Shown: positions 1 through 64,000, numbered from the stretch's first letter. The stretch: 64,000 bases of DNA from an uncultured Bdellovibrionales bacterium (GCA_964609855.1 CAZSTB010000004.1:3740-67739), one strand, 5' to 3'. Translations and numbers: made by a program. The notes: generated by a model not told the origin, from the sequence alone.

Positions 1-424
1 CCCGGAAGTAATCTGATATAATTTACCCTCATTCTACCAGATATATGTGCTAAAACCTCATGACCATTATCAAGTTTAACTTTAAAGGTCGTACTTGGAA
101 GTGTTTCAATGATGGTTCCTTCGAGCTTTATGAGCTCTTTTTCCTGTTTTGGTGCCATATTTTACTTTTACTTTTACAACATAAAAATAGAGGGGGTTAC
201 ATTGTGGACACTATCCTAATTCATGCGATAAAATAGTAAAAACCTCTACCCAGGGTAAGCTATTAAGTTTTTTTAAAACGTATAACTATCTTAACAAACT
301 ATCGTTTTATTGTCAACCCTGCCAAAAGACTCCCTCTGCAGAGAGAAGAGATTCTGTAAAAGCTTTCTTTTTTAGCCTTTTCGTTTTTAGCCACAAATAG
401 CCCGCGCTTTTATGAAATCTTGGC

Positions 425-2251
425 TTATTCCGACAATTCCTGAATTTCCACAGTTACGCGCTGAGGATACTGTGGAACACGAGTGACAAAAGAGGAATTA
501 AATTCAATATTTGCGTTTTTAATTGGGTATTTCTTCAATATAACACTCAATTCTTCATCTTTTTTCCCAAGAAGGTCCTTTTTGATCTGTTCGCTGTTCA
601 GCTTGGAAATTAACCTAATTTCAGCATAGGTTTTAAGTTCCAACGTCGCATTTTGAAAATCAGGACCAACTGTACCATATTCAATCTTAGAGATCTCCTC
701 TTTATATTCAGCAGTCTGCTTGTCATCTCTCAAATTTTGTTGCACAACCTTTTTCACATCCTTCTCTGCAAATACAAGGGCTTGCAATGTTCCACTAATT
801 GTTACATTGAAACTTCCAGCCATTGAACCTACTTTCGCAGCTACAATAGGTTTTGCGGTTATGATGTTCTGAGCCTGGGGCAGGGCGATTTCACCATCTT
901 GTAATTTATTTTTAAGAACTTCAACAGCCTCTTCCTTAAATGCAGCTGCTGCCATACTTTTTGCACTATCTATATCATCTTGAGTGACTGTTCCGCTTGC
1001 CTCCTCGCTTCCATCCGTTCCACCACTTGCTGAGGCAACTGATTTTGCGTAAAATTTATCAAATTTGGGCCCATCAGCAAATCCTGGGATTTTAAAGGTT
1101 GCAGATTCAATGTTATATTGCGAACCGGGAGCGTCAGCCACAATTTCAGCCTCTATCACTCCAGGCCTCGTTTCGCCTCCCACGGCTGTTGTTCCAGGAA
1201 TTACAATATTTTTCACTAAACGAAAAATTTTACCATCAGTGTTTTCCAACCTAGTTGTAGCAATTAAGGTTTGAGCAGAAGAACTGTACTCATTATAGAT
1301 GGCAACTTTCATTTGAGCTTTTTTGCCATTTATAATTTTTTTACCCGTCATGTTATAAGGCAAGACTAAATCTATATTTTCATTTATCATTTGCACGGGA
1401 ATATCCTGTCCGTCTACATCTTTAATATTTTTTCCATGCAAATCTAAATCGACCTTCTTTTTAACTACTTCAGGTTCAATAGAAATTTTTGCACTTGGCA
1501 CAACCAAATATGCTGCGATACCCACGATAAAAATACAGCAGACAACAATAAACGCCAAGAAGAAATTTTTAGTATTACCTGTTGAATGCAAAGTTTCGAT
1601 TTGATTTGATTCCTCGTGAGAAAAAAGTTTTTCTAAACTCTTAACTTTTCCAGGATCTAATTGCTTCTTATATAATGAACTGCTCGAAACCTGAGGCTTT
1701 TGCGGCAAGTGCGCTTGAACGGATTTACTTGCTAAAACATTTTGCTTGAGATTTATTTGAGCATTTCTTTGCTGCTGTCGAGGGGTTGTCGTGGGAGTTT
1801 TAAGTAAAGCTTTAGACTTCTTCTTAGATGCATTGGTATTCTGAACCGAGTTATGCGCATAAAATTCAGCAGAGCCAACACCGCTCAACCTTGCCTGCTT
1901 ATCTTTTTCGGAGTCAAGATTTAAATTAAACTGCAAATCATTTTCTTCTACATCACTTTCATCAAAATCCTCAACAGTCTCATTAATTTCCTCAAAATCT
2001 TCTACAGCACTACGAACCTCTATTCCGGATCTACTCGCCATGGATGATCCTAACTCATCTTGCGTAACAATAACGATGTGCTTGTTTAATTTTTCTGATT
2101 CGCGCTTTAAAATTTTTAAATTCACGATGCTTTGCAAGAAAAGCGCGCGCTTAGGCACTACAAAATAATTCTCCTTAGACATTGATTTATTCAAGCGGTC
2201 AACCACAGAAGAAATTTCTTCGTCAATGTCAATGTAAAATGTTTGGTGCAT
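425..2251 (-). CDS. Hypothetical bitopic membrane protein (acidic N-terminal cytoplasmic domain, single TM near residue 230, large extracytoplasmic C-terminal domain); sits immediately downstream of ftsA
   Basis: 608-aa ORF; hydrophobic segment FFLAFIVVCCIFIVGIAAYLVV; no recognisable catalytic motif; position after ftsA where ftsZ is normally found, but no tubulin GGGTGTG motif. Confidence 0.45.
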   Translation of the reverse strand: MHQTFYIDIDEEISSVVDRLNKSMSKENYFVVPKRALFLQSIVNLKILKRESEKLNKHIVIVTQDELGSSMASRSGIEVRSAVEDFEEINETVEDFDESDVEENDLQFNLNLDSEKDKQARLSGVGSAEFYAHNSVQNTNASKKKSKALLKTPTTTPRQQQRNAQINLKQNVLASKSVQAHLPQKPQVSSSSLYKKQLDPGKVKSLEKLFSHEESNQIETLHSTGNTKNFFLAFIVVCCIFIVGIAAYLVVPSAKISIEPEVVKKKVDLDLHGKNIKDVDGQDIPVQMINENIDLVLPYNMTGKKIINGKKAQMKVAIYNEYSSSAQTLIATTRLENTDGKIFRLVKNIVIPGTTAVGGETRPGVIEAEIVADAPGSQYNIESATFKIPGFADGPKFDKFYAKSVASASGGTDGSEEASGTVTQDDIDSAKSMAAAAFKEEAVEVLKNKLQDGEIALPQAQNIITAKPIVAAKVGSMAGSFNVTISGTLQALVFAEKDVKKVVQQNLRDDKQTAEYKEEISKIEYGTVGPDFQNATLELKTYAEIRLISKLNSEQIKKDLLGKKDEELSVILKKYPIKNANIEFNSSFVTRVPQYPQRVTVEIQELSE

Positions 2252-2331
2252 ATTATCAGGTTTTAGCTTTTAGCTTTTAGCTTTCAGGATTCCTAAAAAG
2301 CTGAGGAGCTAATGCCTAATTAAGCTGTTTA

Positions 2332-3591
2332 TTAATCTTGTATTGTTTGCAAAACTCGCCGCAATATTCCTGCCATAATTTTCTCTTCGCCAGTTACATC
2401 TAGAATCAAATTTGCCAATCCCATCGGGGTTACATCTTGGGGATTATCCAATTCTCCTGTTTGATCAATAATTCTTACAACATCACGGGGTTGAAGGTAA
2501 CTCACATTTGGTGTTTTTGCAAATGGAAGTCCTTTTGACCATTCTTTATCCGTCAAAGCTTTCTTAATTCCAGGTAGCCCGCTGCCACCGCCGCAAAGTA
2601 AAATGCGAGAAGGCAAAACGTCACTCCCGGCAAATTCAGAAAGTGAAAGCTCAACTCCACTCAGCCATACATCAGCATCTGTCTGCAAAATTTGTTCAAT
2701 CTTTGAGCTAACATCTGCCCCAAGTTTCCCTTCAGCATATTTCAATTTTAATTCTTCAGCCTCTTCCAATTCGATTCTTAATTCCTGAGCTAATTTTTTC
2801 GTAAAAGCACGTCCACCAAAAGCAAACATCTTAGTCCCCTCTAGCCCACCATTACGCACAACAGCTATATCAGTAGTCCCACCTCCAATATCTATAAATA
2901 TTGCACTAAAGTCCAAGGCATCATCATAGTCAATACTCCTCGCAACAGCATACGGTTCAGCCGCAATACTTAAAAGATCGATTCCAAGTTCGTCAGCAAT
3001 AGCTTGCAGCGCTCCCAAATGTATCATCGGCGCATAGGCGTTAAAGATGCTAACTGAAACATCCTTACCTTGAAAACCGATCGGGTTTGTTACTTGATAT
3101 CCATCAATTCTAACATCGACAATGGCAGCATTAATAAGTTTAACTTCGATATCCTGACCTGTTTCCCAAGAAATCTGCTCTTGAATTCTTTCAAAGGCTT
3201 TTAATTGCACTTTCTGAATTATCCCCTTTAGCTCAGGAAAATCAATTCTGGAATCAGGATTGCTTCTCTCATAATGCACCGTCGTTGTTGTTCCTTTTAC
3301 AAGTTCACCGGCAATGCCCACAATGGCTTTTTTCACCTTTTTAATTCCAGCGTTTTCCAAGGCTTTTCCAATGGAAATTTGACAGGTCTCAATAACACCA
3401 GCGATATCTGACACGGCTCCACTTTGCATATTACCTCTTTTTTGTCTTTCCTTTCCGGTACCTACAACAATTCCTACTTTCTGCTGTGGATCAATATAAA
3501 AAACTATAGCTTTCGCAACTTCGGTTCCGATATCCAAAGCTAAATAATATTCAGTCTTAGAGTTGGAAAAAATTTTAGAAAAAATAGACAT
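2332..3591 (-). CDS. ftsA: Cell-division actin-like ATPase FtsA (PilM not fully excluded)
   Basis: 419 aa; ASKHA-fold motifs LALDIGTEVAKA, IFIDIGGGTTDIAVV, FGGRAFTKKLA, LLCGGGSGLPG typical of FtsA. Confidence 0.7.
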   Translation of the reverse strand: MSIFSKIFSNSKTEYYLALDIGTEVAKAIVFYIDPQQKVGIVVGTGKERQKRGNMQSGAVSDIAGVIETCQISIGKALENAGIKKVKKAIVGIAGELVKGTTTTVHYERSNPDSRIDFPELKGIIQKVQLKAFERIQEQISWETGQDIEVKLINAAIVDVRIDGYQVTNPIGFQGKDVSVSIFNAYAPMIHLGALQAIADELGIDLLSIAAEPYAVARSIDYDDALDFSAIFIDIGGGTTDIAVVRNGGLEGTKMFAFGGRAFTKKLAQELRIELEEAEELKLKYAEGKLGADVSSKIEQILQTDADVWLSGVELSLSEFAGSDVLPSRILLCGGGSGLPGIKKALTDKEWSKGLPFAKTPNVSYLQPRDVVRIIDQTGELDNPQDVTPMGLANLILDVTGEEKIMAGILRRVLQTIQD

Positions 3592-3723
3592 ACCTTAACA
3601 GTTTTGAAATTTGAAATTTGAAATTTTTAAAAAAGATTCGAATGCAAAATTTAAAATATATGCATTAAAAATTCATTTTAAATTAAAAATTTTAAATTAA
3701 AAATTAATAACGACATTTATGCA

Positions 3724-4773
3724 TTAATTTAACAATTTCACCTTGACCAAATTAATCTGAATATTTATTTCCTCCTTAGTCAAAAGTCCCTTTTGTCCAC
3801 CAAATTCTTTCACACTTGCGCTACTATTAACAGTGCCCCATCTTAATGCCGTCTCCATGGGTAAGCTATTCAGATGTGCAGCAAAAAAACCACTTGTAAA
3901 TGCATCTCCTGCACCAGTCGTATCAACCGCTTTTTGCATCAAAGCTTGAGCGTGAAAAATTTCTCTTCCGTCATATCCCCAAGCCCCTCTTTCCCCGTCA
4001 GTAAGTACGACAGTTTTTGCACCCAATCTGAACAGAATTTTCATTAGATATTCTTCATTTTCCAATAATTCCCTTACTACTATTTCACCTACAGCACTAA
4101 CCAATTCAATTGCTTCATCTTTATTCAAAAAAAGAATTTCGCAAGCGCCCATTGCTTCGATAATTTTATCAGCGCCGTCGTGAATGGTTTTTTGATTCGG
4201 ATTGAACGCTAAGCGGATACGCTTTTCTTGGGCTATTGTTACAATATCATGCAGAGCTTGCTTCCATTCGCCACTTAAATCTCCAATAAAAATCCAATGA
4301 GGATTTTCGATGCTTTTTTTATCGAAAATAAACTCCTTAGACGCTACATGATTGGAGAAAATTATTCGTTCACCATTTCGCGAGTCTACCAAGATGGCAG
4401 ACATATCACTTTGAAAACCTTTTTTAATCGCTAAATGCTTTATACCAACCCCTATTTTCTCAAGCTCTTTTAATATCCACTTTCCGGTCTGATCGTCGCC
4501 GATTGCGCCATAACAAGCAACCCTCTCCTCCAATTTAGAAAGTCCAGCTGCCACATTAACACTGCAACCACCTAAAGCTTCGAAGCGGTCTTCTATGTGA
4601 TATTTGGCACCCATTTCAAATGCAACTTTCTTCTGAGCCAAAATATCTTCAGGTGTTTCCATCAATAAACCCTCGCTGGTGGGGAAAAAAACATCCTGAG
4701 TTGCCGCGCCGATTGTTAAAATTTTATACATAGATGACTGGAGTTCGAGTATCGCTATTTCAATAGCTCGCAC
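3724..4773 (-). CDS. PfkB-family carbohydrate kinase (ribokinase-like)
   Basis: C-terminal DTTGAGDAFTSGF anion-hole motif and N-terminal GG dipeptide region typical of the PfkB family. Confidence 0.75.
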   Translation of the reverse strand: MRAIEIAILELQSSMYKILTIGAATQDVFFPTSEGLLMETPEDILAQKKVAFEMGAKYHIEDRFEALGGCSVNVAAGLSKLEERVACYGAIGDDQTGKWILKELEKIGVGIKHLAIKKGFQSDMSAILVDSRNGERIIFSNHVASKEFIFDKKSIENPHWIFIGDLSGEWKQALHDIVTIAQEKRIRLAFNPNQKTIHDGADKIIEAMGACEILFLNKDEAIELVSAVGEIVVRELLENEEYLMKILFRLGAKTVVLTDGERGAWGYDGREIFHAQALMQKAVDTTGAGDAFTSGFFAAHLNSLPMETALRWGTVNSSASVKEFGGQKGLLTKEEINIQINLVKVKLLN

Positions 4774-4818
4774 TTCTTTTTATTTTTCTTTTATTTTTGT
4801 TTTCCAATTACAGGATCT

Positions 4819-6120
4819 TTATACCTGTTTCAATTCCTGCTCAATTTTCATAAGTCGATTATATTTGCAAAGTCTTTCTCCGCGAGAAAGTGATCCTGAT
4901 TTAATAAACTCTGCAGCAGTTCCAGCAGCCAGATCAGCAATAAATTCGTCGGTAGTTTCACCGCTCCTATGTGAGATCATAATTTTTAATTGGTGCTTTT
5001 TTGCCAACCGAATACAATCAAGTGTTTCACTCAAGCTCCCGATTTGATTGACCTTGATTAGCACAGCATTGCATGCTTTTTCCTTAATCGCTCTTTCAAC
5101 TCGCTTTACATTTGTCACCAAAAGATCATCCCCAACCAACAAATTTTCATTTAAGACTTCTTTAGGAATTCCTGCTAAAATTTGCTTACCTGCAATTTTC
5201 TCTGTTAAAGAGACCCATCCTTGCCAATCCTCCTCAGTCAATCCATCTTCAATTGAAACTAAATGATATTTATCAATCCATTCTCGATACATATTAATCA
5301 ACCTTTCTTTTTCCAAATGAACTCCTTCAGGCTTCAGCACATACTGACCCTCTTCTTCATCAAAGAAATTTGTTGCAGCTGCATCCAGACCTAAATTTAC
5401 TTGGGTTCCAAGTTCATAACCGCACACCTCAATTGCTTGATTAATAAGCTCCAATGCTTGCGTATTACTCTCTAATTTCGGTGAGAAACCGCCTTCATCG
5501 CCAACACCACTGCTCTGATTCATTGTTTCAAGAATTTTCTTAAGTGCATGAAAAATTTCACTACCCGCACGAAGCTGCTCAGAAAAACCCTTAATTCCCG
5601 TTGGGATAACTTTAAATTCTTGAATACTTAGACCGCTGTCGCTGTGCATTCCGCCATTTAAAACATTAAACATCGGCACCGGGAGACTAGGAGCAACATT
5701 CAGGCCAGAAATCTCATTAATGTATTTGTATAGAGGAGTTTTTTTGGCCATAGCGGCTGCACGACATACTGCCAGTGAAACGCCAAGAATTGCGTTGGCT
5801 CCTAATTTCGATTTATTTTCCGTTCCGTCCAGTTCCAGCATTATTTCATCAATCATCAATTGCTGACTGGCATCCTTACCGAGTAAAGCGCCTTTGATCA
5901 AGGTATTCACATTTTCAACAGCTTTCAAAACACCCAATCCGCCATAGCGAGATTTATCTCCGTCTCTAAGCTCCAAAGCTTCGAACGTTCCAGTTGAAGC
6001 TCCAGAAGGAACAGCAGCCACCGCGCAAACACCGCCACTTAAAGTAATTTCAACTTCCACAGTTGGATTACCCCTTGAATCCAATATTTCTCTTGCATGA
6101 ATATTTTCTATTTTTAACAT
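4819..6120 (-). CDS. eno: Enolase (phosphopyruvate hydratase)
   Basis: N-terminus MLKIENIHAREILDSRGNPTVEVE; SIEDGL, SHRSGETTD, KxNQIGSLSE motifs. Confidence 0.95.
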   Translation of the reverse strand: MLKIENIHAREILDSRGNPTVEVEITLSGGVCAVAAVPSGASTGTFEALELRDGDKSRYGGLGVLKAVENVNTLIKGALLGKDASQQLMIDEIMLELDGTENKSKLGANAILGVSLAVCRAAAMAKKTPLYKYINEISGLNVAPSLPVPMFNVLNGGMHSDSGLSIQEFKVIPTGIKGFSEQLRAGSEIFHALKKILETMNQSSGVGDEGGFSPKLESNTQALELINQAIEVCGYELGTQVNLGLDAAATNFFDEEEGQYVLKPEGVHLEKERLINMYREWIDKYHLVSIEDGLTEEDWQGWVSLTEKIAGKQILAGIPKEVLNENLLVGDDLLVTNVKRVERAIKEKACNAVLIKVNQIGSLSETLDCIRLAKKHQLKIMISHRSGETTDEFIADLAAGTAAEFIKSGSLSRGERLCKYNRLMKIEQELKQV

Positions 6121-6214
6121 ATTTTTTTAAGAAATTTCTAACGGCACTCGCGCCACCAGTATTTCATTTATTTTAATTTCGCTTATTTAAATTAATACTT
6201 TATAACCATAGATC

Positions 6215-6823
6215 CTAATGAATCCGAATCCAGACAAACATCTGCTGAACTGGGTTTAGAATAATCATGACCGCCAAAAGCAACATATAGTAGACCGTCA
6301 AATATTTTAGTGTAATTAAATATTGCTGATGCGATGCTAATGTTTGTTGACAACTGTCGGCCAGGACCTTTGCGGATGCAATCAAAAATCTTAAATGTAT
6401 GACAGCAATTACAACAATTGAGAGGGAGAGGAGATAAAAAGCAGAATCGATCTGAGAACCGTAAAGAAAATAGTTTCCAAAGAAAAAAAGTGGCAAAATC
6501 CAGAACGTCTCTTTATCCCAAAAATCATTTTCTTTTTTGAAATTTTTAAAACTTGAAAAATAAAGGTACGGGATACAAAAATAATTTATGCATATACCTA
6601 TCGAAAATACAGACGCTGTAACCCAGCTATACTTTCCAAAATATGTACCCGGAGCAAACACATTCATGTTATTCAGGAGAATAAGTATCATGCCGATCAA
6701 CAGCAATGTTCTGGAAAAGAATAGTCCAACAAGTGAACGCATATCAACTTCCCTTAAATCATGCAGTGAAACGGAGCTGTTATATATTTCGATATTACCT
6801 CTCTTGAATTGAGGATTTTCCAT
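6215..6823 (-). CDS. Hypothetical polytopic membrane protein
   Basis: 202 aa, 4 to 5 hydrophobic helices, no motif recognised. Confidence 0.4.
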   Translation of the reverse strand: MENPQFKRGNIEIYNSSVSLHDLREVDMRSLVGLFFSRTLLLIGMILILLNNMNVFAPGTYFGKYSWVTASVFSIGICINYFCIPYLYFSSFKNFKKENDFWDKETFWILPLFFFGNYFLYGSQIDSAFYLLSLSIVVIAVIHLRFLIASAKVLADSCQQTLASHQQYLITLKYLTVYYMLLLAVMIILNPVQQMFVWIRIH

Positions 6824-6897
6824 AGTTATTTTCGAAAACTATATTTATTTATTTCCTCAATTATAACATATTTTTCGCCGAAGAAGAAATTTAAAAT

Positions 6898-7941
6898 TTA
6901 TATCCGCAGCGCCGCTATTCCCGGCATGGAATTACCGCTTAAATATTCCAGCATTGCTCCTCCCCCAGTTGAAACAAACGATATACTACTCATTAAATTA
7001 CGTTCCTCGAGTACTTGAACAGATTCTCCCCCGCCGATCAAGGTGTAATTATCACTCTCAGCAATAATATCTAAAATTTGTCTCGTTCCCTGATCATAAG
7101 GAGCTTCTTCAAATTTTCCCATTGGACCGTTCCAAACGATAACTTTTGAGGTTGAGATAATTTCCTTAAATTTCTCAATTGTTTTAGGACCTATATCTAA
7201 GCGATTTTCAGCAAAATCAACTGGCAGAATTACTTTTGAAGAAAATTGGATGTTCTGATCCAGTGCTTCATTGGCAACTTTTCCACCAACCAAAATATGC
7301 GTGTAGGTTTCCTCGAACTTCTTTATCAGTGGCAATTTTGTTTCAATTTTTGCGCCACCAATAATTGCTGTGGCAGGAAGTTGAGGCTCATGCAGGACCT
7401 TGTTTAAATTCTTAATTTCCTCTTGCAGCCAAACACCTGCAAAGCTTGGAATAAATTTGGTCACGCCGGTAACAGAGGCTTGATCGCGATGACAAACACT
7501 GAATGCATCATTTATAAAAGCATCGAAATTTTCTGCGAGACTTTTAGCAAAATCTGCTTCATTTTTTTCCTCTCCTTCATGAAAACGAACATTTTCCAAA
7601 AGCAAAACTTGACCTTCTTTTAAATTATCCAGTGCTTCTTTCACGACATTCCCAATACAATCTGCGACAAAAATTACTTCGCGCTTCAAGATTTTTTCCA
7701 GTTCCTCTTTAATCTGCTGCAATGAGAATTCCGGGTTAATTTTTCCATCCGGCCTGCCTAGATGCGAAGCGAGCGCAATCTTGGTTCCTTTTTGCGCAGC
7801 TAAAAAATCAACCGATCCTTTGCAGGCTTCCAACTTGAAACGCTCTTGAACTTTGCCGTTCAGAATTGCAACATTAAAATCAGCCCTTACCAAAACTTTC
7901 CTGCCCTCTAAATTTACGTCTTGAATTTTGCTTATATGCAT
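6898..7941 (-). CDS. pgk: Phosphoglycerate kinase
   Basis: KVLVRADFNV, ASHLGRP, GGGA motifs; start placed at internal Met (MHISKIQDVN; CAT at 7939-7941) rather than the upstream in-frame extension to 7968. Confidence 0.9.
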   Translation of the reverse strand: MHISKIQDVNLEGRKVLVRADFNVAILNGKVQERFKLEACKGSVDFLAAQKGTKIALASHLGRPDGKINPEFSLQQIKEELEKILKREVIFVADCIGNVVKEALDNLKEGQVLLLENVRFHEGEEKNEADFAKSLAENFDAFINDAFSVCHRDQASVTGVTKFIPSFAGVWLQEEIKNLNKVLHEPQLPATAIIGGAKIETKLPLIKKFEETYTHILVGGKVANEALDQNIQFSSKVILPVDFAENRLDIGPKTIEKFKEIISTSKVIVWNGPMGKFEEAPYDQGTRQILDIIAESDNYTLIGGGESVQVLEERNLMSSISFVSTGGGAMLEYLSGNSMPGIAALRI

Positions 7942-8066
7942 ATATACTGGCGACCCACAGCAGACCACTGATAAAAAATTTCAGCGATTTTGCGTAAATC
8001 GAATTTACAAAGATAAATTATTCTAAGCTTATTATACACCAATTGCGACATTTTTTGAATATTAAA

Positions 8067-8096
8067 AAGAATTACGTAATTAATTACGTAATTCTT
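8067..8096. repeat. Perfect 30-bp palindrome AAGAATTACGTAATTAATTACGTAATTCTT (copy 1, 3' of the abrB-like gene)
   Basis: The sequence equals its own reverse complement and is identical to the copy at 8348-8377, including 6 bp of 5' flank. Confidence 0.9.
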
Positions 8097-8113
8097 GAAT
8101 CGCAAAAAAGCAG

Positions 8114-8290
8114 TTATTCTTTCCAATCAGAAATGATAATCTTCTTGCGCTCAACTTTCACTGCAACTTTTTGTTTTTCGCGCCAGCCAAGTTCGCGCAT
8201 AATTTCAATAGGCAAAGTCAGCCCTAAGGATTTTGCGCCTATCTTGGTAAGCTTGCGCACATTAGAATCCTCAACTTTTCTTCGTGCCAT
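8114..8290 (-). CDS. AbrB/MazE/SpoVT-family small DNA-binding protein (swapped-hairpin fold); alternative start at 8335
   Basis: MARRKVEDSNVRKLTKIGAKSLGLTLPIEIMRELGW matches the AbrB-type looped-hinge helix domain; flanked by two identical 30-bp palindromes. Confidence 0.6.
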   Translation of the reverse strand: MARRKVEDSNVRKLTKIGAKSLGLTLPIEIMRELGWREKQKVAVKVERKKIIISDWKE

Positions 8291-8347
8291 AATTTTTATT
8301 TTTATACTTAATGCTTCCAGTGTAACATAAATCAATACAAATTAAAA

Positions 8348-8377
8348 AAGAATTACGTAATTAATTACGTAATTCTT
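8348..8377. promoter_or_regulatory. Perfect 30-bp palindrome (copy 2) just upstream of the abrB-like gene; candidate operator
   Basis: Identical to 8067-8096; lies 13 to 58 bp upstream of the two candidate start codons of a putative dimeric DNA-binding protein. Confidence 0.5.
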
Positions 8378-8423
8378 TATTGGAAATTGAAAATTGTAAA
8401 TTGAAAATTTTCGTAATAGCGCC

Positions 8424-9524
8424 CTATTTTCCCATCCCGAAGATTGCAACAACTACACCTACAAGTGCAGTGATCATTGTAAAAATCCAGGCACGCATCG
8501 TGACTTTAGTTTCCGGCCAGCCCATCGCTTCAAAATGATGATGCAGCGGTGCTGCTAAAAAAATTTTCCGGTGAAATAATTTCTTACTTGTAAGCTGAAT
8601 GACAACACTTCCTGATTCCAGCACATAGAAAAGGGTTATGACAAATAAAATCAGGGCGGAATTCGTTAGCATAGCAACTACCCCTAAGGTTGCCCCCATA
8701 GAAACTGCACCTGTATCTCCCATAAAAAAGCGCGCGGGATAAACATTGAACCATAGAAATGCCAAGATAGCACCTGCGGCTGCAGCACAAAACGCCGCCA
8801 AATCTATTTTATTCTGTAAAAATGCGATGATTGCGAAAGAGAAAAATGACATCAAGAGCACGCCTCCATTTAAACCATCTAATCCGTCGGTTTCATTTGA
8901 AGAGACAGCGGCGTAAAGTATCACAAAAATAAAAAGCGGAATATACCAAAGTCCAATAGAAAAATCTCCGATAGCTGGAATATGCAAGCGATCCCAGCCA
9001 AGCTTGTAATAAAACCAAAGTGCTCCCGTTGTCGCAATTACGATAAGCCATCCGAAACGCATCGCAAATCTCATGCCACCGCCCTTATTCGAACCCCAGC
9101 CCCGTACGCTCATTACATCATCGAAAAGCCCTAGAATTCCAGCGGAAACCAACGCAAACAGCGGAAGCCAAACTTGTGAACGACTCAGAAAATCCAAACG
9201 CGCAAGAAATCCCATATCAAAAACACTTGCAAGAAATGGAAGCAGAAAATGTGAAGCTATTGCAAGAATTAAAATAGAAAACCAAATAATTGCGCCACCC
9301 ATAGTCGGAGTACCTGCCTTGCAAGCGTGGAGCTTGCTCACGAAATTTAATTTTCCACCACTCACATCAGTCTTTTTTATTTTGATGCCAATTTTATATT
9401 TATACAAAATATGACTCCAAAGTGGCGTTATCAAAAAAGCTAAAGCAAAAGCAGACAGACCGGTCAGTAAAACTTTAAGGACGTTTACGACTTCGGGAAT
9501 TGTTTGAATTTGAGCGAATTGCAT
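8424..9524 (-). CDS. mraY: Phospho-N-acetylmuramoyl-pentapeptide transferase
   Basis: Polytopic membrane protein with conserved MraY stretches (NETDGLDGL, FMGDTG, HHHFE). Confidence 0.9.
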   Translation of the reverse strand: MQFAQIQTIPEVVNVLKVLLTGLSAFALAFLITPLWSHILYKYKIGIKIKKTDVSGGKLNFVSKLHACKAGTPTMGGAIIWFSILILAIASHFLLPFLASVFDMGFLARLDFLSRSQVWLPLFALVSAGILGLFDDVMSVRGWGSNKGGGMRFAMRFGWLIVIATTGALWFYYKLGWDRLHIPAIGDFSIGLWYIPLFIFVILYAAVSSNETDGLDGLNGGVLLMSFFSFAIIAFLQNKIDLAAFCAAAAGAILAFLWFNVYPARFFMGDTGAVSMGATLGVVAMLTNSALILFVITLFYVLESGSVVIQLTSKKLFHRKIFLAAPLHHHFEAMGWPETKVTMRAWIFTMITALVGVVVAIFGMGK

Positions 9525-9613
9525 AAGGTAATATTGGTTTATTAATTTTAAATTTAAGTCCGCAATCCCGCAATCTTTCTTAATAGGGGGTGGCTGCTAT
9601 TCGGGTTTGAATA

Positions 9614-10651
9614 TTATCTCCAGGAATACGACTTAAAGGCCCAATCAGCCATAGTCTTAATATCCGTCCAGCGATGAACATCATCTAATACAACGGAAAC
9701 GATTCTATGTTTTGTTGACGGATCGGCAACGACCATCAAAAGAGAATAACCAGCTAGTGGGGTGAATCCCGTCTTTGCTCCCGTAATATTCGGCATCTGA
9801 TCTAATAGTTGATCGGTATTTAAAATAGTGTGAGACAATTTTCCATCACTTGATTTGACGATAGTATTGCTTGGCAAACGTGAAATCTTCCAAATAGTAT
9901 CATAGCGTAAGGAATATGCTGCGATTCGTGCGATATCATACGCCGAAGAATAGCATTCCGATTCCCGTCCATCTATTTCAAGACCTGAGGGAGTACAGAA
10001 ATTGCTGTCAGTAAGTCCTAGTTCTTTCGCTTTTTGATTCATCATCGCAGCAAAGCCCTCTTGGGAACCGCCCATGTGTTTTCCAAGTGCCAAGGCTGCA
10101 TCATTAGCACTGTTCATCAACATAGCAGTCAACAAATTTCGCGCCGAAATTTTTTCTCCCACTTGGAGACGCGTAGAAATACAATAGCCACTGCGCGGAC
10201 AGCCGATTTTTGTTCCGATAATAAACACTGCCTCTTCATCGATAGTAACATCCTCATCCAAGTTTTTTATTTTTTCCATCACCAAAACTGCCGTCATTAA
10301 TTTTGTTAATGAAGCAATCTGGCGCTGCTCTCTGCCTTCATTATAATGCATGATAGTCCCCGTATCGGCATCAATAATCACGGAAGCATGAGCATTAGGA
10401 ACAACCAAATCTTTCACACCATCCTTACGAACCGGCTGGTATGTAGGGTTTTCAATTGCTTGAGCTTTAATCTTTTGAATTTCGGGTTCCTTTTTTGTTT
10501 CCACACCTTTAACTAAGCCATTCTCAATGCCGTTATCAACTCTCACAACATCAGCCTGAACCTGACTCCCGCCAACCAAGCTTTCATTAAAAAGCAAAAA
10601 GGCATTAAGCGGAAAAAATAAAACCATCACAATTGTCCCAAGTATACCCAT
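9614..10651 (-). CDS. D-alanyl-D-alanine carboxypeptidase (peptidase S11, PBP5-like)
   Basis: SLTKLMT (SxxK), SAND (SxN), KTGFT (KTG) active-site triad of S11 serine peptidases; N-terminal signal/TM segment. Confidence 0.8.
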   Translation of the reverse strand: MGILGTIVMVLFFPLNAFLLFNESLVGGSQVQADVVRVDNGIENGLVKGVETKKEPEIQKIKAQAIENPTYQPVRKDGVKDLVVPNAHASVIIDADTGTIMHYNEGREQRQIASLTKLMTAVLVMEKIKNLDEDVTIDEEAVFIIGTKIGCPRSGYCISTRLQVGEKISARNLLTAMLMNSANDAALALGKHMGGSQEGFAAMMNQKAKELGLTDSNFCTPSGLEIDGRESECYSSAYDIARIAAYSLRYDTIWKISRLPSNTIVKSSDGKLSHTILNTDQLLDQMPNITGAKTGFTPLAGYSLLMVVADPSTKHRIVSVVLDDVHRWTDIKTMADWAFKSYSWR

Positions 10652-10723
10652 CAGCTTTTTCTTTTATATTTAAAAATCTATTTTTATATCAGACTATCAT
10701 TGAAAGCAAAATCGCATTATCAC

Positions 10724-11275
10724 CTATTCTTCAATTTTAATTCGCTCATCCACAGATAGTGTAGCATAATCTGGAAGTTTTTTCACGTCATCGATTCCCA
10801 TTTTCTTAAGGAAATCAAAAGAAATAGTATAAACATAACCCCGCGTGTCGCGCGGATTATCATTTCTGACAATAAGTCCGCGCAATAACAAGTTACGCAG
10901 CGTATAGGCGCAATTGACTCCGCGAATTTGCTCAATTTCAGGCTTTGAAATCGGACCGCGATAAGCGATGATTGACACTACTTCCATGGCGGAATTTGAA
11001 AGCGAATCCTGCATTTCATTTTTAACCAAATTTTCAACGTAAATACTGTTATCAGGATCTGAAACCAATTGTACTTCGTCAGCATTAATAAGGAGCTTTA
11101 ATCCACTTTCAGACTGACTGTATTTTTCCTGTAAGGCAATTATGCACTCTTCAATTAAGTCATTGTCTTGCTCTAAAATTTTAACAAGCTTACGTTTTTT
11201 AAGCGGCTCGCCACTGACAAATAACATACTTTCGATCACGGACATCAATTTATCTTTTTCCATATTTTTATGCAT
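10724..11275 (-). CDS. scpB: Segregation and condensation protein B
   Basis: SVIESMLFVSGEPL N-terminus and tandem winged-helix organisation typical of ScpB; adjacent to scpA. Confidence 0.85.
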   Translation of the reverse strand: MHKNMEKDKLMSVIESMLFVSGEPLKKRKLVKILEQDNDLIEECIIALQEKYSQSESGLKLLINADEVQLVSDPDNSIYVENLVKNEMQDSLSNSAMEVVSIIAYRGPISKPEIEQIRGVNCAYTLRNLLLRGLIVRNDNPRDTRGYVYTISFDFLKKMGIDDVKKLPDYATLSVDERIKIEE

Positions 11276-11377
11276 TAATTTTCATTTTTCAATTTACAAT
11301 TTTCAATAAATTCTAACTTTTAAAATTTTCAAACACAATTCCTGCTTATTGAAAATTCATTGAAAATTGAATATTGG

Positions 11378-12091
11378 TTATTGAGAATTGTCTTTGTGTT
11401 TTAAGCTGATTTCACTAAATAACTCTCCCTGTTCAACATGAATAATCCGTTGCTTAACAAGTTCCAGCATTGCTAAAAAGGAAACTACGATCTCCACTTT
11501 GTCTTTAGCATCCGCAACAAGTTGAGAGAAAGATGATTGTACTCTTACGCGCAGTGTTTCCTGAAGATGCACGATTCTGTCTTCTAGAGTCAAAACTTCT
11601 TTCACAATATCTTCGTCCAATTTCTCAGCAACCGGAATCTCACCTAAAACGCGATTAAATGCCTTTGCTAAATCCTGACTGGTAATATCTTTTGGCGGAT
11701 AAAAAACTACTGATAATCCAAGAAAACCTTCTCGCGAAAAACTTGCAGCCGGGGATTGGAAAATTATTTCCAAGTTTTTAGCTGCATCCTTGAATTTTTT
11801 ATATTCTGCCAGCTGATGCTCTAAATCTTTTATTTCTTCCTCTTCCTCTTCCGTAAATTGTAAAAGTGGTAATAATGCCTTTGACTTGATTAAAATCAGG
11901 CGCGTTGCAATATTTAAGAAATCTGCCAGATGCGACAAACTGACGTCTTTTGCGGAAGAAATATATTCCAGATATTGATCAGTGATCTTGGCCAAGCTGA
12001 CGCGAGTAATGTCCAACTTTTCCTGCTCAGTAAGTTGCAAAAGCAAATCCAGCGGTCCCTCAAATTGTTCCAACTTAATATTATAAAGCAT
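11378..12091 (-). CDS. scpA: Segregation and condensation protein A (kleisin)
   Basis: LEQFEGPLDLLLQLTEQEKLDITRVSLAKITDQYLEYI N-terminal kleisin motif. Confidence 0.85.
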   Translation of the reverse strand: MLYNIKLEQFEGPLDLLLQLTEQEKLDITRVSLAKITDQYLEYISSAKDVSLSHLADFLNIATRLILIKSKALLPLLQFTEEEEEEIKDLEHQLAEYKKFKDAAKNLEIIFQSPAASFSREGFLGLSVVFYPPKDITSQDLAKAFNRVLGEIPVAEKLDEDIVKEVLTLEDRIVHLQETLRVRVQSSFSQLVADAKDKVEIVVSFLAMLELVKQRIIHVEQGELFSEISLKHKDNSQ

Positions 12092-12114
12092 AAAACAGAC
12101 TCAAAAAAAATAAT

Positions 12115-13332
12115 TTATGAAACTACACCTTTCAGCTCCAATTCCAATTCCCTTTCACTTTTATTATCAACTAAAGTCAACGCCGGATACAATGCCAATA
12201 AAACCACGCCTGCAATAAATAGGAACACGACCTTAAGCGGAAAGAAAAATAATATCACCGCAGAAAGAGCAGTGGCTGCCAGATAAGCGACTGAGCGTGA
12301 TGTCCTAAAGAAACTGATGATATCCATATCGCTGCCATCGATGCGCTTATAAAAATAAGAATCACGCAGCGTTTCAATCATTGCTGCTCCAACTCTAGTC
12401 ATAAACAGCACAGTGCTCCAAATCCACAGCGAATTCCCTTTGATAAAAAAGATACTAGCCGTTGAGAAAGCGATCAAAAAAAGTGCGCCAATTATCATCT
12501 CTTTTTCTCCAATCTTCTTATCTGCAAGGATTCCCACCGGATAGCCGAAAACTGTAAACGGGATAAGCATGATCGTAAAAATCAAACCAATTTGTCCCCA
12601 ACCTATTCCGCGATCCAACAAATAAAGCGGGGTATAAACAACCATCAGGGCATAGAAAAATTCCAACGCAAAAGAGATCCAATAAATTCGCATCAAATCT
12701 TTATTGATAAAAATTTTCCTAACTAAATCTTTCACCGTCAAATTACCGCCGAATTTAGAATTGCCGCCGCGAAGTCCGATCAAGCCAGCCACAAAAATTC
12801 CCATATTTATAATCATGGCGATGAAAAATAGACCGAAGTAACTATATTGTTCCAAAATTCTCGTGGAAATCAATGGCCCAAGAATAAATCCTAGATTTGT
12901 CATCATCAAATGAAAGCCGCGAATTCTTCCTGATTTTTTATCTTCAGAATATGACTCTAAGATAATATCCAAAAGCACGATAACTAAATATGAAGAGATG
13001 ATATACATCATCAACAGAGCTATTCCAACGACTGATGGCGGTACCATGGTAAGGATGGTTACACTGCATATTTGCAAAAAAAAGAACAGGAAAAAAGCTG
13101 TTGATTTTCCAATAGCCTTGATAATCTTATGCAAATTTAGCAGTACAATTAAAGCAATGGCATATGCGATAAAGTAAAAAATACTGACATTCTCACTCCC
13201 CAATGAAACCTTAAAATATGATGATTCCACATACATCAAAAGCGACTGCGCAAAACCGAGCAGTAAAGCCAATGAGGTTATGAGTTGTAATTTTCTTTCG
13301 TTTATTTTTTCTTTATGTTTTTTTATTTTCAT
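12115..13332 (-). CDS. MFS-superfamily transporter
   Basis: About 12 hydrophobic helices in a 6+6 arrangement. Confidence 0.65.
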   Translation of the reverse strand: MKIKKHKEKINERKLQLITSLALLLGFAQSLLMYVESSYFKVSLGSENVSIFYFIAYAIALIVLLNLHKIIKAIGKSTAFFLFFFLQICSVTILTMVPPSVVGIALLMMYIISSYLVIVLLDIILESYSEDKKSGRIRGFHLMMTNLGFILGPLISTRILEQYSYFGLFFIAMIINMGIFVAGLIGLRGGNSKFGGNLTVKDLVRKIFINKDLMRIYWISFALEFFYALMVVYTPLYLLDRGIGWGQIGLIFTIMLIPFTVFGYPVGILADKKIGEKEMIIGALFLIAFSTASIFFIKGNSLWIWSTVLFMTRVGAAMIETLRDSYFYKRIDGSDMDIISFFRTSRSVAYLAATALSAVILFFFPLKVVFLFIAGVVLLALYPALTLVDNKSERELELELKGVVS

Positions 13333-13359
13333 GAATTTTTCAACAGCCTTTTACTTGCA

Positions 13360-13388
13360 AGAGGCTAAGTTCAAAAAACTTAGCCTCT
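13360..13388 (-). terminator. Hairpin 3' of aspS (11-bp stem AGAGGCTAAGTT/ACTTAGCCTCT)
   Basis: Perfect inverted repeat seen directly; no clean U-tract. Confidence 0.4.
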
Positions 13389-13404
13389 AATATTTAAAGT
13401 GATA

Positions 13405-14820
13405 CTAAACCAGTTTCTTTTTTCTTTTAACGACTTTGATGCCTGCCTCCACTAGTTGTCTTTCATCGAGTTCACTAGGGGCGCTCATCATAGGATCCTC
13501 TGCTTCACCGGTTTTCGAGAAAGCGATGACTTCTCGAATATTAGGTTCACCTTGAAGTATCATCACGATGCGATCAACTCCCGGTGCGATTCCTCCATGA
13601 GGCGGAGCACCGAATTCGAAGGCTTTAAGCATATGTCCATAATCTCGCTGAATTTTTTCTTCAGGAATTCCCATAATTTCCAGCACCTTACGCAAGGCTT
13701 CAGGTTCATGATTTCGAATGCTTCCCCCACCAATTTCAAATCCATTAAGCACGATGTCGTACTGCGTTGTCAAAATCTCTCCGATATTTTCTTTCCTCAT
13801 CAATTGCTCCATGAACTCAGGTTTCGGTCTAGAAAATGGGTTATGTGTAAATGTCCAACCACTTGAAGATTCTTCATCTTTTTCAAAAAATGGAAAATCA
13901 ACAACCCAACAGAATGCCAACAAATTAGGGTCATTCTTGTCTTCACGAATATCTGGTCTGTCGCATCCATACTTTTCCATTGATTCCTGATAAGAAATCC
14001 TCGGAAATGGCAACGCTTGAATTTTCTTTTCCGGATAATAAGTCTGAACCAATTTGATCAGCATTTCTTCAACAACATTCATCACATCTTCTTGCTCAAC
14101 AAAACTCATTTCCATATCGAGTTGAGTGAACTCCGGTTGGCGGTCTCCGCGAGTATCCTCATCGCGAAAACATCTGGCAATCTGGAAATATCTTTCCAGT
14201 CCGGCAGTCATAAGTAGCTGCTTGTATTGCTGTGGCGATTGCGGCAAAGCATAGAATTTTCCTTTATAGATGCGGGACGGTACAACATAATCACGAGAAC
14301 CCTCAGCAGTTGATTTCCCAAGGATCGGCGTTTCAATTTCAATGAAGTCTTTTTCACCCAAAAAGTCTCTGAAAAATTTCACGACCTTATGGCGCATCAA
14401 AATATTGTCGCGCATTCTTTCACTGCGAAGGTCTAGGTATCTGTATTTTAGGCGTAATTCTTCGTTAACATTTTTAGTATCTTTGTTCAATTCGAAAGGC
14501 AAAGCTTTTGATTCGTTCAAAATCTTGATAGATGCAACTTCAATTTCCACCCCGCCTGTTGCCGATTTCTCATTGCGTGCGCTCATTGGGCGCTCTTTCA
14601 CAACGCCCTCCATTTCAATCACAAATTCGCTTCTTAGACGCTTTGCATTGTCATGCGCTTCCACATGATCAGGAATGATAACTGTTTGAATAATCCCACT
14701 ACGATCCCTAAGGTCAACAAAAATAAGTTTTCCGTGATCACGCCTAATATGTACCCAACCTGCAATTTTTACGGTTTGACCAATAAATTTTGGCGTATCA
14801 ATGATTCTAATTCGCTCCAT
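13405..14820 (-). CDS. aspS: Aspartyl-tRNA synthetase, short bacterial-type lacking the GAD insertion domain
   Basis: N-terminal OB fold (GWVHIRRDHGKLIFVDLRD), class II motifs FRDEDTRGDRQPEFTQLDMEMSF and GGSIR; 471 aa. Confidence 0.9.
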   Translation of the reverse strand: MERIRIIDTPKFIGQTVKIAGWVHIRRDHGKLIFVDLRDRSGIIQTVIIPDHVEAHDNAKRLRSEFVIEMEGVVKERPMSARNEKSATGGVEIEVASIKILNESKALPFELNKDTKNVNEELRLKYRYLDLRSERMRDNILMRHKVVKFFRDFLGEKDFIEIETPILGKSTAEGSRDYVVPSRIYKGKFYALPQSPQQYKQLLMTAGLERYFQIARCFRDEDTRGDRQPEFTQLDMEMSFVEQEDVMNVVEEMLIKLVQTYYPEKKIQALPFPRISYQESMEKYGCDRPDIREDKNDPNLLAFCWVVDFPFFEKDEESSSGWTFTHNPFSRPKPEFMEQLMRKENIGEILTTQYDIVLNGFEIGGGSIRNHEPEALRKVLEIMGIPEEKIQRDYGHMLKAFEFGAPPHGGIAPGVDRIVMILQGEPNIREVIAFSKTGEAEDPMMSAPSELDERQLVEAGIKVVKRKKKLV

Positions 14821-14838
14821 ATGTTTTTATAAACTTAA

Positions 14839-15636
14839 TTATTCAAGAATTTCTGCTACACGCCGGGCAAGGTCACTTGGAACAACATGCGTTTTTTCAT
14901 AAAAATCCGTTATTCCCAAATCCCTGACCGGCTGAATATCTTCTTCCACAACTGACGCCGACAGAACTATTATCGGGGTTTCTTTCGTTTTATCGTCCAG
15001 TCTTATGCGCCTGATAATTTCCTCTCCTGCCATGGCTGGCATCACCATATCAGTGATAATCAAATCGTAATGATTTTCCGCCGCCATCTTGCATCCCCAA
15101 ACACCATTTTTTGCATATTCAACTTCAAATCCATCATCTTCTAATTTCTTGCCAAACATTTCCAAGAAAATTTCCTCATCCTCAATAAACAAAATGCGTT
15201 TTTTATCTTTTTTATGGAGAAAATTAAATCCACCCAAACGTTGACTATTCTTCTTTTGCTCTTGATACATAGCCAGCAGCCTATTTATCTCGGTAACCAA
15301 TTCCGAGGGTGAAAACCTACTTTTTTCAATAAATTCATCTGCCCCATTCTCCCTTGTCTCTTTTTCATTTTCAGCCTTACTCAGATTGCTCAAAATCACA
15401 ACTTTCAAGTCGCTACTATAATTTCCGCTTTTTTTAAGCTCTTTCAAAACATCCATTCCACTCATTTCCGGCAAAACCATATCCAAAAGGATCAAGTCAA
15501 AATCCTCCTCACTGGCAACTTTAAGCACCTCACGACCATTCGTAACGTTAATCACCTCAAAACCTGCATTTTTAAACTTGTTCAGATAGATGTCTGCAAT
15601 CATTGGGTCGTCCTCAACAAGCATGATTTTCGCCAT
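14839..15636 (-). CDS. Orphan response regulator with two tandem receiver (REC) domains and no output domain
   Basis: Two CheY-like units (IMLVEDDP...LILLDMVLP; ILFIEDEE...LIITDMVMP), each with the phospho-acceptor Asp and a conserved Lys. Confidence 0.75.
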   Translation of the reverse strand: MAKIMLVEDDPMIADIYLNKFKNAGFEVINVTNGREVLKVASEEDFDLILLDMVLPEMSGMDVLKELKKSGNYSSDLKVVILSNLSKAENEKETRENGADEFIEKSRFSPSELVTEINRLLAMYQEQKKNSQRLGGFNFLHKKDKKRILFIEDEEIFLEMFGKKLEDDGFEVEYAKNGVWGCKMAAENHYDLIITDMVMPAMAGEEIIRRIRLDDKTKETPIIVLSASVVEEDIQPVRDLGITDFYEKTHVVPSDLARRVAEILE

Positions 15637-15871
15637 AATGGATGTGTAAATTTATAACACTTAATATGCTAAGCATACCTGATATAAAGGGAAAAAGCAA
15701 GAATATTTAACAATTTTCAATTTTCAGTTCTCAATTATCATTGAATTTCCATTTTTTAATTTTCGAAACAAATTTAATAAATTAATCATTGATTAATTGA
15801 GATTTCATTGGAAATTGAAAATTGATTATTGAAAATTTGGAGACAAGATAATTAACTCAGCACATAATTCA

Positions 15872-16744
15872 TTAAAGTGACTTGATTTTCAAAAGCACTT
15901 CGTCAATAATCCATTTTGGCGTACTGGCGCCAGCTGTAACGGCGACTGTCTTACAATCTGCAAACCAGGCAGCATCCAATTCCTCAACTCGCGCCACAAA
16001 ATATGATTTGGGATTAATACGTAGTGCGATTTCCCAAAGCCTTGTGGAATTGGCGCTTTCAGGACTGCCAATTATAACGATGACTTCATTTTCTCCAGCC
16101 ATTTTAGTTATCTCAGTCTGCCTATGATGCGTAGTTAAACAGATAGAATCCACAACTTCAGCATGCGGATATTTCTCGCATATCTGCTTCGCTGCACGCT
16201 CAACAAATTCCTGGTCTTGTGTAGTCTGTGAAAGAATCGCCAACTTCTTATCTTTATCGGCCACAAATCCGCAAAGATCCTCGTCGGTTTCAATTAAGAT
16301 TGCTTTTTTATTGGCCCATTCAAAAATTCCCTTAACTTCCTTATGATTTTTCTCGCCGATCATGACAATTTGTGTGTCGCGATCAAAAAAGGCTTTTGCT
16401 AGTCGCTGAACCTTGATGACACGCGGACAGGTGGTATCGATAAGCGGAACTCCATGAGTTTTTGCAAGTTCATAAATTTTCGGTCCGATACCATGAGCCG
16501 TAACAACTAAAGTTCCAACCTCCCCTTTGATTTTTTCGAAAAAATTCTCAAGGGGTCCCTCAACGTGAACTTTGCGCACACCCATTTTTTCAATTTTTTC
16601 CACCACGTCACTATTATGCACCAAAGACCCAAGCACAAAAATCGGCTTTTTCACCTGCGGGTCACTCGCAATCTTTTCAACGATATCGTACGCCCTCTGC
16701 ACGCCTTCGCAGAAACCTGCGAATTTACTTAAGGTTATTTTCAT
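15872..16744 (-). CDS. ispH: 4-hydroxy-3-methylbut-2-enyl diphosphate reductase (MEP pathway)
   Basis: MKITLSKFAGFCEGVQRA N-terminus; three conserved Cys and HN/TxH motifs of IspH/LytB. Confidence 0.9.
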   Translation of the reverse strand: MKITLSKFAGFCEGVQRAYDIVEKIASDPQVKKPIFVLGSLVHNSDVVEKIEKMGVRKVHVEGPLENFFEKIKGEVGTLVVTAHGIGPKIYELAKTHGVPLIDTTCPRVIKVQRLAKAFFDRDTQIVMIGEKNHKEVKGIFEWANKKAILIETDEDLCGFVADKDKKLAILSQTTQDQEFVERAAKQICEKYPHAEVVDSICLTTHHRQTEITKMAGENEVIVIIGSPESANSTRLWEIALRINPKSYFVARVEELDAAWFADCKTVAVTAGASTPKWIIDEVLLKIKSL

Positions 16745-16938
16745 ATTTAAAAAATAATTTTTAATTTTTAATTTTTAATTTCGAATGAATGTATTAATTC
16801 TTTAATACTTAAAACATTCTGAAATTAGAAATTGAATCGAAATTTTTGCTCCAGGCTTATCCCTTGGGGACAAAATTCAAAATTGGAAATTCAAAATTAC
16901 TTACATAATGCTAAAAGATTAACCGTATTTAGGCAAGT

Positions 16939-17006
16939 GTTACGCAGCATGTTACGCAGCAAAAACCTAACCGCATCATTTACTACCATATGAAGTAGTA
17001 TGGTAG
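16939..17006. repeat. Tandem 11-mer (GTTACGCAGCA x2, 16939-16960) followed by a palindrome CTACCATA-N8-TATGGTAG (16983-17006) in the ispH/proS spacer
   Basis: Seen directly in sequence. Confidence 0.6.
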
Positions 17007-17080
17007 TGAGGGATTAAATTTTGTTTTCCATTTTCAATTCCTGAAACAAGAATTCAAAAAATGGAATTATTATTTTTAAT

Positions 17081-17110
17081 AAGAATCCTCCACTCTATTG
17101 GAGGATTCTT
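17081..17110 (-). terminator. Hairpin (12-bp perfect stem AAGAATCCTCCA/TGGAGGATTCTT) immediately 3' of proS
   Basis: Perfect inverted repeat; A/T-rich flanks. Confidence 0.5.
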
Positions 17111-17120
17111 ATTCAAGAAC

Positions 17121-18350
17121 TTATAATGTTGCTAGAAAATCATCAATCGAAACAATCTTATTTTCGCTTTCGTTTCGCTTTTTAATTTCAATTCCGCCAG
17201 CTGCCAAAGATTTTTTACTGATAACAACGCGCAGTGGTATTCCTATCAGGTCGCTGTCTGCAAATTTTTCACCAGCGCTAACTTCGCGGTCATCCATTAA
17301 AACTTCAATTCCTTTTTGTTTAAGAGTTTGATAAATTTTCTCAGCTTCCTCGTCTTCACCAAGATTAATCAGGTGAACAGCAAAAGGCGCGATTCCTTCC
17401 GGCCAGATGATTCCTTTTTCGTCATGGAAAAGTTCCACTGCAGTTCCCATTAAGCGATTAAGACCAATTCCATAACATCCCATAATCACATCGTTTTCAT
17501 TTCCCTCTTGATCCTTATAAGTAAGTTCAAATGGGGTCGAAAATTTAGTCATCAATTTGAAAATATTTCCCGTCTCAACTGCCTTTTCTTTTCGAAGTTC
17601 AGCATTTCCACATTGAGGACATTTATATTTAAGGTCTTCAATGATTTCGTCATTCACTGCAATACGACATTTGTCACAGATATAAATATTGTCCTCTCCT
17701 GCATCTGTTAAGGTCTGAAATTCATGGGAGTATTTAGAAAACGATCCGCCAGAAGCATATGTATAGTAAGTTTTTTCCCAAATTCCAGCTCTTTCAAAAA
17801 CTCGCTGATATGCGGCAGTAGCTTTTTCATAATAAGCATCTAAATCCTCACTGCTAGTGTGAAATGAATACAGATCTTTCATGAAAAATTCTCTACCGCG
17901 CAAAATTCCGGATTTGGCTCTTTTTTCATCACGGAACTTGTTTTGAATTTGAAATGTCGCAGTTGGCAAATCCTTGTATGAAAGCACGAATTTTTTCATC
18001 AACGGCGACACGACTTCTTCATGAGTTGCGCCAAGAGCATATTCATTTTTAGAATAAAAACTAGTGAATTTGAAAAGATTATCCAAGCCATCCCAGCGTC
18101 CAGATTTCTCCCAATTTTCTTTCGGATTAAGTGACGGCATCAAAATTTCATTTGCGCCAAGATTATTCATCTCTTCGCGAATGATGTTTTCAATCTTGCG
18201 AAATACCCGAAGACCTAATGGCAAAAAAGTATAAGTCCCCGCCATGAGCTTATCCACAAATCCAGCCCTAATCAGCAATTGTGCATTAATACTGACCTCA
18301 TCAGAAGGTGCTTCCTTTTTAGTTTTAGTGAAAAGTTGACTTTGCTTCAT
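17121..18350 (-). CDS. proS: Prolyl-tRNA synthetase, minimal form without an editing domain, with a zinc-ribbon insertion
   Basis: N-terminus QLLIRAGFVDKLMAGTYTFLPLGLRVFRKIENIIREEM matches the ProRS signature; class II core; inserted CDKC...CPQCG motif. Confidence 0.85.
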   Translation of the reverse strand: MKQSQLFTKTKKEAPSDEVSINAQLLIRAGFVDKLMAGTYTFLPLGLRVFRKIENIIREEMNNLGANEILMPSLNPKENWEKSGRWDGLDNLFKFTSFYSKNEYALGATHEEVVSPLMKKFVLSYKDLPTATFQIQNKFRDEKRAKSGILRGREFFMKDLYSFHTSSEDLDAYYEKATAAYQRVFERAGIWEKTYYTYASGGSFSKYSHEFQTLTDAGEDNIYICDKCRIAVNDEIIEDLKYKCPQCGNAELRKEKAVETGNIFKLMTKFSTPFELTYKDQEGNENDVIMGCYGIGLNRLMGTAVELFHDEKGIIWPEGIAPFAVHLINLGEDEEAEKIYQTLKQKGIEVLMDDREVSAGEKFADSDLIGIPLRVVISKKSLAAGGIEIKKRNESENKIVSIDDFLATL

Positions 18351-18363
18351 TGATTTTACATCG

Positions 18364-18423
18364 TGTCATTCCCGCAAAGCAGGAATCCAGGCCCTAGATT
18401 CTGAATCAAATTCAGAATGACAA
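18364..18423. repeat. GC-rich palindromic repeat, family A copy A1 (TGTCATTCCCG...GGAATCCAGGCCC...GAATGACA)
   Basis: 8-bp terminal inverted repeats TGTCATTC/GAATGACA; internal hairpin ATTCTGAAT-CAA-ATTCAGAAT; shares modules with copies at 37305, 39739, 41357. Confidence 0.7.
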
Positions 18424-18567
18424 AGAAATTTAATATATTTAAGGATAACCTTATCATAGCAAATTATCCCTTAAATGCAAGGAAATATATGAAAAAATCG
18501 TTCAATTAGTTCACGAAGTAATTACGTGCCTCTAGGGTCTTAGCAGCTTTCCCACCTTGTGTTGTTC

Positions 18568-18885
18568 TTAATTAATAATTTTCTTACTTACCGCTCCTTC
18601 GAATATTCTGAAAGCAAGTCGGTTTTCTTTTTTGTAAATAATCGGAGTACCAATGTGAGCCCCGCATTTTAAGCAAATTAGTTGCGGAATTTCCACTAAA
18701 GAAAAGTATTGGAGATTTTCATATTTCTCTGAACTGCAAATCCTATCCAGATATGTCCGCTTCAAAAGACCCGGACCATCTTTCTGGTAACTAAAAAGCC
18801 GCTCATCACATTTCGCGCAACAAACATCAAGCAATTTAGATTGCCCACCCCTCGCTTTGCGGTATCTATCCTGCTTCAGCTTCAT
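18568..18885 (-). CDS. Small zinc-ribbon protein (two CxxC pairs)
   Basis: CCAKC ... CLKCG motifs; 105 aa; directly upstream of the M16 peptidase. Confidence 0.4.
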   Translation of the reverse strand: MKLKQDRYRKARGGQSKLLDVCCAKCDERLFSYQKDGPGLLKRTYLDRICSSEKYENLQYFSLVEIPQLICLKCGAHIGTPIIYKKENRLAFRIFEGAVSKKIIN

Positions 18886-18888
18886 AAA

Positions 18889-20160
18889 TTATTCCAAACG
18901 AAAATCCAAATCTTTCTCGTCAATATTACCAATTGCGGAAATCGAAACATTATCTTCATTCAAGTATTTGCTTGCAACTCGTTGAATATCTTCGTTTTTT
19001 AAATTCGCAATAATTTTCGAATATTCATCTATATCCAACAACTTTTCCTTTCCAGATACAGTTGCTTGCCAGCCATACCACCACAAATACTCATATGGAT
19101 CAACAAATTTTATAGCCAGCGAAGACACAAAGGATCGTTTGTAAATGTCCAAACTGATCTCATTAAACATGTTTGATTTTATTTTTTTAATTTCTTCAAA
19201 AATTATTTCTATCGTCTTAGTAACATTTTTCTTATCACAAGAAAAGATGAATCTTAACACGCCAGTTTGCGAGAAATTCTCAGATTCTCCATCTACCCAA
19301 TATGTAAAATCTCGCTTTAATCGCAACTCTTCAATCAGTTTGGAAATCCACTTATTTGCTAAATAATCGCGAATAAAATCAATAGCGGCTATATCCTTTT
19401 GCTCATCGCAAATAGCAGTCGCTCTGAAAGCAACTGCTACAGTTACTTGATTAGCGTCAGTTTTTTCAATGGCTATTTTCTTTGGCTCAACGAAAGTTTC
19501 ACTATCTTCAATGATATTTACACCGCCATTGTTCATTTTTTCATTCAAATACTTTCCAATATTTTCAATACTTTCATCGCCCACTGTCACAAAAGTGCAA
19601 GAACTTTGAGAATAATGACTTTGGATGAACAACTTTAAATCGCTTTCACTGATTGAATTGATACTTTCATCATCGCCGAAAAAACTTCTGCCCATCGATG
19701 AATTCTTCCAAAGCGCCTGATTAGATAAGTTCCAGATGTACTCACGCGGATTAAGCTTATTTTCCCGCATCTCATTCAACACGATATCTTTTTCTTTTTC
19801 AAGATCCTGCTCGTCAAAAACATACCAGCAAAGACCATCGGTTAAAAATTCAAGAGCTTTAAATGTTTCGCTTTTCTCCTGAATATAATATTGATGAGAC
19901 GTTTCATAGCTCGTAAAAGCATTGCACTTGATGCCATGTGACTCAATCGCCTTGAGTCTTTCAATCTCATCAGAGTATTTTTTTGTTCTCTTAACTAAAA
20001 GATGTTCCAATAGGTGCGCTAGACCCTCTTTTCCCGCAGGATCAAATCTGGATCCAGCCCTGAACCACGCCGAAACAATCGAAATCGGTAAATTCTCAAC
20101 CCTCACATTTATAAGTGTTGCTCCGTTTGCAAGTATTATCTTTTCTATTTGATGTTTCAT
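18889..20160 (-). CDS. M16-family (pitrilysin/insulinase-like) zinc peptidase
   Basis: Inverted zinc-binding motif HLLEHLL (HxxEH) followed by a distal Glu. Confidence 0.8.
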   Translation of the reverse strand: MKHQIEKIILANGATLINVRVENLPISIVSAWFRAGSRFDPAGKEGLAHLLEHLLVKRTKKYSDEIERLKAIESHGIKCNAFTSYETSHQYYIQEKSETFKALEFLTDGLCWYVFDEQDLEKEKDIVLNEMRENKLNPREYIWNLSNQALWKNSSMGRSFFGDDESINSISESDLKLFIQSHYSQSSCTFVTVGDESIENIGKYLNEKMNNGGVNIIEDSETFVEPKKIAIEKTDANQVTVAVAFRATAICDEQKDIAAIDFIRDYLANKWISKLIEELRLKRDFTYWVDGESENFSQTGVLRFIFSCDKKNVTKTIEIIFEEIKKIKSNMFNEISLDIYKRSFVSSLAIKFVDPYEYLWWYGWQATVSGKEKLLDIDEYSKIIANLKNEDIQRVASKYLNEDNVSISAIGNIDEKDLDFRLE

Positions 20161-20192
20161 ATTGTTATAATACTACCATTTAATACAAAATT

Positions 20193-20222
20193 AAAGCCCT
20201 TTCCAAGTTCGGAAAGGGCTTT
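20193..20222. terminator. Perfect 12-bp stem hairpin AAAGCCCTTTCC-AAGTTC-GGAAAGGGCTTT, probably the relic terminator of a decayed histidine-kinase gene
   Basis: Seen directly; lies just 3' (minus-strand sense) of the HK-tail pseudogene fragment. Confidence 0.4.
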
Positions 20223-20245
20223 AATGATATTTCAATATTCAAAGT

Positions 20246-20456
20246 TACTTGAGCCTTTTCCTTCTCCATCTGATTCGATCCAACTTATCCGTGGTGCGCT
20301 TCTGCAATTACCTTTCCAACATAAAGTCCAAGTCCTGTGCCGCCAACGTGAAGACGTGAAACGTCCTTGCTCGCCTCGATTCGACAAGACGTATCATTGA
20401 GTCGAAGCGGGTCGACGCGAGGCAGGCCGCGTGAGAATTTTTTGAAAAGATATGAA
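20246..20456 (-). pseudogene. Fragment of a histidine-kinase 3' end (HATPase_c C-terminus), interrupted by a 62-bp GC-rich palindromic insertion at 20368-20429
   Basis: Nucleotide-level similarity to the 3' ends of the HK genes at 26545.. and 29601.. (...GCCAACGTGAAGACGTGAAACGTC...GAAAAGATATG...); the insertion replaces about 7 bp. Confidence 0.7.
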
Positions 20457-20490
20457 GCGTGATTATTATCAAAAGATATAGTAATTGATT

Positions 20491-21042
20491 TTATTCATAA
20501 GAGATGTTTCTTGTTTTTTTTAATATACTTGAAAAGAAAGCGTTATTTCCAAATATACGTAAAGCACATTCCTTAAAAATTTTGCCTTTGTATTTAAAAG
20601 AATTTATATAATTTCTAATCTCCAATCTCAATGCATCATCTCCATGCCTAAGCAATATACTTTCAGCTTCGCAGACCCGTACATTATGTTTGTATTTGCT
20701 GATCAAATCATTAGTGCGCCTTCCATGGTAGCTATTAGTAATAACAATGTTCGAATCGTTCAATGAAAAATTACTCACTATTTCCATAATTGCTGATATA
20801 TTCGACTCCGTGGTTGATGAACCGAGAATATGTGAAGGTAAATCTATAATTGAAAACCTCTCATAATATTGTTTCATATGCTCCGCCCCAGAAATATTTT
20901 TTTTAAATGACCCTCCAACAAAAAAAATATTTGAAACCTTGTAATTGCCAATATAAAGCAGAGCAGCTTTTATACGCAACTTTGCATCATAAGAAAGCTC
21001 TTTCATTGAACCATCGAAGTGATATAGCACGAAAATGTTCAT
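20491..21042 (-). CDS. DUF218 (YdcF/SanA/ElyC-family) protein
   Basis: ITNSYHGRRT matches the T-[SN]-x-[FY]-H-x-x-R signature of DUF218. Confidence 0.5.
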   Translation of the reverse strand: MNIFVLYHFDGSMKELSYDAKLRIKAALLYIGNYKVSNIFFVGGSFKKNISGAEHMKQYYERFSIIDLPSHILGSSTTESNISAIMEIVSNFSLNDSNIVITNSYHGRRTNDLISKYKHNVRVCEAESILLRHGDDALRLEIRNYINSFKYKGKIFKECALRIFGNNAFFSSILKKTRNISYE

Positions 21043-21115
21043 AAATTAAATACTTTAAATAAAAAACGTGGTACCAAACATATGGTACCACGACTTGCAG
21101 TGCAGAAACAGTGTG

Positions 21116-22000
21116 TCATTTCGCGTTTTCTCTGTACCACGATATTGTATGCGTCATTCCCTCCTCCAAAGCAACGCACGGCTTCCACAACGTCAGCGCA
21201 CGTAGCGGCTCTATATCAGCAACGATTCTAGTGTATTCATCCTCTCCCGGACGCATCGCAATGTGCTGTATTTCCGATGCGCTTTCAGTCAAAGATATGA
21301 TCATTTTAGCTAGATCATCAGTCACTGTTTCCACACCACTACCAATTTCAAAAGTTTTTCCTTCGCATTGCGAGAAGTTTTCCATAATAGCAATAATTGC
21401 GGAAATAGCATCGTACACATAGATTAAATCCATTGTTTGCATTCCCGATCCATAAACAACAACGGGATCACCTTTGATGGCCGATACGATCCACGTAGGA
21501 ACAGCCTTTTTGTAGCCACTTTCTTCAAACAAAGGCTGACGGCCAGCATACACATTGAACCATTTAGCAATGACCGCTTCAAGACCGAATTCTTTGCGGT
21601 ACATTTCCACAAAATTCTCCATAGCAATTTTAGTAATTGTATACGGATTTATCCAACAATTCGGTTTGGATATTGCAATCAACTTTGCATTGAATTCACT
21701 ACAAGCCTCCATCACATTAACAGAACCGCCAATATTAACCTCTACAGCGCGACTAACATTGAACACAAGCTCGTTAGTCCCAAGCAAACCAGCCAGATGA
21801 ATCACCATATGACTTCCCCTGACTACATTTCTAACATCGATCGGATTTCTGATGTCACCAGAGACAAAACGAGCATCAACAAATGAACCCCAGCGTGGCT
21901 CTACTTGATCAAAGATGATAACATCATGACCAAGTCCGACAAGTTTATCAACGAGAAAACTACCTACAAATCCGCTTCCACCAGTGATAACAACTTTCAT
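21116..22000 (-). CDS. NAD-dependent epimerase/dehydratase (extended SDR)
   Basis: N-terminal Rossmann motif VVITGGSGFVGSFLVDKL; YxxxK catalytic region (YTITK). Confidence 0.8.
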   Translation of the reverse strand: MKVVITGGSGFVGSFLVDKLVGLGHDVIIFDQVEPRWGSFVDARFVSGDIRNPIDVRNVVRGSHMVIHLAGLLGTNELVFNVSRAVEVNIGGSVNVMEACSEFNAKLIAISKPNCWINPYTITKIAMENFVEMYRKEFGLEAVIAKWFNVYAGRQPLFEESGYKKAVPTWIVSAIKGDPVVVYGSGMQTMDLIYVYDAISAIIAIMENFSQCEGKTFEIGSGVETVTDDLAKMIISLTESASEIQHIAMRPGEDEYTRIVADIEPLRALTLWKPCVALEEGMTHTISWYRENAK

Positions 22001-22130
22001 GACATCCTCCTTGGATAATACTAGTAAAGAGCAATAAATAAACTTCCATGAATGCTAATAATATCTAAGCACATTAGTTCTATTTTTGCAAACAAAAAAG
22101 AAATTTATTTACACTACGTGCTCCACAGGT

Positions 22131-22370
22131 ATCTCAATAATAAATCTGCTTCCTAATCCGTTCGCCGTCGGATTCAACCCAGATTTACCTCAGAGTGAAT
22201 TTATTCTGCTTCCGGGGCTTGGCCGTGATGCGCTTCAGCAATAGCCTTGCCAACATAGAGTCCAAGACCTGTGCCACCTACGTGAAGACGTGATACGTCC
22301 TTTCACGTGAAAACTTTTTGAAAAGATATGGAATTTCTTCTCTTGGAATGCCGGTTCTTGTGTCGGAAAC
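22131..22370 (-). pseudogene. Second histidine-kinase 3'-end fragment (about 75 C-terminal codons of an HATPase_c domain)
   Basis: Aligns to the 29615-29860 HK 3' end (ATCTCAATGATAAATCT..., TTGCCAACRTAGAG, CGTGAAGACGTGA, TTGAAAAGATATGGAATTTC) with an internal ~30-bp indel; homology stops abruptly at 22370. Confidence 0.7.
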
Positions 22371-22409
22371 GCACCTTAACTCCCTAGAAAGGTGGTGATT
22401 CGTGGGAGG
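22370..22409. repeat. ~38-bp direct-repeat motif, left copy (CGCACCTTAACTCCCTAGAAAGGTGGTGATTCGTGGGAGG)
   Basis: About 90% identical to 26001-26037 in the same orientation; degenerate third copy at 22591-22620. Confidence 0.7.
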
Positions 22410-22622
22410 AAATGAAGCTATTGCCATAATTTGCTTTATTTAAAGTAAAAATTTTATTCATTTACTCTCCAGAAATACTCCGTGATGAGTTAACTAACAC
22501 AATTTATTAACTTTTATACTTAGATAATTACCGTTTACATACAATATCTTAGCATATTAGTTAAAAAAAGCAGGCTCTTATGCATACTTATCCCTCAACT
22601 AGGAAGCGATTCGTGGGAGGAA

Positions 22623-23159
22623 TTAGAGCAAATTTAAATAATCCAACCCAAGATACCCAACTTCGACATCTGAGCTCTTTCCACTTCTAAGCAATTCTCT
22701 AAATTCTGAAATTGACATTAGCACAACCTCCGTGAATTCATTTTCCTCAAGTTTTTGTTCGGAAACTTTCTCACAATCAGTAACTACAACGCAATTTTTT
22801 TTCATCGTAGAATAACCATCGCCAATAATAGATGTTACAAATTCTGCGTTTCCCTTATACCCAGTCTCCTCCAAAAGCTCTCTTTCTGCCGCTTGCTTTG
22901 GAGTCTCGCCTTTGTCGACATAACCGCCAGGCAATTCGATAAGAATTTCTTTCGGTCCTGGTCTAAATTGCTTAACGAGAACGATTTGTTTATCTTTCGT
23001 TATCGCCAAAGTAGCCACAAAAACACTTTCTTTCTTTATATAGAAATCATTTACTTCCCCATTTGGCAATTTGAAGTCAACTTTTTCAATGCCTCTCCCA
23101 TATTTACTAAAAATTTCCTCTCGGGAAATTTCTTCCCATTCTTCTATTTCATTTAACAT
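22623..23159 (-). CDS. Nudix hydrolase (ADP-ribose pyrophosphatase-like)
   Basis: Nudix box GGYVDKGETPKQAAERELLEETGY. Confidence 0.8.
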   Translation of the reverse strand: MLNEIEEWEEISREEIFSKYGRGIEKVDFKLPNGEVNDFYIKKESVFVATLAITKDKQIVLVKQFRPGPKEILIELPGGYVDKGETPKQAAERELLEETGYKGNAEFVTSIIGDGYSTMKKNCVVVTDCEKVSEQKLEENEFTEVVLMSISEFRELLRSGKSSDVEVGYLGLDYLNLL

Positions 23160-23258
23160 ATTATATTTTTTAATCTAATAAAAACAAGGTGAATTAATTT
23201 ATAATCCACCTTGATGCTAACACAGTTCGCACTTTTAATCAACAAACGTTGATAGCTA

Positions 23259-24431
23259 TTAAAAGAAATTATCATTAGAAACACCCAAATTAAATGGTCT
23301 ATCAAGATATTTCTTTACAATCTTGTTGTGCTCCCAATTTCTGCAGAATAACGAATTGCAGCACTCACTCCTCATTTTGCGAAAATTATTGATTGCATTA
23401 CTATCGCAATTTGGCAAATCCGCAATTTGGCAAATCGATAATTCATGCAATCTGTATTCGGCTAAGGTTAAGCAGGGATACATATAGCCGTCTGGAGCTA
23501 TCAACTGATAAGCAAGACATACGGAACATTCATCTAGACTTTCAACAAAAACATTACTGGGATTAGTGATATTAATAAGCCTGTTTAAACCACCATTGAT
23601 TAATTGAGAAAACAGACCCATATTACTCTTTCTCCTAAGAAAATATTCGAGACCTTCGCACCCCCTGAATTCATCTTTCATGTTACCCAAAAGAACAATT
23701 AATTGCTCTTTATCAGGTAAAAAATTGATATTTTCCTCATGAAGCGCTTGTGTCAATTGCGTCGGGCGAGACATCAAGAAGGCAGGTTTGAATTGGATGT
23801 GCATCCTTTCAAGAGCTCTGTTATCATCCTTATATCTCAAATACACTTCTCTTATGAAAGGAATGATATCCGACATATTCTTTCTATGGAAAAGAAAGTG
23901 CACCCCAACATGAGGAATCTCTACACAATGCTTCAGGTAGAATTCGATATTACCTAAAACTTTCCAGTATAATTCAGCGTTCCTCCCAGAGTATTTTCCA
24001 TCCTCAATTGAATATACTGAAACCCTAACCCAATCAATGCATTTTCGCCATAAACCATCGGGAATTATTACCCCGTTAGTTATTAAGCCGATTTTAACAT
24101 TTGGGATTTTTGCGAGCTTTAGAACAGCATTATCGAATTTTGGATAAAGAGTAGGTTCGCCACCGCCAGCAATCGTTATCACTTTTGGCTTTATGAATCT
24201 AGCGATATTATCCAACAACTCAAAAGGGATTTCTTTGTCGCCTAATCCACGGAAATGACAGCCTGAACAATTTAAGCAACATTTATCAGTAAGTTGCAAC
24301 TCGATATGTCCAGATTGACATAGCAAACCTCTATTTGCATCTGGTGAATCCAAGGAGATTCTCTTTTTTCTAATTAATTCCAGATGATTTAAGATTCGAT
24401 TTTTATCAGTTGCAACATTCGCATAGACCAT
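23259..24431 (-). CDS. Radical SAM enzyme with a C-terminal Cys-rich SPASM/twitch-like domain
   Basis: CLNCSGC (CxxxCxxC) cluster, GGGEPTLYP SAM-binding motif, C-terminal CSVC...C...C...CC...C auxiliary-cluster cysteines. Confidence 0.75.
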   Translation of the reverse strand: MVYANVATDKNRILNHLELIRKKRISLDSPDANRGLLCQSGHIELQLTDKCCLNCSGCHFRGLGDKEIPFELLDNIARFIKPKVITIAGGGEPTLYPKFDNAVLKLAKIPNVKIGLITNGVIIPDGLWRKCIDWVRVSVYSIEDGKYSGRNAELYWKVLGNIEFYLKHCVEIPHVGVHFLFHRKNMSDIIPFIREVYLRYKDDNRALERMHIQFKPAFLMSRPTQLTQALHEENINFLPDKEQLIVLLGNMKDEFRGCEGLEYFLRRKSNMGLFSQLINGGLNRLINITNPSNVFVESLDECSVCLAYQLIAPDGYMYPCLTLAEYRLHELSICQIADLPNCDSNAINNFRKMRSECCNSLFCRNWEHNKIVKKYLDRPFNLGVSNDNFF

Positions 24432-24462
24432 TGTAATCTCCTTGTACCCATATTATTCAGGG

Positions 24463-25662
24463 TCAGATAAAGTTAATAGACATATTGTCTTCGCATAAAA
24501 CCTTCTCGTAAATTTCATTATGAGGAGAATATGTGCACCTTGGACAGCTACTTAAATCAAGTTTATCGTACATCTTCCAATGGTTGTCATTCCCCCATAC
24601 ATTAAGAATATCCCCAATATTTCTTAGATTATGGGAAAGTTCTAACATCGAATCACCCCTCCTGTCACAGCATTGACAAAGCGTGAAAGAATCAGGATAG
24701 TCCCCAGAGTCAGGTGGTGAAAAAACAGTCGTCATAAACAATGCATGACACTTAACGAAATTGTTCTTTTTATCGAAGTCAGGCGTGAACTTATGAGTAA
24801 CTCCGTATATGGAAAAATTTTCATCTTCCATTTCCCTCGCCACTCTCAATTTATCATAAAACATCGAAATCGTTTTATCATCAAAGGAGATGTTCCCTTT
24901 CGAATACCATGGTTTGCCAACAGGTCTGATATGAATACTTTTACATCCAATTGCTTTAGCCAATTTCGTAGCCACATCAATCTCATGGACATTTCTTTCA
25001 TGAACAAGAAATTTATAGGTCACGCCAAACGACAATGGTTTTTGAGCTAAATTTGTAGAATATTTATGAGAATACTCTACTAGCTTTTGCATGTTTTTAA
25101 TGACTCTATCAAATTCAGATAAAGACACTCCTTTCAAGCCAGCAAACGTATTTGCCGCACCACTATCGACTGAAACAGAAACCCAATGACATCTGGACAA
25201 GGATTCGATAAAATCGCCAATATGGCTTCCATTGGTTACAACACCAACATCAATATCTCTATCAACAAGATTATCTATGAAGAACCCTGTTTCACTGTTC
25301 AGAAGAGGCTCGCCTCCTCCAGCTATACAAACAGCTTTCACTCCATATTTATTTCCTTTGCATTTCCAATCGCCCAATGCTTTAGCAATTTCTTCCAGAG
25401 CAACTCTGGAAAGCCGTTGCCTTGATTTTTTATTAATAATAGCTTTGGAATTACACCAAATACAATCATAGTTACATTCATTGGTTGGGTCGACAGTCAC
25501 TAAAACTGGCGGGGGGATTATTCCACCTCTTTCGATAGAACGCCAACGTTCTAAATGAGCTATTACTTTCAAGCTGTTAAAAGGATTAAAAAACCTACCA
25601 AAGCTCCATTCTCCCTCTGTTTTATTGGCTAAGTCTTGACTTTCTTTTTCTGAATGTTTCAT
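24463..25662 (-). CDS. Radical SAM enzyme with a C-terminal Cys-rich SPASM/twitch-like domain (paralogous to the upstream neighbour)
   Basis: CNYDCIWC (CxxxCxxC), GGGEPLLN motif, C-terminal CQCC...CPRC...C cysteines; RBS GGAGA 8 nt upstream. Confidence 0.75.
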   Translation of the reverse strand: MKHSEKESQDLANKTEGEWSFGRFFNPFNSLKVIAHLERWRSIERGGIIPPPVLVTVDPTNECNYDCIWCNSKAIINKKSRQRLSRVALEEIAKALGDWKCKGNKYGVKAVCIAGGGEPLLNSETGFFIDNLVDRDIDVGVVTNGSHIGDFIESLSRCHWVSVSVDSGAANTFAGLKGVSLSEFDRVIKNMQKLVEYSHKYSTNLAQKPLSFGVTYKFLVHERNVHEIDVATKLAKAIGCKSIHIRPVGKPWYSKGNISFDDKTISMFYDKLRVAREMEDENFSIYGVTHKFTPDFDKKNNFVKCHALFMTTVFSPPDSGDYPDSFTLCQCCDRRGDSMLELSHNLRNIGDILNVWGNDNHWKMYDKLDLSSCPRCTYSPHNEIYEKVLCEDNMSINFI

Positions 25663-25819
25663 TTTTCACCTCACTTTGATTTTTATGAGAGACTCATTTT
25701 TGAACTGCTATTCATTTTTTAAGGGACATCAAAGAATAACACAATAAATCCGAAAGTCAATGTTACGCTTTTTCGCCAAAACAAAAAACACCTCGCGAAA
25801 AAGTGTTTTCATGCCTACA

Positions 25820-25866
25820 GCCCGCCTCGTGTCGACAAGCGAATGTCTTCGCGAGTCGAGGCGGGC
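25820..25866. repeat. GC-rich palindromic element (GCCCGCCTCG...CGAGGCGGGC), related to the insertion inside the HK fragment at 20368-20429
   Basis: 9-bp perfect terminal stems; shared CGCCTCG-TTCGACAAG / GAGTCGA-GGCGGG halves with 20368-20429. Confidence 0.6.
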
Positions 25867-26000
25867 AATACAAAAAGCAAGCTAATCGTAAGCTATTGTG
25901 ACTAGTCCTAATGGTATGTTTATAAGAAGTTTTTTGGTTTTACTCTGATAAATCAGAGTAAACGACCCCTAGAATTTGGTCAATGTCCGAAGACATCAAC

Positions 26001-26037
26001 CGCACCTTAACACCCTAGAAGAGGTGACTCGTGGGAG
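26001..26037. repeat. ~38-bp direct-repeat motif, right copy (CGCACCTTAACACCCTAGAAGAGGTGACTCGTGGGAG)
   Basis: Same-orientation near-copy of 22370-22409; the pair brackets the Nudix + 2 rSAM cassette. Confidence 0.7.
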
Positions 26038-26080
26038 ATTGGGAAATAACTAAATCAATGCACAAACACCATCCAATTCT

Positions 26081-26536
26081 TTAAAAAGAAGGTGCATTGT
26101 AACCATATAATTCAATATATTTTAGAAAATTTGACCTGCTTGCTAGTGATAAATCTTCAGGATTAATTTCAGACAATTCAATCCACCTAACCTCATCACA
26201 TTTACCAGGCTCCATTGTTTTTGCTTCGCCAGAAATGTGTTTTGCAATGTACGTTGTTGTCACCCAGTGTTGTCCCTCTTCTTCTATTATATGATCAACA
26301 ATTTCAAGAAGTTTTAGGATTTCTATTTCGATATCATTTTCTTCTCTTACTTCCCTTTTTATAGCATCTTCCAATTTCTCACCAAAATCAACTCCACCAC
26401 CAGGAAACTCCCAAAGCCCTCTTTCATTTCTAGCCAAGTTTCCTCTTTTTGATACTATAACTTTTCTTTCATCATTGAAGACTATCGCTCCAACGCCCAC
26501 GCCTATATAGTCTTTGCCTTTTTTCATATTTTTCAT
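26081..26536 (-). CDS. Nudix hydrolase (MutT-like)
   Basis: Nudix box GGGVDFGEKLEDAIKREVREENDIEI. Confidence 0.8.
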   Translation of the reverse strand: MKNMKKGKDYIGVGVGAIVFNDERKVIVSKRGNLARNERGLWEFPGGGVDFGEKLEDAIKREVREENDIEIEILKLLEIVDHIIEEEGQHWVTTTYIAKHISGEAKTMEPGKCDEVRWIELSEINPEDLSLASRSNFLKYIELYGYNAPSF

Positions 26537-26544
26537 AAATTTGT

Positions 26545-28128
26545 TTAATCCACATGCTCAACTGGAATTTCAATAATAAATCTTGAGCCTTTTCCTTCTC
26601 CGTCTGATTCAACCCACATTTTACCATGATTAGCTTCAACTACTTTCTTGCCGAAATATAATCCGAGTCCGGTTCCGGTGGATGTTAATCTTTTCTGATT
26701 ACTTCCACGTGAGAATTTACCAAATATATTTCCCAGATCTTCTTTCGGAATACCAATTCCAGTGTCAGAAACAGTTATGCGCACCGCCTTAGCTTGCAGC
26801 TTAGCGCTGACAATGACACTCCCCGCTTTCGTGTATTTTAGAGAGTTATCAACAAGATTAGAAACGGCTTCAAAAATCTTACCTCGGTCTATCGAGACTA
26901 GTGGCAATGATTTTTTAGGAAGCTCAAGTGATAACTTTAAGTCCTTCTCCTTAGCTGAAAGTTCGAATGAATCAACAATTTCCTTTAAGATATTTTCAAT
27001 TTTCTCATTTTTAAATTCGAAAACCATTCTTCCAGATTCAATTCTCGAAATATTCAAAAGATCTTCAACCAAATGAAGCAGTCGATTGTTAGCATTGCTG
27101 ATTCTATCCAAAGGATGCTTTAATTCCTCAGGAATTACTCCATAATTTCCCTCAGAGATGAGTGATAAAAACCCTTTCGAGGTAGTTAACGGTGTCCTTA
27201 ATTGATGAGATGCGATTGAGATAAATTCCGATTTCGCTTCATCAAGTTTTCGAAGTTGCGCATTGGCAATTTCAAGTTCTTCTTTTCTCAATACTTCTTC
27301 CCTAACAGATTTTATCAAAAGGTAACCGAATATAATCGAAAATACAAGCATCACGATTGCCGCGGAAAACTCATAAAATCCCTTTGTTATGAATATTTCT
27401 ATAGTTAAGAATATCCAAAGTGAAAAGGTAAATAATTCTGTTGTAATTATTTTTACATTTAAAAAATGGTATTTCAATATCGCCAAGAAAATAATAAATC
27501 CAAATACTGAGGTATACACTGGAGCTAAAATTGTAAGGTAAAAAATTCCCAACAATGGTAAAATCAAGTTTGTTCCAATAGCTAACAATAAAAAAATGGA
27601 AATTCCCAACAGAAGAAGCTGCATGGAATTTTTTATTTCAGAATTTTTTTCAAAATAATACTTAGTAGAGATACGTATAGCAGCATACGCAAGAGTTCCT
27701 AGCATATATATACTATAAACCAACATACCCCAACCGAATTCCAAATCAACAATTCCATCATTCGGTATAATTTTTTTTATCAACACTGGACTTAAGCTAA
27801 TAGCTAAAACAAAGATAAATAGAATTGCGATAATAGATTTCCACACGCTCTGCATTCGCTGATCTTCAGGGAATGTTTTTGCAAACATCGCTAATCCAGT
27901 GCCAAATATCGCAGTAAAGAAAAAAATTAATTTATTAATCCAAGTAAGTGCATTTATTGAATATTCAAGATTAGAGTAATAATTAGCGATTATCCAACCC
28001 GAGAGACCAATAATTGACCAAAAGAGATATCTTCCCGATAGTGATTTTCTTAAATGAATAGCAATTAAAACTAGTAATAAAAAATTAGCAAAAACACTTA
28101 CTAATAAAGTAATGAACTGTCCATTCAT
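26545..28128 (-). CDS. Sensor histidine kinase with N-terminal 7-8 TM sensor domain (HisKA + HATPase_c)
   Basis: H-box SHQLRTPLTTSKGF; coiled-coil linker; C-terminal G1/G2 boxes (DTGIGIP, GTGLGL). Confidence 0.85.
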   Translation of the reverse strand: MNGQFITLLVSVFANFLLLVLIAIHLRKSLSGRYLFWSIIGLSGWIIANYYSNLEYSINALTWINKLIFFFTAIFGTGLAMFAKTFPEDQRMQSVWKSIIAILFIFVLAISLSPVLIKKIIPNDGIVDLEFGWGMLVYSIYMLGTLAYAAIRISTKYYFEKNSEIKNSMQLLLLGISIFLLLAIGTNLILPLLGIFYLTILAPVYTSVFGFIIFLAILKYHFLNVKIITTELFTFSLWIFLTIEIFITKGFYEFSAAIVMLVFSIIFGYLLIKSVREEVLRKEELEIANAQLRKLDEAKSEFISIASHQLRTPLTTSKGFLSLISEGNYGVIPEELKHPLDRISNANNRLLHLVEDLLNISRIESGRMVFEFKNEKIENILKEIVDSFELSAKEKDLKLSLELPKKSLPLVSIDRGKIFEAVSNLVDNSLKYTKAGSVIVSAKLQAKAVRITVSDTGIGIPKEDLGNIFGKFSRGSNQKRLTSTGTGLGLYFGKKVVEANHGKMWVESDGEGKGSRFIIEIPVEHVD

Positions 28129-28213
28129 AATTAAATAATCATTATTAACTTATATCCTCATCTAATTATATTTTAAAGCGCACGTCATGGCAATGCATGA
28201 CGTGCGCTTATCA

Positions 28214-28828
28214 TCAGGAAATCAACATCTCATAAAAAGCATTCTGCTTCTTCTCGAAAGATGCCATCTGTTCATCCATATTGAGAACACAAAGTACCGT
28301 TGATGAACCCATGTAAAACATGGGGTTCCCAATGCGGTGAATCCGCCAACCGACCATATCCATAACCCGCAGAGCTCTTGCATCAATGGCAATCAGCCAG
28401 TGTTTAATATGATTGTTGAGACTGTAGAGAAGGCTTGTTTTATAAATTCCCCAGGAAACTTTCTTGTCATTATTTCCTTTTCCCACAGCCAAAGCGCCAA
28501 CAACAACAGACTTTCCGGACTCAAATTTACTTATATGTTCTAACGCGCACTCCTTTAATTGACCATCCCACAATGTAAGGAGCTCATTCGCGCAAACGAT
28601 TGGCGAAAACTTCAACGTCCCTAACACATTATCATCACAATATGCGACAACGTACTCGTCTTCCTTGTGATTGTCAGGAATGATTCGATCAGGATATGCA
28701 TTCTCAATATATCCCAAATCTAAATAAACATCGTGCCTCAATTTTTGGGCCATCTCTCCTAATGTACCAGCTTGAGTGACAAAATATCTTACACCTTGAA
28801 AACTACTCATCTCTTGAGCCGTGTTCAT
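28214..28828 (-). CDS. GNAT-fold N-acyltransferase of the LuxI / FeeM N-acyl amino acid synthase-like family
   Basis: RHDVYLDLGY (cf. LuxI RxxVFxxxLGW), EDEY acidic cluster, YCDDNVLGTLKF (cf. LuxI YKDNNLIGSARL); overlaps the thiF-like gene by 4 nt. Confidence 0.5.
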   Translation of the reverse strand: MNTAQEMSSFQGVRYFVTQAGTLGEMAQKLRHDVYLDLGYIENAYPDRIIPDNHKEDEYVVAYCDDNVLGTLKFSPIVCANELLTLWDGQLKECALEHISKFESGKSVVVGALAVGKGNNDKKVSWGIYKTSLLYSLNNHIKHWLIAIDARALRVMDMVGWRIHRIGNPMFYMGSSTVLCVLNMDEQMASFEKKQNAFYEMLIS

Positions 28829-29592
28829 AATCCCCCCTTTTTGATTGTAAAGTCATAAGTATCAAAGAACAATATATTTGGAACAGTTACGGGTTTTTCA
28901 TTTCTGATCACAAATGAAATAACCTGACTGGAAACCATTGCTGCAACCAATGCAACCGAGGAGGAAATGCTTGGCATTGACATTTCGCCACCCAAAACTT
29001 TCTCGAGCATCTCATTTGAGATATATGCAGGAACCTCTGGCATATATTTCATTGCATCGATACTACTATCATTTTCATTATATTCAAAATATTCTTCAAA
29101 TGTCATTCCACTAGGATCAAAACAAAGAGTGCTTGAACCCCATCCAATATTAGCACCCATAAAAACAAATTTATTCTGGATTCTTGCTTCTTTCGCCAAC
29201 ATTACAGATATTTCAGGCACTGAATATTCAATTTCATCAATAATTATGTCAGAGTAATTCACAAACTCTTTTACATTCTCTTCGGTGATGCCCTGATTAA
29301 AAACCACCACCTTAATGTCTGGATTAATTTTTCGCAGCTCCTGAGCAACAACTTCTGCTTTATTCTTACCCAATGTTTCAGAATTTGAACCAAACTGCCT
29401 ATTTATATTTTGTACTTCAAAAAACTCAGGGTCTGCTAAGATTATCGTTCCAACTCCAAAACGAGCAAGTCTTTCAGCCAGAAGACCACCATCCCCACCC
29501 GCACCAGCAATTGATATTGAAAGTTTTGATATTTTTTCTTGCTGCCATTCAGTAACGAAACCTATATTTCTTTCAAATAGTTTATTTTTCAT
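28825..29592 (-). CDS. ThiF/MoeB/HesA-family E1-like adenylyltransferase (no CxxC zinc motif)
   Basis: Nucleotide-binding motif IAGAGGDGGLLAERLARFGVGTIILADPEFFEVQNINRQ. Confidence 0.75.
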   Translation of the reverse strand: MKNKLFERNIGFVTEWQQEKISKLSISIAGAGGDGGLLAERLARFGVGTIILADPEFFEVQNINRQFGSNSETLGKNKAEVVAQELRKINPDIKVVVFNQGITEENVKEFVNYSDIIIDEIEYSVPEISVMLAKEARIQNKFVFMGANIGWGSSTLCFDPSGMTFEEYFEYNENDSSIDAMKYMPEVPAYISNEMLEKVLGGEMSMPSISSSVALVAAMVSSQVISFVIRNEKPVTVPNILFFDTYDFTIKKGGL

Positions 29593-29600
29593 AAATTTGT

Positions 29601-31325
29601 TTATGCCACATGCTCCACTGGAATCTCAATGATAAATCTTGAACCGAGGTCGGCGCCATCAGATTCAACCCAGACTTGGCCGTGGTGGGCTTCGGCGATT
29701 GCTTTGCCAACGTAGAGCCCGAGGCCGGTTCCGCCAACGTGAAGACGTGAAACGTCTTTTCCACGTGAGAATTTCTTGAAAAGATATGGAATTTCCTCCC
29801 TTGGGATTCCTATTCCAGTATCAGAAACTGTGATGCGAACCATCTGACCAAATTCAGATTTCTTCTCCGGAATAACGAAACCATTTTCATCGATCAAAAC
29901 TCCAGTTTCTTTAAGCTCAGCCTTTACGGTCACACCGCCCTTTTCCGTATATTTCAACGCATTATCAATGAAATTAGAAACCAGCTCTCTAATCTTAGTA
30001 TAATCCATGATAATTTCAGGCAGTGGGGTTTCGGGAAGCTTTAAGTCAAGATAAAACTTTTTCGTTTTTGCTATCAAAATGAAGTTATCATTTAATTCCT
30101 TGATGAGTTTTTCAACATTGGATTTTTCAAAAGCAAATTGCATACGTCCCGATTCAATTCGAGAGACATTGAGCAAATCTTCAATTAAACTCACTAAACG
30201 CTCAGAAGATGAATAAACTTTTTCCATTGCCCCCTTAACGCTTTCGGTTAATTCTCCATATGAACCCTCGAGCAAAAGTGAAGCAAATCCCTTGATTGCC
30301 GTAATCGGAGTTCTGAGTTGATGAGAAGCAATTGAGATAAATTCAGTTTTCGCATTATCCAACTTCCTAAGCTGATCATTCGCCGTAGCTAATTTATCAG
30401 CCATTGCCTGAAGTTGCTCCTTGCGTTCAACTTCTTGCTTGACAGACCTAATGAGCATATATCCAAAGCCAAGGGATAACGCTAGCGTCACTCCAGTTAA
30501 AACCATCGCCGTAGTGTTTTGAACGAAGAAGAATTGTGAACCGACAAGCAAAATCATGGAGACTACCAATGCTTGTGCACCAATTAGCTTTATTTCAAAT
30601 GTTTTATATTTAACAATCATATAAGCAAGGAAAGCCACAAAAATAGGCATTCCAAAAAGCTTATACTGCTCAAACTTCCAATCAAGCTCCATTGTAATAA
30701 GAAAGTTTCCAATTGAAAAAGTTATCAACAAAATCACAATTCCCAAGGTAAAAAGCAAAATTTGCTTCTTATGTGCTACTTCAGCCTTTTTGTATCCCCT
30801 TATGGTAACTCCCGCTATCCATAAAATCAAAAGAATTTCCACAATATAAATATATATCCAAAGTGGCCCCTCAAAAGCCGCCCTATCGCAATTCGTTAAA
30901 TCATAGCCCAATAAATTATAGCGAGTATGCGTTAAAAAAATAACCGGCAAAAAAACCAAACTTACCAATATTTTCTTAAGAAAAGAAATGTCCGTGCCGT
31001 AAACAAATAAATAAGTTAAGTACAGAGCTGCTGCATACATAAGAAGCTCTAATGGAGCCATTGCTGACCAAAAAAACATGATGTATTGATCTTTTTCGCT
31101 TGCCCATAATATCAAATCAAAATAAACCCACAATGAAAACACAACTGTTAAAAAAAACAAAATTTTGTTTATCAACTCTTTTCTTCCTTTAAAAAAAACG
31201 AAGAAGCCAATAATCAAAGATAGAATAAGAGGTACCAAATGAGAATAGTAAATCAAGGGCTCATACACATTTGCTGAAAAAATAAGGAATTTCGCAGCAT
31301 CCCAATTACAAGATAGTGGATCCAT
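29601..31325 (-). CDS. Sensor histidine kinase with N-terminal multi-TM sensor domain (paralogue of 26545..28128)
   Basis: H-box SHQLRTPITAIKGF; HATPase_c G-boxes; same architecture and linker (QLRKLDxAKxEFISIASHQLRTP) as the other HK. Confidence 0.85.
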   Translation of the reverse strand: MDPLSCNWDAAKFLIFSANVYEPLIYYSHLVPLILSLIIGFFVFFKGRKELINKILFFLTVVFSLWVYFDLILWASEKDQYIMFFWSAMAPLELLMYAAALYLTYLFVYGTDISFLKKILVSLVFLPVIFLTHTRYNLLGYDLTNCDRAAFEGPLWIYIYIVEILLILWIAGVTIRGYKKAEVAHKKQILLFTLGIVILLITFSIGNFLITMELDWKFEQYKLFGMPIFVAFLAYMIVKYKTFEIKLIGAQALVVSMILLVGSQFFFVQNTTAMVLTGVTLALSLGFGYMLIRSVKQEVERKEQLQAMADKLATANDQLRKLDNAKTEFISIASHQLRTPITAIKGFASLLLEGSYGELTESVKGAMEKVYSSSERLVSLIEDLLNVSRIESGRMQFAFEKSNVEKLIKELNDNFILIAKTKKFYLDLKLPETPLPEIIMDYTKIRELVSNFIDNALKYTEKGGVTVKAELKETGVLIDENGFVIPEKKSEFGQMVRITVSDTGIGIPREEIPYLFKKFSRGKDVSRLHVGGTGLGLYVGKAIAEAHHGQVWVESDGADLGSRFIIEIPVEHVA

Positions 31326-31343
31326 TTTTATTTTTATTAAAAA

Positions 31344-31841
31344 TTAGCGTTGCGTTTTAAGGCCCAGCAATTCAGCATTTTGTTCCAAATAAATCTTCTT
31401 AAAATACGTAGGGAAGACAGGGAAATATTTTCTAAAAAATAATGGCGGCAAATGCCTCGTACCTCGAATTATCCCCCTGCAATCACGAGCACCACATCCA
31501 CATCTCATGGTCCACGATGTATCTTCAGAAATTGAATAATCAAAAGTTATTTCTTCGTTTTTTTTAATGTTTCGCAATGCCACAAACGTAACTCTACCCC
31601 TTACGCTCGTATTTGGATCACAGGAGTGATTTATATAAACATAGGGTTTAATCGGGTCAATCCAGAGATCCTTATCTATCCCTACAATATTCGGCATTGA
31701 CAATAGATTTTTCCTATTGCTATTATTCATCTTCAAAATTCGACCCTTCATGATGAACACTACCTCCCCTTTTTTAATATCCCTATTTGAAAACAAACCA
31801 GTACCTGCAATTTCAGATTTACCTACATAAATTTTTGACAT
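31344..31841 (-). CDS. SET-domain protein (putative protein lysine methyltransferase) with post-SET Cys cluster
   Basis: GTGLFS, NHSCDPN, FDYS motifs; C-terminal CGCGARDC. Confidence 0.75.
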   Translation of the reverse strand: MSKIYVGKSEIAGTGLFSNRDIKKGEVVFIMKGRILKMNNSNRKNLLSMPNIVGIDKDLWIDPIKPYVYINHSCDPNTSVRGRVTFVALRNIKKNEEITFDYSISEDTSWTMRCGCGARDCRGIIRGTRHLPPLFFRKYFPVFPTYFKKIYLEQNAELLGLKTQR

Positions 31842-32027
31842 GTTAATTACAATTAACTATTAATCTATATATATTACCAATAATTATCTTCTAAAACAAA
31901 GTTTTACAATAATAAATTACATCAAAATAATATATTTATATGCATCCAATGTTAGTATATCACAATTTCATATCAAAGAAAATTCTTGCAAAAGAAAGAG
32001 CACTGAGGGATTTTATCCATCAGTGCT

Positions 32028-32708
32028 CTATTTTCTCCTTGAAAAAACCAGTGCCAATACAACCGCCAAGTATATAACCAGGTTATATATTGGTAGCGTG
32101 GCAATTGTAAAATTCCATTTTTCAATTGCCAGTAGATTTGCTACTCCACTTACCAGCGTTATTAGCCAAGCAAATAAATCTTCTTCGAATGGCTCTTTCC
32201 ACGATTTTAAAATAGTTGGAATTGCAGCAAGAATGTCCACGACAAGGAAGCAAAAAAGTGCAACCATAGGACTTCCTGAAAAAAACCACACAACAATACC
32301 CATTACTGAACCAAGTGAACAAATTGAATCAATTATTGTCCACTCTTTTTTTCCGTAAAACAAGGACAGAAATGCAGTCAATGTCATTCCAATAATACCA
32401 GCAATTGGAAGCCAAATAGTATTTTCGGCACCAGACATGATATAGCTAGCACTAAGCATCACTTCGAGAATCGACCATATCCACCAGGTCGCCTTACTGG
32501 GTTTAGTTTCTCCGTTAACAATAGAAATTAGATACGGAAGATATGCGACCAAGTTAATAAATCCAGCAATTTCACCCATCGTGCTTTTGACGTCCCCACC
32601 ATGATTCAATTGAATAATAGCAACTAAACCAATCAAAAGAACTGCAATTGTTTTTGATTTGACAGATGCCGCAAATTTTACAGCAATGCTTGTAACAAAA
32701 CCGCTCAT
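32028..32708 (-). CDS. Hypothetical polytopic membrane protein (about 7 TM)
   Basis: Hydropathy only. Confidence 0.4.
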   Translation of the reverse strand: MSGFVTSIAVKFAASVKSKTIAVLLIGLVAIIQLNHGGDVKSTMGEIAGFINLVAYLPYLISIVNGETKPSKATWWIWSILEVMLSASYIMSGAENTIWLPIAGIIGMTLTAFLSLFYGKKEWTIIDSICSLGSVMGIVVWFFSGSPMVALFCFLVVDILAAIPTILKSWKEPFEEDLFAWLITLVSGVANLLAIEKWNFTIATLPIYNLVIYLAVVLALVFSRRK

Positions 32709-32883
32709 GGCGACACCTCCCTATGGAATTGTTAAATTAACTGATTTTTAATTATACACCCAAAAATAGCATTTGTCAAGCACAAATGCTGTTTTCGGCT
32801 ATTTCATGGCTTATAATAGCCATTATCGCCTTAAAGCTATAATTAAAAGTAAAGAATACCCATCTTCATTAGCCAAGAATAGT

Positions 32884-33633
32884 CTATATATTTTTAAAAA
32901 TAATAGGCAAGTATTCAGCAAATGGACTACCGTCCTTATTTAAAAGGTTTTCTTTGTTTTGTTCATTTTTTGTCACGTAAATGAGTTTTGCTAGCTCCGG
33001 CTTTTCACCTTTTTCCAAAATATCCTTCTCAAAAAGTTCATACTCACTCAAGAGTTGCTCCAAATCAATAGATAATTTGACCCAATACACAACTCCTAAA
33101 AATTTTTGTGGTCCGCTTTGCACAACAGCCCAAGGCAAAAAGCTTTCTATTCGAGAATTATCCGTTGATGAAATACCTATTTCTTCTTCCATTTCATTGG
33201 AGGCATTTCTTGAGATATCAATAAATTTACCATCTTCTTTTAAATCCTCTCTCGTTATTCCACCCCCAATACATTGAATTCTTCCCGGCAGTGCTGTATT
33301 ACTATTCATTTGTCCAAATACAAGAAAATTATCCTTTGTTTCTATCATGACAGAGGAATGAACCACGCGGCACATATATTCACCCTTAATGATCCCATGA
33401 ATAGTTGTCAGATAATGGGCATAATCGGAAAGCATTAATTCAACCATAACCTCCCCGTTTTCTTCCTTATTCTTTACGACAGTAAAAACATCTCCCCTCT
33501 TAAATGTTTTACCTTCAGATATTAATTCATTCCAATGATTTTCTATTGCTATTGAAACATCTTCAGGAAAGATAATTTTTTTATCATTATATTCAAGAAT
33601 TGGCTCCCTGTTTAGTTTTATAAACTCGTTCAT
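32884..33633 (-). CDS. Hypothetical protein with a degenerate Nudix-like box
   Basis: GGGITREDLKEDGKFIDISRNASNEMEEEIGI loosely fits Gx5Ex7REUxEExGU; weak. Confidence 0.3.
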   Translation of the reverse strand: MNEFIKLNREPILEYNDKKIIFPEDVSIAIENHWNELISEGKTFKRGDVFTVVKNKEENGEVMVELMLSDYAHYLTTIHGIIKGEYMCRVVHSSVMIETKDNFLVFGQMNSNTALPGRIQCIGGGITREDLKEDGKFIDISRNASNEMEEEIGISSTDNSRIESFLPWAVVQSGPQKFLGVVYWVKLSIDLEQLLSEYELFEKDILEKGEKPELAKLIYVTKNEQNKENLLNKDGSPFAEYLPIIFKNI

Positions 33634-33659
33634 TTTGTTTTTTTATTTATTTTCACTTT

Positions 33660-34440
33660 TTCTTTCCCCTACATGGTCCGGAGTTCTTCCCCGATTTATT
33701 CCTCCAACAAATACTTCTGCAAGTTCTTTTTTTCTTTCATGTGAAATGCATTACTCTCAACAAATCTCCTGTAATCATCAGCGTCATCAAATTGACTGAG
33801 AATGATATTTCCATCATATCTAGAAGCACCGCTTTTTGGGACGTAGCCGGCAAAACTCGAATAGGGCCAGCTGACGGAGTTCTTCTCCGATTGCATGTGA
33901 ATGAAATAGTTCAAATTTACGTATGCTGATAAATATAAAAGATAAGCATTCGAATCTATATGAATTGCCTTGAATTTCCCTTGGAATAAAGCTCCGGATC
34001 GTTTTTGTTTGATGTTGAAATAATTAGTGTAGCCCGTGCCGATCTTTTGCATGAATGACACAACTCCGCCATCTTGCTTCTGCTTTATGATTAAATGAAA
34101 GTGGTTGGGATTCAAGCAATAACAAACGATTTCAACCAACTCATTTGCAAATAAGGGTGCGGAGTCGAACTCCGATTTCGGAGTTCGACTCCGCAACAAT
34201 CTTTCTTCTCTTAACATGCCAGAGTTAAAATCAGACATGGCACCGAGAAATCTGTCGTAATCACTGGCATCCGAAAAAATCATGCGCTTATCCACGCCGC
34301 GATTATACACATGATAATATTCATCAGTAATAAATTGTATTTTTCTTGATGGCATAGAATTTATTTCCACGGAGTTCCACGGAGTTCTTCTCCGATTAAT
34401 TTGAAGCATTTTAAAAGAGCATTTCTGCTCTTTTATCTTT
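33660..34440. mobile_element. Candidate minimal IS200-like element: the transposase gene plus flanking/overlapping GGAGTTCTTC(Y)CCGATT repeats and a terminal hairpin
   Basis: Motif copies at 33681-33697, 33887-33902, 34381-34397; tandem CACGGAGTTC x2 at 34367-34386; hairpin AAAAGAGCA-TTTC-TGCTCTTTT at 34412-34433; element boundaries are inferred. Confidence 0.35.
33696..34409 (-). CDS. HuH Y1 tyrosine transposase, IS200/RAYT (REP-associated tyrosine transposase) family
   Basis: YHVYNRGVDKRMIFSDASDYDRFLG (RAYT N-terminal block), HuH motif NHFHLII, C-terminal YLLYLSAYVNLN (cf. YLxxLxRYIHxNP with catalytic Tyr). Confidence 0.7.
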   Translation of the reverse strand: MLQINRRRTPWNSVEINSMPSRKIQFITDEYYHVYNRGVDKRMIFSDASDYDRFLGAMSDFNSGMLREERLLRSRTPKSEFDSAPLFANELVEIVCYCLNPNHFHLIIKQKQDGGVVSFMQKIGTGYTNYFNIKQKRSGALFQGKFKAIHIDSNAYLLYLSAYVNLNYFIHMQSEKNSVSWPYSSFAGYVPKSGASRYDGNIILSQFDDADDYRRFVESNAFHMKEKKNLQKYLLEE

Positions 34441-34442
34441 CA

Positions 34443-35024
34443 TTATTCCAGTGGTAAATTTTCATTCTCAACCTCCTCTACTTTGGTTGGATTTTCTTCC
34501 AAGCCCTCTTCACATTCCGCATCACCTTCCTCGCAGGCAACTTCCGCACTTTCTTCTTGCAGTGCAGAGCATTCTTCATCCCCTGCCTCGACAGCAGCCG
34601 GGTCACATTCGGCGACTTCCTCTTCCTCTTCGACGGGATTATCAATAATGTATTGTTCAGGATCATTACAAATTTGTCCCTCTTCGGCGGTTTCCTCGCT
34701 GCACAAAATCATTTCACATTCTGCCTCACCCTCAGGGCAAGTCAAGGCTTCGCAATTTTCATCCGCAGGATCGCAAAGTGGAATATTGGCTGCATTTCTT
34801 TTTATAAGCTTGTAATACCAAATGTCTTCTTCCGGATCACCAGTGCACTCTTCCTCTTCCGGATCGCATTCATAAATAAAGCATGTTTCCAAGGTTGGAT
34901 CGCAGTCTGCCTCAGCTTCAATGATGTAGTCCTTTTTTAACATGATGCGCCAAAAGGTCACACCGACTGAACCGGCAATCATCAATGCGAAAACCCACAA
35001 CAACACTTTTGATTTTTTATCCAT
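34443..35024 (-). CDS. Membrane-anchored, highly acidic Cys-rich protein (CDP/CxE repeats)
   Basis: N-terminal TM (VLLWVFALMIAGSVGV), then about 20 Cys spaced in CDPxxE/CExxxC repeats among Glu/Asp runs. Confidence 0.45.
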   Translation of the reverse strand: MDKKSKVLLWVFALMIAGSVGVTFWRIMLKKDYIIEAEADCDPTLETCFIYECDPEEEECTGDPEEDIWYYKLIKRNAANIPLCDPADENCEALTCPEGEAECEMILCSEETAEEGQICNDPEQYIIDNPVEEEEEVAECDPAAVEAGDEECSALQEESAEVACEEGDAECEEGLEENPTKVEEVENENLPLE

Positions 35025-35158
35025 AAAAAGATTTTATTAAATTTGATATAGTTATTATATCACAAAACGTGACCTAAAAAAAGTTCCAACCTAAAAAAAT
35101 ATTAGGGATAGCTAATATTTAAAACCAGCTATCATCTTTGATGATAGCTGGTTTGTTT

Positions 35159-36358
35159 TTACAACAATTTATTTTTATGCAAAAACAATAGTGCGACTAA
35201 ACCCATAAGAGAAAACAGTGCCGCACATGCCACGAACGTTGTCTGCAGCGAATATGCGTCGTGCACCCAGCCCATAATAGGTCCGATGATTGCAAAGATA
35301 AGTCTTGCCATCAAACTTTGCACGGACATGATTGTAGCCCGCTGCTCAGATGAGACCAAGCCGTTGATATAGCTTTTTATAATCGGATTGTTTATTCCCC
35401 TGGTCACATAGAACAAGGCAATGAAAACGATGGCCGCAGGTGCAATGTGAAAACTCAAGAGCACATAAGCTAGCACTGGCAGAATAATCAAGGCAATCAG
35501 CGAAGCTTTCCGCCCCAGATATTCTTCAATACTATGAGCCTTAAGCGAGAACCAACCGCCTATAAACATAAATGCAGCCCACAGCGCCCCAAACATATAT
35601 TGGGGGATTTTTGCTTCCATCCAATACACTTGAATAAACCAGACCATGGTTAAAGTTGAAGTGCTGACGATTGCAGAGTAAATGATAAGCCATTTGATTT
35701 CCACGTGATCATGCAAAGAATATTTCATCAATTTAAACATGGTCACGATGCTACTTTCGCGATTTTGCTGCTGCGGTTTTTTGATTTCATGAAGCGACAT
35801 TGCGACGGGAATTACCGTGAGCGCAAGCAGGACATCGAAATAAATGGGAAATCTTAAGCTGACAAGTGCCAGCAGCGAACCTCCAACAAAACTCGTGACT
35901 GCTTCTGAAAACATGCTCGCACTTCCGCCATTTCCCTCAGCTTTGATAGCCGTGCGACTGCCCCGCTCTTTATCAGTATGGTCATAAATCATCGCACTGT
36001 CAGCGCCGGAAGTAAAACAGTATCCGAATGCCAACAAAATTTCGCCACCCAAAAATCCAAAAAACGTGCTGGACAGCGAGTATACCAAGTATCCGACAGC
36101 TGAAAAACATCCTCCGATTATGATAGACTTTTTCCTGCCATACGTATCAGCAAAATATCCGGTTGGAACTTCTATGACAATGACTGCCAGTGCAAACAGC
36201 GACTGCAACAAGGTTATTTCCTTCATGGAAAGTCCGTGCTGCTTAAAAAACAGCACAATGATTGCGATACTAAACATACCGCTGCGAAGCGCCTTGATAA
36301 CATACATCTTTTGCAGATTGTTCGTCTTGCACGTTAGCCAATTCATGACATCCCCCAT
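35159..36358 (-). CDS. MFS-superfamily transporter
   Basis: 12 predicted TM helices; GYFADTYGRKK loop motif between TM2 and TM3. Confidence 0.7.
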   Translation of the reverse strand: MGDVMNWLTCKTNNLQKMYVIKALRSGMFSIAIIVLFFKQHGLSMKEITLLQSLFALAVIVIEVPTGYFADTYGRKKSIIIGGCFSAVGYLVYSLSSTFFGFLGGEILLAFGYCFTSGADSAMIYDHTDKERGSRTAIKAEGNGGSASMFSEAVTSFVGGSLLALVSLRFPIYFDVLLALTVIPVAMSLHEIKKPQQQNRESSIVTMFKLMKYSLHDHVEIKWLIIYSAIVSTSTLTMVWFIQVYWMEAKIPQYMFGALWAAFMFIGGWFSLKAHSIEEYLGRKASLIALIILPVLAYVLLSFHIAPAAIVFIALFYVTRGINNPIIKSYINGLVSSEQRATIMSVQSLMARLIFAIIGPIMGWVHDAYSLQTTFVACAALFSLMGLVALLFLHKNKLL

Positions 36359-36642
36359 TACTCGGTTAAGGTTGGACTGCTAATTGTAAAAGGACTTTTT
36401 GCTCAACAAAAAACTCGGCTTTTGTTCAGCCGAGCTTATCCAAAGAAGAAGTTTTTGAAATCACATTATGATGTCTTACTTAAAAATTGCCTAAGATAAC
36501 CACAGCTAAACAAAATATTTTCCATATCTGGGGACACGAAAATACGACCGTTTTTGTAATCGGCCTTTTTTGTTCTATTTAGCTGACAGCTATGCTTTTG
36601 CATAAATGTATTTCAAAAATTAATTGTATCTATTTTTTAACA

Positions 36643-37068
36643 TTAATTGATATTCTTGTCAATAGCACCAAAAAACAACTTTTTTATGCCATCCGGTCTG
36701 ATTTCCAAGCTGCGCATTTCGGAAATATTTATCCACTCCAATTCATGTGTGCCTTCATACGCTGAATCCAATTGAAATTCCGGGCCCTCACCACTACCAA
36801 GATTTCCACTGACAATCTCGCAGGCATAAAAAAATTCGATTTGTTTTCCGTAATCTTTTTGCTCAAAAATATTCTCAAATAAAAGCTCTCCGACTGAAAC
36901 CTCTACGCCCAGTTCTTCTTTGCATTCTCGAATTAGTGCTTGCTCACAACTTTCTCCATCCTCAACTCCCCCGCCAGGAAAAACCCAATATGTCATATCC
37001 TGCTTAACACGCTTTATCAATAAAAGCTTTCCATCTTTTTTAATTATAGCTCGAACACGTTTTTTCAT
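36643..37068 (-). CDS. Nudix hydrolase
   Basis: Nudix box GGGVEDGESCEQALIRECKEELGVEV. Confidence 0.8.
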   Translation of the reverse strand: MKKRVRAIIKKDGKLLLIKRVKQDMTYWVFPGGGVEDGESCEQALIRECKEELGVEVSVGELLFENIFEQKDYGKQIEFFYACEIVSGNLGSGEGPEFQLDSAYEGTHELEWINISEMRSLEIRPDGIKKLFFGAIDKNIN

Positions 37069-37304
37069 ATTTAAACGAATTCATAAGAATCTACTACTGC
37101 AATGCTCTGCAGCTTAATTATATCAAAATAAGTAAATTCAGACTATTTTTTAAAGAGCACGGTTGTCATGTGTTTATTTAATCAACCATCAATTGCAAAC
37201 AGACAGCGGATTTTAATCAATGCGAGCCTGGATTCCCTTTTTCAATGGAATGACAATGCGGATAAAATACTAAATCTAAATTTCCAAAGTCAAATAAAAT
37301 ACTT

Positions 37305-37385
37305 CCTTGTCATCCTCAGCTTGACTGGGGATCCAGGTTTTATAAATACAGGGCCTGGATTCCCGTTTTCACGGGAATGACAAGG
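37305..37385. repeat. GC-rich palindromic repeat, family A copy A2 (CCTTGTCATCCTCAGCTTGACTGGGGATCCAGG...CCTGGATTCCCG...GGGAATGACAAGG) with partial re-duplication at 37437-37466
   Basis: 9-bp terminal inverted repeats; modules shared in reverse orientation with 39739-39855. Confidence 0.7.
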
Positions 37386-37522
37386 ATCATGTATTTATCA
37401 TGCTCGCGCGACCAATGGAAGTGCCCTTGTGATAAACGCGGGGATCCCAGGTTTATAAATATTAGCAAAAATAAAAAAAGCCCGTGGATATTTCCACAGG
37501 CAATTAAAAAGCATTGAGCTAG

Positions 37523-39145
37523 CTATTCACTCCAAGACTCAGTCAGTAGCGGTACGCTACTTGGATTTTTCGGAGCAACTCCGGTGTACGTATAAACGAC
37601 TCTGGCAGTAGCTGCTTTACCGGAAATATCTGTCGCGGTAAAATTTAAACCTAGAATCATGTTACTTGAATTACCGCCGGCTTTTCCCAAGCAACTAAAT
37701 ATGCCGTCGCCAGCAACCTTGTCTCCACTGATGCCTTGATCATTGATGCGTATTCCAGGATTGACCTTTCCGGCATCGGTCTCATATGTGACCGAGCTTA
37801 TATATGCAAGACCGTGCTGATGCGAAACGGATATTTCCGCCAAGACCAGTGTTTCAGTAGTTCCTGATGAGGGAGATAATCTTGCCCAATTTATTATGGG
37901 CTTAATGTCAGCTCCGCCAGCAGGTTTTGTTTGAGCGTACTGTCTTGCTGGCGTTAAAATGAAAGAGTCATCATTTGCCAATATTCCTTCGCCGCCATGC
38001 ACCCCGGCATATTCATATGCTGCTTCTGCTAAACCTACACAGTTGTAATATTCTGGGCCTTTTACGTATTTCCCAAAAATCATTCCATAGGCTCTTTCAA
38101 GATTCAAATAAGGCTTCCCGACTTTGCTTTCAACAAACTCAACAATCTTTTGCCGTTGCTGCATGGTTACATCGTTGAATTTAAGTTCGCGGGCGCCCAT
38201 GTACACAGAATTGTCATGAAAGTAAGCACTAATAAGATAACTTTGAATCGAGTTTGGTACCTTATAATATGCATACCTAACACCGACACCAGGCATAGCC
38301 TCTACTAAATTATATTTGCCGAAGAAAATTACCTCAGGCGTGGCCACTCCCTGACCATTCCAATCTTTCTCACTCGTATAGATTCCCACATGACCAGGAG
38401 TCCATCCAGCCAGAGAAATTGAGGCAACCAATTCAAGTGAAGATTCGCCAGACAATTTAAATAGAAGATCTCCCATTGCTGGCTTTCCGAAATCCTCAGG
38501 AGGCATTCCGCTTAAGCCTGCAATGGAATACAGACTAAAGTGATTAACTTCACCGGTAAGAATATTGTTCACCGTGTCTATACTCAGGACTCTTTCTTCT
38601 TTCCAAACTTTGGTCGTCTTATTAAAAGAATAGAGCTTGAGCGTGGATTTACTTTCAACGCCAGCAATGGCCAGGTCTTCAGCGGAAAAAGGCATCTCAA
38701 TAACCGAAGGCTTACTGAAAACAGTGCCGTCCGGTCCAAAATCTATCACACTTCCAACCGGGTTGAGGCCCACAGGTAAAGCAGCAGTGTTATCTGCAAC
38801 ACCTACCGATATTAAAGTATTCTGGTCGAGGGCCCCGGGGGGAATTTTCAATTTCATTTCTTTTCCCACATCCAGCTGCACAGAAACAGTATCACCCAAG
38901 ATAGCATTCACATCCTTTGTAGCAATCGGCTGCGTAGATGCTGAGAAATTCGAAAAGCCGCTGGCACTTGGTGACTGCTCAGGAATTGTGGGCGGAGCTA
39001 CTACCGGAGGCTGAACTGTCTGGTTTGCCTCATCTTGAGGGGTCACCTGACTAGAGGGCTCACTTGGCCCTGTTCCACCGCTGCAACCAAAAAGGGACAC
39101 TACAAAAAGCGCGAGCAAAAACCATTTCGACTTTCTCATTTCCAA
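37523..39145 (-). CDS. Secreted lipoprotein, possible permuted-papain (NlpC/P60/transglutaminase-like) domain
   Basis: Lipobox LFGCSGG after the signal peptide; YNCVGLAEAAYEYAG resembles the NlpC/P60 catalytic Cys context; weak. Confidence 0.45.
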   Translation of the reverse strand: MEMRKSKWFLLALFVVSLFGCSGGTGPSEPSSQVTPQDEANQTVQPPVVAPPTIPEQSPSASGFSNFSASTQPIATKDVNAILGDTVSVQLDVGKEMKLKIPPGALDQNTLISVGVADNTAALPVGLNPVGSVIDFGPDGTVFSKPSVIEMPFSAEDLAIAGVESKSTLKLYSFNKTTKVWKEERVLSIDTVNNILTGEVNHFSLYSIAGLSGMPPEDFGKPAMGDLLFKLSGESSLELVASISLAGWTPGHVGIYTSEKDWNGQGVATPEVIFFGKYNLVEAMPGVGVRYAYYKVPNSIQSYLISAYFHDNSVYMGARELKFNDVTMQQRQKIVEFVESKVGKPYLNLERAYGMIFGKYVKGPEYYNCVGLAEAAYEYAGVHGGEGILANDDSFILTPARQYAQTKPAGGADIKPIINWARLSPSSGTTETLVLAEISVSHQHGLAYISSVTYETDAGKVNPGIRINDQGISGDKVAGDGIFSCLGKAGGNSSNMILGLNFTATDISGKAATARVVYTYTGVAPKNPSSVPLLTESWSE

Positions 39146-39387
39146 TCTCCTTTTTTGTTGACAACATTGTAGGTGAATTACATAAATGTCTGCAACCGAC
39201 CAACCTCCTTTTTTAAATTATTAAAAAACTATATTGATAGATACGACATTTGAATAATACCATTTCAATTGATATTAGTCTATCTATTTATCTTTATATA
39301 TTCAGTCCTGCCAAACTTGAAATAAAAGGTAGCTTTTACGGTACTAAGTTAGACAAAAATCAAAATTATTAGCAAGAAAAATCAATC

Positions 39388-39573
39388 ATGCCAAAAAGCA
39401 AACAGAGAAAAATTAAAATACCCAAAAGTCTGATTCTTCAATTTGGCGCTTTTTTCGCCTTTTTCTTTTTCAATTCCCTACTTGTACATCTTCGAGGCGT
39501 GCTTATCTCATTGATATTTCTTTTTGGATATTATTCTTGCATCGGCATTCAGAAAGCGCTGATGAAATTATAG
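39388..39573 (+). CDS. Possible small hydrophobic protein (61 aa)
   Basis: ORF only; basic N-terminus then a hydrophobic stretch; sits in a repeat-rich spacer, so could be spurious. Confidence 0.2.
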   Translation: MPKSKQRKIKIPKSLILQFGAFFAFFFFNSLLVHLRGVLISLIFLFGYYSCIGIQKALMKL

Positions 39574-39580
39574 AGGCAGG

Positions 39581-39655
39581 ATTTAGGATGTGGGAATTAG
39601 GCATTAAGAATTAGGAACTAGGACTTAGGAGTTAGGAATTAGGAATTAATAATCA
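39581..39655. repeat. Tandem heptamer array (about 10 units of ATTAGGA-like: ATTTAGGA TGTGGGA ATTAGGC ATTAAGA ATTAGGA ACTAGGA CTTAGGA GTTAGGA ATTAGGA)
   Basis: Seen directly. Confidence 0.8.
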
Positions 39656-39738
39656 ATTATTTATTTTCCTCGCTCATGTCATGCTCATGTCGGGTTCATC
39701 TGCCGATAGGCAGTAATATTTTAGAGAAATCTTAAATA

Positions 39739-39855
39739 AAAACCTGGATCCCCAGCCCGTCTCGAATCGGCGAATGAATGAGAGCCGAGGCGGATCAAGC
39801 TGAGGATGACATATACGAATTGTCATTCCCGACTCGATCGGGAATCCAGGCCCGT
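39739..39855. repeat. Composite GC-rich repeat A3, joining family-A modules (GGGGATCCAGG, GTCAAGCTGAGGATGACA, TGTCATTCCCG..CGGGAATCCAGGCCC) with a family-C core (GCCCGTCTCG...GCCGAGGCGGATC)
   Basis: Module-by-module matches to 37305-37385 (reverse orientation), 18364-18423 and 43385-43420. Confidence 0.65.
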
Positions 39856-39939
39856 ATTTTAATAATATTAACTCAGTCAATTTATTAAAATAAAAATACA
39901 CCAGCAATGTGCTGGTGTATTTTAAATAAGCCAAGTATC

Positions 39940-41349
39940 TTACTTCAAGTTTTTCGCAAAAAATACTGGGAGCCCAGAAATCTTAATTCTTTCCTGCTTC
40001 ATCGTGTCGCGGTCGCGAACAGTCACAGTTTCATCTTCCAAAGAATCGAAGTCGACAGTTATGCAATAAGGAGTTCCGATTTCATCTTGGCGGCGATATC
40101 TTTTTCCCACATTTCCATTGTCATCAAACTCGCACATGAAATCCATTTTCAAAGTGTTGAAAATTTCCTTTGCCTTTGCCACCAATTCAGGTTTGTTTTT
40201 CATGAGCGGGAAAACAGCAACCTTGATCGGTGCGAGTCTTTTGTCCAATTTAAGAACTGTTCTCGTGTCGCCATCGTTGTCCTCAATAGTGTAAGCCTTA
40301 TCAATAAACATCAAAAACAAACGAGCTAGTCCGACTGAAGTTTCCATAATATGAGGAATAAACTTCTCACCAGTTTTTTCATCGAAATAGGTAAGGTCAA
40401 CTCCGGAAAACTTACTGTGTTGTGAAAGATCCCAATCGCCGCGAGCATGAATTCCTTCAACCTCCTTGAATCCTCCCAGTGACTTGAAATTATATTCCAC
40501 ATCATAAGCCTCGGATGCATAGTGAGCTAATTTTTCATGTTCATACCATCTGATATCTTCAGGAGCCATTCCGTATTCAAGATACCAATTCCAGCGCACT
40601 TGTTTCCAGTCATCATATTTATCTTTCATAATGCTTGGATGCAGGAAGTATTGCATTTCCATTTGTTCAAACTCGCGTGTGCGGAAAATGAATTGGCGAG
40701 CCACGATTTCATTACGGAAAGCTTTTCCAACCTGAGCAATACCAAACGGAAGTTTCACGCGCGTAGAATCAATCGTGTTTTTATATTCAAGATAAATACC
40801 ACCGCAAGTTTCCGGACGAAGGTAAACCACATTTTCTTCACTAAGCGCATCGGTTGGAGAGCCAAGATTTGATTTCACCATCAAGGAAAATCTTTTTGCT
40901 GGAGTCACATCAGTCGATCCACAATTTTGACACTTGAGTTTTCCCGCCTCGCGTAGCTTATCAAGCTCAGCATTAATATGTTCCAAGGGAGCCTTATCTA
41001 CACCTTGCACGCCATGAGCTTCCAAAACGTGATCAGCACGCATGCGAGCATTGCATTTTCTGCAATCAATCTGCGGGTCGTCAAAACTATCGATGTGCCC
41101 GGAAGCTTTCCAAGTCGTTGGATGCATAAAAATCGCACTGTCGAGTCCGACAATGTCTTCCCTATATTGCACCATGTGCTTCCACCAAGCATCACGAATA
41201 TTATTCTTTAAAAGTGCTCCGTAATGACCATAGTCATAGATAGCAGCAAAACCTCCATAAATTTCAGAGGATGGAAAAACAAAACCCCTTCTCTTACAAA
41301 GAGAAACGATATCTTCGATTGTTGTTGAAACTTTTTTTTCTTCGCTCAT
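39940..41349 (-). CDS. glyQS: Glycyl-tRNA synthetase, alpha2 homodimeric (GlyQS) type
   Basis: N-terminus RRGFVFPSSEIYGGFAAIYDYGHYGALLKNNI and class II core motifs. Confidence 0.9.
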   Translation of the reverse strand: MSEEKKVSTTIEDIVSLCKRRGFVFPSSEIYGGFAAIYDYGHYGALLKNNIRDAWWKHMVQYREDIVGLDSAIFMHPTTWKASGHIDSFDDPQIDCRKCNARMRADHVLEAHGVQGVDKAPLEHINAELDKLREAGKLKCQNCGSTDVTPAKRFSLMVKSNLGSPTDALSEENVVYLRPETCGGIYLEYKNTIDSTRVKLPFGIAQVGKAFRNEIVARQFIFRTREFEQMEMQYFLHPSIMKDKYDDWKQVRWNWYLEYGMAPEDIRWYEHEKLAHYASEAYDVEYNFKSLGGFKEVEGIHARGDWDLSQHSKFSGVDLTYFDEKTGEKFIPHIMETSVGLARLFLMFIDKAYTIEDNDGDTRTVLKLDKRLAPIKVAVFPLMKNKPELVAKAKEIFNTLKMDFMCEFDDNGNVGKRYRRQDEIGTPYCITVDFDSLEDETVTVRDRDTMKQERIKISGLPVFFAKNLK

Positions 41350-41356
41350 ATAATTT

Positions 41357-41456
41357 TGTCATTCCGACCGCAGTGGAGCCTGCCTGCCGGTAGGCAGGGA
41401 ATCTAAGCCATTAACCCAGATCTCTCGATTCCGCTTCGCTTCACTCGAGATGACAT
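41357..41456. repeat. GC-rich palindromic repeat A4 (TGTCATTCC...GCCTGCCTGCCGGTAGGCAGGGAATC...GAGATGACA)
   Basis: Terminal TGTCAT/ATGACA; internal CTGCCGG(T/C)AGGCAG palindrome also present in 43462-43486 and 39709-39724. Confidence 0.65.
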
Positions 41457-41459
41457 TAA

Positions 41460-42036
41460 AAATAATAATTAAAAACAAAAAAACTCGTCCTGTGCATACC
41501 AAAATGATTGATATGTACGGGACGAGTTATTCTCGCGGTTCCACCCGACTTCCCCCGCCGAGGCGGAGACAACTTTTCTAGTCAGTTAGATTTGCTTTAT
41601 ACAAGCGAAAAGGTGCCACCCTCCTCATCTCACTCACTTCATCTATTATACTCCCTTTAAGGCTAAATGTCAACTGTCTCTTGACAAATTAACCTAATGA
41701 TACTACAATTGACTTTTATGTTAATACTTTCGGTGTAGTTGGTGCCCTCGTGCGCAAGATTGCCTTCATTGTATCTAAACATAAAACAGATGGATAAACT
41801 ACCATTTGTGTTGCAGTCGCTTAAGGCTCAACAAATTTAATTTTTTTATTTTCAAGCGGAGCGAGCGAATTGAAAGTGGGTTTTCAATGTAAACTATAGA
41901 AATTTACTTATTTCTATAGTGAATGAGGAAGATCTTTCAATTCTGAGCGAGCGCAGAAAATATGCTAATATGTTTAGATACTCAAGAAAAAATCGCTATT
42001 ACAGCGAGCTTTTCTTGTGGGTCTTGTACTACATAA
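41460..42036 (+). promoter_or_regulatory. Long ORF-free 5' leader region of the DEAD-box helicase gene with several inverted repeats (e.g. CTCGTCC...GGACGAG at 41495-41537)
   Basis: About 570 bp without an ORF upstream of a cold-shock-type helicase; inference from architecture. Confidence 0.3.
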
Positions 42037-43260
42037 ATGCCAAGCAAAAACTTTAAACCAGGTAGCGCGCGTCCGAAGCGCTCCAGAGCACCTTTCCAAG
42101 GTGGTCAGAAAAACCCCTTTAATAACGGAGGAGGTGGACGCAAAAAACGTTTCACGGGAAATTTTATTGATGTCAGCCGTTTCATTAACAAAGCAGTTCC
42201 TCAAGAAACACAACCGAAATACGTTCCGGACACCGTTTTCGCTGATTTCAATATCAACGAAGCAATTAAAAAAACTATCGCTGCTCGCGGATTCGAACAT
42301 CCTACCCCAATTCAAGATAAAACCATAAACCACATTCTCGAAGGGAAAGATTTGATCGGACTAGCTAACACCGGAACTGGAAAAACTGGAGCATTCTTGA
42401 TTCCAATGCTTAACAAGATCATGAAAAACCCAAGTGAGAAATTGCTTGTGGTTGTGCCGACCCGCGAATTAGCCATTCAGATTCAGGAAGAATTCAGAGC
42501 TTTCGCACAAGGTCTTCGTATCGGATCTGTAGTCGTAGTAGGTGGAGCAAACATCCGCACACAGATAGATTGTCTACGCAGTAAGTACAATGTTGTTATC
42601 GGAACCCCAGGAAGACTTAAGGATCTGATCCAAAGAAAAAATCTTAACCTTGGAAGTTTCGCAAACGTTGTTCTGGATGAAGCTGACCGCATGTTGGACA
42701 TGGGATTCATGCCTGATGTAAAATATCTTCTTTCATTGGTTGCCGAGAAAAGACAAACGTTGTTCTTCTCAGCTACCCTTGCCCCTGAAATTGAAAATTT
42801 GATTAAAGACTTTTTAGTTGACCCGATCAGAGTTTCTATCAAAACCAGAGAAACCAGTTCAAACATAGATCAAGATGTCATTCGCATGAAGCCAGGTGAA
42901 GACAAAATTGAAGTTTTAGAAGAATTGCTCAGAAAAGCGCACTTCTCAAAAGTATTGATTTTCTCTCGCACTAAACATGGCGCAGAAAAACTTGCAAACA
43001 TCTTGCACAGAAACGGATTCAAAGCTGAATCTATTCATGGTGACAAGTCGCACGCAAAACGTCAGAAAGCTTTGAAACTTTTCAAAGAAAACTATATCGA
43101 TATCTTGGTTGCCACCGATGTTGCTGCTCGCGGATTGGACATCCCTGATGTTTCTCACGTTATCAACTTCGATGTGCCTGCAACTTACGATGACTATGTC
43201 CACAGAATCGGAAGAACTGGACGCGCTGGTAAAACTGGAACAGCTTTGACTTTCATTTAA
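42037..43260 (+). CDS. DEAD-box ATP-dependent RNA helicase
   Basis: Q-motif, AxTGTGKT, PTRELA, DEAD (VLDEADRMLDMGF), SAT, HRIGRTGR motifs. Confidence 0.9.
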   Translation: MPSKNFKPGSARPKRSRAPFQGGQKNPFNNGGGGRKKRFTGNFIDVSRFINKAVPQETQPKYVPDTVFADFNINEAIKKTIAARGFEHPTPIQDKTINHILEGKDLIGLANTGTGKTGAFLIPMLNKIMKNPSEKLLVVVPTRELAIQIQEEFRAFAQGLRIGSVVVVGGANIRTQIDCLRSKYNVVIGTPGRLKDLIQRKNLNLGSFANVVLDEADRMLDMGFMPDVKYLLSLVAEKRQTLFFSATLAPEIENLIKDFLVDPIRVSIKTRETSSNIDQDVIRMKPGEDKIEVLEELLRKAHFSKVLIFSRTKHGAEKLANILHRNGFKAESIHGDKSHAKRQKALKLFKENYIDILVATDVAARGLDIPDVSHVINFDVPATYDDYVHRIGRTGRAGKTGTALTFI

Positions 43261-43334
43261 TCTCAGCTTCCACAAATATAGCCAAGAAAAAAGCAACGCC
43301 TTTTACGGTGTTGCTTTTTTTGTTGCTTTAAATT

Positions 43335-43558
43335 TAAAATAAAAGGTATTAACCCCGGGGCAAGCCCCGAACCCCTTGGGTTTCCGCGGCCCGTCTCGCC
43401 CTAGGCTTGCCGAGGTGGACCTGTCTCGTTTGGCACTCGCCAAGGCGGGCAAGCCGCGAGGTACCTGCCTGCCGGCAGGCAGGTTAAACCTATTTGATGT
43501 CATCACTCGCTCGGAAACGAAAATTCATTTTCATTTCGCTCGACTTCGTTCGACAATA
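43335..43558. repeat. GC-rich ~220-bp repeat, family C copy C1
   Basis: About 85-90% identical over ~160 bp to 50243-50402 (AAAAGGTATYAACCCC...GCAAGCCCCGAACC...GGGTTTCCGCGGCCCGTCTCGCCC...GGCTTGCCGAGGTGGACC...CGAAACRAAAATTCATTTTCRTTTCGCTCGACTTCGTT); contains the CCTGCCTGCCGGCAGGCAGG palindrome. Confidence 0.8.
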
Positions 43559-43670
43559 ATCTCCTATTAAAATTCAAATTAGTTTGAAAAGAAATTCTTT
43601 TATTGCTCGCTACGAATATTATCCTGCATCCCATGTACTACAGCATGTAGAAAGGAGGTGAATAAAACAT

Positions 43671-43889
43671 ATGGCAAATCAAAATAGAGGGTTGGCTAGC
43701 GCAGATGAAAAAACTAGACGTGAAGTTGCTAGAAAAGGCGGTCAGGCCGTAAGTCAAGACAGACAACATATGTCTGAAATTGGTAGAAAAGGTGGTCAGA
43801 CCGTAAGTCAGGACAAAAGGCATATGTCTGAAATTGGAAAGAAAGGTGGCGAAGCCTCACACTCTGGAGGTCGCCCATCGAATAGATAA
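43671..43889 (+). CDS. KGG-repeat general stress protein (YciG-like)
   Basis: Three (K/R)KGGQ(A/T)VSQD(R/K)(Q/R)HMSEIG(R/K)KGG repeats; strong RBS AAGGAGGTG 8 nt upstream. Confidence 0.6.
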   Translation: MANQNRGLASADEKTRREVARKGGQAVSQDRQHMSEIGRKGGQTVSQDKRHMSEIGKKGGEASHSGGRPSNR

Positions 43890-43994
43890 TTGAAAAAAAA
43901 TAGGAATTTACTTTAAAGCAGATCCGTTTGTGACCTAAATAAGGGGCTAATAGCCCCTTATTTACCTTATTTATTAGTTTATTTTGTTTTTATA

Positions 43995-44375
43995 TTATCT
44001 GGTTCCTAAAGGAGTTCCGTGACCGCGTCCATGGGTGCTTGAAGAAGATGAAGACATTCCCTCCCAAATTGATACGGCAATTATGACAATACCTAGAATA
44101 ATACTGTTCCATAAAATTCCAGTTGTCATGCCGGTCACGAAGAGTGGAGTCAACAACAGCCAAACTCCAAGAATTCCAGCCACCCAGCTTGTCCACGTAG
44201 CAGCTTTAGTTGAAAACCAGCCCACAAGACCAACTATGGCTACAATAAGACCTACTATGAATTCGTTACTTGAAAATCCCAAATTCATAAAATAAGCGAA
44301 GAACATTAGCCAGAAACCTGCAATCGTATTGATGCCGCTAGCTGTTTTTACACTTTGTTCGTTCATATGTCTCAC
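43995..44375 (-). CDS. Small membrane protein (3-4 TM) with Ser/Gly/His-rich tail
   Basis: Hydropathy; RBS GAGGAGGTG upstream. Confidence 0.4.
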   Translation of the reverse strand: MRHMNEQSVKTASGINTIAGFWLMFFAYFMNLGFSSNEFIVGLIVAIVGLVGWFSTKAATWTSWVAGILGVWLLLTPLFVTGMTTGILWNSIILGIVIIAVSIWEGMSSSSSSTHGRGHGTPLGTR

Positions 44376-44474
44376 CTCCTCTCATAATTTTATCCAAAAC
44401 TGCCATCTTGGTTAAAATTAAATTATTAACACATCTACTCATAACTTCTAATACAATTTGTAGCTGTGAAAATT

Positions 44475-44966
44475 CTAAGAAAGAAAACGTTTGATACGGC
44501 TAAGAAAGAAATCTTGAAATAATTGCACATATACAAAAGCAACGATTGCAGCGATAAACAAGCTGCCAAAAATGTCCAAATAATGATGCACCCCAGCAAA
44601 GACGCGCGAGATTCCAACAATTGATGCCAGCAATAAAAGAATCATGCCAAGTTTTTTATTAAAATAATAAATAAGCATGGCCACTGCACTGGCAAGCAAG
44701 GTATGATCCGATGGAAAACCGTTGTCCGCAACATGAAAAATAAGCGGAGTAAAATCTCCTACCACGAAAGGTCTGGGATTATAAAAAAACTGCGAAAAAA
44801 TACGCGCCAATACAAAAGTAAGCGGCATGGTTATCGTGCCAAAAATCAGCATTTGCCTGCGAACAGCTTTTTTTTGTTTAAAAAGATACCATATTGCAAA
44901 TGCAATACTGATAAAAACCAGATATTTTGCGCCAAATATGATTACCAAATCTAAAGTAGTTTTCAT
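44475..44966 (-). CDS. PAP2-superfamily membrane phosphatase (undecaprenyl-diphosphatase-like)
   Basis: PSDHT (PSGH-like) and SRVFAGVHHYLD (SRx5Hx3D) acid-phosphatase motifs. Confidence 0.7.
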   Translation of the reverse strand: MKTTLDLVIIFGAKYLVFISIAFAIWYLFKQKKAVRRQMLIFGTITMPLTFVLARIFSQFFYNPRPFVVGDFTPLIFHVADNGFPSDHTLLASAVAMLIYYFNKKLGMILLLLASIVGISRVFAGVHHYLDIFGSLFIAAIVAFVYVQLFQDFFLSRIKRFLS

Positions 44967-45064
44967 CTAATTTTTCTTAAGAAATCTTGTTGAAATGATA
45001 ACATACACGGCACATAAAAAAAAGCAGCACCGAGGTACTGCTTTTAAACTCCGCAAAGTGTGGT

Positions 45065-45349
45065 CTACTGATTAAGTGGCTTTTGTCTAAGCTCACTAAT
45101 AAGACAGATGTTTTTGAATACCATAGTTTTTCCATCTTGCCCCTCCTTAACGTTTTCCGTAATTCCGAAAGAATAAGTTTTACCCTCCTCAACTCCAAGT
45201 TTTTTAAAATCAGCTTGCGCTCTGCTCTCTTGACCGTCTTTTTTCATTTGAAAGAAAGAATAAAAACCGCCATTCGCCTTTATTGATGTCCGATTATTGT
45301 CAGTTTTAATTTCTTCCACTGTCATTTCCAAGAATTTGATATCACTCAT
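45065..45349 (-). CDS. Hypothetical small protein
   Basis: ORF only. Confidence 0.3.
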   Translation of the reverse strand: MSDIKFLEMTVEEIKTDNNRTSIKANGGFYSFFQMKKDGQESRAQADFKKLGVEEGKTYSFGITENVKEGQDGKTMVFKNICLISELRQKPLNQ

Positions 45350-45438
45350 TTTTTCTTCTTTAAATTAATTAATTTTCGCAAAATGTTGCCATAAATTTTG
45401 CTATTGGTATATTCTAGCACATTTTTTTTTAATTGCAC

Positions 45439-45469
45439 AAAAAAAGACCACCGGCTTAGCCAAGTGGTC
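45439..45469 (-). terminator. Rho-independent terminator 3' of the REC-rSAM gene (GACCAC-N12-GTGGTC followed by a 7-nt U-run on the minus strand)
   Basis: Hairpin plus T-tract seen directly. Confidence 0.6.
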
Positions 45470-45535
45470 ATCTATTTCAAGAAACAGAACATTTTACAAC
45501 CCTCCATTATTTTTCTCATTGCAGTTCCCCCATGC

Positions 45536-46906
45536 TTAGTTGCGCCATTCTTTGCCATACGATACCGTAGTACCGCAGCTTATTCCGCTTCCGATATCAT
45601 TGCCTCCCACATTTACTCTGTAACGAGCATTCAAACCCGCCTGGTTCAATCGGTCAACGAAGCGAAGTGCTTCGCTCTCATTACAGTCTCGAGGAAAATC
45701 CGGCAAGCAACCACGCGTTGCCAACATAATTTTCTGATCAATCATGTGCCAATCCTTGCAAAATTCAACAATCGCTTTTATATCTTTCTTACCATCATTT
45801 AAATCTTTTTTCAACATCCAGTTTAATGTCCAAGGGTTTGGAGACAGTATCTCCCTCGTTTCAAATAAACATTGGCTTTTCGTCATAGGTAATAGCCATG
45901 GGCGTATTACCTGATCAAATGAATGGACTGACAGATTTATTTTCACCGGCCTTCCTTCGAGACGCGGCAAAAACTTTTTCAAAACTGCATTATTTCCTAT
46001 CGTGGGAATTACGTGCTTAATATTCAGAAAAGCAGTTTGAGCAACTCCGTCAATCCGTTCCACGAACTTGCAGCTATTTTCCGGATTAAAAATAAAATCT
46101 CCTCCCACTGTTTGCAGAACCTTTATTTCCTGATCCATATAAGAAAGACTTTCAAGCGCCAAAGATGATTTGAGACCAGCTAAAAATTGTGCGCCCATCT
46201 CTGAATCAGTAAGCCTGATCGCTTTCCTATTTTTTCCGGTTCTACACATTCTGCACTCTCCAAAGCAACCAACCATATTTGAGATACAAATATTGATGAC
46301 TCTACGCGACTTCCCGGGCGGATAATAAACAATGGAGCGAACGCATGATGTCTTTCTTGCTCGCATAAGACGATAATCAATTTCCTCAAGTGATGTAGTC
46401 TGATAATCAAATTGCTTTCTAGCAATTTCAAGTAGCAGTTTTTGACTGAGGGGCGACAATTGATTTTCAATTTCTTCAATAATGTCGTTTCTAGTACTCT
46501 TCTGCTTTTTCAATAACCAAAGATCCAACACCGGCCTCGTCATTAAGCGCTCGGAATCCTGCTTTTCAATGCAGCGAAATCTGCCGTTCAGACTACGGTG
46601 CCAGCCCCCAATATCATTGGTCATTAGGCATAGGCAAGGTTCTCCATATTTTTCGGCAATTATTTCGAGTAATTCCACACCACGCTCATCGCGTTCCAGG
46701 TAATCATCAGCCAAAATGATATCGATTTTCCATTGCTTTAGCATCCGTAGCGCTTGCTTGGAATTTTTTGATACAAAAACCAGACAAGTCTTCTGGAACC
46801 ATAAAATAAGCTTGGATGAATGCTCCTCTTTCGTTACAATTAAGATTTTAGGTTTTTGATTGAATTCATCTCGCATTTTTATCTCCCTTGTTATGTATTT
46901 TTTCAA
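45536..46906 (-). CDS. Fusion protein: N-terminal receiver (REC)-like domain + RlmN/Cfr-family radical SAM RNA methyltransferase core
   Basis: REC-like block KILIVTKEE...IDIILADDYL...; rSAM block VYYPPGKSRRVINICISNMVGCFGECRMCRTG aligns with RlmN [29 protein letters not shown]; further RlmN-like blocks LSVHSFDQVIR, MLKKDLNDG, GSGISCG (RlmN AACGQL). Confidence 0.65.
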   Translation of the reverse strand: MKKYITREIKMRDEFNQKPKILIVTKEEHSSKLILWFQKTCLVFVSKNSKQALRMLKQWKIDIILADDYLERDERGVELLEIIAEKYGEPCLCLMTNDIGGWHRSLNGRFRCIEKQDSERLMTRPVLDLWLLKKQKSTRNDIIEEIENQLSPLSQKLLLEIARKQFDYQTTSLEEIDYRLMRARKTSCVRSIVYYPPGKSRRVINICISNMVGCFGECRMCRTGKNRKAIRLTDSEMGAQFLAGLKSSLALESLSYMDQEIKVLQTVGGDFIFNPENSCKFVERIDGVAQTAFLNIKHVIPTIGNNAVLKKFLPRLEGRPVKINLSVHSFDQVIRPWLLPMTKSQCLFETREILSPNPWTLNWMLKKDLNDGKKDIKAIVEFCKDWHMIDQKIMLATRGCLPDFPRDCNESEALRFVDRLNQAGLNARYRVNVGGNDIGSGISCGTTVSYGKEWRN

Positions 46907-47007
46907 ACAAAGTATGAACCAAAAACGGAGTTGAAATTTAGTTATTAAGGAACTGTCTCAATAGGAACCAGCTATAATATCATCATTCATTGTTATTGTC
47001 AATACCC

Positions 47008-48561
47008 TTATTTAGCATTCTTCGGAAGATACACGGAAAACATTGAACCTTCGCTGGGTGTACTCTCTACCTTAATTTCTCCACCATGACTATCCACAAC
47101 CCATCTACAGATTGACAGCCCCAAGCCACTGCCGCCTTCACTGCGAGACCTGGATTTGTCGGCGCGATAGAAGCGTTCAAACACATGCGGAAGATGTTCA
47201 GTCTCAATGCCAATTCCCCCATCTTTAACGCTGAAGGCAACTTCACTTCCCAGATCTTCTGTTTCAACATTTATCCAGCCACCAATCTTATTGTATCTTA
47301 TGGCGTTTTTTATTAAATTAAAAATCAGCTTTTCCAGCTTTTGTTCATCCGCCATCATTACAAGCTCAGTCTCCCCCGCGAATGAGATTTTAACTTTTTT
47401 TTCTTGAGCGATTATACTTAAAGCCTTGCAAGCGTTACGAATTTTCTCATTCAAATCAATCTGACGATATTCTAAATGCTGCTTGAGCGAATCTGAATTA
47501 GCCAGCAAGGAAAGATCTGTCATCATGATAGATATTCTGCTTATTTCTTCCAATATCTGATGATAGGCTTCATTATTTTCTTTCTTGATTCCACTATCGA
47601 TTTCCAACTGCCTGACAGAAAGCTCCAAATTGCACTGGATAATAGCCATTGCGGTTCTGAGCTCATGAGAAACATCCGCCATAAAAGTTGATTTGAGATT
47701 CAAAACCTTATTCAATTCAGCATTCGTGCGATCTAATTCAAGGGTCCTTTGCTCAACTTTTTTCTCCAAATTATCGTTTAATTTCTGAAGCTTGTTTTTT
47801 GAAACAATGAGTTCCGTATTATCCACGGCCATAGAAAGTGCGCCTTCAATTTCTCCCTTTTCATCGCGCAGCGGTACAGCGATTATTTTAAGATATTTTT
47901 CCCCTAGCGCGTTTTTTTCAAAGCATTTATCTTTTATTATCTCCTTCCCATCTGTAAGAAGTTTTTTGTAGTCTTCAACAAGATTTTCTCGAATAAAAAA
48001 TTCACTAGAAAATATATTTTTCTTTCGAAAATCTTTAGTACTAGATAAGCTATGGAAATATTTGTTAGCTGAAGTCATGAAACCATCTTTATCTATGGTT
48101 ATCATGCTAATCGGCGCATTATCTAAAATTTTATGATGAAGCTGGCTCATGCGCTTATTTTCCTCAGAAATTTCACCCTTAGCAGCTCCAGCAGCTCGAG
48201 TCTTTTTACGGTTCAGCAGATTATCTATTCGCCTACTCAATTCTTCCAGAGAAAAGGGCTTGAGCATGTAATCATTAGCGCCAGCTTTCATTCCAATCAT
48301 CCGATCCTTAGCTGTATCGCGCGCCGTAAGCATGATAATCGGAGTTTTAATCTTTAAGCTACGTAATTGCTTGCAGATTTCTATGCCATCCATCTTGGGT
48401 AGCATCAGATCAAGGATTATCAGATCGTAACCCCCCTTTTTACTCATTTCAAAACCTCTCTTGCCGTCAAAAGCCAAATCTACTTCAAACTTTTCCATTT
48501 CAAGGCCTTTTTTGAGTAAATTTGCAATCTTAAGCTCGTCTTCAATTATCAATATTTTCAT
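47008..48561 (-). CDS. Hybrid two-component protein: REC + PAS + HisKA + HATPase_c
   Basis: N-terminal CheY-like domain (ILIIEDE...LIILDLMLP...KP), central PAS-like region, H-box SHELRTAMAII, C-terminal G-boxes. Confidence 0.85.
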   Translation of the reverse strand: MKILIIEDELKIANLLKKGLEMEKFEVDLAFDGKRGFEMSKKGGYDLIILDLMLPKMDGIEICKQLRSLKIKTPIIMLTARDTAKDRMIGMKAGANDYMLKPFSLEELSRRIDNLLNRKKTRAAGAAKGEISEENKRMSQLHHKILDNAPISMITIDKDGFMTSANKYFHSLSSTKDFRKKNIFSSEFFIRENLVEDYKKLLTDGKEIIKDKCFEKNALGEKYLKIIAVPLRDEKGEIEGALSMAVDNTELIVSKNKLQKLNDNLEKKVEQRTLELDRTNAELNKVLNLKSTFMADVSHELRTAMAIIQCNLELSVRQLEIDSGIKKENNEAYHQILEEISRISIMMTDLSLLANSDSLKQHLEYRQIDLNEKIRNACKALSIIAQEKKVKISFAGETELVMMADEQKLEKLIFNLIKNAIRYNKIGGWINVETEDLGSEVAFSVKDGGIGIETEHLPHVFERFYRADKSRSRSEGGSGLGLSICRWVVDSHGGEIKVESTPSEGSMFSVYLPKNAK

Positions 48562-48646
48562 AATTTTAAAAGGCTATAAAAAACTGAGCATTTTTAATCT
48601 AAATGCCATTGAATAATTAACTGGATACTATACATCAATATTAATT

Positions 48647-48671
48647 AAAAAGCAACCCCTCCCGGAGTTGC
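48647..48671 (-). terminator. Hairpin GCAACCCCTCCCGGAGTTGC followed by a U-run (minus strand) 3' of the sigma-factor gene
   Basis: Seen directly. Confidence 0.5.
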
Positions 48672-48694
48672 TGACAAATTAAACTAAACACCGC

Positions 48695-49402
48695 TTATGG
48701 GAGCTTGAAATCAATTGGCTGCTCTTGCTGCTGCACAACTTCAAGTAATTTTCTTTTAGCGCGATTAATCAATGTCCCGACCGTGTTAACAGGTTTTCCC
48801 AAAATTTTACTAATATCCTCATAAGAATGCTCCTTAAAATACCTCAAATGCAGCGCGCGTTGGTATTTTTCAGGGAGTTTTTCCATCGCCTGCTTTATTT
48901 CCCTGGAAATTTCTTCCTGCATCCATTTATCCTCATAAGACTCATCGTTAGCGGCAGTCTCCAACTTATCCTTGCTCGTCACCACCTCGTCCCATGAAAC
49001 GGTATAGCGCTTACTTTTGCGCTTGAGAAAATTTACCGACTCATTATGTGCTATTCGATATATCCAAGAAGAAAATTTTCTGGTCGTATCAAAATATTCG
49101 ATGTTCTTAAAAGTCTTTAAAAATACAGCTTGCAGGATATCCTCTGTTTCGTCGCGATTACCAACCAGATGAAATATGTAAGTAAAAAGTTTTTTTTGAT
49201 ATCGAAGATGCAATTCTGCGCAAGCAAAACTGCTGTTTTTTCTCACGAGTGCAATTAGTTGACCGTCATCAAGCTGGGTAAATTCTTGAACATCTACCTT
49301 TCCGCCAAGCAAGGGACTGAATAATAGTTCATTCTTAGTCTTATTGCCATTGGAAATTTTCAACTGCATATTCGCTGCTTTTTTTTGCGTCTTGATTTTC
49401 AT
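48695..49402 (-). CDS. RNA polymerase sigma-70 family factor, ECF-like (regions 2 and 4)
   Basis: Region 2 (DILQAVFLKTFKNIEYFD...SWIYRIAHN) and region 4 HTH (YEDISKILGKPVNTVGTLINRAKRKL). Confidence 0.75.
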   Translation of the reverse strand: MKIKTQKKAANMQLKISNGNKTKNELLFSPLLGGKVDVQEFTQLDDGQLIALVRKNSSFACAELHLRYQKKLFTYIFHLVGNRDETEDILQAVFLKTFKNIEYFDTTRKFSSWIYRIAHNESVNFLKRKSKRYTVSWDEVVTSKDKLETAANDESYEDKWMQEEISREIKQAMEKLPEKYQRALHLRYFKEHSYEDISKILGKPVNTVGTLINRAKRKLLEVVQQQEQPIDFKLP

Positions 49403-49574
49403 AACTTCATATTAAGATTAATTTATTAATGCCCGTATCACTTAGCTGTTGAGCTTAGTCATACATTATGCATTAACAATCATTAAGATATGATTAAGTT
49501 ACAAAGTATCAGTATTACTTGCTTTATTTTGCCATTTGTGCTATACTAGTAGGTTAATTAGTTGCTCAATATCT

Positions 49575-50249
49575 ATGAAGATTCTTATCGTTGAAGACCA
49601 GGAAAAATTAGCCAAACTCATTCAAAAGGGGCTTATTCTTGAGGGTTTTAGTGCTGATTACGTTCTGGACGGCGAAGAGGCCGCAAATCGCATTGCGGTT
49701 CATCATAGCGAGTATGATCTTATTATTCTGGATTACATGTTGCCCAATAAAAGCGGCCTGGAGATTTGCAGTCAAACAAGAGAAAGAAAAATTGCGATTC
49801 CGATTCTCATGTTAACCGGCAAAGATGCCTTGCCTGACATTACAGCTGGTTTAAATTCCGGCGCTGATGACTATCTCACTAAACCTTTTTCCTTTGACGA
49901 ACTAGTTGCCAGAATTAGAGCCATTTTACGCAGACCAAAAATAACTCTGCCATCCACGCTACAGATTAAACATGTTCAACTCGATCCTCTTGCTAAAATT
50001 GTCACCTGCAATAAAAAACTTGTAAGCTTAACTCTACGAGAATTCAGCCTCTTGGAATATTTAATGCGTCATGGCGACGAAGCACTTTCACGCGAAACCA
50101 TTCTTTCTGGCGTATGGGATTTTGCGTTTGATTCATTCGCTAATGTCGTAGATGTACATATTGCCAATTTAAGAAAAAAACTTGGAGATCTTGATGGTAA
50201 GATAATTGAGACAGTGCGTGGTATCGGATATAAGATGAATACAAAATAA
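49575..50249 (+). CDS. OmpR/PhoB-family response regulator (REC + winged helix)
   Basis: MKILIVEDQ...LIILDYMLP...ADDYLTKPF receiver; C-terminal LTLREFSLLEYL...VRGIGYKM wHTH; start set at internal Met 49575. Confidence 0.85.
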   Translation: MKILIVEDQEKLAKLIQKGLILEGFSADYVLDGEEAANRIAVHHSEYDLIILDYMLPNKSGLEICSQTRERKIAIPILMLTGKDALPDITAGLNSGADDYLTKPFSFDELVARIRAILRRPKITLPSTLQIKHVQLDPLAKIVTCNKKLVSLTLREFSLLEYLMRHGDEALSRETILSGVWDFAFDSFANVVDVHIANLRKKLGDLDGKIIETVRGIGYKMNTK

Positions 50250-50402
50250 AAGGTATCAACCCCTGAGCAAGCCCCGAACCTTCTGGGTTTCCGCGGCCCG
50301 TCTCGCCCGAGGCTTGCCGAGGTGGACCCGTCTCGCCTGACGCTCGGGTAGGCAGCGAAACAAAAATTCATTTTCGTTTCGCTCGACTTCGTTTGAAGAT
50401 AA
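50243..50402. repeat. GC-rich repeat, family C copy C2
   Basis: See 43335-43558; the two overlapping long ORFs over it (50069..50407 and 43303..43506) share translated sequence only because of the repeat. Confidence 0.8.
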
Positions 50403-50496
50403 GCCAAGTATATTCAAAAACCCCTTAGCACAAGGGGCTTTTATTTATAAAGGGATGAGTTCCTTTGGCTTTTAAGACCTTTCTCGCTCTACTTCA

Positions 50497-51861
50497 TCAG
50501 ATAAACGGGATGAATTTCCTCACTTTTTCCATCACCTTTCCTAGCGCATCTTCAGAGGCCATAATGATCGGATTCATAAACGGCCAAGGTGTCATGCTGG
50601 GATGCGCGATATAATTGAATTTCAACATCTTTAGGATATTTAATCTCAGACCGATTGCAAAACTTGCCAACTCTGCTGAAGCAATCACTCCGCTTCCAAA
50701 TGCTTCATATCCCACCAGACGCATTGTTGGTCCAGCAAAAATAAGTTTCACTTCAAGCGGTTTATGTTTTTTCAAATCCTTATAAATATCCGTAACCTCA
50801 GCTTTTCCAGTAAAGACTAATCTAAATCTATTTCTTGCTTCATCTTCAGTTAAACCCACGCATGCAAATTCCTTATCTAAAGTTTGAAATGCAAACGCCC
50901 CAGTTGAACCGTTATATGAAATTGGAAATCCAGCGATCTGAAATCCGACAATCTTAGCTTGTTGAATCGCACTACTAGCAAGTTGACTTGGTCTGAATTC
51001 GCCTGTAGGTGCAAACTTTGGCACACAACAATCTCCACAGGCAAAAACGCTGCGCACGTTCGTTCGCATGTTTTTATCCACGATGACTCCGCGCTCATCG
51101 TATTTTATTTTTGTTCCATGCAGTATCTCAGTATTCGCAATAACGCCAGTCGCTAAAACCACCACATCAGTTTCGATTTTCTGCCACATGCCTTTTTCGC
51201 GTGTGGATACTTCTTTCCTGCTGCCTGCAATATCTTTTATTTCAATAGCTGCGCAATTAAATCTCACGTTAATACCATTATCTTCCAGGTGGGAAATAAT
51301 TTTCTTGGCATATTCTTGACTTGCAATATTGGAACTTATGGCGGGCGCATATTCTATGAGACTTACCTCCAACCCTTTTTGCCTTAGGGCTCCTGCCATT
51401 TCAATCCCGATAACTCCCGCACCGATCACTACCGCGTTCTTGGCAGTTTTTGTTATTTCCAAAATGCTGCCAGCATCATCACTTGTTCTGACTGTATGGA
51501 TATTTTTCCCGTAAATCCCCTTTATTTCTGGCTTAACCGGGGATGCGCCAGTTGCGATTACCAAATAATCATAATCGAAAATATTGCCGGAATCTGTTGT
51601 TACCTGCTTTTTTCGCGTATTGATGTTGACCGCTCGTTGATGAATAACTTCAACGCCATAATCGCCTGCCATACTATCAGGCTGAATTGCATCTTTTATT
51701 TTGGCCTCCCCTGTTATCACATAGGGGGTTGTGCAGCGGCAATAAATATCTTTTTCTTCCGACAATGCAATTGCAGAAAATTTTCCTTTCTTGAGTTGAC
51801 TAGCGACAATTCCACTGAACATTCCTGCTCCACCGCATCCGATTGAAACTATTTTTTTCAT
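50497..51861 (-). CDS. FAD-dependent pyridine nucleotide-disulfide oxidoreductase (NADH oxidase / CoA-disulfide reductase-like)
   Basis: Two Rossmann GxGxxG motifs (VSIGCGGAG; VVIGAGVIGIEMAG), ATGASP motif; start set at MKKIVSIG. Confidence 0.8.
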   Translation of the reverse strand: MKKIVSIGCGGAGMFSGIVASQLKKGKFSAIALSEEKDIYCRCTTPYVITGEAKIKDAIQPDSMAGDYGVEVIHQRAVNINTRKKQVTTDSGNIFDYDYLVIATGASPVKPEIKGIYGKNIHTVRTSDDAGSILEITKTAKNAVVIGAGVIGIEMAGALRQKGLEVSLIEYAPAISSNIASQEYAKKIISHLEDNGINVRFNCAAIEIKDIAGSRKEVSTREKGMWQKIETDVVVLATGVIANTEILHGTKIKYDERGVIVDKNMRTNVRSVFACGDCCVPKFAPTGEFRPSQLASSAIQQAKIVGFQIAGFPISYNGSTGAFAFQTLDKEFACVGLTEDEARNRFRLVFTGKAEVTDIYKDLKKHKPLEVKLIFAGPTMRLVGYEAFGSGVIASAELASFAIGLRLNILKMLKFNYIAHPSMTPWPFMNPIIMASEDALGKVMEKVRKFIPFI

Positions 51862-52028
51862 AATTCTTGAATGAATACTTATCTTTCTTAAACATTTTAA
51901 CATTTAGTCATTAAGATTACCAATCTACATGGCAAAAATATTTTTGTTTTAAATTTTAATAACAGCTTTAAGTTTTTAAACAAAAAACATCTTCTTGCGA
52001 AGATGTTTTTTAGCCACAAGATTTATCC

Positions 52029-52961
52029 CTATTCTCCGTGCGCTATCTTACCTAGCAATGAATCCAGATCCTCCTGGGAATAAAATTCGATTACGATCTT
52101 TCCTCCATCGCCTGCCTTAGAAATTTTCACCTTAGTTCCCAGTGCTTCCACTAAAGTGTTCTCGAGAGCTTTCATTTGAGGGTCACTTCCAGCCTTTCGC
52201 TGATATGATTTCACGGAAGTTTCCTTTGCGCGCTCCTCTACCTGGCGCACGGTAAGATTATTACTCAAAATCATTTCATACATAGCGCGTTGTTTTTCCG
52301 CATTAGAAAGAGATAGAATCGCTTTCGCATGTCCTTCGGTTATCTTTCCATCTATCAAACCTTTTTGAACCTCAATAGGCAGCGTAAGCAGACGCATTTT
52401 GTTAGCAACTAATGAGCGGCTTTTCCCCATCTTTGTTGCCACTTCTTCTTGTGTCATCTGAAATTCATCAGCAAGCTTCTGATAAGCTTTTCCTTCTTCA
52501 ATTGCATTAAGGTCATGTCGCTGAATATTTTCAATGATTGCAAGCTCCAATTTTTGCAGTTCGTCAGCTTCTCGAATAATAACAGGCACTTTCTTGAGTC
52601 CAACTCTCTTGGAAGCTTGAAAACGACGCTCACCAGCGATCAATTCATAATGATTGCCTTTCCTGCTGACAATCAAGGGCTGGATAATTCCGTGCATTTT
52701 GATAGATTGAGCAAGACTTTCAAGTTTCTCATCATCAAAAGTATGGCGAGGCTGCATAGGATTTGCGACAATCTGATTGACATCAACTTCAATCACGTAA
52801 CTATCACCCCTGATAACTTCGTCATTATTTTTAACCATTGGACGCGCAACCGCTACTGTGTCTTGAACCTGACTATCTTGAGCAGATGTTGCTTGTGTGT
52901 CTACTTGTTTATTTGGAATAAGCGACGAAAGTCCTCTTCCTAGACCGTATTGTTGGGACAT
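52029..52961 (-). CDS. parB: Chromosome partitioning protein ParB/Spo0J
   Basis: ParB box GIIQPLIVSRKGNHYELIAGERRFQASKRVGLKKVPVIIR and HTH. Confidence 0.85.
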   Translation of the reverse strand: MSQQYGLGRGLSSLIPNKQVDTQATSAQDSQVQDTVAVARPMVKNNDEVIRGDSYVIEVDVNQIVANPMQPRHTFDDEKLESLAQSIKMHGIIQPLIVSRKGNHYELIAGERRFQASKRVGLKKVPVIIREADELQKLELAIIENIQRHDLNAIEEGKAYQKLADEFQMTQEEVATKMGKSRSLVANKMRLLTLPIEVQKGLIDGKITEGHAKAILSLSNAEKQRAMYEMILSNNLTVRQVEERAKETSVKSYQRKAGSDPQMKALENTLVEALGTKVKISKAGDGGKIVIEFYSQEDLDSLLGKIAHGE

Positions 52962-53092
52962 AAACTTATTAATTTTAAATTCTAAATTTTAAATTTAAAA
53001 TGAATGATAAATGAACAAATGTTCAAAATCATTTAGCATTTTAGAATTAAAAATTGATTTAAAATTTCAAATTTAAAATTTAAAATTTTTAT

Positions 53093-53893
53093 TTATACTG
53101 TAAGATTTTTCTTTATTTCCGCAGCTTCGGCGTCGTCCCTTTCAATCATTTCTTTAACAAGATTTTTATATGACCTGGCACCTTTGGAAAGACTATCAAA
53201 ACTCAAAATAGATTTTCCATAGCTTGGAGCTTCCGCAAGTCTGACGCTGCGCGGAATCACACTATCAAAAACATGGCCAGGAAAATGATCGCGCATTTCC
53301 TTTACTACCTGCCTTGCCAACCGATTTCTTCTGTCATACATAGTCAGCACAGCGCCCATAATTTTCAGATTTGGCTGCAAGTGCTTCTGCACAAGCTCAA
53401 TCGTCTCTAGAAGTTGACTAAGGCCTTCGAGCGCATAATATTCAGTTTGCACAGGAATCAGCACTGCATCACTGGCAACGAGTCCATTTATAGTCAGCAG
53501 TCCCAAGCTCGGCGGAGAATCGATTATAATATAATCATAGTCACTTCTTATCTGTCTTAATACATCATATAACTTGAATTCTCGATTTTCAAAATGGACC
53601 ATCTCCACACCCGCTCCAGCTAAGTCCTGCGAAGACGGCAAAAGGTCATGCCCGGAATTTTCTGCACGAATAATTACATTCCTAGGATGCTCGCCACTAA
53701 CCAAGGTATGATAAAGACCCTTTTCAAGACTACGGATATCAATACCGAGACCAGAAGAAGCATTTCCTTGTGGATCAAGGTCTACCAATAAAGCTTTTTT
53801 TCCAAAATTAGCCAAATAAGTGGCGATGTTAATAGCGGTGGTAGTTTTACCAACTCCTCCTTTCTGATTTATAAGCGAAATTATTTTAGCCAT
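53093..53893 (-). CDS. parA: Chromosome partitioning ATPase ParA/Soj
   Basis: Deviant Walker A KGGVGKTTTAINIATYLA. Confidence 0.9.
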   Translation of the reverse strand: MAKIISLINQKGGVGKTTTAINIATYLANFGKKALLVDLDPQGNASSGLGIDIRSLEKGLYHTLVSGEHPRNVIIRAENSGHDLLPSSQDLAGAGVEMVHFENREFKLYDVLRQIRSDYDYIIIDSPPSLGLLTINGLVASDAVLIPVQTEYYALEGLSQLLETIELVQKHLQPNLKIMGAVLTMYDRRNRLARQVVKEMRDHFPGHVFDSVIPRSVRLAEAPSYGKSILSFDSLSKGARSYKNLVKEMIERDDAEAAEIKKNLTV

Positions 53894-54112
53894 AACAAAA
53901 AGTAAAATTTGAAATTTTAAATTTGAAATTTTAAATCAAATCCAAATAACCAAATAAGTAAATTTAAAAGCACGTCATGCAAATGCCGACAGGCACACAT
54001 TCATTGTAAATTAAAAATTGAAAATTGAAAATTCCGCGTGCAATCACGTGGGTTTATTGTATCACATTGACAAAATGCTTTCAAATGGATAAACTAGGGT
54101 AGTTGGAATAAT

Positions 54113-54196
54113 GCCGCGGTGGTGGAACTGGTAGACGCACTGGACTCAAAATCCAGCGATGGCAACATCATGGGAGTTCGAGTCTCCCCCGCGGCA
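54113..54196 (+). tRNA. tRNA-Leu (anticodon CAA) with long variable arm
   Basis: Acceptor stem GCCGCGG/CCGCGGC, D-arm TGGTAGA, anticodon stem-loop CTGGA-CTCAAAA-TCCAG, long variable arm, T-arm GGGAGTTCGAGTCTCCC. Confidence 0.8.
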
Positions 54197-54204
54197 CAAG
54201 CGAG

Positions 54205-54226
54205 ACAGGATTTATCCTGTTTTTTG
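54205..54226 (+). terminator. Rho-independent terminator after tRNA-Leu (ACAGGA-TTTA-TCCTGT + TTTTTT); second hairpin at 54262-54285
   Basis: Seen directly. Confidence 0.7.
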
Positions 54227-54373
54227 TTACCCAGGGGAGATGTTTCCTCGCGGCACAATAAAACAGGGGTTACCCTGTTTTATACTATTATAAGAGGCTA
54301 CATAAAATGGATTATCTCGCCACAACAAGAAAAATCAAGAAACCCACATAGACATGCCGGTTCCGTTTCAAAG

Positions 54374-55330
54374 CTATTTTTTCTTCGCAAGCTTAATTAT
54401 CCTAGCTCGAGGTTTCACCATCTGACGTACGGCTTGCTTTTGCTCGCTCATCTTTTTAGCATTTCTTATTGAGCGAAAATTTTTAAATATTCTTTTCATT
54501 AAAAAAATCAAAAGTCCCAGCAATCCAAACAATAGCAAGACTTTTATCATGATAACAATCCAGAGATTATTCCTCATTCCAAGACCAGTATAGTCAGATC
54601 GCACAATACCTCCAGGCACCATATTTTGATAACCCTGAGAGATTACTTTTTCTTTTCTATTTTGTTCGACAAAAATAACTTTTATATATGCTTTATCTTG
54701 AGCGAAAGTAGGTTGTGGATAAATCATTGATTTTGGAGATGCGGAAATTTCACTTCTTTCAGTTAAAGAAGCTGACTCTGAGCTACCACTTTCATCTGCT
54801 TGCACTTCATCATTGCTTATAGCTGGTTCCATCATAGGATAAGCCACCATTGGAGGAATTTGCCTGGTAGATTCTTGAATTATTTCACTGGCAATGTTTT
54901 TTAAGTCGCTTACAGTAGTTTCAAATTTTTCTACTGGAATCTGAATTACAATAGAACCATTTTTAATCCGATCAGAAGCATGTGCAATAAGGGTTTCATG
55001 AACTGCACCATTATTTTTTTCTACAATACCAGCAATCTGCTTCTGCGTGTTTTCAATGCTTTCAACCGTAATCGCCAACTCTCCACTCTTCAGCGCATCT
55101 TGCGGAGGATAAAACTGCGAACCATCCAGCGATGTAGGATATAAATATGCAGTCCTAGTCGAACTCATCATTCCTCCATCATAGCCTCGGGAACGTGCTT
55201 GAAACTTCTGATGCACACCAAGTATTCCGACAATAATCGACGTGACTGCCAGCACTAGCAGAGCGAAACCGCTAACAAGCAGTATCCTCCTGTTAATAAA
55301 TGCTTTTTTTATTGAAGACTTTTTTTCCAT
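54374..55330 (-). CDS. Hypothetical membrane-anchored protein (N- and C-terminal TM segments)
   Basis: Hydropathy only. Confidence 0.4.
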   Translation of the reverse strand: MEKKSSIKKAFINRRILLVSGFALLVLAVTSIIVGILGVHQKFQARSRGYDGGMMSSTRTAYLYPTSLDGSQFYPPQDALKSGELAITVESIENTQKQIAGIVEKNNGAVHETLIAHASDRIKNGSIVIQIPVEKFETTVSDLKNIASEIIQESTRQIPPMVAYPMMEPAISNDEVQADESGSSESASLTERSEISASPKSMIYPQPTFAQDKAYIKVIFVEQNRKEKVISQGYQNMVPGGIVRSDYTGLGMRNNLWIVIMIKVLLLFGLLGLLIFLMKRIFKNFRSIRNAKKMSEQKQAVRQMVKPRARIIKLAKKK

Positions 55331-55429
55331 ATTTATTTTATATTTGTTTAAGTATAGCCGCTTAAATTATAACATAAATAAGAGAAAAGGGTAATCAAGA
55401 TTGACTACCCTTTTTGGTAAAATTTCAAA

Positions 55430-56362
55430 CTAACCTACCTTGACAAATTCGATGAAGTTTTGCTTCGTAAGTCTAGCATATGCTAAAAATACATCCTTTA
55501 AACCCATTTTTTTAAAAATCGCTCTACCCTTGCAAAGCTGATCTTTATAGTATTTCTCCTTCTCTGCAGCATTCATACTTTTCATAATATTCCTGTACGC
55601 CGCACAGCCTGCATGCTGAATAATTACACCTTCCTCAGCACCAGCGCGCACAGCTTTTTCTACATTCATAAGATCAGCGTCATTTCCATCTATAATCCCC
55701 TTGCAGGAACCTGGACTTCCGAGCAAATGATAATAAGGAATTTTCAAAGAAGAATAGACAAAGTCGAAGCTTTCCTTGCGAAAACGAAAATCTAAGCAGA
55801 TAGAAAGGAGGTACTTACAGGAAAGCACACTGCGCAAAGAGAATGCTATCCTCCAAACAATTTCTTCTTTGCCGCTGCCGTCAATCAAGCCCTCATAAGA
55901 AACATATTCAAGCATCTCTCCATCATCCGCAATGCGGATGAAAATGGGCAAGATTCTCACATCCTGATGATTATGCATCGAGCTTCTGGCAAACGCCAGC
56001 ATCCGCCCTTTATGAAATTCCTCCTCTTCGCGTCTATCATTAAAACGAGCGGGCAAAATAAGCTCCGCATGATGAAAAACTATCACCAACCTTGCCTCAT
56101 GATCATTACAGACAAGATTCAGTGTGCCCATTTCCGTGGGACTCCCCCTTAGATAGCGCTTTGCGAAACGATCAGTTGCGACCAAATCGAAAGCGCTAAG
56201 ATTGAGACCTTCAGGATCTCTGAGATACTGACTCGTGGATCTAAGAATTCTGAAATCCGCCGGAATAAATGCGACTGCATTGCAGGTATTTATTCCAGCA
56301 TAATCAAAACTCGTAGTTAGCAGGACATTACCACTTTTAATGCCTAACATTCTGTGTGACAT
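55430..56362 (-). CDS. Hypothetical protein
   Basis: ORF only; a His/Cys-containing stretch (IIQHAGCAAY) is not diagnostic. Confidence 0.35.
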   Translation of the reverse strand: MSHRMLGIKSGNVLLTTSFDYAGINTCNAVAFIPADFRILRSTSQYLRDPEGLNLSAFDLVATDRFAKRYLRGSPTEMGTLNLVCNDHEARLVIVFHHAELILPARFNDRREEEEFHKGRMLAFARSSMHNHQDVRILPIFIRIADDGEMLEYVSYEGLIDGSGKEEIVWRIAFSLRSVLSCKYLLSICLDFRFRKESFDFVYSSLKIPYYHLLGSPGSCKGIIDGNDADLMNVEKAVRAGAEEGVIIQHAGCAAYRNIMKSMNAAEKEKYYKDQLCKGRAIFKKMGLKDVFLAYARLTKQNFIEFVKVG

Positions 56363-56535
56363 TTTTACTGCCTCCTTTTGATTGGCATAAAAAATTATGC
56401 ATACTTGAAGTAAACATGATGATTTTCAATTTTTTAAAAAACCAAACAAATGTGTAAATAATTTCCTTTTTTCGTATTATCTAAAATTCACTAATAACTT
56501 TCCATATCACAAGCCATGCAGTCTCCTGAAAAGCA

Positions 56536-58293
56536 CTAATCCATAAAGTAAAACGGTATACTCAACTGCTTTATTCCATTAAGCCTGTAATCAAGCATCT
56601 TCTTACCAACAAAAATAACACTTATGCGATTGTCGGTTTGTGCAATTTCTTCAATATTTGCATCCAATATTCCCCTACGACTTACGAATTTAAATATAAT
56701 CGTATTCTCTTTTCCCATTGATTGCTCGAGTTCATTAAACACTTTTTCAGCCTTAGCTTTTATTTGCGTCTCTAAATCTTCTGTAAATTTATCTTCCAAG
56801 CAAAGCATCACAACAACTTTTTCAATTTTGTGTCGATTCGCCCAATCCGCGACAAACGGAAGCCTGCCAATAAATGATTCACCTCTTGTCACCAGCATCA
56901 CGGAAGATTTTTCACTCAAATCCACTTTCTTTTTATCATGCATAATTTCAGCAACTTTCAATTTTTCAGCAACCATCGGTGTCAATAAAGGCTCCACAAT
57001 CAAAGTAAGCAAAATGGTCCACATACCAATTTCAATCAAACCGTTAACATCCGGCAACCCCATTGATACTATAGTTAACATCAAAACTGCAGGAATAGCA
57101 CCTGTTTCTCTCACAAAAGAGATGAATAGTAAGTCGCGAACAGATAGTTTCTCCTTTCCCCAATAAGTAAATGCACCCATGGAAACAAAGACGGCTATCG
57201 GCCTAATGATAAACATGAAAATTAAGGCGGCCGCAATTCCAATCGGAGCGTATTCGATTAATTTCGGAAGGTCAACCAATGATCCAAGTAAAATGAAAAT
57301 TATAGGCTTCAGGAATCCGTCAACCAAATTATTGAAAAATCTCTCCGTTTCTGTTAAATGTTCCGAAATATGGAAAATCAAACCAGCAACAAAAGCAGCA
57401 AGATATCCACTTCCTCCTGCGAATAATGCGATGGTAAAAATGATAATTGGAACTGAAATGAAGAATGCAGAATCTGCTTCGAACTCTTGCCCTTGAAAGT
57501 GCTTGAATCTTAGCAGCAGTTCCAAGAAGAGATATCCAGCGATACCCAGCATTGATCCAAAAAACAATTGTTTAGCTAATATGATGCCACTTTCATAATT
57601 AAAAATGGCGCCATACCATTGACTAATATTGGCAAACTGAGTTCCAGCAAGAGCGATGGAAAGGAAAACAATTGTCAGCAATGTGCCCACAACATCAGTA
57701 ACGGCGCTTTCTGAAATTATAATATCCTTAACTGCACGGTTACGGAAACGTAAGTTCTTAAGAACTGGAATTATAGCTGCAGGGTCAGTTGAGGCAAGAA
57801 CCGCACCGAGCAGAACTGATACCATCATGGAAATATTCAAATCAAACATCAGTCCCAATCCCCAGATCATCCATGAAAAAAGAAAAGCTGTAATAAACAA
57901 ACCGATAAAAGAAACAGAAAATATTTTCCAAATCAATTTTTTAAAATTTGCAAAAGGTATTTCCAAACCGCCGGAAAACAAGATCAGTGTTGCACCTAGC
58001 CCAACTACTATTCCCAAAATTTCACTACTCGTGGCAATTGGTACAAGCAGCGGCTTTGCAGCCAATCCTAAAAATATTGCCATAACAAAAGATGGCAGCC
58101 TCACTAAATGTGAAAGATAAAAAACCAAGAAACTTAAAAGAAAAAGTGTGGCTATAACAAAAAAATTAGTCATAATAGCCGCCTCACTGCCGTGCTGCAG
58201 AGACTTATAGATAGTGCTGCCAAAAGAGGAGAAAAAACCAACTACAGCTATAATAAACATCGTCATGCCGTAGCGAATGGATTTCTTTTTCAT
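56536..58293 (-). CDS. Monovalent cation:proton antiporter (CPA1 / NhaP-type Na+/H+ exchanger) with C-terminal cytoplasmic domain
   Basis: About 12 TM helices with the Na_H_Exchanger-type profile, then a soluble C-terminal domain. Confidence 0.7.
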   Translation of the reverse strand: MKKKSIRYGMTMFIIAVVGFFSSFGSTIYKSLQHGSEAAIMTNFFVIATLFLLSFLVFYLSHLVRLPSFVMAIFLGLAAKPLLVPIATSSEILGIVVGLGATLILFSGGLEIPFANFKKLIWKIFSVSFIGLFITAFLFSWMIWGLGLMFDLNISMMVSVLLGAVLASTDPAAIIPVLKNLRFRNRAVKDIIISESAVTDVVGTLLTIVFLSIALAGTQFANISQWYGAIFNYESGIILAKQLFFGSMLGIAGYLFLELLLRFKHFQGQEFEADSAFFISVPIIIFTIALFAGGSGYLAAFVAGLIFHISEHLTETERFFNNLVDGFLKPIIFILLGSLVDLPKLIEYAPIGIAAALIFMFIIRPIAVFVSMGAFTYWGKEKLSVRDLLFISFVRETGAIPAVLMLTIVSMGLPDVNGLIEIGMWTILLTLIVEPLLTPMVAEKLKVAEIMHDKKKVDLSEKSSVMLVTRGESFIGRLPFVADWANRHKIEKVVVMLCLEDKFTEDLETQIKAKAEKVFNELEQSMGKENTIIFKFVSRRGILDANIEEIAQTDNRISVIFVGKKMLDYRLNGIKQLSIPFYFMD

Positions 58294-58330
58294 AAATATT
58301 GATTATTTTTTAAATTCGTAATTAAAAGAC

Positions 58331-59956
58331 TTACGATGTCAGCCCTAATGCGTCTCTGGTGCTGGAAAAAACCTCGCCTTTTTCCTTCATATTTCTGAAC
58401 CATCGCTCTTTATTCAATGCTCTTGTCAATGAATCATTAGCTGAAGAAATCACAACATTCTTCCCTCTGATTTTCAAAGTTTCAATCATTTCCTTAATGA
58501 TTTCCAACCCGTCCATGTCAAAGAAGAATAAGTTGCGGAAACTCAATACCACCGTTTTCGTATCATCACTTATTAAATTAATATTTTCCATGTGAGATTG
58601 AACATTGACATACGTAAGCTGTCCCGCAAATCGATAAACCAAAGAATCTCCATGATCAGACCTTTTTGCAAATTCCTTTGCATTTAACCTTGCTAGTAAT
58701 TTTCCATCGCGATTAATATTGATTTCGGTTTTAGCACGCGACATCTTGTTGGCGAACATTAAAAGTGCAACCACCGATCCGATCAATATTCCAAAAATCG
58801 GGTCCTCTGCGACTGTAATAATTGCCACGATAATCGCAAGCAAAAAAGCAGATTTATCGTTGCGATATATTTTTACAAAATGTTCACGCTCCACCATTTG
58901 CGTTGCCGTAAAAATCAAAATTGAGGCTACAACTGGAAGCGGGAGGTATTTAAAAATAAATAGGAAAATTGCTGAAATAATCAAGATGCAAACGCTGCTG
59001 ATTGTTGCAGACATTTTATCATTAGCACCACTTTTTACATTCAGTGAAGTTCGAGCCAAAGCAGCTGTTGCAGGAATACCACCAAAAAGTCCTGAGAAAA
59101 TATTTGCAAGTCCAGTACCCAACACTTCTTTTCTGGTATTGTGCTTTGTTTTTGTCATTCCATCAGCTATTTTTGCTGACATTAAGGTTTCCAGAATTCC
59201 CACCACGCTCACAGCCACAGCTCCCATCAGTATCTCTTTATTAATCACCCAAGAAATGTTTGGAATTGCAAAAAGATTACCAGAGATATCGCCGAACTTT
59301 GAAAATAAAGTCTGAAATTGAACATCAATAAAACCAATTTGAGAAAGATATCCAAGTAAAATTCCAATCGGAGCCAGCACCATCACTCCTGGAACTTTCG
59401 GATAGAATTTTCTCCAAGCAAATAGGAAGATTAGTCCTGAAATAGTGAGTATCAAAGTTGCCCAATGCAAAGAGCTTAGATGCGAAAAACTCTCACCCAA
59501 GTTATCAATCAATTTTTCATGAACTGGCAATCCCTTTAAGCCAAAAGCGAAATTAAATTGTCCCAAGGCTATTATAAAAGCAACCCCTAAGGTGAACCCA
59601 TGTACAACGCTTGAGGGAATAAAAACGATATAACGCTCCCAACGAAGCAGAAAAACTATCAGTGTCATCAATCCAGTCAAAATAGCTAGGAGTGGTAGAA
59701 TTGAAACGCCATATTTAATTGCAAAAACAATTAAGATTCCAGAAAGAGCACCAGTTGGTCCGACGATATTGAAATTACTCCCTCCAAAAATTGACGCGAG
59801 CAATCCCGCCCAAATTGCCGTGACTACACCCATGAGTGGCGTGGCTCCAGCTGCAACTGCCAAGGAAATTGAAAGAGGAATTGAAACAAAAGCGACCGTT
59901 AGACCGGCTTTCCAATTAGCTTTTATTTTTTCTTTAAAATCAGAGCTCTTTTCCAT
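58331..59956 (-). CDS. SulP-family anion transporter with C-terminal STAS domain
   Basis: SulP N-terminal signature (GLTVAFVSIPLSISLAVAAGATPLMGV...IFGGSNFNIVGPTGALS) and a STAS-like C-terminus. Confidence 0.85.
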   Translation of the reverse strand: MEKSSDFKEKIKANWKAGLTVAFVSIPLSISLAVAAGATPLMGVVTAIWAGLLASIFGGSNFNIVGPTGALSGILIVFAIKYGVSILPLLAILTGLMTLIVFLLRWERYIVFIPSSVVHGFTLGVAFIIALGQFNFAFGLKGLPVHEKLIDNLGESFSHLSSLHWATLILTISGLIFLFAWRKFYPKVPGVMVLAPIGILLGYLSQIGFIDVQFQTLFSKFGDISGNLFAIPNISWVINKEILMGAVAVSVVGILETLMSAKIADGMTKTKHNTRKEVLGTGLANIFSGLFGGIPATAALARTSLNVKSGANDKMSATISSVCILIISAIFLFIFKYLPLPVVASILIFTATQMVEREHFVKIYRNDKSAFLLAIIVAIITVAEDPIFGILIGSVVALLMFANKMSRAKTEININRDGKLLARLNAKEFAKRSDHGDSLVYRFAGQLTYVNVQSHMENINLISDDTKTVVLSFRNLFFFDMDGLEIIKEMIETLKIRGKNVVISSANDSLTRALNKERWFRNMKEKGEVFSSTRDALGLTS

Positions 59957-60241
59957 ATTTGTTTATTTAAATAATTTATTCATTCAGCACTTCAAAATTT
60001 GAAAACAAAAAAACTCCGCAAAAAATGGGGGGTATTTTTGTAGCAAAAATTAAGCAAACAAAAAAGCCTATGCCAGAGCATACACTTTTCTTTTTTGGGC
60101 TATAGAAAAAGGACCGAGAAAAGTCAGAGCATCCTTTTTTAAAATATTTATCTACAAAACAACTAAGATTTATTTAATCAACTCTAAAATTTTACTCCTA
60201 TAAAAAAAAGCTGTCAATATTTCATTAATGAATTTTAATAA

Positions 60242-60271
60242 GGACCCGTCATCGAATTCGATGACGGGTCC
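60242..60271 (-). terminator. 30-bp perfect palindrome GGACCCGTCATCGAATTCGATGACGGGTCC immediately 3' of the transporter gene
   Basis: Seen directly; U-poor tail. Confidence 0.45.
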
Positions 60272-60276
60272 CGCTT

Positions 60277-61611
60277 CTAGAAAAACCTGTGCTGCAAGAT
60301 AAATGTTCCTGCTCCAGCGAGATATCCCACGAAAGCCAAAACCCCTATCCTTCTAGCATACCAGAAGAAAGTTATTTTTTCCAAGCCCATCGCCGCAACA
60401 CCTGCAGCTGAACCTATGATCAGAATTGAACCACCTGTGCCGGCGCAATATGACATAAATTCCCAAAGGAAGCTATCGGTCGGATATTGTGCAAGATCAT
60501 ACATTCCTATGGACGCAGCAACCAGCGGCACGTTATCAACAACTGCGCTTGCTATTCCGATAAAAGTAACAATAAGATCTTGACGGCCTACGCTGTGATC
60601 GAGCCATTTGGCAAGCGATCCCAGGATATGCGTATGCTCTAAGGTTGCCACAGCCATCAGAATGCCAATGAAAAAGACTATAGATCCCATGTCTATCTTG
60701 GTAAGAGCATGGACCAGTGTCAGATGCTGCTTGTCATCAGCTTCCTTTTGGCGATGCACCAAATCCCCTGCCAGCCAAAGAATTCCGAGACCGAACAGAA
60801 TTCCCATAAAAGGCGGCAGATGAGTTATGGTTTTAAAGATAGGGACACACACCAAAATCCCAATCCCCATAAAAAACATAAAGTTGCGCTCAAAAGGTGT
60901 AGTTTCTGGCAAATTGATTGCCTCAACTATTTTAGGAGCAATAACCTCACGCCCCTTAAGCATGAAGCTTACTATGGTGAGCGGTACAGCAAGGTTAACC
61001 AGTGAGGGTAGCAAAACACCCTTGATAATATTCATCGCCGTAATTTGCCCACCAATCCAAAGCATGGTGGTGGTGACATCTCCGATCGGAGACCATGCCC
61101 CACCAGCATTGGCAGCGACAACGATCATCCCTGCGAAGAACAGACGGTCCTCCTCGTTTTCAAGCAACTTTTTCATCAGTGAGATCATCACGATAGTGGT
61201 AGTCAGATTATCCAACACAGCGCTGAGGAAAAAGGTAACAAATCCGATCAGCCACATCAGCGATGAAAGCTTAGTCGTCCTGATTTTAGACGTTACCACC
61301 TCGAAGCCGTTGTGAGCATCAACCACCTCGACAATTGTCATGGCCCCTATCAAGAAGAAGATTATCTGGGCAGTAGAGGCTAGCGATTCATTCAGCTGAT
61401 GCCCAACCAGCGAGTGATCGCCGGTAGACAAGGCGTAGATAGACCACAGTAAGCCAGCTCCAATTAGCGAAGATGCTGATTTGTTGATCCCGATGGGATG
61501 TTCAAATGCGATAGCCAGATAGATAATACCAAACCAGCAAATCAATGCTACAATCATGTTCCCTCCTAGTAAATGTTGGAATAAGTTAAAAGCCAAAATG
61601 CCGCAAAACAT
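60277..61611 (-). CDS. ArsB/NhaD-superfamily ion transporter (Na+/H+ antiporter NhaD-like)
   Basis: Polytopic (10-12 TM) with an internal repeat typical of the ArsB/NhaD/CitMHS fold. Confidence 0.55.
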   Translation of the reverse strand: MFCGILAFNLFQHLLGGNMIVALICWFGIIYLAIAFEHPIGINKSASSLIGAGLLWSIYALSTGDHSLVGHQLNESLASTAQIIFFLIGAMTIVEVVDAHNGFEVVTSKIRTTKLSSLMWLIGFVTFFLSAVLDNLTTTIVMISLMKKLLENEEDRLFFAGMIVVAANAGGAWSPIGDVTTTMLWIGGQITAMNIIKGVLLPSLVNLAVPLTIVSFMLKGREVIAPKIVEAINLPETTPFERNFMFFMGIGILVCVPIFKTITHLPPFMGILFGLGILWLAGDLVHRQKEADDKQHLTLVHALTKIDMGSIVFFIGILMAVATLEHTHILGSLAKWLDHSVGRQDLIVTFIGIASAVVDNVPLVAASIGMYDLAQYPTDSFLWEFMSYCAGTGGSILIIGSAAGVAAMGLEKITFFWYARRIGVLAFVGYLAGAGTFILQHRFF

Positions 61612-61877
61612 ACCAAATTCTAATCAAAAGCCTCCTTGATAAGTATTTTTTAATAAGTATTCAATTCACAACCTAAATCAAACGCCACGTTTGTGCGCGA
61701 AACAAGAACATTATTTCTATTAAAGAACTTCAAGCTAAAGATGATTCTAGCATTAAATAGTAAAGAAATCAAGTAATTTCATAGAAATATCTCCAAAAAA
61801 ATAACAATTAAAAAATTAAAAACATATGCTTATGATGCATATGTTTTTAATTGATACTATTTTTACGAAAAATTCAA

Positions 61878-62330
61878 TCAATCCAGCTTCATGCCACCTC
61901 TTGAATGATGCTTTTTGGCAACTCGTACGCGCGCCATTTCCTTTTCAATAGCAGCCGCAACTTTAGCATATTCCATCTCATTCATGGAAACTTTTTCATT
62001 CTTGATTTCTTCCGCCCTCTTTCTCGCCTCCTCTGCGCGAGTGATATCAATTTCACTAGCCGCCTCAGCAGTATCAGCCAAAACCACTAATTTATTGTCG
62101 TTGAATTCAATAAATCCAGTTGAAACAACAAGCAGGGTTTCAACTCCTTCGGATTTCAGCATGATTTCTCCAGCTTTCAAGGCCGCAATATAGCTGCGAT
62201 GTCCCGGCATGATTGTCACTTGTCCATCCGAAACAGGAAGTGTGGCCTGATCAACTTCAGACTCGAACAAAGTTCGTTCGGGAGTCACGATTTTGAATTT
62301 AATTTTAGTAGACATACGATTAATTTTCAT
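61878..62330 (-). CDS. atpC: F-type ATP synthase epsilon subunit (start may be at MSTKIKF, 62315)
   Basis: KFKIVTPERTLFESEVDQATLPVSDGQVTIMPGHRSYIAALKAGEI beta-sandwich plus C-terminal helical hairpin. Confidence 0.8.
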   Translation of the reverse strand: MKINRMSTKIKFKIVTPERTLFESEVDQATLPVSDGQVTIMPGHRSYIAALKAGEIMLKSEGVETLLVVSTGFIEFNDNKLVVLADTAEAASEIDITRAEEARKRAEEIKNEKVSMNEMEYAKVAAAIEKEMARVRVAKKHHSRGGMKLD

Positions 62331-62441
62331 TTTTCAATTCACAATTTTCATTGAATTTTCAATTTTCAATGTTTGAAAATTTATTCATTGCGAATTTATT
62401 GTAAATTGATCATTGATCATTGGAAATTATGAAATCAAAAA

Positions 62442-63860
<1,419 letters not shown>

Positions 63861-64000
63861 TTAGGCATTAGCTTCTTAGCTTTTTAGCCAATCAAATTAA
63901 TTACTATTTATAATTTCACAAATATATTTTGTCATCTTGAGTGTAATTGAGACCGATAGGTCGAAATGAAGTCGAAAGATCTGAGTTTTTTAGTGGGCTC

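What the first reader, a model, noticed from the sequence alone, without database searches (positions are those of the whole stretch)
45536..50249. Receiver-domain fused to an RlmN/Cfr-family radical SAM methyltransferase, inside a signalling island
ORF 45536..46906 carries an N-terminal CheY-like block (KILIVTKEE ... IDIILADDYL, with an Asp at the canonical phospho-acceptor position). This is followed by a core with the RlmN/Cfr hallmarks, CFGECRMC cluster included (…VYYPPGKSRRVINICISNMVGCFGECRMC…, LSVHSFDQVIR, L-NDG block, GSGISCG). Canonical RlmN/Cfr enzymes have a small N-terminal RNA-binding domain here; replacing it with a REC domain suggests a phosphorylation-controlled RNA C-methylation activity. 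Known bacterial RlmN/Cfr enzymes are constitutive; I am not aware of a described REC fusion. The gene sits directly next to a REC-PAS-HK hybrid (47008..48561), an ECF-type sigma factor (48695..49402) and a divergently transcribed OmpR regulator (49575..50249), so the whole block looks like one signal-to-RNA-modification module.
Basis: partly seen in the sequence, partly recalled or inferred. Interest (0 to 1): 0.7.

Follow-up and report, generated by a model that had tools for sequence, protein, structure and literature searches.

The report
Receiver-fused RlmN-like radical SAM enzyme
A Moranbacteria-like (CPR) genome encodes a two-component receiver domain fused to a divergent RlmN/Cfr-like radical SAM core; it belongs to a small undescribed family that nearly always follows a histidine kinase gene, which suggests signal-controlled radical methylation, though this copy has lost the receiver's metal-binding acidic pair.

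Summary
A 446-aa gene (45536..46876, minus strand; true start is the ATG at 46876, not the TTG at 46906) encodes a receiver (REC) fold fused to an RlmN-like radical SAM core (AF2 pLDDT 90.9; ten best PDB fold matches all RlmN). It is not a one-off or an artefact. An exhaustive profile search found about 79 full-length representatives with the same architecture. Every member carrying a taxon name is CPR/Patescibacteria, and no paper found describes the family. A histidine kinase lies directly upstream in 9 of 11 loci, usually with an OmpR-type regulator nearby. It is not an RlmN or Cfr orthologue: 38 bits against a 290-bit cutoff, no RlmN N-terminal RNA-binding domain in any of 66 members, and a separate clade in a core tree. 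The CxxxCxxC cluster and the C355-like methyl-carrier Cys are invariant. The C118-like resolving Cys is present here but in only 16 of 79 members (34 of 35 in canonical RlmN-like proteins). This copy's receiver keeps the acceptor Asp, Thr and Lys but has Thr-Lys in place of the acidic Asp-Asp pair (a natural CheY D13K-like state), so conventional phosphorylation is doubtful here. Substrate unknown; RNA adenine is the default inference.

The parts
45536..46876 (-).
   Evidence: ORF list; SD AAGGGAG before ATG 46876; public call P0001 is 446 aa; dN/dS 0.13 against the 89% orthologue
46502..46876 (-). Receiver (REC) domain, aa 1-125; acceptor Asp57 (46706-46708), Thr86 (46619-46621), Lys105 (46562-46564); acidic pair replaced by Thr15-Lys16 (46829-46834)
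   Evidence: AF2 secondary structure is (beta-alpha)5; Foldseek REC matches at TMt 0.76-0.82; alignment to CheY and to the two neighbouring receivers; family column counts; coordinates checked
46307..46501 (-). Linker, aa 126-190: two helices (126-148) and three extra beta-strands (149-184) that extend the barrel sheet; occupies the place of the RlmN N-terminal helical domain
   Evidence: AF2 model; TIGR00048 alignment starts only at model position 36; no PF21016 RlmN_N hit in 66 of 66 members; Cfr residues 26 onward align to profile positions 103 onward
45539..46306 (-). RlmN/Cfr-like radical SAM core, aa 191-446: C118-like Cys197 (46286-46288), CxxxCxxC Cys204/208/211 (46244-46267), GGD SAM motif (aa 258-260), C355-like Cys434-Gly435 (45572-45577)
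   Evidence: Foldseek ranks 1-10 all RlmN; family profile against PDB: RlmN 6fz6 4e-43, Cfr 9p0p 3e-41, E. coli RlmN 2.5e-38, with residue alignments; column counts; coordinates
46974..47002 (-). Promoter-like site TTGACA-17-TATTAT (11 of 12, TG-extended) in the 131-nt spacer between kinase and REC-rSAM genes
   Evidence: Consensus scan; best match in the 8.5-kb region, but the total number of matches equals the shuffle expectation, so suggestive only
45439..45469 (-). Terminator-like hairpin GACCACTTGGC-TAA-GCCGGTGGTC followed by T7, 67 nt after the stop codon
   Evidence: Sequence; inner part reported by the scan
47008..48561 (-). Hybrid histidine kinase: N-terminal REC, PAS, HisKA, HATPase_c (517 aa); candidate cognate kinase
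   Evidence: Pfam: Response_reg 103.7 bits, HisKA 33, HATPase_c 100.3, PAS_4 21.5 (weak); a kinase lies directly upstream of the fusion gene in 9 of 11 loci
48695..49402 (-). ECF-type sigma-70 factor (public aa, from ATG 49369)
   Evidence: Sigma70_r2 and r4_2; TIGR02937 at 106.6 bits against 42.9; also present in the orthologous locus L001
49575..50249 (+). OmpR-family response regulator (REC plus winged-helix), divergently transcribed; probable second output of the same kinase
   Evidence: Response_reg 90.1 bits, Trans_reg_C 87.5 bits; an OmpR-type regulator is listed next to the kinase/REC-rSAM pair in L001, L006, L008, L009 and L010

Best explanation
The gene encodes a member of an undescribed, apparently CPR/Patescibacteria-restricted family of enzymatic response regulators. 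An N-terminal receiver domain has replaced most of the RNA-binding N-terminal domain of an RlmN/Cfr-like (class A-type) radical SAM methylase. In the family as a whole, the kinase encoded directly upstream most likely phosphorylates two outputs in parallel: an OmpR-type transcription factor and this enzyme. Receiver phosphorylation would then gate the radical SAM active site. Shown: the fold, the architecture, the conserved residues, the synteny and purifying selection. Inferred: (a) Catalysis uses the RlmN-type methyl-cysteine route, in which SAM methylates the invariant C-terminal Cys (Cys434 here), a 5'-deoxyadenosyl radical from the CxxxCxxC cluster activates it, and it adds to an sp2 carbon. 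(b) A second Cys resolves the adduct; it is Cys197 (the C118 position) in this protein and apparently relocated to the 'TCxGD' motif in its closest relatives. (c) The substrate is an RNA adenine or a related nucleotide. This particular copy and its 89% relative have Thr/Ala-Lys where receivers have the Asp-Asp Mg2+ site. By analogy with CheY D13K, this copy is probably poorly phosphorylated. It may be locked in one signalling state or regulated by docking to the kinase instead of by phosphotransfer. Its receiver is still under purifying selection.
For: Architecture and fold: AF2 pLDDT 90.9, pTM 0.88; Foldseek ranks 1-10 all RlmN, E 4e-17 to 2e-12, next radical SAM family at 8e-7; REC matches at TMt up to 0.82. 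Family: the exhaustive profile search gave about 79 full-length representatives ranking above canonical-size RlmN/Cfr-like proteins. 60 of 66 hit Pfam Response_reg and 66 of 66 hit TIGR00048 at E<=0.01. One NJ split separates 78 fusion cores from 38 of 39 canonical-type cores. Catalytic residues: CxxxCxxC 79/79; C355-like Cys 78/79 at the same spacing as in RlmN. Receiver residues in the family: Asp57 70/79, Thr/Ser 73/79, Lys 72/79, first acidic residue 59/79; 61/79 keep a full set. Synteny: kinase directly upstream on the same strand in 9 of 11 loci, down to 23% protein identity; an OmpR regulator nearby in most. Degenerate acid pair: alignment with CheY and both neighbouring receivers; CheY D13K is poorly phosphorylated yet constitutively active (PMC4671073). 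Selection: omega 0.147 (REC) and 0.103 (rSAM). Second Cys: the ten closest representatives each have exactly one of Cys197 or Cys257; Fisher p=0.011 family-wide, not corrected for phylogeny. Taxonomy: the window's ATP synthase beta clusters with Ca. Moranbacteria proteins; named members are Ca. Staskawiczbacteria, Ca. Taylorbacteria and 'Patescibacteria group'.
Against: No biochemical evidence for any activity or substrate. The RlmN N-terminal domain, which carries the positively charged RNA-binding surface (PMC2836569), is absent. The resolving Cys that is essential in RlmN/Cfr (PMC9692996) is missing at its canonical position in 63 of 79 members, and 21 of 79 have no Cys at any of four nearby positions, so the class A mechanism may not hold family-wide. 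A HAD-IA phosphatase is fused or adjacent in 3 of 11 loci, which hints at a phosphorylated small-molecule substrate. The near-consensus promoter-like site between kinase and enzyme genes means co-transcription is not assured here.
Confidence: 0.6

Rival explanations
1. It is simply the host's housekeeping RlmN (m2A2503 in 23S rRNA and m2A37 in tRNA) that happens to carry an N-terminal receiver, with unchanged substrate and chemistry.
For: RlmN is the closest characterised relative by sequence and fold. This protein retains both the C118-like and the C355-like cysteines. Its core is net basic, +8. No canonical RlmN lies in the 64-kb window.
Against: 37.9 bits against the 290-bit equivalog cutoff, and equally close to Cfr at profile level (150.8 against 144.5 bits). 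The RlmN_N RNA-binding domain is absent in 66 of 66 members. The family forms a separate clade. Ordinary RlmN with the full [19 protein letters not shown] signature exists in Patescibacteria (P0303), so the fusion looks like a paralogue. The C118 position is not conserved in the family (16 of 79 against 34 of 35).
Confidence: 0.15
2. The enzyme acts on a non-RNA substrate, such as a phosphorylated small molecule or free nucleotide, and may perform chemistry other than RlmN-type methylation. The receiver controls a metabolic or signalling step.
For: Loss of the RNA-binding N-terminal domain. Variable second Cys. An orthologous HAD-IA phosphatase lies directly downstream in L008 and L013 and is fused to the C-terminus in P0009 with an intact DxDG motif. 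An HD-domain protein lies next to P0018.
Against: HAD linkage is seen in only 3 of 11 loci and not in this window. All RlmN core motifs, including the methyl-carrier Cys loop, have counterparts. The core remains basic. No small-molecule member of the RlmN/Cfr group came up in the papers read here.
Confidence: 0.2
3. Artefact: a frameshift, misassembly or decaying pseudogene that joins a response-regulator gene to a radical SAM gene.
For: Individually weak domain scores for this protein. A mosaic divergence pattern against the 89% relative.
Against: The identical protein is found on three independent contigs. About 79 diverse representatives share the same architecture and length. A confident single-chain AF2 model, pTM 0.88. 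dN/dS of 0.10-0.15 in both halves.
Confidence: 0.01
4. The N-terminal domain is not a receiver but another flavodoxin-like module, for example a flavodoxin or a cobalamin-binding domain as in class B radical SAM methylases.
For: The folds are related. Foldseek lists the cobalamin-dependent enzymes OxsB and TokK at E 8e-7 to 9e-5. The window protein's Pfam Response_reg score is below threshold.
Against: The OxsB and TokK matches have TM-scores of only 0.15-0.27. The family profile hits Spo0F, YycF, NtrC and other receivers at E 1e-20 to 6e-23. 60 of 66 members hit Response_reg, best E 2.7e-22. The receiver signature residues (DD, D, T/S, K) are conserved. A histidine kinase is the conserved neighbour.
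Confidence: 0.02

Closest known systems
RlmN (dual-specificity 23S rRNA A2503 / tRNA A37 C2-methyltransferase; class A radical SAM methylase)
   Same: Same core fold (ten best PDB matches). CxxxCxxC cluster, an (E/G)GD counterpart of the GMGEP SAM motif, and a C-terminal loop Cys at the same spacing as C355. This protein also has a Cys at the C118 position. The extra beta-strands preceding the core are retained.
   Different: N-terminal helical RNA-binding domain replaced by a receiver. 38 bits against a 290-bit cutoff. 'CG(T/S)T' in place of 'CGQL'. C118 position not conserved in the family. Separate clade. Always next to a histidine kinase. Restricted so far to CPR bacteria.
Cfr (23S rRNA A2503 C8-methyltransferase, antibiotic resistance)
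   Same: About as close as RlmN at profile level (144.5 against 150.8 bits). Same class A features.
   Different: The same differences as for RlmN. Nothing here links the gene to antibiotic resistance or mobile resistance elements.
Enzymatic response regulators (REC fused to a catalytic output: CheB methylesterase, PleD/WspR GGDEF cyclases, RpfG HD-GYP, RssB, PorX)
   Same: REC-plus-enzyme architecture encoded beside a kinase. Foldseek and profile hits include PleD, RssB and PorX receivers. The logic of phosphorylation gating a catalytic domain.
   Different: The output is a radical SAM enzyme, for which I found no described precedent. This copy has a degenerate acid pocket.
Atypical or pseudo-receivers, and the CheY D13K mutant
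   Same: Lys at the position of the second Mg2+-binding Asp, with the acceptor Asp, Thr and Lys retained.
   Different: Here the substitution is natural, fixed in two related lineages (Thr-Lys and Ala-Lys), and lies in an enzyme-linked receiver. Its effect on signalling is untested.

Membership tests
RlmN/Cfr (class A radical SAM methylases) | CxxxCxxC [4Fe-4S]/SAM motif in a partial TIM barrel | tested here: met
   CFGECRMC at aa 204-211; 79 of 79 in the family; barrel predicted at high confidence; ten best PDB folds are RlmN
RlmN/Cfr (class A radical SAM methylases) | Methyl-carrier Cys in the C-terminal loop (RlmN C355 / Cfr C338) | tested here: met
   Cys434-Gly435 aligns with RlmN 'AACGQ'; 78 of 79 in the family; spacing of 230 residues from the cluster against 218-235 in canonical proteins
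RlmN/Cfr (class A radical SAM methylases) | Resolving Cys seven residues before the cluster (RlmN C118 / Cfr C105), conserved and essential (PMC9692996) | tested here: inconclusive
   Present in this protein (Cys197) but in only 16 of 79 family members, against 34 of 35 canonical-size RlmN-like proteins. The nearest relatives instead have a Cys in 'TCxGD'.
RlmN/Cfr (class A radical SAM methylases) | N-terminal helical RNA-binding domain (Pfam RlmN_N, PF21016) | tested here: not met
   No PF21016 hit in any of 66 members, whereas canonical relatives P0139 and P0157 hit it at E 1e-15 to 1e-16. Only about two helices remain between the REC domain and the beta-extension.
RlmN/Cfr (class A radical SAM methylases) | Score above the curated equivalog cutoffs (TIGR00048, NF008396, TIGR04432, NF000424) | tested here: not met
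   37.9 against 290, 15.9 against 633, 20.9 against 550, and 24.1 against 530 bits. The best family member reaches only E 2.5e-34 on TIGR00048.
RlmN/Cfr (class A radical SAM methylases) | Methylation of adenine C2 or C8 at 23S A2503 or tRNA A37 | not testable with these tools
   Needs biochemistry or RNA mass spectrometry
Two-component response regulator receiver (REC, PF00072) | (beta-alpha)5 flavodoxin-like fold | tested here: met
   AF2 strands and helices at residues 10-124; Foldseek to ArcA, HupR and others at TMt 0.76-0.82
Two-component response regulator receiver (REC, PF00072) | Phospho-acceptor Asp at the end of beta3, Thr/Ser at the end of beta4, Lys at the end of beta5 | tested here: met
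   Asp57, Thr86 and Lys105 (446-aa numbering); 70, 73 and 72 of 79 in the family
Two-component response regulator receiver (REC, PF00072) | Acidic pair after beta1 that binds Mg2+ (CheY D12/D13) | tested here: not met
   Thr15-Lys16 here and Ala-Lys in the 89% relative, against DD in P0003 and ED in both neighbouring receivers. 59 of 79 family members have Asp at the first position.
Two-component response regulator receiver (REC, PF00072) | Pfam gathering score | tested here: not met
   18.7 bits against 30.2 for this protein. The family as a whole qualifies: 60 of 66 hit, best E 2.7e-22.
Two-component response regulator receiver (REC, PF00072) | Encoded with a cognate histidine kinase | tested here: met
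   Kinase directly upstream on the same strand in 9 of 11 loci
Two-component response regulator receiver (REC, PF00072) | Phosphotransfer from the kinase to the Asp | not testable with these tools
   Needs an in vitro phosphotransfer assay

The most novel reading that the evidence does not exclude
The family is a third, CPR-specific branch of class A-type radical SAM enzymes that serves as the catalytic output of a two-component system. An environmental signal sensed by a PAS kinase would be converted directly into radical C-methylation of a target other than A2503/A37: an RNA site, or a nucleotide later processed by the associated HAD phosphatase. The resolving cysteine would have migrated within the active site during evolution. 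This would be the first radical SAM enzyme shown to be controlled by receiver phosphorylation, and the first signal-dependent RlmN-type modification.
Probability: 0.3. Interest if true: 0.8.

Novelty: new variant of a known kind. Interest (0 to 1): 0.6.

Why it matters
RlmN and Cfr are the only characterised class A radical SAM methylases, and in the literature read here they are described as unregulated, stand-alone enzymes. A monophyletic sister group wired into two-component signalling would add a new enzymatic output class to response regulators. It would also give a natural system for asking how a radical SAM active site can be switched allosterically. The pattern of the second cysteine (canonical position, 'TCxGD' position, or neither) is a natural experiment on how the covalent enzyme-substrate adduct is resolved. 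The family appears confined to CPR/Patescibacteria, organisms with tiny genomes (0.8-Mb contigs carry it). A kinase-linked RNA or nucleotide modifier retained in such genomes is likely to be physiologically important, for example in tuning translation in response to host or environmental cues. The window's own copy, with a natural D13K-like receiver, offers a built-in comparison between phosphorylatable and degenerate versions.

Tried and rejected
(1) Word-indexed homologue searches. The single-protein search found only 3 proteins. The full-length family profile was swamped by generic receiver proteins. The rSAM-only profile gave just 8 hits. The family was recovered only by the exhaustive profile search. 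(2) The genome-contig scan failed with the wide alignments. With A1 it found one irrelevant REC hit, so the host genome is not in that collection. I therefore could not test whether the host also has a canonical RlmN. (3) The afdb50 fold library was unavailable and model coordinates are not exposed. The REC/active-site interface and the Cys197-Cys257 distance were therefore not measured. (4) The low-divergence tract inside the gene, considered as an embedded RNA element: folding z-score +0.28, rejected. (5) Net charge as an indicator of RNA binding: the cores of the fusion family and of canonical proteins are both basic, so it is not discriminating. (6) Frameshift or misassembly: rejected. (7) Flavodoxin or B12-binding identity of the N-terminal domain: rejected. 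(8) Literature searches for REC-radical SAM fusions, for RlmN/Cfr family surveys, and for CPR two-component systems with radical SAM enzymes found no description. Kaminska et al. mention only 'an additional small subfamily of unknown function', without detail.

Full report
OBSERVATION. The ORF reported at 45536..46906 exists on the minus strand. Its listed start is a TTG. Thirty bases downstream an ATG (46876) is preceded by AAGGGAG at the right distance, and public gene calls use it, giving 446 aa (P0001). The host is a CPR bacterium close to Candidatus Moranbacteria, because the window's ATP synthase beta falls in a 90% cluster with Moranbacteria MAG proteins. The surrounding DNA is ordinary chromosome: ParAB, aminoacyl-tRNA synthetases, enolase and transporters.

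BOTH DOMAINS ARE REAL BUT DIVERGENT. Alone, the protein scores below every curated threshold: Pfam Response_reg 18.7 bits (cutoff 30.2), no Radical_SAM hit, RlmN TIGR00048 37.8 bits (cutoff 290), Cfr models 21-24 bits (cutoffs 530-550). With a 66-sequence family alignment, AlphaFold2 gives a confident single-chain model: pLDDT 90.9, pTM 0.88. It shows a (beta-alpha)5 domain (residues 10-124), two linker helices (126-148), three extra strands (149-184) and the barrel (193-420). In Foldseek against PDB, RlmN structures take ranks 1-10 (E 4e-17 to 2e-12) and the next radical SAM enzyme appears at 8e-7. Receiver domains match at target TM-scores of 0.76-0.82.

IT IS A FAMILY. Word-indexed searching found only three proteins: the protein itself, an 89% relative and a 35% relative. 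An exhaustive profile search of 1.84 billion representatives found 123 hits at E<=1e-10. About 79 of these are full-length proteins (400-520 aa) with the same REC-rSAM architecture. Canonical-size RlmN/Cfr-like proteins appear only below about 1e-12 and match the core alone. Of 66 members scanned, 60 hit Response_reg (best 2.7e-22), 41 hit Radical_SAM, none hits RlmN_N, and all 66 hit TIGR00048 weakly. The family profile hits RlmN (6fz6, 150.8 bits), Cfr (9p0p, 144.5 bits) and E. coli RlmN (135 bits) about equally. In a neighbour-joining tree of the core, one split separates 78 fusions from 38 of 39 canonical-type sequences. Members that carry taxon names are Ca. Staskawiczbacteria, Ca. Taylorbacteria and 'Patescibacteria group'. 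Pipelines call them 'response regulator', 'hypothetical protein' or 'RlmN'. Ordinary RlmN also exists in Patescibacteria (P0303), so the fusion family looks like a paralogous branch. I found no paper describing it.

CATALYTIC RESIDUES. Class A radical SAM methylases are defined by two conserved cysteines. One carries the methyl group (RlmN C355). The other resolves the covalent enzyme-RNA adduct (C118) and is essential (PMC9692996). In the fusion family the cluster cysteines are 79/79 and the C355-like Cys is 78/79, at RlmN-like spacing. The C118 position is Cys in only 16/79 (Gly 34, Ser 13, Ala 13), against 34/35 in canonical-size relatives from the same search. The window protein does have it (Cys197). 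Its five nearest relatives do not; they carry a Cys in the 'TCxGD' SAM motif, where the window protein has Val257. Each of the ten closest representatives has exactly one of the two. Family-wide the two positions are negatively associated (Fisher p=0.011, not corrected for phylogeny), but 21/79 have neither and no Cys at two other nearby positions. My reading is that the second Cys has been relocated in some lineages and possibly lost in others; this is inference. Both positions lie at the C-terminal ends of adjacent barrel strands, but I could not measure distances.

THE RECEIVER. Family-wide the receiver is canonical: first acidic residue 59/79, acceptor Asp 70/79, Thr/Ser 73/79, Lys 72/79, and 61/79 keep a full set. 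I aligned the window protein to CheY and to the two bona fide receivers next door. It keeps Asp57, Thr86 and Lys105 but has Thr15-Lys16 at CheY D12/D13. The 89% relative has Ala-Lys and the 35% relative has Asp-Asp. CheY D13K is poorly phosphorylated yet constitutively active (PMC4671073; bioRxiv 10.1101/781468). The degenerate receiver is not decaying: omega is 0.147 for REC and 0.103 for the core.

CONTEXT. In 9 of 11 loci a histidine kinase lies directly upstream on the same strand. These are the window, L011, L001, L006, L008, L009, L010, L012 and L013. Gaps are 32-138 nt and the loci reach down to 23% protein identity. One of the two remaining loci ends before the upstream gene (L014). 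The other has a divergent PAS-GGDEF gene (L005). An OmpR-type regulator is next to the pair in most loci, single-domain receivers are frequent, and the ECF sigma recurs in L001. This supports a branched two-component system with a transcriptional output and an enzymatic output. In this window the 131-nt spacer holds a near-consensus promoter-like site and the gene ends in a good hairpin-T7 terminator, so it may also be transcribed alone. A specific HAD-IA phosphatase is directly downstream in L008 and L013 (orthologues, 35% identity, E 5e-34) and fused C-terminally in P0009 with an intact DxDG motif. It is absent from this window.

MECHANISM. Best-supported, at about 0.6 confidence: an enzymatic response regulator whose RlmN-type methyl-Cys chemistry is gated by the receiver. 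This copy's receiver probably no longer accepts phosphate normally. Shown: fold, architecture, residues, synteny and selection. Inferred: chemistry, substrate and the regulatory consequence of Thr-Lys. Rivals: housekeeping RlmN with an appended receiver (0.15); a non-RNA, possibly phosphorylated small-molecule substrate (0.2); artefact (0.01); a non-receiver flavodoxin-like domain (0.02).

VERDICT. The protein is RlmN/Cfr-like, not an RlmN or Cfr family member. The fusion is a recurrent CPR family, not a singleton. Phosphorylation control is plausible for the family but doubtful for this copy. RNA as the substrate is unproven. Novelty: a new variant of known kinds (enzymatic response regulator; class A-like radical SAM enzyme), apparently undescribed. 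Interest 0.6.

Noticed in passing
window 46306-46576 (gene nt 301-570, aa 101-190); also gene nt 1021-1110: Mosaic divergence against the 89% orthologue (L011). About 270 nt differ at only 4 positions (dS 0.024 over aa 126-190) while the flanks differ at roughly 20%. The adjacent kinase is only 67% identical with saturated dS. There is no RNA-structure signal (z +0.28). A recombination tract or a strain-chimeric metagenome contig is the most likely cause.
   Followed up: partly
window 43331-43559 and 50238-50402: A GC-rich composite direct repeat (116-nt and 46-nt parts, 85-89% identical; copy A has an extra insertion of about 64 nt) occurs exactly twice in the window. The copies bracket the 6.9-kb block from the 72-aa gene to the OmpR regulator, which includes the REC-rSAM/kinase/sigma genes. 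No Rfam match, modest folding z-scores (-1.7 and -2.2), and no exact 24-mer match in JGI metagenome contigs. It could mark a cassette boundary or be an unknown structured RNA.
   Followed up: partly
window 23259-25662 (-) and 26545-31325 (-): Two tandem radical SAM genes (390 and 399 aa; cluster motif near the N-terminus; Pfam Radical_SAM only; not RlmN-like) lie just downstream of two further histidine kinase genes (26545-28128 and 29601-31325). This is a second kinase/radical SAM neighbourhood in the same 64 kb.
   Followed up: no
L008 7217-7888, L013 4587-5261, P0009 residues 485-666: An orthologous HAD-IA phosphatase (best but sub-threshold matches to PpaX and phosphoglycolate phosphatase models) is adjacent to, or fused with, REC-rSAM proteins in three lineages. 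This is a possible clue to the substrate or to receiver dephosphorylation.
   Followed up: partly
window 45065-45349 (-): A 94-aa protein with no Pfam or NCBIfam match lies directly downstream of the REC-rSAM gene. It is conserved at the same position in the 89% relative's contig (L011) and is followed by PAP2 phosphatase and SPW-repeat membrane proteins.
   Followed up: no
window 43671-43889 (+): A small 72-aa ORF contains an internal 54-nt tandem duplication (43721-43774 and 43775-43828, 83% identical) that encodes a repeated 'GGQ.VSQD..HMSEIG.KGG' motif.
   Followed up: no
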